The position numbers were made by a program, and so were the translations under genes. Below the pieces are notes generated by a model, which saw nothing but the letters and a program-made list of their open reading frames with translations, made no database searches and was not told the DNA's origin. Of a stretch of 31,986 nucleotides of DNA, positions 1 through 31,986 are shown piece after piece (the first letter of the stretch is position 1; each line of letters starts with the position of its first letter). Source of the stretch: a virus (taxonomy: Duplodnaviria; Caudoviricetes); the IMG/VR virus record IMGVR_UViG_3300006616_000044, positions 1-31,986 of that record. One strand, written 5' to 3'.

Positions 1-278
1 TAGAAGTTAAATTTAAAGATAAACAAATTCCAGTAGGTCAAAAATATATGTTACAAAATATAGTAGACTCATGGCATACAGGGAAAGCCGTAGTATTAAA
101 ATTAAGTCATAATTTCTTAGATGACGTTCAATTCATCCCTTTAGTTGAATGTAAAGTTGAAGAGGTGTATTATAAAGGAGTTTGGCAAAAAGCAAAAATT
201 ACTAACTTTATAAACCATTTAAATGGAATTGGAGAAATATTTGACTGTAAAAAACTAAAATTCGAACAAAAAACATGA
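1..278 (+). CDS. 3' part of a PD-(D/E)xK nuclease-family protein spanning the junction (31857..31986 + 1..278, 135 aa)
   Basis: The frame is open from position 3 to TGA at 276-278. The joined protein reads ...HPSDIDAVLEFDNDVLILIEVKFKD..., a D...ExK motif. The listed 48..278 ORF is only its C-terminal part. Confidence 0.75.
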   Translation, partial: EVKFKDKQIPVGQKYMLQNIVDSWHTGKAVVLKLSHNFLDDVQFIPLVECKVEEVYYKGVWQKAKITNFINHLNGIGEIFDCKKLKFEQKT

Positions 279-673
279 AAGAGCTACCCTGGTTTAAATT
301 CTTTCCTAATCAATGGCTAACAGGCTCTATAAGCTTTCAGGACTTTTGTCTTCAAGGTGCATTTATAAAAATCTGTTGTTATTATTGGAGCAAAGAATGC
401 AAAGTATCATTTGAACAATACAAGACTATTTTACCCCAACACTACAAAGAACTAATAGAAAAAGGAATGGTTAAGCACAAAAGAAATAAAATAGCTATAG
501 ACTGGCTAGATGAACAATTAAAAGATAGAAAAGAAGCTCATAAAAAAAGAGTAGACGCTGGACGTAAAGGAGGAAAGAAAACCTCTAACAAAGTTATATT
601 CACAGACCCGACTCATGGAAATGCTGAAGAGTTAAGGAAAATCTTAGAAAGGAAACGAAATGGCAATTCTTAA
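275..673 (+). CDS. Phage replication initiator-like protein (DUF1376/YdaU-like N-terminal domain)
   Basis: The PWFKFFPNQWL start and the helix ending RVDAGRKGG are typical of this family. It lies directly upstream of the helicase. Confidence 0.65.
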   Translation: MKELPWFKFFPNQWLTGSISFQDFCLQGAFIKICCYYWSKECKVSFEQYKTILPQHYKELIEKGMVKHKRNKIAIDWLDEQLKDRKEAHKKRVDAGRKGGKKTSNKVIFTDPTHGNAEELRKILERKRNGNS

Positions 674-1529
674 AGAGGGTTATGGGCTTAAATATGTCCT
701 AGACTATAAAGACGGAAAAATCCCTAAAGGGTTGGGTATTGGTTGCGTATTAGACGATTATTTATTATTCAAACGTGGTCAAATGGTAGTAGTAAGCGGC
801 TTTCCTAATGTTGGAAAGACTTATTTTTTAATGTGGTATCTGCTTTGTCATGCTTTAATTAATGATTTAAAGTTTGTAATATGGTCAGGAGAAAACCCAC
901 CAGAACAACTTAAAATAAGTTTAATACAAATGCTAACTAATAACTGTTTAGAAGATTTAAAAGAAAGCGAAGTGAGAAAACTAATAGACAAAATAGATTA
1001 TTATTTCAAATTTGTTGATAATTCGAAACTTTATACTGCTTCAGACTTATTAAATATGTTTGCTAAGGAAGATGTTGCTGGTTGTTTAATTGACCCTTAT
1101 ACAGGATTAAACCACGAAAGAGGCGGGAAACTATCAATGTTTGATAAAAACTACAATTTCTGTAACAATATAAGAGAGTTCTGTAATAAGACTAATAAGA
1201 CTGTTTATGTTAATACTCACCCAATAAGTGAAGCAGCTAGACGAGTATATAAGCCAGGACACCCTTTAGAGGGCTATGTGATGCCAGCTAAGTCTAGTGA
1301 TATTGAGGGCGGAATGTCGTTTATAAATAGAACAGATGACTCTATAACACTTCACAGAATGTCAAACCACCCATTAATGTGGAATCAAACAGAAGTCCAC
1401 GTTCAAAAAGTAAAGAATCTAATGACTGGAGGAAAGATAACAAACCTAGACAGCCCTTTAAGATTTGATTTTAATTATGGAACTTATACAATCGGAGGAA
1501 TTAACCCACTAAAAAACATACAACTATGA
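660..1529 (+). CDS. DnaB-like (SF4) replicative helicase, no primase domain
   Basis: Walker A SGFPNVGKT, catalytic Glu in WSGEN, Walker B LIDPY, NTHP and QKVK motifs. Confidence 0.85.
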   Translation: MAILKEGYGLKYVLDYKDGKIPKGLGIGCVLDDYLLFKRGQMVVVSGFPNVGKTYFLMWYLLCHALINDLKFVIWSGENPPEQLKISLIQMLTNNCLEDLKESEVRKLIDKIDYYFKFVDNSKLYTASDLLNMFAKEDVAGCLIDPYTGLNHERGGKLSMFDKNYNFCNNIREFCNKTNKTVYVNTHPISEAARRVYKPGHPLEGYVMPAKSSDIEGGMSFINRTDDSITLHRMSNHPLMWNQTEVHVQKVKNLMTGGKITNLDSPLRFDFNYGTYTIGGINPLKNIQL

Positions 1530-1825
1530 ATGAATTAGACGTTATATTAAGAAGAAACAAGCTAGACATTATGATAATTAAGGCTTCTCATCAATTACAA
1601 AAAAGTAAAGACAAGACAAAACAAGAGGGACTAGATACTCTCATAGATATTATTAACTTGATTAGAGAGCTACAGGACGAGATTAGAGAGCAGTCTAGAA
1701 CAATAGCAAAGCTTAAGCTAGACAATGCGGTGTCTTATAAAGAAAACGCTATATTAAAAACAGACTTTGAAAAGTATAAAGACAGCTTAATCAAAGCAGA
1801 ATTAGAAACCCCTAAAAAGAAATAA
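1526..1825 (+). CDS. Hypothetical coiled-coil protein
   Basis: 99 aa with a heptad pattern; ATGA overlap with the helicase stop. Confidence 0.7.
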   Translation: MNELDVILRRNKLDIMIIKASHQLQKSKDKTKQEGLDTLIDIINLIRELQDEIREQSRTIAKLKLDNAVSYKENAILKTDFEKYKDSLIKAELETPKKK

Positions 1826-1826
1826 A

Positions 1827-1931
1827 ATGGAACAAATTTATATTTTAATACTAATCTCTCACGTTGTAGCTTTTTTAGCTGGTAGCTTTTTCTCGTTAAT
1901 ATTGGATAAATTTATAGACAATAATTTTTAA
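1827..1931 (+). CDS. Small single-pass membrane protein (34 aa)
   Basis: Read manually: MEQIYILILISHVVAFLAGSFFSLILDKFIDNNF; starts 1 nt after the upstream stop. Confidence 0.55.
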   Translation: MEQIYILILISHVVAFLAGSFFSLILDKFIDNNF

Positions 1932-1969
1932 AAAGTAAAAAAAAATAATTAAATTACAAAATTCTAAAA

Positions 1970-2089
1970 ATGAAAGATAAAATTATACACATTTTAGCCG
2001 CAGCTCTTGGAATTATACTTACTCCAATATGGTTGCCGATTACTTTAACCTTATATTTAGTTGACAAATGGCGAAAAAAAGGACAATGA
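1970..2089 (+). CDS. Small membrane protein (39 aa)
   Basis: Read manually: MKDKIIHILAAALGIILTPIWLPITLTLYLVDKWRKKGQ; A-rich leader. Confidence 0.6.
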   Translation: MKDKIIHILAAALGIILTPIWLPITLTLYLVDKWRKKGQ

Positions 2090-2229
2090 ATGAACTAAGA
2101 CAAACCAAAGACTCACACTATGAGCCGCCTTATATGCCAGTAGAGAATAGCTTAGCTTATTTATGTAGCGTCTACACTAATGACGCTGACTTAGGTGCTG
2201 TAATAAGAAAATACTTTCAGAAGCTATGA
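2068..2229 (+). CDS. Small hypothetical protein (53 aa)
   Basis: Read manually: MAKKRTMNELRQTKD...YTNDADLGAVIRKYFQKL; ATGA overlap with the methyltransferase start. Confidence 0.6.
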   Translation: MAKKRTMNELRQTKDSHYEPPYMPVENSLAYLCSVYTNDADLGAVIRKYFQKL

Positions 2230-2918
2230 AGATATTAAATTTATACGCTTGTTTAGGCGGTAACCGTTACAAATGGGATGAGGTTACAGACATAGAAGTG
2301 ACAGCCGTAGAACTAGACCCAGATTTAGCACAACTTTATCAAGAAAGATTTCCAAGTGACAAAGTAATTATTGCAGATGCTCACCAATACTTATTAGACC
2401 ATTATAAAGAGTTTGATTTTATTTGGTCAAGTCCACCTTGTCCAACTCATAGTAGAATGAGAAAGACAAATACTGGAGAAGGAGAAAGAAAATCAAAAGC
2501 TACTTACTCAGATATGAAGCTTTACGAGGAAATTATATTATTGAAACATTTTTTCAAAGGGAAATATTGCGTAGAAAATGTAATTCCTTACTATCAACCA
2601 TTAATCCCCGCTAAAAAAAGAGGAAGGCATTTATATTGGACTAATTTTAATCTTCCTAATCAATTAAGCAATAGGCATAAAAACAACTTTATAAAGGATA
2701 GTAATGTTCAAAATATATCTACGTTCCATGACTATGACTTTAATAAATTAAATAAGTTTGATAAATTTATTTACACAAGTCATAAAGATGGTGTGAGAAT
2801 TGACAAGATAGCAAGAAACTTGGTAGACTATGAAGCTGGTAGAACAATATTAGAAACAGCAGTAGGAATAGTAAGAAAACAAAATGTAAACCAAACAACT
2901 ATATTTGATGAATGCTAA
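2226..2918 (+). CDS. DNA (cytosine-5)-methyltransferase, orphan
   Basis: Motif I variant LNLYACLGG, motif IV SSPPC (catalytic Cys), motif VI VENV, motif VIII-like RGRH. Confidence 0.88.
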   Translation: MKILNLYACLGGNRYKWDEVTDIEVTAVELDPDLAQLYQERFPSDKVIIADAHQYLLDHYKEFDFIWSSPPCPTHSRMRKTNTGEGERKSKATYSDMKLYEEIILLKHFFKGKYCVENVIPYYQPLIPAKKRGRHLYWTNFNLPNQLSNRHKNNFIKDSNVQNISTFHDYDFNKLNKFDKFIYTSHKDGVRIDKIARNLVDYEAGRTILETAVGIVRKQNVNQTTIFDEC

Positions 2919-3276
2919 TCAAAAAGGAAAACGTTTTGAAAGAGACGTAGCGGCACAACTTAATAAGAAGTTTAATACCAACGTGAGACGCACACCTCAA
3001 AGCGGCGGTATGAGTATCAAAGGCGACATTATAGACATTAACCCAGACTCTATTTTATTTGACTATCACTGGGAATGTAAGAATCAAGAGAAGCTTAATA
3101 TTTGGAAAGCTTTAGCACAGGCAAGAGCAGACAGACCAATGGGAAAAACTCCAGTAGTCGTCTTCACAAAAAACTTTGAGAAAGACTATGCCTGTTTAGA
3201 ATTTGAAGACTTTATGAATTTACTTTTAACCATACAACAATTACAAGATGAAATTAACACTAAACCGAATAGCTGA
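2905..3276 (+). CDS. Holliday junction resolvase (Hjc-like PD-(D/E)xK)
   Basis: KGKRFERDVA...GDII...WECK pattern. Confidence 0.8.
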   Translation: MMNANQKGKRFERDVAAQLNKKFNTNVRRTPQSGGMSIKGDIIDINPDSILFDYHWECKNQEKLNIWKALAQARADRPMGKTPVVVFTKNFEKDYACLEFEDFMNLLLTIQQLQDEINTKPNS

Positions 3277-3592
3277 ATTAATAGAAGAGTATAACTCTAC
3301 AGACATATTTGACGGCAACACATTAAACAAACAATTGAAAGAACTAACTAGCAGACTATATCATATTGAAACTATGAGAACAAAAGCTCATGAAGATTAT
3401 GAGAAAATTATACATAATAAAGTAGCTGAAGGCTTTTCTGTGGCTAGAGCAACTAATGAGGCAAATGTAGAAGTCCCTGAAATGTATAAGCTTAGAAGAC
3501 TCTTAGAATCTGGCTATAGAGTAGTAGACTCTATGAGAACAAATATAAGCTTTCTTAAGTCAGAAATGTATAATACACCTAAAGACTATTGA
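3248..3592 (+). CDS. Hypothetical helical protein
   Basis: 114-aa ORF overlapping both neighbours. Confidence 0.7.
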   Translation: MKLTLNRIAELIEEYNSTDIFDGNTLNKQLKELTSRLYHIETMRTKAHEDYEKIIHNKVAEGFSVARATNEANVEVPEMYKLRRLLESGYRVVDSMRTNISFLKSEMYNTPKDY

Positions 3593-4080
3593 TGGACAAA
3601 AAGCTAATTAAGAAAATAGAGAACTTTATTCTTTGCATAGGGCGAGAGTATAACGTAGTAGAAATAGAAGACTTTAAACAAGATATCTTAATACTATTAC
3701 TAAACAAAGGAGAAGACTTTATTTTACAATTAGACAAAGAGAACTCAATTAAAAAATATGTTTATAAGCTTTGCCTGTTTCAGATAATTAGTGAGCGTGG
3801 TCAATACAGAACTAAATACTACATTCCTAGTCACTTTAGCTCTATTGATGACATAGAGACTTATAGTAACACAAGTTTCAAAGATGACGTACTAAAAGAC
3901 TTAATAGACTCTTTAGATGGATTAGATAAGATAATGATGGAACAACTACTTCTATGCAGCGGAAATAAGAACTGTCTGTCTAGAAAAAGCAACATTCACC
4001 ACAATACTATTCAATATAAGTTTAAAGAATTAGCAAATAAAATAAAACAAAAATGGACAATAAATGAATTTTATACTTAA
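3589..4080 (+). CDS. RNA polymerase sigma-70/ECF-like factor (probable late-gene activator)
   Basis: Region-2-like EDFKQDILILLL. Region-4-like IDSLDGLDKIMM...LSRKSNIHHNTIQYKFK HTH. Sits at the early/late boundary. Confidence 0.65.
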   Translation: MMDKKLIKKIENFILCIGREYNVVEIEDFKQDILILLLNKGEDFILQLDKENSIKKYVYKLCLFQIISERGQYRTKYYIPSHFSSIDDIETYSNTSFKDDVLKDLIDSLDGLDKIMMEQLLLCSGNKNCLSRKSNIHHNTIQYKFKELANKIKQKWTINEFYT

Positions 4081-4279
4081 CACCTTAATAATAATAAGTC
4101 TAGCTACTACATGGGTAGACTATGCATTACCAATGATTAATAGACTAAACTACAAACCTTTTAATTGTAGTTTTTGTATGACGTTCTGGCTCTCTCTTAT
4201 AACTTTTTTTGTAACTTTAGAGCCTATAGTATTAACTTCACCGTTATTTTTACGTATAATAGAAAGAAGATTATTATGA
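4064..4279 (+). CDS. Small membrane protein with CxxC (KPFNCSFCMTFW)
   Basis: Hydrophobic segments flank CSFC; overlaps the end of the sigma-like gene. Confidence 0.7.
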   Translation: MNFILNTLIIISLATTWVDYALPMINRLNYKPFNCSFCMTFWLSLITFFVTLEPIVLTSPLFLRIIERRLL

Positions 4280-4542
4280 AAATAGAAGACGTAATTAGAC
4301 TTTATGACAAAGCAAGTGCTTTTCCTAGTCAGATAGATATATCTTATTTAAGAAATAACTTCAATCCTATATTGACGGAACTATATCCAGAAATAAGAAT
4401 TAGTTGGGCTTGTAATAGCTGCGTAAAAAACCAAATGAGCTTATTACTAAACTGGCTTAACAACAAAGAAGAGGAACAGAAAAAGGTTAAAAAGAAAAAG
4501 AATGTCAGAAAGAAAAGAACAGCAAAACCTAAGAAGGGTTAG
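4276..4542 (+). CDS. Hypothetical protein with CxxC and basic tail
   Basis: Start reassigned to ATG 4276 (ATGA overlap with upstream stop); contains WACNSCVKN. Confidence 0.7.
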   Translation: MKIEDVIRLYDKASAFPSQIDISYLRNNFNPILTELYPEIRISWACNSCVKNQMSLLLNWLNNKEEEQKKVKKKKNVRKKRTAKPKKG

Positions 4543-4726
4543 CTACGGCTATTTTATAGACGAGGATGGACTCTTCTACTATAGCGAAATAGATGGGGAA
4601 GTCTTTCAATGTTTTGACATTAATGGAGTGGCTTCCACTACTTTTGACTTTGGCATAGATTATGAATTATTAGAATTAGCTTATATATACGAACATGATA
4701 GACTGGACGATGAAGACTTACATTGA
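4502..4726 (+). CDS. Hypothetical acidic protein
   Basis: 74-aa ORF overlapping both neighbours. Confidence 0.6.
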   Translation: MSERKEQQNLRRVSYGYFIDEDGLFYYSEIDGEVFQCFDINGVASTTFDFGIDYELLELAYIYEHDRLDDEDLH

Positions 4727-4874
4727 TGAAATGATGAAAAGAAGATTAACATATAATGGTAAAAGAGTTTATATAAAAGCTTTAGACTCCAAAAAAGCCC
4801 TTGTGTCTTATGCTAAGGAGGGTAACGTTGGACAATTTAAAGTTAATATAAAAGACTTGGCAGACTTTAAATGA
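4710..4874 (+). CDS. Small hypothetical protein (54 aa)
   Basis: Read manually: MKTYIDEMMKRRLTYNGKRVYIK...KDLADFK; fills the gap, with an ATGA overlap with the next ORF. Confidence 0.6.
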   Translation: MKTYIDEMMKRRLTYNGKRVYIKALDSKKALVSYAKEGNVGQFKVNIKDLADFK

Positions 4875-5167
4875 AGCTAACAGCGGAAGAAATAAAGGAA
4901 CAAAAAGCCTTATATGGTAGTGAGGCAGTAAATTTCTTTGTCCGATTTATGGACGCTAGAGAGAGATGGAAAAGACTACCTGAGTTTTTTATAGTTCAAG
5001 TGATTGAGAATAGTGACGATTTACCAACTTATAGCAATACTAGAAAAGGAAGTGATAGAGCATACAAACGGAAGCTTCAACACGTCCTGGCAAATAGAGA
5101 GGCTAAAATTAGCCGCAGAAAGAAAAACAGAGCCTCAATGGGTAAGGGAACTAATAAAGAAGTATGA
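4871..5167 (+). CDS. Hypothetical protein
   Basis: ATGA-coupled at both ends. The 3' half overlaps an alternative-frame ORF (see findings). Confidence 0.6.
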   Translation: MKLTAEEIKEQKALYGSEAVNFFVRFMDARERWKRLPEFFIVQVIENSDDLPTYSNTRKGSDRAYKRKLQHVLANREAKISRRKKNRASMGKGTNKEV

Positions 5168-5634
5168 CAAAAAAGCTGACACCTAAACAAAGAAAATTCG
5201 CAGAAGAGTATGTCAATACTGGCAACGCTTCAGAAGCTTATAGGAGAGCTTATGATGTTGGTGAAAATACTAGTCTAGACACTATAAAAGTAAACTCTAG
5301 TAAACTCTTAGCAGATACTAACATAAAACTAACAGTCAAGGAGTTACAGAAACTAGAAGCGGAAAGTTTTCAAATAACACGCAAGGAAGTAGCTGAGGGC
5401 TATTTTAAGATGATTAAATCTTGGGAGTATCTAATGGACCTAGCAGCAAAAGAAAACCTCTCTAAGGAGCAGAAAGCAAAATTCTATTTACTTAAAGAAA
5501 TGGTTAAAGGCTCAGACTATCGGGGAGCTTATGATTCAATAGCTAAGATGTTCGGACTCAATGCGCCAGACAAGCAAGAGATAGAACAGACTGTTCACAA
5601 TATAAACATCAACATTAAGCGTGGAAGCGACTGA
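5164..5634 (+). CDS. terS: Terminase small subunit
   Basis: LTPKQRKFAEEYVNTGNASEAYRRAY N-terminal HTH signature; directly upstream of terL. Confidence 0.9.
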   Translation: MTKKLTPKQRKFAEEYVNTGNASEAYRRAYDVGENTSLDTIKVNSSKLLADTNIKLTVKELQKLEAESFQITRKEVAEGYFKMIKSWEYLMDLAAKENLSKEQKAKFYLLKEMVKGSDYRGAYDSIAKMFGLNAPDKQEIEQTVHNININIKRGSD

Positions 5635-6799
5635 GATATTCGAGCGTAATTACGACAGCAATTTAAAGATAGTTATTAATAGAGGAGGGACTAGGAGTAG
5701 TAAGACTTGGTCCTTAAATCAATTATGCGCTTTATGGTTAATTAGTGGCAACTATGGAAATGAGCAATACTGTCATGAGGGTGTCTGGACTACTGTAAGA
5801 AAGTATAGAACCAATTTAGACGGAACAGTCATAAGAGACTTTGAGGACGTCTTAAAAGCTGAGGGATGGTATAATAGTATTGACCACAATAAGACTAAGA
5901 AGCAATATAGATACGGCAAAAGACTAGTAGAGTTTATAGGCGCAGACGATGAGCAGAAGCTTAGAGGAGCTAAAAGAAATATACTATACTGTAATGAGGC
6001 GAATGAATTAGAATATAAACAAGAGTTCTTTCAGTTGTTAATGAGAACAGAGAATAAGATATTCTTAGACTTCAACCCAGACGATGAACAGATTTGGATT
6101 AACCAGGAGTTAGAGATTAAGAGAGCTGCTGAGGTTGGAGATGTTGAGGTAATAGTAAGCAACTACAAGAACAATGCTTTCTTACCTAAATCACTAATAA
6201 AAGAAATAGAGTATTTACAAGAAACAGACAAAGAGTTCTGGAAGATATACGGTCTAGGAGAGTATGGTAACATTAGCGGCTTAGTGTATGAGAATGTAAA
6301 GTATGTGGACAGAATGCCAGACTGTAAGTTAGTAGCTTATGGCTTAGACTTTGGTTATAGTATAGACCCGTCAGCTTGTGTAGCAGTATATAGGAAAGAC
6401 GATGAATTGTATTTAAAAGAAATAATCTACGAGAGAGAGTTAACTAACCAAGACCTAGCGGAAAGACTAAAGCCAATAGTTAATAGGGATGAGGTTATCT
6501 GCGATAGTGCAGAACCTAAGAGTATTGAAGAAATATATAGACTAGGTTTAAACGCTAAACCAGCTACTAAAGGACGTGATAGTATTCTAAACGGTATAGA
6601 CATTCTAAAACGTTTTAAAATCAATGTTGTAAATAGTAGTAATTTAAGACGAGAGTTTAGGACTTATAAATGGGCAACAGACAAAAATGGGAACAGTCTA
6701 CAAAAGCCAATAGGACAAGACCACTTACTAGATGCTTTGCGCTATGTTGCGTTAATACATTTAAAAGAAAACAATCGTGGTTGGTATGCAATTAGATGA
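5621..6799 (+). CDS. terL: Terminase large subunit (PBSX-family-like)
   Basis: Walker A RGGTRSSKT, LYCNEANE, DFNP, and nuclease motifs GLDFG, CDSAEP and DHLLDALRY; GTG start. Confidence 0.95.
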   Translation: MEATEIFERNYDSNLKIVINRGGTRSSKTWSLNQLCALWLISGNYGNEQYCHEGVWTTVRKYRTNLDGTVIRDFEDVLKAEGWYNSIDHNKTKKQYRYGKRLVEFIGADDEQKLRGAKRNILYCNEANELEYKQEFFQLLMRTENKIFLDFNPDDEQIWINQELEIKRAAEVGDVEVIVSNYKNNAFLPKSLIKEIEYLQETDKEFWKIYGLGEYGNISGLVYENVKYVDRMPDCKLVAYGLDFGYSIDPSACVAVYRKDDELYLKEIIYERELTNQDLAERLKPIVNRDEVICDSAEPKSIEEIYRLGLNAKPATKGRDSILNGIDILKRFKINVVNSSNLRREFRTYKWATDKNGNSLQKPIGQDHLLDALRYVALIHLKENNRGWYAIR

Positions 6800-6844
6800 A
6801 AAAAGCAAAAACAAACTGTGTCAAGAAAGTGCTATTAACAGAGG

Positions 6845-6903
6845 AAGCAATGCTTAAGCAATGCCCAAGCATTAAGATAAGAAAAGATAAGATAAGAAAA
6901 GAG
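6845..6903. repeat. Iteron-like 11-bp repeats followed by (AAGAW)n; candidate replication origin
   Basis: AAGCAATGCTT (6845, palindromic), AAGCAATGCCC (6856), AAGCATTAAGA (6867). Then AAGAT AAGAA AAGAT AAGAT AAGAA AAGAG (6874-6903). Confidence 0.6.
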
Positions 6904-6904
6904 C

Positions 6905-6934
6905 TTGTTTTTTGATTGAATTTTAGTACCTTAG
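6905..6934 (+). promoter_or_regulatory. Bacteroidota-type housekeeping promoter
   Basis: TTG (6905-6907), 19-nt spacer, TACCTTAG (6927-6934); one mismatch to TTG-N19-TAnnTTTG. Confidence 0.55.
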
Positions 6935-6939
6935 TTTTA

Positions 6940-7026
6940 TTAAAATATTAAAAGAGGCAGCCGAGTCTTAGACAGCGTAAGTCCTCAGAGCATTAAAGAG
7001 CCTGTCAATTGATGGGCTTTTTTTTT
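6940..7026 (+). ncRNA. Candidate small RNA 1 (~85 nt)
   Basis: Lies between the promoter and a terminator with no ORF. GC-richer core with a GAGG(6954)/CCTC(6983) closing stem. Confidence 0.45.
6995..7026 (+). terminator. Intrinsic terminator
   Basis: AGCCTGTC/GATGGGCT stem with G-U pairs, followed by a T9 tract. Confidence 0.8.
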
Positions 7027-7033
7027 GTTTAAG

Positions 7034-7088
7034 TTTTACGTGTGCCGCACGTGTGATACACGTGTATTTCACGTTTGTTTTACGTTTA
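7034..7088. repeat. Five degenerate 11-bp tandem units with an ACGT core
   Basis: TTTTACGTGTG, CCGCACGTGTG, ATACACGTGTA, TTTCACGTTTG, TTTTACGTTTA. ACGT at 7038, 7049, 7060, 7071 and 7082. Confidence 0.8.
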
Positions 7089-7115
7089 AGTAATTTTTTT
7101 TATTATCTTTACCAA

Positions 7116-7331
7116 ACAAATAAAAGAAGACTTCCACATTTTCTTTTTAAAAGTTTGGAGTGGTTTAGTAATCATGAATTTTTGATTTTCGCAAGGTTGT
7201 CTGCTGCAGGTTTCATAAGTCATTTTCTGAATACCAAGCTGCTCCTTTTTTTGATTTAATTAAAGGACATTATGATTAAGTTAAAAGCTAGGGAGGTAGT
7301 CGCCAAAAGAGGGTTGCCTCTCTTTTTTTTT
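7116..7331 (+). ncRNA. Candidate structured small RNA 2 (~215 nt; possibly a shorter form ending at 7252)
   Basis: A -7-like TATCTTTA at 7104-7111. Long stem 7157-7170/7232-7245 followed by T7. Terminator at 7290-7331. T-rich, unlike the coding DNA. Confidence 0.45.
7290..7331 (+). terminator. Intrinsic terminator
   Basis: AGGGAGGTAGTC / GGTTGCCTCTCT 12-bp stem with G-U pairs, 10-nt loop, T tract to 7331. Confidence 0.8.
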
Positions 7332-7366
7332 GAAATTAATTTAAAGTACTTTTGTTATTATTTAAA

Positions 7367-7381
7367 TATTTGTTATATATA
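7367..7381 (+). promoter_or_regulatory. Candidate late promoter TATTTGTTATATATA, copy 1
   Basis: The exact 15-mer is repeated at 16003-16017; both copies precede structural gene blocks. Confidence 0.6.
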
Positions 7382-7386
7382 GAAAT

Positions 7387-8031
7387 ATGAAGTTAACTAT
7401 ACCAACGGAATGGGAAGACATTACAATAGCTAAGTATATAGATTTAAGACCAGTTCTTAATTCTAAATTAAACCCTATAGAAAGAGTTATTAGCATCTTA
7501 GCTGTATTAACTGGAGAGAAGAAAGAAGTTATTAGAAATGTAAGCTTAGAGCAATACAAAGACATCAAAGAGAAGATGAGGTTTCTTGAAACCGAACTCC
7601 CTAAACAACTTGAAAAGAAACGCTTTGAAATAGGTGGCAAATTTTATGAGTTTAAGACTGACGCTAATAAGCTTTTATTTGGTGAGTATATTAACAACAT
7701 GGAGATTCTACAAAGTGCTAAAGATGACGAGGAGGCTGTATTTAATAATCTTCACCATATACTAACTACAATATGTAGACCAGTAGAAAAGAAGTTTCTT
7801 AGATGGAAAGAAATAGAGGTAGACGGAGAGCTGTTAAGAGAAACGGCTGACAACTTTTTACATAATATGCCAATTACAATAGCTTACCCAATAGGTGTTT
7901 TTTTTTACAATCACTTGGGCAACTTAACGGAAGATATAAAAACCTCTTTAGTGGAGGAAGCGGAGAGAAAAGTGAAGGAAGCGGAGAAGGAACTAGCTTC
8001 TCTGAAAGATGGGGATGGTGGTCAACCTTAG
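7387..8031 (+). CDS. Tail assembly chaperone (gpG-like)
   Basis: IPTEWEDITIAKY start; contains a T9 slippery run (GVFF) and a second frame that stays open downstream. Confidence 0.7.
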   Translation: MKLTIPTEWEDITIAKYIDLRPVLNSKLNPIERVISILAVLTGEKKEVIRNVSLEQYKDIKEKMRFLETELPKQLEKKRFEIGGKFYEFKTDANKLLFGEYINNMEILQSAKDDEEAVFNNLHHILTTICRPVEKKFLRWKEIEVDGELLRETADNFLHNMPITIAYPIGVFFYNHLGNLTEDIKTSLVEEAERKVKEAEKELASLKDGDGGQP

Positions 8032-8183
8032 ATAATCTTACTAATAGTCGTATAGACAAATGGGATGAGGTGCTGAATTGGGACGTTATAAAAGCTTTGA
8101 ATGTAGTAGCTTACTATAGTGATAAGCAAAAGATGGAATTAGAAATACATAAAAAACAAATGCAGCAAATGAAGCGAAGATAA
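7905..8183 (+). CDS. -1 frameshift extension of the tail chaperone (gpGT-like, ~265-aa fusion)
   Basis: T TTT TTT at 7899-7905. The -1 frame reads LQSLGQLNGRYKNLFSGG...FSERWGWWSTLDNL...KQMQQMKRR* and ends in TAATG coupled to the next gene. Confidence 0.75.
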   Translation, partial: LQSLGQLNGRYKNLFSGGSGEKSEGSGEGTSFSERWGWWSTLDNLTNSRIDKWDEVLNWDVIKALNVVAYYSDKQKMELEIHKKQMQQMKRR

Positions 8184-8752
8184 TGGCAGACCAATTAGAC
8201 ATATTTGGATTTGACGCTAGTCAATTAGAGGCTGTTAAAATAGATAAGCCTAAAAACGTTGCTGAGGTGTTTAATAACATTGCTGCTGACATGGTCTACT
8301 GTTTACAGCAATCAGTTAGAAAAGAAAAGTTAGTCTATCAAGGCAACCTTGAAAAGTCTATTAAAATGCCTGTTAAGTTATTTGGTCAAAAGATGGTTGC
8401 TACATTATACATGGCTGAATATTATGACTATGTCAATAAAGGGGTTAGAGGTATAGGCGGAAAGAAAAAGACTAAAGACGAATACTGGAACATTAAAGCT
8501 CCAGACAGTCCTTATCAATTTAAGAAAGGTCCTAGCGTTAGTCATATAAGACAATGGGCTAAAAGCAAAGGAATAAATGAATACATAGCTAGAAACTTTA
8601 TAGCTTATGAAGGAATTAGACCTAGACACTTTTTTGACAACTGTATGAAAGAGACTTTTTATGGTGAGGCATTTAACAAATTTAAGACAGACATAAGAAT
8701 AGTGGCGGGCGAGAAAGTAACAAAAGGATTAAAAGAAATAATTAAAAAATGA
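8183..8752 (+). CDS. Putative tail completion / neck protein (HK97 gp10-like)
   Basis: GNLEKSI...YYDYVNKGVRG...GIRPRHFF pattern; position within the tail block. Confidence 0.55.
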   Translation: MADQLDIFGFDASQLEAVKIDKPKNVAEVFNNIAADMVYCLQQSVRKEKLVYQGNLEKSIKMPVKLFGQKMVATLYMAEYYDYVNKGVRGIGGKKKTKDEYWNIKAPDSPYQFKKGPSVSHIRQWAKSKGINEYIARNFIAYEGIRPRHFFDNCMKETFYGEAFNKFKTDIRIVAGEKVTKGLKEIIKK

Positions 8753-10095
8753 GTTTAGAAGTAAGATATATCCCACAAAACTACAGGACAGTTTATAACC
8801 CTGTTGAGGTAGTTGTATATGAAACAAGCGCAACGGTTAGAGCTTATGATGGCTTTGCCTATTTACTTGACTTAAAAGACGGAGCTACTCTAGTAGGTAG
8901 GTTAAAAGTCCCACCAACTACAGGCGGCTTTGGTCGTTTTGATTTGTCTGGTATTATGGAGAGTTATTTAAGTAGTGACATAGGCGCTTTAAATACTTCT
9001 AACATTGAGGGAATGTCTAACAACCCAAACAGCTGGAAATCTTTTACTATTGAATTAGGCTATATTCACTACAATGGAGGAAGCCCAACGGTAAGCATTC
9101 CTAGAAGCTTCTTATTGCCTGGTGAAGAGGAGACTGTAACCTCAACCACTCTAATAGTATTTAATGGTAGTTTAGCAAACTATAGAAGAGACATAGAAAA
9201 CTTTTATGACTGGCAAGCTACTGACTACTATAAGCTTTACACTGACGGAACATCTGCGGGAGTATATGACAGAAAGTGGTTAACTCATCAGCCTAACTAT
9301 TCAGCAAATCATAAGAGTAATGTAAGCACTCAAATAACAGACGAAGGTTATACTTACTTTTTATATGACCACGCCACTCACCCAGTAGACAGATATAGAG
9401 TAGACGAATATAACGCTGCCGGAACTATTATTTCAAATGCCGTTATTCAAAAGCCTGCGGGTGTTACAGACGCACATTGTAAAGTGGCTGGTTATCCATC
9501 AACAATTAATGACATTGCAGCGGCTGAATTAATATCTGGCTCTCAACCTATTATATCAACATCAGCAACTTCTTATTCTTTAGTATTAATGAATGGAGCA
9601 GTAAACCAATCCGAAAGAATTTACTTTAATATTGACAGCGTTTGTAGATATGAGACTAGACGCATTGAGTTTTTAAACAGTCTCGGAGGCTTCGACTATT
9701 TCAACTTCACTAAGGTTTCTAGACATTCAGAGGAAATAGAAAGAAAGTTTTTCAAGACTACTCCTGACGATTTATCAGCGACAGGCTCAATAGACTACTC
9801 AATAGCAAACAGAGAAAAGGTCCAATACTATACTAAGTCAATGCCTAAGATGAAACTAAATTCTGACTGGATAGGCTATGAGACTTTTAACTGGCTACTA
9901 GAATTAATAGAAAGTCCTGAGATATATTTAATTGATAGTTTCACTAATGATAAGACTGGAGCTGTTTCTAGTAGACGAATACCAGTTAAAAACATTGTTG
10001 AAAATTGGGAAGAAAAAAGACAAGATACTGACCAACTATTTAACTTAGAGATTAATTTAGAGTTTGGAATGGATAACTTTAGACAAAGATTTTAA
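8749..10095 (+). CDS. Tail tip structural protein (distal tail-like)
   Basis: C-terminal FLNSLGGFDYFNF...ELIESPEIY pattern; precedes the large tail protein. Confidence 0.55.
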   Translation: MSLEVRYIPQNYRTVYNPVEVVVYETSATVRAYDGFAYLLDLKDGATLVGRLKVPPTTGGFGRFDLSGIMESYLSSDIGALNTSNIEGMSNNPNSWKSFTIELGYIHYNGGSPTVSIPRSFLLPGEEETVTSTTLIVFNGSLANYRRDIENFYDWQATDYYKLYTDGTSAGVYDRKWLTHQPNYSANHKSNVSTQITDEGYTYFLYDHATHPVDRYRVDEYNAAGTIISNAVIQKPAGVTDAHCKVAGYPSTINDIAAAELISGSQPIISTSATSYSLVLMNGAVNQSERIYFNIDSVCRYETRRIEFLNSLGGFDYFNFTKVSRHSEEIERKFFKTTPDDLSATGSIDYSIANREKVQYYTKSMPKMKLNSDWIGYETFNWLLELIESPEIYLIDSFTNDKTGAVSSRRIPVKNIVENWEEKRQDTDQLFNLEINLEFGMDNFRQRF

Positions 10096-10097
10096 AC

Positions 10098-10211
10098 ATG
10101 GATAAGAAAGAAACTGAATTTGATAAAATGCTAAGGGAGCTGGCTAAGAAAGAAGTTCCAGAAAGACAATGCAGTATTGACGATGAAGACTGCGAAAGCT
10201 GTGGAGCATAA
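10098..10211 (+). CDS. 37-aa peptide ending CSIDDEDCESCGA
   Basis: Read manually: MDKKETEFDKMLRELAKKEVPERQCSIDDEDCESCGA; TAATG-coupled to the next gene. Confidence 0.7.
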   Translation: MDKKETEFDKMLRELAKKEVPERQCSIDDEDCESCGA

Positions 10212-13200
10212 TGTTAAAAGAAGAATTATATATCAACGGGGAAAGCGTAGAGTTAATAGAGTCATTAAACCCTAATCTAACTTTCAATATTGCTGACATA
10301 GCAAAGCCAGACACTAGACAGGCTGACTTTTCAAAGACTATTAAGCTACCAGCTAGTAAAAAGATTAATAAAATATTCGAACACATCTTTGAATTAGGCG
10401 CAGATTTGCAAACATTTAACCCTAATCTAAAGACTGACGTTATATATTTAGTTAATGGTGAGACTCAAATAGACGGCTATTTACAAATAAAAAGCATAAG
10501 CGAAACAGACGGAGAGATAGTCTATAATTGTGTTATAATTGGTAGAGTAGGAAACTTCATAGCTGACCTAAATGACAATGAACTAACAGACTTAGACTTA
10601 AGCTCTTTAGACCACGTATATAATAAAACAAACCAGGCGGCAACTTGGAACTATCCATTGACTACAGACTATGTCTACCCTATGATTAACTATGATATTA
10701 ATTATGGAGGGACTGCTTTAGGATATTCTGAAAACTGGACAGTTGAAGATTTTTTCCCAGCTATTAAAACGAAGAAATATATAGACGCTATTTTCTCAGC
10801 CGCTGGCTATACATTTACTTCTAACTTTTTTGATAGCACTTATTTTAACAGTTTAATTATTCCCTTTAGCTCAAAGAATTTTGTTTTAGGAGAGACTCCT
10901 GTTTTAACAAGAATTTTTGAAGCCAATACTCCAAAGATACAGTCTACATCAAACACTTATGTGAATCCAACTGAATCTTCTGACCCTACATCGTTTGGAC
11001 AAGAGCCAATAGTTTACATAACAGAAGTAAGAGACTCAGGAAATGTTTATAATAATTCTACAGGTGTCTTTGAAATACAAGCTGGAAAAAATGGATATTA
11101 TGATATAACTTCAATGCTTCAACTTCAAGGTGAATTTACAGCTCCAAGCGGAACTCCAAATACAGGTTCTACTTATACTCTATCTTCTGGAATAGGAGGC
11201 TTTATTCAAGTAAACAAATATAATTCAAGCGGAGTTTTTGTTTCTACATTAGACGAAATAAGTTATGTTATAACAGATGTTACTACTACTATATCTCCAG
11301 GCGCTACTTTAGTTACAGCGGCAGCGCCTACAACTGCTTCTATTAATTATCATTCTGCTGGTTTTGCTGTAAATGGTATAACTAATGAGGGGTTTTTAAG
11401 CAATGACTTTTGGAACTCAAATTCTATTTGTAATAAATTTAGTGTAACTGCTTCAAATATATATTTAGAAGTAGGAGAAAAAGTTAAAATAGAATTATTG
11501 TATTCGTCAAAGCCTTTATTATATTTTGTAAATCAAAACAATTTTGGTTGGTTTAAAGACTCTGGATATTCAGGAGCTAATTTGTCTGACTTTTATTCAG
11601 GAGGTTCATATAAATTAAATATATTAAGCGGATATGCTAAAACAGAATTAATAAATAGAAATATTATTGAAGGCAATACTGTAGACATGTCTAATTCTGT
11701 ACCTAGAAAAGTAAAACAAAAAGAATTTTTTATGTCGTTGGTTAAGATGTTTAATTTATACGTACAGCCAGACCCAAACAATAAAAAGAATTTACTTATA
11801 GAACCTAGAGACGACTTTTATAGTAATGACATTATAGACTGGTCTACTAAATTAGATAAATCTCAGGCTTTAGAAAGTAACCCTATGGGAGCTTTAAATG
11901 CTAGAGAATATTTATATACTTATAAACAAGACAAAGATTATTATAATGATTTATATTTTAATAGCTGGAATGAGGTTTATGGTCAACAGGATTTTAAAAT
12001 AAATAATGAATTTATAAAGAACACTCATAAGACTGAAGTAATATTTTCGCCAACTCCTAATGTTGGTCAATATTGGTACGATAGAGTTCTCCCTACAATA
12101 ATAAAGTTTGACGATAAAAATGGTGTTCAAAGAACAGAATCAAATATTAGAATATTACAATGGGGAGGCATGAAATCAACTGGTCAGCAATGGCTACATA
12201 ATGATAAAAGCGGAACAGGAACAGTCTACACTACTTACCCCTATTCTGGAATGTATAACGACCCTTATACACCTACAGAGCTTTTAGAGTTTGACATCAC
12301 AAATGAAATTTATTATTCTAATGTATTTGACAAAATAGTAACATTTTCAAACAATACTTTATTTAATAAATACTATGTTAAATTCATTAATGAAATAACA
12401 GACGTTAATAGTAAGATAGTAAGTGGTTATTTTTATTTGACTCCTTCAGACGTTAAAAACTTAAGCTTTAAAAAACAATATTATTTTGGCGGTCAATATT
12501 TTAGACTTAATAAAGTTGAAAATTATAACCCTAGTAACCCGCTGACAAAATGTGAATTTTTAAAATTAAAACAAGCTCAGGTATTTACTCCAACAGCCTC
12601 ACAGTCTCATGGAGGTAGTGGAATATCTATTGGAGATAGTACAGCGGCTTTATTTGCTATAGGCTCTTCAGAATTAAGAAACAGAAATGTAGTTGGAAAC
12701 TTAGACCATAATGTTAGCGGTCAGGATAACTACGTCAATAAGAGTGCTATTTCTGTTAGTATTACAGGAGATTCAAATAAAATTTTTAGCAATACAAGAA
12801 ACATTGTTATAAGTGGTTCAAATAACACTGTTGAATCTGGCTGTCAAAATGTTCAATTAATAAACACAGACGGGCAAACAGTAACCACTTCAAATGTTAC
12901 TTATGTTAATAATGAAATAAACGGAACGGGAGCAGCAAAAACAATAACAGGCTTAACAAAAGCTAATTTAAATGTACAGGTTTATTTTTGTGATTCAAGT
13001 GGAGGCAGTTTTACAGTAGACTTTTCTCCTACTGTTGACATCACTATAGGCAAGTCTTGGACGTTTAAGAAAGTAAGTTCTAGTAATCAAGTAACTATAG
13101 ACGCTTCTACAATTGGCACAACTATAGACGGCTCAAATACTTACACACTGTCAAGTCAATATAAGTATGTTACTATACAATGGGACGGAGCAGAATTTTT

Positions 13201-13219
13201 AATCACATCAAATAATTAA
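10211..13219 (+). CDS. Large tail tip / hub protein with C-terminal beta-rich fibre domains
   Basis: 1002 aa. N-terminal IADIAKPDTRQADFSKTIKLP hub-like region, G-x-x-N beta-helix repeats, and a terminal IDGSNTYTL module. Confidence 0.65.
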   Translation: MLKEELYINGESVELIESLNPNLTFNIADIAKPDTRQADFSKTIKLPASKKINKIFEHIFELGADLQTFNPNLKTDVIYLVNGETQIDGYLQIKSISETDGEIVYNCVIIGRVGNFIADLNDNELTDLDLSSLDHVYNKTNQAATWNYPLTTDYVYPMINYDINYGGTALGYSENWTVEDFFPAIKTKKYIDAIFSAAGYTFTSNFFDSTYFNSLIIPFSSKNFVLGETPVLTRIFEANTPKIQSTSNTYVNPTESSDPTSFGQEPIVYITEVRDSGNVYNNSTGVFEIQAGKNGYYDITSMLQLQGEFTAPSGTPNTGSTYTLSSGIGGFIQVNKYNSSGVFVSTLDEISYVITDVTTTISPGATLVTAAAPTTASINYHSAGFAVNGITNEGFLSNDFWNSNSICNKFSVTASNIYLEVGEKVKIELLYSSKPLLYFVNQNNFGWFKDSGYSGANLSDFYSGGSYKLNILSGYAKTELINRNIIEGNTVDMSNSVPRKVKQKEFFMSLVKMFNLYVQPDPNNKKNLLIEPRDDFYSNDIIDWSTKLDKSQALESNPMGALNAREYLYTYKQDKDYYNDLYFNSWNEVYGQQDFKINNEFIKNTHKTEVIFSPTPNVGQYWYDRVLPTIIKFDDKNGVQRTESNIRILQWGGMKSTGQQWLHNDKSGTGTVYTTYPYSGMYNDPYTPTELLEFDITNEIYYSNVFDKIVTFSNNTLFNKYYVKFINEITDVNSKIVSGYFYLTPSDVKNLSFKKQYYFGGQYFRLNKVENYNPSNPLTKCEFLKLKQAQVFTPTASQSHGGSGISIGDSTAALFAIGSSELRNRNVVGNLDHNVSGQDNYVNKSAISVSITGDSNKIFSNTRNIVISGSNNTVESGCQNVQLINTDGQTVTTSNVTYVNNEINGTGAAKTITGLTKANLNVQVYFCDSSGGSFTVDFSPTVDITIGKSWTFKKVSSSNQVTIDASTIGTTIDGSNTYTLSSQYKYVTIQWDGAEFLITSNN

Positions 13220-13222
13220 GAC

Positions 13223-15361
13223 ATGGCTGAAACAATAGCTTTAGAATTAGAATTAGGAACAGGAAAAGCAGTCAATAGCTTAGGTGAATTAGAGTCAGCC
13301 TCTAAAAAAGTTAATAAAGCTCTTTCAAATACTAAAGGACCTCAAACTTTAGAAAAAAGATTAGACGCTTTAAATAGAGAGATTGCAGAAACTCCCGTCA
13401 ACATTAGGGCGATGAATAAGCAGATACAAGAGTATCAGGCTATAGCTTTAGAAGCTGGGAGAACTTCACCAATAGGAAAAGCAGCACTACAACAGGCGGC
13501 TGCTATGAAAGACAGATATATAGATATTCAGAACGAGGTTAACCGTTTAGCTAATGACGGAATGAAATTACAAGCGGCTTTAGATTTAGGAACTTCTGTA
13601 GTTGCTGGCTATACAGCTTTTCAAAGTGCTTTAGCTTTGGCTGGTGTTGAAAGTGAAGAGCTACAAAAAACTCTAGTTAAGTTACAAGCTGCTACTTCAT
13701 TATTAGTCTCTGTAGAAACAATTAGAAAGAATTTAGAAAAAGAATCTACATTGGTATTAATGGCTAAAAATGTAGTTCAAAAAACATCTAACGCTTTAAC
13801 AGTAGTAGCTACGGCTGTCACTAAAGGTCTAGGGGTGTCTGTTAATACTACGTCAGTAGCTTTTAAAGGATTAAAGACAGCAATCGCAGCGACAGGAATC
13901 GGGCTTCTAGCTGTTGGCATTGGTTTACTAGTTGCAAATTTTGAAGACATTAAAAACGCTATAACTGGCATAAGTAAAGCGCAAAGAAATAGAGTAGCAG
14001 ACGCACAATCTTTAGCAGACTCAGCAGCTAAAGAGGCTGAAATGACTGACTTGCAAATTAACAATTTAAAGCTACAAGGAGCGACAGAAGAGCAAATAGT
14101 AAAGTTTAGAATGAAAGCTTTACAAAAGCAGATTGACGCACAACTTCTTTTGATAGAATCTCAGGAGGAACTTAATGCTGCTCAAATTGCTGGAACTATG
14201 GACTGGCAAGATACTTTATCAACTGTGTTAGAGTGGTATTTAAAAATTATTGGAATAGTTCCTAGAAGTATAGCTTTTATATTTGAAGAGGCGACTGGTC
14301 TAATAAATACACTATTTAATCAAATTCAAAACACAAGCGTTGGGAAGATGTTATTTGGAGATGAGCCTATTGACATACAACTAAATACTCAAGACATGCT
14401 TGATGAGTTAATTGAGTATAGTGCAGATTGGGTAGCTGAGTTAGTCTTTGATGCTGGAGAGGTAGCTGAGGAAGGACAAAAAACCGTTGACGCTATGAAG
14501 ATGAAAGCGGAAGAAATGAAGAGCGCAATGGCTGGTCTTAATTTAGAGTTAAAAGGCATAAGAGACCAAGACGCTAAAGACGCTAAAGCCACCAGAGATA
14601 AAGCAGCAGAAGAGACTCAAAAAGAAAGGGATAGAGAGCTAGAGAGATTTAATAAATTTTTATTACAAAAAGAAGGACTTGAAAATGCTTACTTAGACAG
14701 TTTATTAAGTAAACAAATACAAGAAGAAAACGCTGTCAGAGATAAATATAATAATTTAATAGAATTAGCTAAGATATACGGAGACGATACTAAAATACTT
14801 GAAGAGGCTAGAGCGTCTGAAATAAGTGCTATTCAAAAGAAATATGATTTAGAGGAGTTAAAAAGAGAGCAAGCTGTAGAAGACGCTAAGCTACAAATGA
14901 CTCAAGACGGAATAGGAGCTTTAATGAATTTAACTTCTGCTTTCGCTAAAGACAATGAAAAGAGTCAAAAGAGAGCTTTTGAAATTAATAAAAAACTACA
15001 AATAGCTCAGGCATTAATAGCAACTTTTCAGGGAGCTAATGCTATATTCGCAACCTCAGCAGCTAACCCCGCTAGTATTTTATTTCCTGGTCAACCTTTT
15101 GTTATGGCTGGTTTAGCAATTGCTAACGGTCTGGCTAATGTGGCTACAATATCTAAACAACAATTTCAGACTTCAAGTCCTGGAGGAGGTGAGCAACAGC
15201 TCCCAAATTTAGCTCAAGGTGGAGGACCAGCGCCAACACTACAGCCAGCTAATACTAGCATGTTAGTCCCTCAGCAACAAAGTCAAGTATTTGTCACAGA
15301 GACAGACATAACATCAACACAAAATCAAGTAGCGGTTATTCAAGGACAAGCTACATTTTAA
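13223..15361 (+). CDS. Tape measure protein
   Basis: 712 aa, Ala/Leu-rich and helical; hydrophobic KTAIAATGIGLLAVGIGLL segment. Confidence 0.85.
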   Translation: MAETIALELELGTGKAVNSLGELESASKKVNKALSNTKGPQTLEKRLDALNREIAETPVNIRAMNKQIQEYQAIALEAGRTSPIGKAALQQAAAMKDRYIDIQNEVNRLANDGMKLQAALDLGTSVVAGYTAFQSALALAGVESEELQKTLVKLQAATSLLVSVETIRKNLEKESTLVLMAKNVVQKTSNALTVVATAVTKGLGVSVNTTSVAFKGLKTAIAATGIGLLAVGIGLLVANFEDIKNAITGISKAQRNRVADAQSLADSAAKEAEMTDLQINNLKLQGATEEQIVKFRMKALQKQIDAQLLLIESQEELNAAQIAGTMDWQDTLSTVLEWYLKIIGIVPRSIAFIFEEATGLINTLFNQIQNTSVGKMLFGDEPIDIQLNTQDMLDELIEYSADWVAELVFDAGEVAEEGQKTVDAMKMKAEEMKSAMAGLNLELKGIRDQDAKDAKATRDKAAEETQKERDRELERFNKFLLQKEGLENAYLDSLLSKQIQEENAVRDKYNNLIELAKIYGDDTKILEEARASEISAIQKKYDLEELKREQAVEDAKLQMTQDGIGALMNLTSAFAKDNEKSQKRAFEINKKLQIAQALIATFQGANAIFATSAANPASILFPGQPFVMAGLAIANGLANVATISKQQFQTSSPGGGEQQLPNLAQGGGPAPTLQPANTSMLVPQQQSQVFVTETDITSTQNQVAVIQGQATF

Positions 15362-15372
15362 ATAAAATACAA

Positions 15373-15978
15373 ATGGAAAATACAGAATTATTAGAGTTAA
15401 TTATAGAGGAAGAAGACGAGTCAGGAGTAGATTATATCGCACTAGTTGACCATCCAGCCATAGAATCAGAATGGATGTCTTTTAAAAAAGAAGAGGTTAA
15501 ACAAGCTTTTAAAATAGAAAACGAAGAAAAGCGTATTGTAAGCGGTTATTTTATGAAGGCTGATTTACCTATAATAAGACTAAACGACCAAAACGAAAAA
15601 TATTATGTTGTCTTTAGAAGAGAGACTATTGAGAAAATAGTTAATAAATTCTTTAAGAATGGCTACAACGCTAACGTTAATTTAATGCATGACAACAACT
15701 TACAAGCTAAAGGAGTGTATGTTATAGAGTCATTAATTATAGATTCTAAAAGAGGCATAAAAGCGCCTAAAGGTTTTGAAGATGCGCCAGACGGTAGTTG
15801 GTGGGGTTCTATGAGAGTAGAGTCTGACGAGATTTGGGAAATGGTTAAAGACGGAAGCTTTAGAGGTTTTAGTGTGGAAGGTATGTTTGGACAAGCTAAG
15901 ACTGTTAAATACCCAGTAAGTCTTATAAATAAAATTAGAGACGTTATAAAGAAATATAAAGAAAGAAAAAAATATTAA
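15373..15978 (+). CDS. Prohead protease (XkdF-like phage serine protease)
   Basis: IALVDHPAIE, NLMH, GSWWGSMRV...WEMVKDGSFRGFSVEG; upstream of scaffold and capsid. Confidence 0.8.
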   Translation: MENTELLELIIEEEDESGVDYIALVDHPAIESEWMSFKKEEVKQAFKIENEEKRIVSGYFMKADLPIIRLNDQNEKYYVVFRRETIEKIVNKFFKNGYNANVNLMHDNNLQAKGVYVIESLIIDSKRGIKAPKGFEDAPDGSWWGSMRVESDEIWEMVKDGSFRGFSVEGMFGQAKTVKYPVSLINKIRDVIKKYKERKKY

Positions 15979-16002
15979 CATTTAAATTGTGAAACTATCA
16001 AT

Positions 16003-16017
16003 TATTTGTTATATATA
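16003..16017 (+). promoter_or_regulatory. Candidate late promoter TATTTGTTATATATA, copy 2
   Basis: Identical to 7367-7381; ends 22 nt before the scaffold start codon. Confidence 0.6.
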
Positions 16018-16039
16018 ATAATGTAAAAAATTTTTTATT

Positions 16040-16720
16040 ATGAGCGAATTAAAAGAATTATTCAACGACATTAAAAGCATTTTTAAAAGCGAAGGTGTCG
16101 ACATTGAAGAAAACTCTGAAAATATCGCTACTACTACTGAAGAATTTACTGAAGAATCTAAAGAAGAAACTACTGAAGAAACTGTGAAAGAAAAGTTTGA
16201 AGACGTTGTTTTAGCTGACGGGTCAGTCGCTCAGATTGAGCCTGATGTGTCTTTAGGTGCTGCGGTGGTTGTAGATGTAGATGGTGAGCTTTTACCAGCT
16301 CCAGACGGTGACCATGAACTAGCAGACGGTAGAGTAATCTCTACAGAAGCTGGTGTTATTGTTGCGGTTGAGGAAGCTGAGGAAGCACCAGAAGTAGAAG
16401 CGGAAGAAGAAGAGGAAGAAGAAATGTCTAACACTTTAACAGAAGCTCAAGAAAGAGAAGCAAAAAAGATTATTGAGTCTATAGTAACTGAGAGAGTCTT
16501 CGGAATGGAAGCAACTATTAGCGAAGAGAACAATGAACTTAAGGCAGAAATTAAAACCCTTAAGGACTCTTTTGCTAAACTTCTAGAGCTAACTGAAAAG
16601 CTAATTAACGAGCCAGCTAAAGAAGCTGTAGTTAAAAGAAATTCAGCTTTTAAGTCTTTGAAGAAAGAAAACAAAAAAGACATTATAAGTGTCTTAAAAT
16701 CTAAAAAAATTATTAATTAA
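16040..16720 (+). CDS. Capsid scaffold-like protein
   Basis: Very acidic, PAPDGDHELADG motif, C-terminal coiled coil; lies between protease and capsid. Confidence 0.7.
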   Translation: MSELKELFNDIKSIFKSEGVDIEENSENIATTTEEFTEESKEETTEETVKEKFEDVVLADGSVAQIEPDVSLGAAVVVDVDGELLPAPDGDHELADGRVISTEAGVIVAVEEAEEAPEVEAEEEEEEEMSNTLTEAQEREAKKIIESIVTERVFGMEATISEENNELKAEIKTLKDSFAKLLELTEKLINEPAKEAVVKRNSAFKSLKKENKKDIISVLKSKKIIN

Positions 16721-16734
16721 AAAAATTATCAATT

Positions 16735-17679
16735 ATGAGTTTTGATGTAAGTGCTTTACCAGCATATACGGAACAAAACGCTATCGACATGATTATCAAG
16801 TCTGTAGCTGGTGGAAGATTAGCTAACTATGCTAATATCCAAGACGGTGTGAAAGGACCGACTACCGTAAATATCCTTTCAAGTGACGTCGTATTCCAAG
16901 CGGATGGATGCTCAAGAAGTGCAAGTGGAACTACTACTTTGTCTCAGAGAACAATTACTCCAGGCGCTGTAGCAGTACACGAAGACCTTTGTATGACTGA
17001 CTTAGCGGCTAAATATACGGCTGTTATGTTAAAGCAAGGTTTAACAAATGAAAAAGAAGAAATTCCTTTTGAGGAATTATATTTTGAAGAAAAAGTTGCT
17101 AAATTGCAGAAAGCTATTGAAGTGGCTGACTGGCAAGGAGACACAACTTCAGGAACTGCTAACCTATCTAAGTATGACGGTCTTAATAAGATTATCGCTG
17201 CTGCTACTGCTATAAACGGTAACCCTTCAGCTATTACTACAGGGACAGGAATTACTTCAAGTAATGTTATTGGAATTTTCACAGGAATGGCAGAATTAAT
17301 GAGCGAAGATATTATGGACGCTGACGACCTTAAGTTGTTTTGTGGAATGGATTCTTTCTTAAAGTATCAAAAAGCTATTGCTGATGGAAACTATTTCCAT
17401 TATGTTGTAGATGGTGACTTTACTGCTGAGCTTCCTTTAATTGGATTCCCAAATGTAACAGTTTGCGCTACTCCTGGACTTTCAGGTTTAACTAACGGAA
17501 ACTCTTATTTAATGAGAGCTTCAAATATTTATGTAGGTGTTGATTTACCAGACGAAGAGTCTAGAGACGTTCATTCATGGTTTGACCCTAACGACAGAAT
17601 TTATAAGGTATCTATGGCATTCAGAAGAGGTGTACAAGTTGCATTCCCTGACCAGATAGTAGAATTTTTATTAGTATAA
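16735..17679 (+). CDS. Major capsid protein
   Basis: 314 aa after the scaffold; WQGDT...YDGLNK segment; followed by a terminator. Confidence 0.85.
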   Translation: MSFDVSALPAYTEQNAIDMIIKSVAGGRLANYANIQDGVKGPTTVNILSSDVVFQADGCSRSASGTTTLSQRTITPGAVAVHEDLCMTDLAAKYTAVMLKQGLTNEKEEIPFEELYFEEKVAKLQKAIEVADWQGDTTSGTANLSKYDGLNKIIAAATAINGNPSAITTGTGITSSNVIGIFTGMAELMSEDIMDADDLKLFCGMDSFLKYQKAIADGNYFHYVVDGDFTAELPLIGFPNVTVCATPGLSGLTNGNSYLMRASNIYVGVDLPDEESRDVHSWFDPNDRIYKVSMAFRRGVQVAFPDQIVEFLLV

Positions 17680-17685
17680 TGTAAT

Positions 17686-17706
17686 GGGGAGCTAGTCTCC
17701 CCTTTT
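17686..17706 (+). terminator. Intrinsic terminator, probably leaky
   Basis: GGGGAG-ctagt-CTCCCC followed by only T4. Confidence 0.7.
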
Positions 17707-17752
17707 AAATAATTGTTAGCTGAGATGCTAACTAACTGAAAATCAAATAGTT

Positions 17753-18268
17753 ATGTCATGTGTATTAGCAGCGGGAATGGCGAGAGATTGTTCTGACAGT
17801 CTTGGCGGAATTGAGGAAGTCCTTATTTCTGAAAGAGACAATGTCACATCATTTACTCAGGCTTCCCACGAAATATCGGCAATTACTCAGGCGGGCGCAT
17901 CTAATTTCTATAGATATAATTTGAAGAAAGAATCTGGCTCTGTTACATCTACAGCTACTGTAGACCAAACAGGCGGAACTTCTTTTTATGACAATGTTTT
18001 AGCTTTCACTATCAATAAAATGACAGCGACTAAGACAAACGAGATTAAAATGCTTATGCTTGCAAGATTAGCCGTAATAGTAAAAACGAATAACGGTACT
18101 TATTTAGCTCTTGGATTTGACCAGTTTGCAGAAGGTAGCTCTTTAGTTGCCCAAACAGGTCAGGCTTATGGAGACCCTAATCAATACCAAATAGAAATTA
18201 CTGACAAAAGTCAGTTACCTTGTTATGAGGTACAGTCATCGGTTGTGGCTGGTTTAACAATTGCTTAA
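17753..18268 (+). CDS. Major tail tube protein
   Basis: 171 aa; MSC...CSDSLGGIEEV, GTSFYD and TGQAYGDPNQY motifs; flanked by terminators. Confidence 0.65.
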   Translation: MSCVLAAGMARDCSDSLGGIEEVLISERDNVTSFTQASHEISAITQAGASNFYRYNLKKESGSVTSTATVDQTGGTSFYDNVLAFTINKMTATKTNEIKMLMLARLAVIVKTNNGTYLALGFDQFAEGSSLVAQTGQAYGDPNQYQIEITDKSQLPCYEVQSSVVAGLTIA

Positions 18269-18290
18269 ATTGTTCTTTGTTGTATGAAAG

Positions 18291-18317
18291 AGGGGAGGGT
18301 AAAATCTCCCCTTTTTT
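18291..18317 (+). terminator. Intrinsic terminator
   Basis: AGGGGAG...CTCCCCT stem followed by a T tract. Confidence 0.8.
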
Positions 18318-18332
18318 ACTAAATTTGTAATT

Positions 18333-18485
18333 ATGTTAAAAAAAGAATATATAGGAAAAACGATTCACACTAAACATTTTAAAGTTTTAGTATGTGAAGA
18401 AAATATAGAGTTGCTTAAGAAGTTAAAAATTTCTGAGGTGTTTGAAGAAAAGAAAAAAGCCAAGAAAAATGATAGTGATAAATAA
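18333..18485 (+). CDS. Small hypothetical protein (50 aa)
   Basis: Read manually: MLKKEYIGKTIHTKHFKV...KKNDSDK. Confidence 0.6.
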   Translation: MLKKEYIGKTIHTKHFKVLVCEENIELLKKLKISEVFEEKKKAKKNDSDK

Positions 18486-18870
18486 GAACGCTACTACAAA
18501 CTTTGTAGCCACCTTATATGAGCTTAGTCAGTTAACTAATCCAAACTACTTATTTGAGTTTGAAAGTGACCAGACTAAGGTTAAATACTACACTATAATT
18601 TCAGACATAAGCACTAATAAGCCTCGTTACAATGAGTTTAATTTTATTGAGGGGTCAAATGACCCAACTAATGGAAGTCTAATTTTAGGGAGTGCTGGCT
18701 TTTATAACTATAAAGTTTATGAACAAGCTAGCTCTAGCAATTTAGACCCAACAGGATTAAACAAAGTAGAAGAGGGAAAACTTAAACTAATAGACTCTAC
18801 CTACCAACCGTCATTTACTCAACATTCCGTTTCACCAACTACTAACGTAGTATATAATCCAGCACAATAA
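18469..18870 (+). CDS. Putative virion structural protein
   Basis: Start reassigned to ATG 18469 (MIVINKN); GFYNYKVYEQ motif; TAATG-coupled to the portal. Confidence 0.6.
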   Translation: MIVINKNATTNFVATLYELSQLTNPNYLFEFESDQTKVKYYTIISDISTNKPRYNEFNFIEGSNDPTNGSLILGSAGFYNYKVYEQASSSNLDPTGLNKVEEGKLKLIDSTYQPSFTQHSVSPTTNVVYNPAQ

Positions 18871-20726
18871 TGAGCGTAAAACTAATACCTATAAATTTTG
18901 GAGGCTATGAATTGCCAGAGTTTAAAGAATCTAAAAAAGGTGACTGGTATGAATACGGCACAGAGAGACCTTATAAAAATACTTATCCAGATTATTTGAC
19001 TAAGCTCTATAATGAGTCTAGTAAACATAATCAAATCATAAATAGCAAAGTTAAGTTTATAGTAGGACAAGGCTTTGTTGTAGATGAAAAACTAACATTC
19101 ACAGAAAAAGCTTATGTAGATGGCTTTTTAAGAATGCCTAACGAAGACGAGAACATAGATGAGCTTACATCTAAGCTAGCCAAAGACAAGAAAGTATACG
19201 GAGGGTTCAGTCTACAGGTTAGAATGTCTAAGGGCGGTAAAATTGCCGCAATAAATCACATAGACTTTTGTGATATAAGATGTGGAGTTGACAATGGTCT
19301 CTACTATTATACAGATGACTGGTCATCTAGAAGCCCACAAAATAACGAAGATTTTAAAATACTACAACACTTCCCTTATGATGACACCGCTAAGGCAGAT
19401 GTTGACTACATAATATACTACAAAGAATACAGACCAGACTTAGGTGTCTATCCGATGCCTGACTATACCTCAGCTATACCTTATTTAGAATCAGACGCTG
19501 AAATAGCAAACTTCACTTTACAAAACATTAAAAACAACCTCTCAGCGGGCTATGTTATTTCCTTTGCAAATGGTCAACCAACAGAGGAAGAAATGCACCA
19601 AATAGAGAGAAGATTTAAAGACTATGCTACTGGAGCTGATAACGCTGGCAAGCCTTTGTTGTCATTTACTGACCAGGCTAGTGACCACCCTCAAATATTA
19701 CCTATTCCAGTTAATGGACAAGATGAAAGATTCATAAATCTAAACAACCAAATTAGAGAAGAGATATTCACAGCTCATGGCATTACTAGCCCTCAATTAT
19801 TTGGAATTAAAGAAGCTGGTGGGACTGGCTTAGGGAATAACGCTGACGAGATAGTTGTAGCTTCTCAATTATACCAGAATCTACAAATAGACCCAGAGCA
19901 AAAAGTATTTGACGAGCTTATTAACTCAATACTTAATTTTAATGGCGTTTCTGGTCAGCCTGTAAGACTACAGAAAATTGAACCAGTTCAAAGATATTTT
20001 AGCGAGTCAGCTATTATAGCTGTAATGACTCAAGACGAGATTAGGGAGAAAATAGGTCTACCAGCACTACAACCAGAGCAAAGAGTAGAGCTTAAAAGTG
20101 ATGAAGATGACATTATCTTCTCACAATTAGAGACTACTGGACTAGATGCTAACAGCTTAGAGGTGTTAAAAACGTATCAAAACCCTATAACATCTTTAAA
20201 AGACGCTAAAGAATACGAAGAAATAATTAAAAAAGAGTCCTTTTCTCTTACTGAAACGCTTTCAGAGTTAGAAAAAGAAGTGTTATCTTTATTAATTAAG
20301 AATCCTAATTTACCTTTAACTGAATTAGCTGACGCTTTACAAGTTCCACAGGCTCAAGTAAGTGAGGCAGTTAGCAACTTAGTAGACGCTGAGGCTCTAG
20401 ACAAGAATTTTAAGCCAACACCATCGGCAGAAGAAAGCATTCAAAAGCCAATAGAAGAGATATTTGTTGTATATAGATACATTGAAAGACCAGACGCTCC
20501 ACCGTTGAAGACAGAAAGTAGACCATTTTGTAGAAAAATGATGTTATTATCTACTACTAGAAGATACACTCTACAACAGTTAGAGCTATTGACTAATGAC
20601 TTTGGACAGACTGGAATAGATATTTTTACAAAAAGAGGAGGATGGTATCACAACTATAAAACAAATAAAACAACTCCATTTTGTAGACACATCTGGCAAC
20701 AGGAAATAGTAAGATTAAAAAAGTAA
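18870..20726 (+). CDS. Portal protein with C-terminal HTH-like and MuF/minor-head-like extension
   Basis: Portal-like core (YPMPDY, GADNAGK, IFTAHGITSPQLFGI, MTQDEIREKIGL). Then LTELADAL and SRPFC...PFCRHIW. Confidence 0.8.
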   Translation: MSVKLIPINFGGYELPEFKESKKGDWYEYGTERPYKNTYPDYLTKLYNESSKHNQIINSKVKFIVGQGFVVDEKLTFTEKAYVDGFLRMPNEDENIDELTSKLAKDKKVYGGFSLQVRMSKGGKIAAINHIDFCDIRCGVDNGLYYYTDDWSSRSPQNNEDFKILQHFPYDDTAKADVDYIIYYKEYRPDLGVYPMPDYTSAIPYLESDAEIANFTLQNIKNNLSAGYVISFANGQPTEEEMHQIERRFKDYATGADNAGKPLLSFTDQASDHPQILPIPVNGQDERFINLNNQIREEIFTAHGITSPQLFGIKEAGGTGLGNNADEIVVASQLYQNLQIDPEQKVFDELINSILNFNGVSGQPVRLQKIEPVQRYFSESAIIAVMTQDEIREKIGLPALQPEQRVELKSDEDDIIFSQLETTGLDANSLEVLKTYQNPITSLKDAKEYEEIIKKESFSLTETLSELEKEVLSLLIKNPNLPLTELADALQVPQAQVSEAVSNLVDAEALDKNFKPTPSAEESIQKPIEEIFVVYRYIERPDAPPLKTESRPFCRKMMLLSTTRRYTLQQLELLTNDFGQTGIDIFTKRGGWYHNYKTNKTTPFCRHIWQQEIVRLKK

Positions 20727-20729
20727 ATT

Positions 20730-21278
20730 ATGGCAGTTTTATTTATATCAGAACAATACGTAAAAAATACTACATTAATAGACGAAAATGTAGACATGAG
20801 GTTAATTTTACCAAGTATTAAAGACTGTCAAGAGTTAAGAATACACCCTATTCTTGGGACTCCAATGTATGAAGATATTAAAACAAAGATAACTGCTGGA
20901 ACATTAAACGCTGATGAGGTTAATTTACTAGACAATTATGTTGCTCCAGCTATGGCTAAATGGGTGATGTATGAATGTAGCGCTTCAATGTTATTTAAAT
21001 ATAGAAATAAATCAGTAGCTACTAAATCTAGCGAAAACAGTAACCCTATAAGCTATCAAGATTTACAGTTTTTAAGAGACGAATGGAAAAACAAAGCAGA
21101 AGAAAGAGAGGCTAGATTAATCAACTTCCTTTGTGATAATGATAACCTATTTCCAAAATATAAAGAACACTCAGACGACTTAAACCCTAGAAAGACAGCT
21201 TACCAAACTAGCTATTTTTTAGGTGCTGGAAGTTCTAATTTTTGTTGGAAAGACGATTATAACTATTATAAAAAATGA
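20730..21278 (+). CDS. Putative head-tail adaptor
   Basis: Directly after the portal; helical; QELRIHPILGT motif. Confidence 0.55.
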   Translation: MAVLFISEQYVKNTTLIDENVDMRLILPSIKDCQELRIHPILGTPMYEDIKTKITAGTLNADEVNLLDNYVAPAMAKWVMYECSASMLFKYRNKSVATKSSENSNPISYQDLQFLRDEWKNKAEEREARLINFLCDNDNLFPKYKEHSDDLNPRKTAYQTSYFLGAGSSNFCWKDDYNYYKK

Positions 21279-21742
21279 TATTGACCTATAATCAAATATT
21301 AAAAGAGTTTGAAACTTTTGCTATTAATCATAAGCAAATATCTACATTTGGTAATGGTGACTTGTGGGAGATAGTAGAACACAACCAACTAGCAGACTTT
21401 AACTACCCGCTTTTTTGGGTAGCTGACCAGCCCGCTAATTTAGGAAACGGAGACTTCACTTGGAATTTTAATATAATGGCTATGGATTTAGTTAATAAAG
21501 ATGAGTCTAATGAGAACGATGTGAAGAGTGATATGTGTCAAGTTCTTTTAGATGCTGTTGCTTATTTTGAGCAAAAAGTGTCTACTACTAATAACGTTGA
21601 CTGGATGAAAGTAAACCTAGTTAGGTCTGGGACTTTAAATAGTTTCACAGAAAGATTTGAAGACGAGCTAACTGGATGGGGGATGAATATAGGGTTTAAA
21701 ATACCGTTTAGTTATGACAATTGTAATTTACCAATAAGTTAA
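21275..21742 (+). CDS. Putative tail terminator
   Basis: Acidic 155 aa with YPL and FTERFEDELTGW motifs. Confidence 0.55.
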   Translation: MILTYNQILKEFETFAINHKQISTFGNGDLWEIVEHNQLADFNYPLFWVADQPANLGNGDFTWNFNIMAMDLVNKDESNENDVKSDMCQVLLDAVAYFEQKVSTTNNVDWMKVNLVRSGTLNSFTERFEDELTGWGMNIGFKIPFSYDNCNLPIS

Positions 21743-21746
21743 AGAT

Positions 21747-22691
21747 ATGCCGATACTATTTAATCCATATAAGAAAAAAGGAGTTTTTATGATACCAGCG
21801 GGGGGTCTTGGTCCAAGTGTTTCTGCTGACTTTAGTTATTCAAAAAGTAGTTACCATCAAGACGAGGCTAACCCAACACCAACTATCACTGGAACTGCTG
21901 GAGGTAGTTTTGTCTGTACATCTGGCGCTCTTTTCGTTGATACTGGTAGCACATCAAGTTCAACTGGACAAATTGATTTGGATGCTTCTACATTAAATAC
22001 ACATTTAATTTCTTATACTGTTGACGGTGTTACAGCTACCGCTAATGTTGGGATAACAGCTTCTCCATTTATAGCTAATACCTTTAGTATGCAGTTTGAT
22101 TCTGCAAGTTCACAATATGTAAATGCAGGAAATCCATCTTCTTTACAAATTACTGGTGCTTTAACTATATCAGCTTGGGTTAAATTTACAGGAAGTGCTA
22201 TGGCTTTAGTAACTAAAGCTAATACAAGTGGAACAGATAGAAGTTACGGGTTATGGGCTAACAGATTTGGAAGTCCAAACCAACCTGTATTTTTTGTTTA
22301 TAATTCTGGAACACTATACGAAACACCCATAACAGGTTCAAGTGCAAACGATGGTAATTGGCATCATTTAGTTGGTGTTTTTAATCCTTCAACATCTTTG
22401 CAGTTGTATATAGATGGCGTTTTAGAGCAAGAAAACACTACTTCAATCCCTGCAACTATTGATAATGATGTTGTTGATTTTAATATTGGTAGAGCAGCAA
22501 ATGGAACATTTTACTATAATGGAAAAGCTGATGAAATAGGAGTATGGAATACAGCACTTTCAGCAGATGCCATTACAGAGATTTACAACGCTACAAACAA
22601 CAATAGCGGCAAAGCTCTTGACCTTACACAAGATTCTGGGAACTACAATGCAAGTTCTAACTTACAGTATTTTAATAGAATGGGAGATTAA
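21747..22691 (+). CDS. LamG/concanavalin-like lectin-domain virion protein
   Basis: FSMQFD...TISAWVK...WHHLVGV...LYIDG...YYNGKADEIGVWNTALS. Confidence 0.85.
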   Translation: MPILFNPYKKKGVFMIPAGGLGPSVSADFSYSKSSYHQDEANPTPTITGTAGGSFVCTSGALFVDTGSTSSSTGQIDLDASTLNTHLISYTVDGVTATANVGITASPFIANTFSMQFDSASSQYVNAGNPSSLQITGALTISAWVKFTGSAMALVTKANTSGTDRSYGLWANRFGSPNQPVFFVYNSGTLYETPITGSSANDGNWHHLVGVFNPSTSLQLYIDGVLEQENTTSIPATIDNDVVDFNIGRAANGTFYYNGKADEIGVWNTALSADAITEIYNATNNNSGKALDLTQDSGNYNASSNLQYFNRMGD

Positions 22692-22704
22692 ATAAAAAAA
22701 AATT

Positions 22705-25700
22705 ATGAGCGCAAAGTATATTAGTAACAATTGGAGGCTTTTAAATCAAGAGAATAGTAGTAAAAACGACAACTATGGGCTAACGTATAATGGCAGCAAT
22801 GAATATATAGATTTAGGAAGTCCAAGTGAATTAGATTTTCAAACTGGTGAAATGACTTTATCTTGTTGGATTTATTCAGAAACAGTATCAAGTATAAAAC
22901 CCATTTTAGGTAATTCAAATTCAGGTGCAACTAGTTATCAATATTTGTTAGATGTAAATAGAACTGCTGCAAAAATTAGTTTTTTAACTTCTGGGGTTCC
23001 AACATTAACAAGCAATTTAACAATAAGCGCAAATACTTGGTATCACATATGCCTTACAAGGTCAGGGACAACAAGTAACTGGGTTTACACTATGTATATA
23101 AATGGAAGTTCTTCAGATGGTGGCACATTAAGCACGTCTACAAATCCACCAGCTACACAAACTGTAGCAATTGGTAAATATGGAGCTTTAGGAGGATATT
23201 ATTTTCAAGGTAAAATAAGTAATTTTTCTGCATTTAACAAAGCTCTTACATCTACACAAATAAGCACTTTATACGGAAGCAGTTCTTTAGGTTCTGGCAA
23301 TCCTATGGCTTTAAAACCTCAACCTGTAGCATATTACCCACTTGGCGATAATAGTGCATCTAATCCACTAACACAACCAAACGTAGCTGTAGAAGATGCA
23401 AGTGTTTTTAATTTTGATGGAAGTGATGATTATGTAAACTTAAACACTACTTTAAGTTCATTAGGCGTTACAACTTCTTTCAGTATTTCTACTTGGGTTA
23501 ATATTTCTACGCTTGGCATTTATGACACTGTAATTGGCGCTCCCGCTGCTTATGGTACTTGGAACGATGGTTTTGGTTTAATGGTTTACAATAATGCTTT
23601 ATATTTTTGGGTTGAGGATTGGAATGACGCAAACCATTTTGTTCAAACCGCTACTTTAAACACAAGCCAATGGTATCATATAGTATGTACATTTAGCACT
23701 TCAAATGGATTAAAAATTTACGTTGATTCTGGCACACCAACAACAGCTTCAAATACTGAAATAGGAACATTAACTTTTCCAATGTTTATTGGGAGTACGG
23801 GAACAAACACCACTTACGTATTTAATGGCGAAATCAGCAACACTCAAATATGGAACACAGAGCTTTCTGCTTCAGATGTTAGTACCCTATACAATTCAGG
23901 CGTTCCATTATACACAGGTACACAACCTCAAGCTGCTAACCTAAAGGCTTGGTATAAACTAAACAACACAGCAAACTGGGAGGCAGATAGTTCAGGCAAT
24001 TGGCAAATACCAGAAGCTACTTCAGCATATCCGCAGAGTTTTAAATGTGATTCAGGATGGATAGATTTAAACGGAAGTAATTTAGCACCTATTTTAAATG
24101 GAATATCTAATTTTACATTATCTTTATGGTATAAACAAGACGCTATAAGTAATCGTTTTGTATTTGATATTAAGGATGGCACTAATAGAATGGCATTACA
24201 GTTAGTTAATGCAGCCACTAATTATCTTTATTTTAATAGTTCTTATAATTCATATTCAGCAGTAGATACCCCTATAAATCAATGGAATAACATCGTTTTT
24301 GTATTTGACGGGTCTGAAGCAAATGCAGATAGAATAAAGTTATATGTAAATGGTTCACAAATAACAGCAGCAATAACTGGAACAATAGATTCTACATTAG
24401 GTTCATTTGGTTCAAGTACAGTAGCTAATTTAGGAGCAGCTTCTACAGGTGGTTCATTATATGCGCTTAATGGTAAAATAAGCAATTGCCAAATATTTAA
24501 CAGTTCATTACCCGCAACAGGAACAGATTCTGTTGAAACACTATACAACAACGGAAGCCCATTAACAACAGCAATAGCAAGTTCTAATTTAAAATTATGG
24601 GCAAAACTTGATAATAATGAAAAGTTTGATGGTACTAATTGGAGTGTAGAGAATCAGAAATATCCTGCGGGATTTGATAGTGCTTTAGATTTTGATGGTA
24701 GTAATTATATACAAATTCCGTATAATGCAAATTTAACCCCTCAAACTGGGAATTTTACTGTTTCAGCTTGGGTTAATACAGACAATTTATCTGGATGGCA
24801 TCCAATTTGGAGTACATTAAATTTAAGCTCAAGTACTTCAACAGTTGCAATACATACTTTTAATAACAACATTAGAGTTACAATAGGTAGACCAACAAGC
24901 GGATGGGCTTTATTATTAGATAGTACTGCAACACTAAACACTAATACGTGGTATCATATTGCAGTCACATTTGATTTTTCAGGAAATGCACAAATCTATA
25001 TTAATGGAAACGCTGATAACAGTGGGGCAATTGGCACACATTCTACTACTTGGGATACTGGTGACAGATATATTGGAGAAGGTGAAGGTTTGTGGGATGG
25101 TAGAGTTTCTAATTTTTCAATTTATAGTTCAGAATTATCAGCAGCGCAAATAACAACGCTTTATAATAGCGGAACACCTGAAACAGCTATATCTTTGTCC
25201 CCAGTGTCTTGGTGGAAGTTAGATAATACTACAACAGGTATACAAGATAGCACAGGTAGCAACGATGGAACTAATAACGGAGCTACTAAAGTAAACACTT
25301 TTGTAAGTACAGAAGCAGCTACAAGTTCAGGAATGACAGGTCAAAATTTAGTTAACAACAATGTATCTACGTTAAATGGTGAAAGTAGTGGAATGACATC
25401 TGCGAATTTAGTAACATCTGATTTAACGAGGGCTATTCCTTATGGTGATGGATATAGTTTTAATTTTGATGGAACTGATTTTATTAATTGTGGTAATTTT
25501 ACAGGAGTTAATAATTCACCTACAGCATCTTGGTGTGGATGGTTTAAGCCAAGTGGTACAACTGGAGGAATGTTGTTTTCTCAATGGAGTGCTACTACAT
25601 CTGACCAAAGTATTTTATTTTCCTTAAGCACATCACTTACAAGAATAGATATTTATTTAAATACTAATATTGCGTTCAGAGCATCAGGTGGTAGTGCTTT

Positions 25701-26274
25701 AATGGTACAAGATGAATGGAATTTTGTTTGTTTAACATTTAACAAAGACAATGCTGCTGCTGATAGATTACAGTTATATATTAATAATTCAAGAGTAACT
25801 GAAACAACTGGTTTTTCAGGACCTAATGCCAACATAAACAATTCAACCGCTGACTTTTTAATTGCAGGATATTATACCACAACACAAGAATTTTTAGGTA
25901 ATATTAGCAATTTTACAATCTTTAATGAAGAATTAACAAGTACAGAAATGTTAAAACTATATGCAAACGGTGTACCGCAAGATTTAAGTAGCTTCACTCC
26001 GCAGCCAGTAGCTTGGTATCCATTAGGAAGCAATAGTTTCTGGAATGGTTCAAATTGGACTGTTAGGGATATGTCCGCAGGCGGCTCTAACGATGGCACA
26101 AGCGCAAACATAGGCGCAGATGGATTAGTAGGCGATGCACCACGTTCAGAAGCTAACGGAACAGGTGCTAATATGGATGTGCCAAGTAACTTGGAAGGAA
26201 ACACAAAATGGAGCAGTAACAATAGCTATAGTGTAAATATGAGTTCAGAAGCAAGAAAACAAGATACACCATAA
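22705..26274 (+). CDS. Multi-LamG (five domains) receptor-binding / tail fibre protein
   Basis: Five repeats of FDG..Y / S.W / WYHI / GKISN..FN..L in 1189 aa. Confidence 0.85.
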   Translation: MSAKYISNNWRLLNQENSSKNDNYGLTYNGSNEYIDLGSPSELDFQTGEMTLSCWIYSETVSSIKPILGNSNSGATSYQYLLDVNRTAAKISFLTSGVPTLTSNLTISANTWYHICLTRSGTTSNWVYTMYINGSSSDGGTLSTSTNPPATQTVAIGKYGALGGYYFQGKISNFSAFNKALTSTQISTLYGSSSLGSGNPMALKPQPVAYYPLGDNSASNPLTQPNVAVEDASVFNFDGSDDYVNLNTTLSSLGVTTSFSISTWVNISTLGIYDTVIGAPAAYGTWNDGFGLMVYNNALYFWVEDWNDANHFVQTATLNTSQWYHIVCTFSTSNGLKIYVDSGTPTTASNTEIGTLTFPMFIGSTGTNTTYVFNGEISNTQIWNTELSASDVSTLYNSGVPLYTGTQPQAANLKAWYKLNNTANWEADSSGNWQIPEATSAYPQSFKCDSGWIDLNGSNLAPILNGISNFTLSLWYKQDAISNRFVFDIKDGTNRMALQLVNAATNYLYFNSSYNSYSAVDTPINQWNNIVFVFDGSEANADRIKLYVNGSQITAAITGTIDSTLGSFGSSTVANLGAASTGGSLYALNGKISNCQIFNSSLPATGTDSVETLYNNGSPLTTAIASSNLKLWAKLDNNEKFDGTNWSVENQKYPAGFDSALDFDGSNYIQIPYNANLTPQTGNFTVSAWVNTDNLSGWHPIWSTLNLSSSTSTVAIHTFNNNIRVTIGRPTSGWALLLDSTATLNTNTWYHIAVTFDFSGNAQIYINGNADNSGAIGTHSTTWDTGDRYIGEGEGLWDGRVSNFSIYSSELSAAQITTLYNSGTPETAISLSPVSWWKLDNTTTGIQDSTGSNDGTNNGATKVNTFVSTEAATSSGMTGQNLVNNNVSTLNGESSGMTSANLVTSDLTRAIPYGDGYSFNFDGTDFINCGNFTGVNNSPTASWCGWFKPSGTTGGMLFSQWSATTSDQSILFSLSTSLTRIDIYLNTNIAFRASGGSALMVQDEWNFVCLTFNKDNAAADRLQLYINNSRVTETTGFSGPNANINNSTADFLIAGYYTTTQEFLGNISNFTIFNEELTSTEMLKLYANGVPQDLSSFTPQPVAWYPLGSNSFWNGSNWTVRDMSAGGSNDGTSANIGADGLVGDAPRSEANGTGANMDVPSNLEGNTKWSSNNSYSVNMSSEARKQDTP

Positions 26275-26316
26275 TGATTAAAGAAAAAATATTAAATTAG
26301 TAAACAAATAAAAAAA

Positions 26317-26559
26317 ATGGCAACTTATATAGTAATAGATTTAGATGATACGGCAAAGGTAGATTACTCACAAGTAAACACTACTTCAGCTCAAACAATG
26401 CGTAGGAACGTAGCAAATTCACAAGGAATGATTTCATACGATGTTGAGCCAAGTTATATCACAAACGGAAGGTTAGTACCAATTTCTACGCTTAATCACG
26501 CAGAAGCGTTAGCATTACTTGCTACGCCTGAATGGACTCCAGAAGAACCATCAGAATGA
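26317..26559 (+). CDS. Small protein associated with the LamG fibre (cap/chaperone-like)
   Basis: 80 aa directly after the fibre; VDYSQV...LATPEWT. Confidence 0.55.
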   Translation: MATYIVIDLDDTAKVDYSQVNTTSAQTMRRNVANSQGMISYDVEPSYITNGRLVPISTLNHAEALALLATPEWTPEEPSE

Positions 26560-26684
26560 GGAGTTTAAGTGCGAAAATAGAGAAACCTAAAAAAAGGCGT
26601 AAGGGCATCCACGCCAAAAGTAAGATGTCCAAAAATGTAAATAGTAAAAATTATAAAAAGCCTTATAATGGACAAGGGCGTTAA
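26556..26684 (+). CDS. Highly basic 42-aa peptide ending YKKPYNGQGR
   Basis: Read manually: MRSLSAKIEKPKKRRKGIHAKSKMSKNVNSKNYKKPYNGQGR; ATGA overlap with the upstream stop. Confidence 0.7.
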   Translation: MRSLSAKIEKPKKRRKGIHAKSKMSKNVNSKNYKKPYNGQGR

Positions 26685-26697
26685 AATATTAAATAAA

Positions 26698-26997
26698 ATG
26701 GAAGACCACTCCTTACTCATGCTTATCACTTCCCTTGTAGGAGCTTTAGGCTTAAAATCTATCTGGGATATAATTAAGAAAAGAATGGATATAAATGCCA
26801 TTAAAGAGGCTAGAACTGATGAATTTCAAGTGCAAGTTGTTGAACAGCTTAAGAGTAAAATAGAAGACTTAGAGACTAAGATAGACGCTTTAATAGAAGA
26901 AAATGGAAGACTAAGAGAGAAACTAGCACGAATGGAGGAAAGGCTTTTAATTAACGCTAAGAAAAGAGTAACTAGAAAAAGAAATAGTGAACAATAA
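26698..26997 (+). CDS. Membrane-anchored coiled-coil protein (holin/antiholin-like)
   Basis: One N-terminal TM segment plus a coiled coil; precedes the endolysin; start reassigned to ATG 26698. Confidence 0.55.
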   Translation: MEDHSLLMLITSLVGALGLKSIWDIIKKRMDINAIKEARTDEFQVQVVEQLKSKIEDLETKIDALIEENGRLREKLARMEERLLINAKKRVTRKRNSEQ

Positions 26998-27571
26998 AAT
27001 TTACTATATAAAGGACTTAATGAGTAAAAAGGGTTATGATGTCTTTGAATCTGACACTAAACCTTTTAATCTTAATATAGTAGGAGTTAGAAATAGCAAT
27101 CCTACGACTAATTTATTTAATGACTATATATCTATCTTCTGGAAATATGAGGGAAGATGGAATTACCTAGAATTCCAGGCTACAACGCTGCCAGGCTTAA
27201 AATATTTAGAAACACCAATGAATCCTAAAGGCTGTGCTATATTAGTTCCTAATCAATACAAGGGGGTCTGGAAGTTAGGCACTCATTACACATATACAGC
27301 ACTAACACAAAGAGGCGGAGAGGTTCAAGTCTATAGAGACGAAGACAAAGACAGACATTATGATATGATTGACGACTCTATAATATCTGGTTATTTTGGA
27401 ATTAACATTCATAAGGCAAGTGACGGAGAAAGAGAAACAGTAGACGGTTATTCTGCTGGTTGTCAAGTATTTCAGAACTCAGACGAGTTTGACATATTTA
27501 TAGAGATATGTAAAAAAGCTAAAAAATATTGGGGGAATAGTTTTACCTATACCCTATTAGACGAATCATAA
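26987..27571 (+). CDS. Putative endolysin, L,D-transpeptidase (YkuD)-like fold
   Basis: GINIH...YSAGCQV His/Cys motif; flanked by holin-like and spanin-like genes. Confidence 0.7.
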   Translation: MNNKIYYIKDLMSKKGYDVFESDTKPFNLNIVGVRNSNPTTNLFNDYISIFWKYEGRWNYLEFQATTLPGLKYLETPMNPKGCAILVPNQYKGVWKLGTHYTYTALTQRGGEVQVYRDEDKDRHYDMIDDSIISGYFGINIHKASDGERETVDGYSAGCQVFQNSDEFDIFIEICKKAKKYWGNSFTYTLLDES

Positions 27572-27581
27572 AATTATAAAG

Positions 27582-27782
27582 ATGAGTAATAAAACCAAAA
27601 ACACAATAACAAACATATTAGGATTAATCTTGTTTGTATTTAACACCGTAGAGTATTATTTTGATGAATTTACATTAATGCAATATTTAGGCGGTTTAGT
27701 AGTAGCGTTAGCATTATTTTTATTTAAAGCAACAGAGACAAAAGAATGGTTAAGAAAAGCATTGTCAAAATTCTCCTCATAG
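27582..27782 (+). CDS. Putative holin
   Basis: 66 aa, two TM segments, basic C-terminus. Confidence 0.6.
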   Translation: MSNKTKNTITNILGLILFVFNTVEYYFDEFTLMQYLGGLVVALALFLFKATETKEWLRKALSKFSS

Positions 27783-28186
27783 TTTTAATTGGTTGCTCAC
27801 CACAGAAGCAGCTTAATAGAATAATTGAAAAAAACCCACACTTAACAGAAGTTGACACTGTTAGAGTCGTAGATACTGTAGTAGTTACTAATTATTTATT
27901 TGATACTATAAACAGAATTGAATCTCATGATACTGTAATTATTCAAAACAACGAAAGAGTAGAGGCTAGATATTTCTACGACACTGTCAGACAAGAAATA
28001 TGGCATGAGATAGAGTGTAAAAATGACACTATTTTTCAAGAAAAGCTTATTCCTGTTGATAGAGTTGTCTATAAAGAGCTTACAATATATGAGAAATATA
28101 AAGACGTGGCTTTGATTATAGTATGCGCTATTATTCTTTTATTTATTATTTTAGTCGCTTTAAAAGTAGTCAATAAGTTTATATAG
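27746..28186 (+). CDS. Putative unimolecular spanin
   Basis: Lipoprotein signal ending LIGC (Cys17), beta-rich DTV repeats, C-terminal TM helix. Confidence 0.7.
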   Translation: MVKKSIVKILLIVLIGCSPQKQLNRIIEKNPHLTEVDTVRVVDTVVVTNYLFDTINRIESHDTVIIQNNERVEARYFYDTVRQEIWHEIECKNDTIFQEKLIPVDRVVYKELTIYEKYKDVALIIVCAIILLFIILVALKVVNKFI

Positions 28187-28204
28187 TATAATACAACAAA
28201 AAAA

Positions 28205-29278
28205 TTGAAAGACTTTAGAAACAATAAAAAGCACCAAAAGCGCTTTAAAGATACGGGAAACCCACGCTATCGACTAACTGAAACAGAGGCGGAAATAATA
28301 AGAGACTACAGACGAGCTATAGACGAGTGTGAAAATGAGGGCTTAGACCCTGAGACTTTGCATTCTGGTTGGATAAAAAATAAAAAAGCTAGTCTTTACT
28401 TTAGAATGCCTAAGCCTTTAGAAAAGGACTTTAAAAAACTATCTAAAGAACTACTAGAAGAGGTTAAACAATACTCTCCTAAATATCCAACAATAGAAAG
28501 AGAGAAGTACAAAGACGGTCACTTACTATTTATGTGTCCTAGTGATTTACATATAGGCAAGCTCTGTAAGTCTTTTTTAAGCGGTGAGGAGTATAATAAT
28601 CAAATAGCAGTTACTAGAGCCTTAGAAGGTGTTAAAGGCTGCCTGACAAAGTCTCAAGGCTTTAATGTTGAAAAGACTATACTACTTTTGTCTGGTGATT
28701 TGCTTCATGTCGATAATTTTGACAATACTACAACTAGAGGCACTAAACAAAATGAAACAGACGGCTTATTAAGTGACCATTTTCAAATAGCTAAAAGATT
28801 AATGGTTGAAATAATAGAGACACTTCTACAGGTTTCTACTGTTCATGTAATGTTTACACCTGGCAATCATGACAACACTGTCGGCTGGATGGTTGCAGAA
28901 TTATTAGCTGTATGGTTTAGACATAATAAAGACGTAACATTTGACGTAAGTCTGCAAATGAGAAAATACTACAAATATAAAAACAACTTAATTTCGTCTT
29001 GTCATGGTCATAAAATTAAACTTGACTTATTGCCTATGATAGTAGCTGATGAGTGTGAATATTGGAGCGAATCAAAATATAGATATATGTTCACTCAGCA
29101 CATTCACCACAAAATACAAAAGCAATACCCAGGGTTGTGGGTAGAGTCTTTAATGTCAACTAGTGGCGCTGATATTTATCACGCAACTTCAGGCTATCAG
29201 TCTTCTAATAATAAAGCTATAGAAGCTTTTCTGTTTAGCGCATATGGACAAGTTGCTAGGATAACTCATTTGTTTTAA
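28205..29278 (+). CDS. Calcineurin-like metallophosphoesterase
   Basis: SDLHIG, GDLL, GNHD, HGH and HIHH motifs in the canonical order. Confidence 0.88.
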   Translation: MKDFRNNKKHQKRFKDTGNPRYRLTETEAEIIRDYRRAIDECENEGLDPETLHSGWIKNKKASLYFRMPKPLEKDFKKLSKELLEEVKQYSPKYPTIEREKYKDGHLLFMCPSDLHIGKLCKSFLSGEEYNNQIAVTRALEGVKGCLTKSQGFNVEKTILLLSGDLLHVDNFDNTTTRGTKQNETDGLLSDHFQIAKRLMVEIIETLLQVSTVHVMFTPGNHDNTVGWMVAELLAVWFRHNKDVTFDVSLQMRKYYKYKNNLISSCHGHKIKLDLLPMIVADECEYWSESKYRYMFTQHIHHKIQKQYPGLWVESLMSTSGADIYHATSGYQSSNNKAIEAFLFSAYGQVARITHLF

Positions 29279-29311
29279 ACATTCCATTGTTAATAAACTT
29301 TTTAGTGTGTT

Positions 29312-29344
29312 TTGTAATTTGTATTATAATTATAATTACATTAG
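29312..29344 (+). promoter_or_regulatory. Candidate early promoter with overlapping palindrome
   Basis: -7-like TACATTAG (29337-29344); upstream TTG at non-ideal spacing; palindrome ATTATAATTATAAT at 29323-29336. Confidence 0.45.
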
Positions 29345-29371
29345 CATTATGAATTTAAAAAAATATAAATT

Positions 29372-29527
29372 ATGAACAGAATATCATACACAACTAGAAC
29401 CTTTTACGTACCAGCAGATAAAATAGACACGCTGCTAGAATTTCAAGAGAAATGTAGAAACAACGGGCGCAAATCATACAGCGAGGTTTTATTAGAACTA
29501 ATGAAAAACTATAATAAAACTAACTAA
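29372..29527 (+). CDS. Ribbon-helix-helix transcription regulator (51 aa)
   Basis: Read manually: MNRISYTTRTFYVPADKIDTLLEFQEKCRNNGRKSYSEVLLELMKNYNKTN; strand-helix-G-S-helix pattern. Confidence 0.65.
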   Translation: MNRISYTTRTFYVPADKIDTLLEFQEKCRNNGRKSYSEVLLELMKNYNKTN

Positions 29528-29528
29528 A

Positions 29529-29846
29529 ATGGAATCTAACTTTTTTTACAACACTCATTTTGACTATATTGAACATTGGCAACGATACGAAAGACATAAT
29601 ATATTATTTCAAAGATTAATTAATATATTAACTCAAGCCAATTGGAACAAAAGAATAGTAAGAAGTCCTCATTTTCAATTGATGAGCAATGACTTAGAAA
29701 TTCATAGAAATAGATTTGATAGGTATATTAAAACCGTTGAAACTATTGCTAAGGAAATGAAATTATTGAACGTTAATTATAATGAGAGCAGAATAAATAA
29801 AATAATTAAATTACTAACCATAATTAAAAACTACAACAATGAATAA
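29529..29846 (+). CDS. Hypothetical protein
   Basis: 105-aa ORF in the early operon. Confidence 0.65.
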   Translation: MESNFFYNTHFDYIEHWQRYERHNILFQRLINILTQANWNKRIVRSPHFQLMSNDLEIHRNRFDRYIKTVETIAKEMKLLNVNYNESRINKIIKLLTIIKNYNNE

Positions 29847-30186
29847 TTTAAAAACCGTTGACATAAAAGGCAAAGCTTATGTAACAGTCTCAGAAAGACT
29901 TAAATACTTTAGAGAAAAATTTACTGGTTACTCATTAACCTCAGAAATAACTCACATCAATGAAAATGGTGTTATAATTAGGTCTAGCTTAAGAAATGAC
30001 CAGGGCGAAGAGGTAGCTTCAGGCTATGCACACGAAAAGCAAAACTCAACTTTTATTAATAAGACCTCATTTATTGAGAACTGCGAGACTTCTTCTTGGG
30101 GTCGATGCCTGGCGAATTTTGGCATAGGTATAGACGCAAATGTAGCGAGCGCTGATGAGGTAGCTAACGCAATTAAAAACCAATAG
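29839..30186 (+). CDS. Single-strand annealing protein (Rad52/Sak-like)
   Basis: IKGKAYVTVSERL...SGYAHE...ENCETSSWGRCLANFGIG; adjacent to exonuclease and SSB. Confidence 0.7.
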   Translation: MNNLKTVDIKGKAYVTVSERLKYFREKFTGYSLTSEITHINENGVIIRSSLRNDQGEEVASGYAHEKQNSTFINKTSFIENCETSSWGRCLANFGIGIDANVASADEVANAIKNQ

Positions 30187-30187
30187 C

Positions 30188-30352
30188 ATGAAGTTAATAG
30201 ATTCTATATTATACAAATGCGAGACAGCTCTTAAAATACTTGAACAACAAAAGAAAGATGCTGACGATTTTTTCAACAAAGTAAACCAACACAACCAACA
30301 AAATGAAACCATTCAAAATAAGATGTTCAGCGATAGGTCAAATAATGACTAA
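30188..30352 (+). CDS. Small hypothetical protein (54 aa)
   Basis: Read manually: MKLIDSILYKCETALKILEQQKK...; fills the gap. Confidence 0.45.
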   Translation: MKLIDSILYKCETALKILEQQKKDADDFFNKVNQHNQQNETIQNKMFSDRSNND

Positions 30353-30944
30353 TCCTAGAAGCAAAACAGAAACACTTTCTAAAACAGCGTCTTCATATTG
30401 TCAGCAATGGCTTAAAGAACAAATCTACGGGCGCAAAAAAGAATTTGGTAGTAAATACACTAACAAAGGAAATATAGTTGAGCTAGAGTCTTTAAATTAC
30501 ATAGCTAAAGAACTAGACTACGATAGTATAGTAAAGAATGAAGAGTCTTTTGAAAATGAATTTTTAACTGGAACTCCTGACGCTATCTTAGATGACCATA
30601 TAATAGACGTTAAAAATAGCTGGGACTGTTTCACATTTCCTTTATTTTATAGTTACGTACCTAATAAAGACTATTACTGGCAAGCTCAAGGCTATATGGC
30701 TCTAGTTGGCTGTGACTCATATAGATTAATTTATACGTTAATGGACACTCCAGAAGAACTTATTGAAAAAGAATACTTTGGTAGTAATTTAGACTATGAA
30801 ACTTTTTCTAGTCATTACAAATACAAAGGTATTGAAAGCAAATACAGAATTAAAGTCTTTGACATATATAAAAATGAGCAAGACATAGAAAAAATTTACA
30901 CTAGAGTAGAAGAGTGTAGAGAATACATAAATAATTTAAATTAA
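30303..30944 (+). CDS. YqaJ / lambda-exonuclease-like recombination nuclease
   Basis: IRCSAIG, KGNIVE, TGTPD...IDVKNSW, YYWQAQGYM. Confidence 0.85.
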   Translation: MKPFKIRCSAIGQIMTNPRSKTETLSKTASSYCQQWLKEQIYGRKKEFGSKYTNKGNIVELESLNYIAKELDYDSIVKNEESFENEFLTGTPDAILDDHIIDVKNSWDCFTFPLFYSYVPNKDYYWQAQGYMALVGCDSYRLIYTLMDTPEELIEKEYFGSNLDYETFSSHYKYKGIESKYRIKVFDIYKNEQDIEKIYTRVEECREYINNLN

Positions 30945-30949
30945 TAAAA

Positions 30950-31267
30950 ATGGCATATAAAAACAAAGAAGACCAAAAAGCTGCAAGTAGAAGACACTAT
31001 TTAAGAAATAGAGAAAAAGTAATTAAAAGAAGTGCTGAATGGAAAAAAAACAATCCTGAAAGCAATAGAGAACATTCAAAAACATATTACTATAAAGAAT
31101 CTGAAATTGAAGGGGTTACTTTGGGAACTATAAAAAGAAGAAAATATAGAGCTAAAAATAACTATAAAATTAAATGTGTATGTGGTTCAAGTGTTAGCAA
31201 GCCTAATATAGCTAGACACTCAAAAACAAAAAAGCATAAAGAATTTTTAAATAATATAAACCAATAA
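30950..31267 (+). CDS. Basic protein with C-terminal C2H2-like zinc finger
   Basis: CVCGSSVSKPNIARHSKTKKH; N-terminus resembles homing-endonuclease basic helices. Confidence 0.6.
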   Translation: MAYKNKEDQKAASRRHYLRNREKVIKRSAEWKKNNPESNREHSKTYYYKESEIEGVTLGTIKRRKYRAKNNYKIKCVCGSSVSKPNIARHSKTKKHKEFLNNINQ

Positions 31268-31277
31268 ATAAATAAAC

Positions 31278-31541
31278 ATGGAAAAACCAAAAACAATTTA
31301 CTGCGGAGGCGGTAAGAAAATGAATGACGGTTGGTTGACTGTCACAGTACACCTAGACAAAGTTAATGAACACGTCTTTGAATACAAAGGAAACAAATAT
31401 CTTAAGCTTAATGTTAACATAAAAGACCAGCTTGACCAATACGGGAAAGACGTTTCTTTAAGTGTTAACACATATCAGCCTGAAGAGAATACAAAACAAA
31501 AACAAGACACCGTTCAAGAATCTGACGGAATGCCGTTTTAA
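31278..31541 (+). CDS. Single-stranded DNA-binding protein
   Basis: Short beta-rich domain with an acidic ESDGMPF tail, in the recombination cluster. Confidence 0.7.
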   Translation: MEKPKTIYCGGGKKMNDGWLTVTVHLDKVNEHVFEYKGNKYLKLNVNIKDQLDQYGKDVSLSVNTYQPEENTKQKQDTVQESDGMPF

Positions 31542-31558
31542 CCTTAAAAAAATAATCA

Positions 31559-31879
31559 ATGCGCTATAAAAAAGAAGACTGGAGTTTATTGTTGCCAGCT
31601 ATACAGGAGCTACTAATGAAAGGACATAATCTTAAAGAAGTGTCTAGAAAATTAGATATTACTTATAATAAGCTAACAGCAAATTACAAGCCTTTAAAAA
31701 AGAATTTTAAGTATATTGATTATCAACAAAAAGAAAGAAAGGTAGAAGTAATAGACGCTTCTGCCTTCTCTTTTAATAAAGTTTACACTTGGGAATCTTT
31801 AAGCCCTTATGAAATAGAAGCCTATAACAACTACAACAAAAAACATAAAGCATATTATGAAAACATTAATAAAAAATAA
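31559..31879 (+). CDS. HTH-domain protein
   Basis: GHNLKEVSRKLDITYNKL helix-turn-helix pattern. Confidence 0.55.
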   Translation: MRYKKEDWSLLLPAIQELLMKGHNLKEVSRKLDITYNKLTANYKPLKKNFKYIDYQQKERKVEVIDASAFSFNKVYTWESLSPYEIEAYNNYNKKHKAYYENINKK

Positions 31880-31986
31880 AAAGTATTTAAATCAAAAAAT
31901 AGATTTTACTGGATTAGAAAATAATAACATTCACCCGTCAGACATAGACGCTGTCTTAGAGTTTGACAATGACGTATTAATACTTA
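31857..31986 (+). CDS. 5' part of the junction-spanning PD-(D/E)xK protein
   Basis: ATG at 31857; MKTLIKNKKYLNQKIDFTGLENNNIHPSDIDAVLEFDNDVLIL is open to the window end. Confidence 0.75.
   Translation, partial: MKTLIKNKKYLNQKIDFTGLENNNIHPSDIDAVLEFDNDVLIL

Follow-up and report, generated by a model that had tools for sequence, protein, structure and literature searches.

The window, by which we mean the whole stretch of DNA analyzed, is a 31,986-nt tailed-phage record (~32 kb) in which terminase, portal, and tape-measure genes were recognized. Among the proteins scanned, no integrase, repressor, or antirepressor was recognized, nor was any Cas-like or known RNA-binding protein. No annotated phage matched the window at the DNA level, and terminase identity to annotated phages did not exceed 37%; relatives of the terminase stood at 45% in Flavobacteriales-order genomes and at ~35% in Bacteroides and Parabacteroides phages. 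From these relatives and the promoter box listed in Table 1, we infer that the host belongs to the Bacteroidota, probably to the Flavobacteriales. To our knowledge, Bacteroidota have no Hfq and no Shine-Dalgarno-led initiation. A section of PMC9723704 notes the absence of Shine-Dalgarno sites in Bacteroidota and places the −7 box of their sigma-A promoters at −12 to −5.

The flagged segment, 7104–7331, sits in a gene-free stretch between terL and a late gene. As the earlier note had described it, the segment is T-rich (39%; 89/228) and ends in a terminator. The structured unit upstream of it, at 6950–7026, has no Rfam match and is shared by at least 10 relatives, in one of which the closing stem has changed in a compensatory manner; its terminator is predicted to insulate the flagged unit from terL read-through. 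The repeats at 6845–6902 persist in a sister clade that does not have the RNA. Nested short palindromes at 7038–7075, common to L006 and L376, lie just upstream of the promoter and may be an operator. A motif at 7364–7391 is repeated at 16000–16027 and 20458–20485 ahead of late genes and is probably a late promoter; it is conserved before the homologue of gene 7387 in relatives. Near the end of gene 7387, a nine-T run (7898–7906), also conserved in relatives, is a probable frameshift site. In relatives, the post-terL locus is also a site of acquisition for methyltransferases and small ORFs, and more short promoter-to-terminator noncoding units are stacked after terL (L020, 3680–3740; L042; L049; L074; L200; L093, 1400–1750).

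Table 1. Features of the flagged unit, its surroundings, and candidate target genes in the window
Feature	Position	Strand	Basis or remark
Early gene after helicase; weak candidate target in relatives	1526–1825	+	Start-region pairing
53-aa early gene; weak candidate target or partner	2068–2229	+	Co-occurs with the RNA
Terminase large subunit (terL), upstream flank; GUG start a weak candidate target	5621–6799	+	Loop 1 mirror
Short palindromic repeats and purine-rich run, origin-like	6845–6902		Conserved also in sister clade
Upstream structured unit with own terminator	6950–7026	+	Conserved in relatives
−7 box TATCTTTA, Bacteroidota sigma-A type	7104–7111	+	Letters; identical in L376
Transcription start, predicted	~7116	+	From −7 box position
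Hairpin 1, 9 bp, exposed loop 7131–7138 with CAU 7137	7122–7147	+	Fold
Single-stranded linker, GUUUGG element at its end	7148–7156	+	Fold; version of recurrent GUUUU(G/A)G
Hairpin 2, terminator-like stem, 70-nt imperfectly paired insert, U7 tail	7157–7252	+	Fold; closes first (A-type) unit
Hairpin 3, 15 bp, CAU 7268 in loop	7248–7287	+	Fold; 5′ part of second (B-type) unit
Conserved 3′ domain: 10-bp covarying terminator stem, U tail	7290–7331	+	Alignment of relatives
Near-invariant inner motif (15 nt)	7299–7313	+	Window variant: compensatory C-G for G-C pair
Downstream late gene	7387–8031	+	Own conserved promoter-like motif at 7364–7381
Late gene, HK97 gp10-like lead only; weak candidate target	8183–8752	+	Start mirrored by 7184–7212

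Predicted fold of the segment

The segment folds as four hairpins (z = −2.45; 2/200 shuffles). The earlier note had read it as a candidate antisense RNA assembled from reverse-complemented translation starts, each a CAT followed by a T-rich run. The five CATs do lie at 7137, 7173, 7214, 7221, and 7268, and the four reverse complements given for them are present in the sequence. Against these five, dinucleotide shuffles gave an expectation of 2.7 (P = 0.09) and mononucleotide shuffles one of 3.6 (P = 0.29), in agreement with the note's own caveat that five CATs are not significant by themselves. The T-rich runs are likewise present, but they are largely the 3′ arms of the RNA's own hairpins. 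In the single-sequence fold, CAU 7173 and CAU 7221 are predicted to be paired, and 7137, 7214, and 7268 to be mostly exposed.

Loop 1, exposed by hairpin 1, is a 7-nt exact mirror of the terL GUG start, and the hairpin has look-alikes in L200 and L049. Hairpin 2 holds CAU 7173, 7214, and 7221; short versions of it occur in L049 and L200, it is absent from the closest relative, L376, and its insert was not found in relatives. Hairpin 3, which has no promoter of its own in the window, resembles the 5′ parts of L012 and L014 and is kept in L376, where its stem shows a wobble-to-Watson-Crick change. In the conserved 3′ domain, the two differences of the window's loop amount to one G-C pair swapped for a C-G pair.

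Conservation in related phages

Relatives were fetched via the two flanking proteins, which yielded 96 loci, some from the same contigs, and with the window 97 sequences. The 15-nt motif of the terminal hairpin (≤2 mismatches) was present in 81 of the 97. It occurred in 64 of 67 loci with a terminase 88 to 95% identical, in none of the 13 loci at 79 to 82% identity, and was again present in phages with a terminase 27% identical; two near-complete sister-clade genomes were searched and the element was not found. A pattern scan added further units, for a total of 65 distinct units of ~55 to 110 nt besides the window's 215 nt, and each of 25 records carried one strong copy. G413 and G424-G426 combine the same RNA and neighborhood with the terminase that is only 27% identical, which suggests terminase replacement.

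Of 70 distinct units, 69 have a strict −7 box at a distance of 18 to 100 nt upstream, compared to 3% of random windows; the one exception is the window's own unit, whose −7 box is 187 nt upstream. In the 3′ stem, 95% of cells are paired, and two-sided changes were seen in 10 of 12 pairs. The covariation score was 0.57, versus 0.24 for shuffled and ≤0.20 for slid pairings, in a test on 27 units that we chose from the 65 and whose lineages are related, not independent.

Could the locus instead encode a small peptide? Candidate frames exist on the plus strand (7272–7382 or 7053–7259) and on the minus strand, where the earlier note had correctly recorded a 45-codon ORF (7223–7086), and L376 likewise keeps the 7272 frame open. 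Nonetheless, an in-frame ATG is found in only 12 of the 70 units, third codon positions are invariant with paired changes in the stem, the minus-strand ORF is not conserved and is lost in L376, and the two ORFs scanned have no PHROG match. We therefore consider a peptide gene scarcely credible. Another reading is a regulated terminator or insulator: an anti-termination or processing factor would bind its loop, and the short transcript would be a by-product. This would agree with the nature of the conserved part, an intrinsic terminator, and with its place between terL and the late genes. It would not account for the dedicated promoter box of nearly every unit, with many units placed directly behind another terminator, nor for the promoter-like motif that the downstream gene has of its own; moreover, the position of the element relative to the repeat island varies. 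Such a role on its own is thus very unlikely.

Judged by its letters, the element is predicted to be a stand-alone, sRNA-like unit after the terminase gene, composed of a promoter box, variable 5′ hairpins, and a near-invariant 3′ loop. Like an sRNA gene, it is intergenic and has a predicted promoter and an intrinsic terminator of its own, and its noncoding structure is supported by covariation for the 3′ hairpin. The coordinates in the earlier note mark a real element, but not on the grounds given there; what exceeds chance, and had been missed, is the conserved covarying 3′ hairpin together with the promoter-to-terminator architecture common to relatives.

Modularity of the 5′ part

The 5′ parts of the units fall into 20 groups at 80% identity. 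L376, a single match from a metagenome scan, shares with the window the flanks, the promoter, and the 80 nt at the 3′ end, and under this promoter a different 35-nt hairpin replaces the window's first 135 nt; 7268 is the only CAT module retained. Viral scans returned 0 matches for the window's loop variant and 0 for the A-type pattern. Comparison with relatives suggests that the flagged segment consists of two tandem units, 7116–7252 and then 7248–7331. The first resembles the short units found upstream in L049 and L200, plus the 70-nt insert in its terminator loop, and the second is without the promoter that L049 and L200 have between the two units. Some members of the family have only 16 to 25 nt ahead of the conserved loop.

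Two short signals recur in the 5′ parts: the linker GTTTT[GA]G in 8 of 19 lineages (0.17 expected) and TTT[GA]G in 12 of 19 (3.1 expected). RNAalifold found no consensus pairs in two 5′ groups (12 and 10 sequences), so the 5′ hairpins rest on single-sequence folds. We also considered a recurrent AG(C/U)CAA loop directed at UUGGYUA (tRNA D-loop, UUG starts, terS leader) and rejected it, as no consistent site emerged. CAT was not enriched across relatives (9 versus 9.8) and was present in 8 of 19 lineages. Hence, of the pattern that the earlier note had proposed to look for in relatives, a conserved scaffold with variable 5′ modules was recovered, but variable CAT modules were not.

Tests of host targets

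Host pairing was evaluated on ~1.9 Mb of Flavobacteriales DNA, consisting of G077 (~1.58 of 1.7 Mb) and 18 pieces of other genomes, with 1,330 starts from rough self-trained gene calls that are surrogates and not those of the true host. If the modules were reverse-complemented host starts, they should pair there better than shuffles; 1 of 19 CAT modules did so (7214, P = 0.02), and none of the 19 had an unusually good best match at surrogate starts. For 20 domains, 9-mer complements showed no enrichment, either at starts (pooled P = 0.21) or in start regions (P = 0.33). In the BLAST-type check suggested by the earlier note, 14 of the 15 top matches of 7150–7250 in 401 Flavobacteriales-order genomes were antisense to an ORF, with matches overall at chance level. 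One match that recurred, to the mnmA 3′ end, was rejected because it scores at the shuffled rate.

The antisense model of the earlier note, with modules on starts of the host or of competing elements, such as defense or receptor genes, gains from several observations: the 5′ modules turn over and swap fast among phages with 88 to 95% identical terminases, the host-type promoter box would imply early expression, the locus is a hotspot for accessory units, and three CAU are predicted to be exposed. Set against these are the lack of CAT enrichment and the absence of start enrichment in the surrogate DNA, along with the chance-level matches in the 401 genomes. Because surrogate genomes stood in for the host, these tests weaken host targeting with limited power, and we regard this model as rather improbable.

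Tests of targets among the phage's own genes

The earlier note had also stated that there was no match to the phage's own gene starts. This was too strong, as short mirrors occur at the starts of terL, 4871, 8183, and 2068, although it holds in that they are not significant. With gene starts taken from our own rough calls, own leaders gave 63 matches versus 42 at 9 nt (P = 0.007), and the window RNA matched 20 of 45 own leaders versus 9.4, both relative to mononucleotide shuffles and both largely U-runs. Three early leaders contain a 9-nt motif that is mirrored by the G410 RNA. A reading in terms of own targets is weakened by the ease with which AU-rich sequences mirror A-rich leaders. The window RNA performed no better than shuffles on its own 45 starts (P = 0.15 to 0.19) and paired better with internal ATG sites than with own starts. 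CAU-anchored pairing of 16 modules at the phages' own starts was null (combined P = 0.32), and no long self-complement of the RNA was found.

Four genes were individually of interest. The start of gene 1526 was the best of 30 families (18 genomes), beyond all 40 null minima, and lineage-matched mirrors of it were seen in G404, G406, G411, the G416-group, and L135. In 14 held-out pairs, with repeats of the discovery lineages left out, the mean z computed by hand was ~−0.5; a dinucleotide-shuffle version on 15 lineages gave a three-way tie between families and a family-wise P of ~0.07. The start of gene 2068 ranked first in two lineages (permutation P = 0.03). This gene, whose 53-aa protein is conserved and has no Pfam family, is found in RNA-bearing genomes covering the region and was not found in three sister-clade records, a co-occurrence that amounts to a single loss event. 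For terL, loop 1 of the window ranked the start 1/45; as a target, terL reached nominal significance in one model, gave a null result in another, and had no family-wide support. Segment 7184–7212 ranked the start of gene 8183 1/45 (P = 0.047 after choosing the segment), with no own-versus-other preference (P = 0.46). As a universal target, none of the terL, terS, 8183, 1526, and 2068 starts passes correction. Several test designs were tried, so nominal P values of 0.01 to 0.05 are weak and expected partly by chance.

The 3′ loop and its possible partner

The 15-nt loop is kept near letter for letter across terminases 95% to 27% identical, which points to a specific RNA-binding partner. A model of the 3′ hairpin scored 58 to 70 bits on members; in 151 genomes of the order, no score exceeded 33, the 13 best-looking matches were plain terminators, and no host copy was found. 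In 12 of the 64 parts of the bacterial genome collection, the motif was matched exactly 120 times, never in the family context. Likenesses of the loop to the tRNA D-loop, boxB, kink-turn, Y RNA, and CRISPR repeats were unconvincing.

These data bear on the main rival explanation, a protein decoy or sponge in which the invariant 3′ loop titrates a host RNA-binding protein (a chaperone, nuclease, or defense sensor) and the drifting 5′ hairpins merely stabilize the RNA. Nothing but the loop is near-invariant, and a compensatory pair change lies inside it; the shortest members have little else. It is kept across unrelated terminase types and lost in the sister clade, as would be expected of a host-specific partner, and no pairing target passes correction. 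On the other hand, the searches just described yielded no host RNA with the loop that could be mimicked, and each RNA offers one site, whereas sponges are typically multi-site. Furthermore, the second recurrent element and C-rich 5′ loops suggest that the 5′ part is also under selection. A decoy is therefore possible but, in our estimate, unlikely.

Comparison with known RNAs

The c4 RNA and the P4 CI RNA are short phage RNAs with hairpins that act in trans on own transcripts through lineage-specific pairing segments. According to PMC2864571, the c4 antisense RNA of P1/P7 is Rfam RF01695. The present unit differs in that its inferred host belongs to another phylum and it has no RF01695 match; co-variation of own target sites of the c4 type reached nominal P values of 0.03 to 0.05 for genes 1526 and 2068 (family-wise ~0.07) and was null for 8183. 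More generally, neither the window nor its relatives matched Rfam (gathering threshold; E up to 0.05–5). In the ColE1/CopA type, the RNA is encoded opposite a primer or rep leader beside an origin, in an arrangement that does not vary; here, the unit is on the same strand as the genes, and the side of the repeat island on which it lies, upstream or downstream, differs among relatives.

The FopS and GibS sRNAs of Bacteroides thetaiotaomicron, as presented in parts of PMC11697453, pair with translation initiation regions with the help of RbpB. Like the phage unit, they have a Bacteroidota sigma-A promoter and a 5′ part followed by an intrinsic terminator. In contrast, FopS is host encoded and multicopy with a conserved 5′ seed, while the phage unit is single copy with a conserved 3′ loop and a variable 5′ part; it matches neither the Rfam model nor the conserved 5′ R1 seed, and no multicopy occurrence in a host genome was seen. 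PreS (lambda) and VpdS (VP882) are phage intergenic sRNAs that act on host or phage mRNAs or compete for a chaperone; they depend on Hfq, and the sections of the review PMC12197685 that treat them describe no family with swappable modules. Flavo-1 (RF01705) is an orphan structured RNA of Flavobacteria, and 3′-terminator motifs are given in Weinberg 2017 (PMC5737381); several of these RNAs end in terminators. The phage unit resembles them in being an orphan structured RNA that ends in a terminator, and it has no RF01705 match. By the tests run, the element is not FopS, c4, or Flavo-1 but a predicted phage sRNA of undescribed form. We found no published account of such a family, motif letters included; it may sit unnamed in the viral structured-RNA catalogue PMC10690425.

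Discussion

Alongside the observed architecture, covarying stem, invariant loop, module swapping, and single copy per genome, the reading we favor, with a probability of roughly 40%, is that of a trans-acting sRNA whose 3′ handle binds a protein and whose pairing modules can be exchanged. Phage start regions would be likelier partners than host ones, and the genes named above are candidate targets only. This preserves part of the earlier proposal of one phage RNA with guide-like modules, namely, a predicted plus-strand noncoding unit with a scaffold and variable modules, and drops the idea that the modules are start-codon complements. Start-region pairing has a Bacteroidota precedent in GibS and FopS, as described in PMC11697453.

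Under this trans-acting sRNA reading, host polymerase would transcribe the unit early into a small RNA, as its promoter-to-terminator layout suggests. The invariant 3′ loop may then bind a protein that stabilizes or presents the RNA, and the weak AU-rich hairpins and the GUUUU(G/A)G linker could open on contact with A-rich start regions. Pairing near gene starts would damp translation, and this might feed back on early genes after a delay or hold back late genes and premature packaging. A more elaborate scheme would be a modular guide-RNA system, in which the loop loads the RNA on a host or phage protein and modules are exchanged or stacked to retarget it; the window would then be a multiplexed form with three exposed loops, each directed to a different gene start. 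We consider this a long shot.

Small RNAs of Bacteroidota-infecting phages are nearly unstudied. A scaffold whose front modules are swapped naturally is also a possible template for synthetic sRNAs in Flavobacteria.
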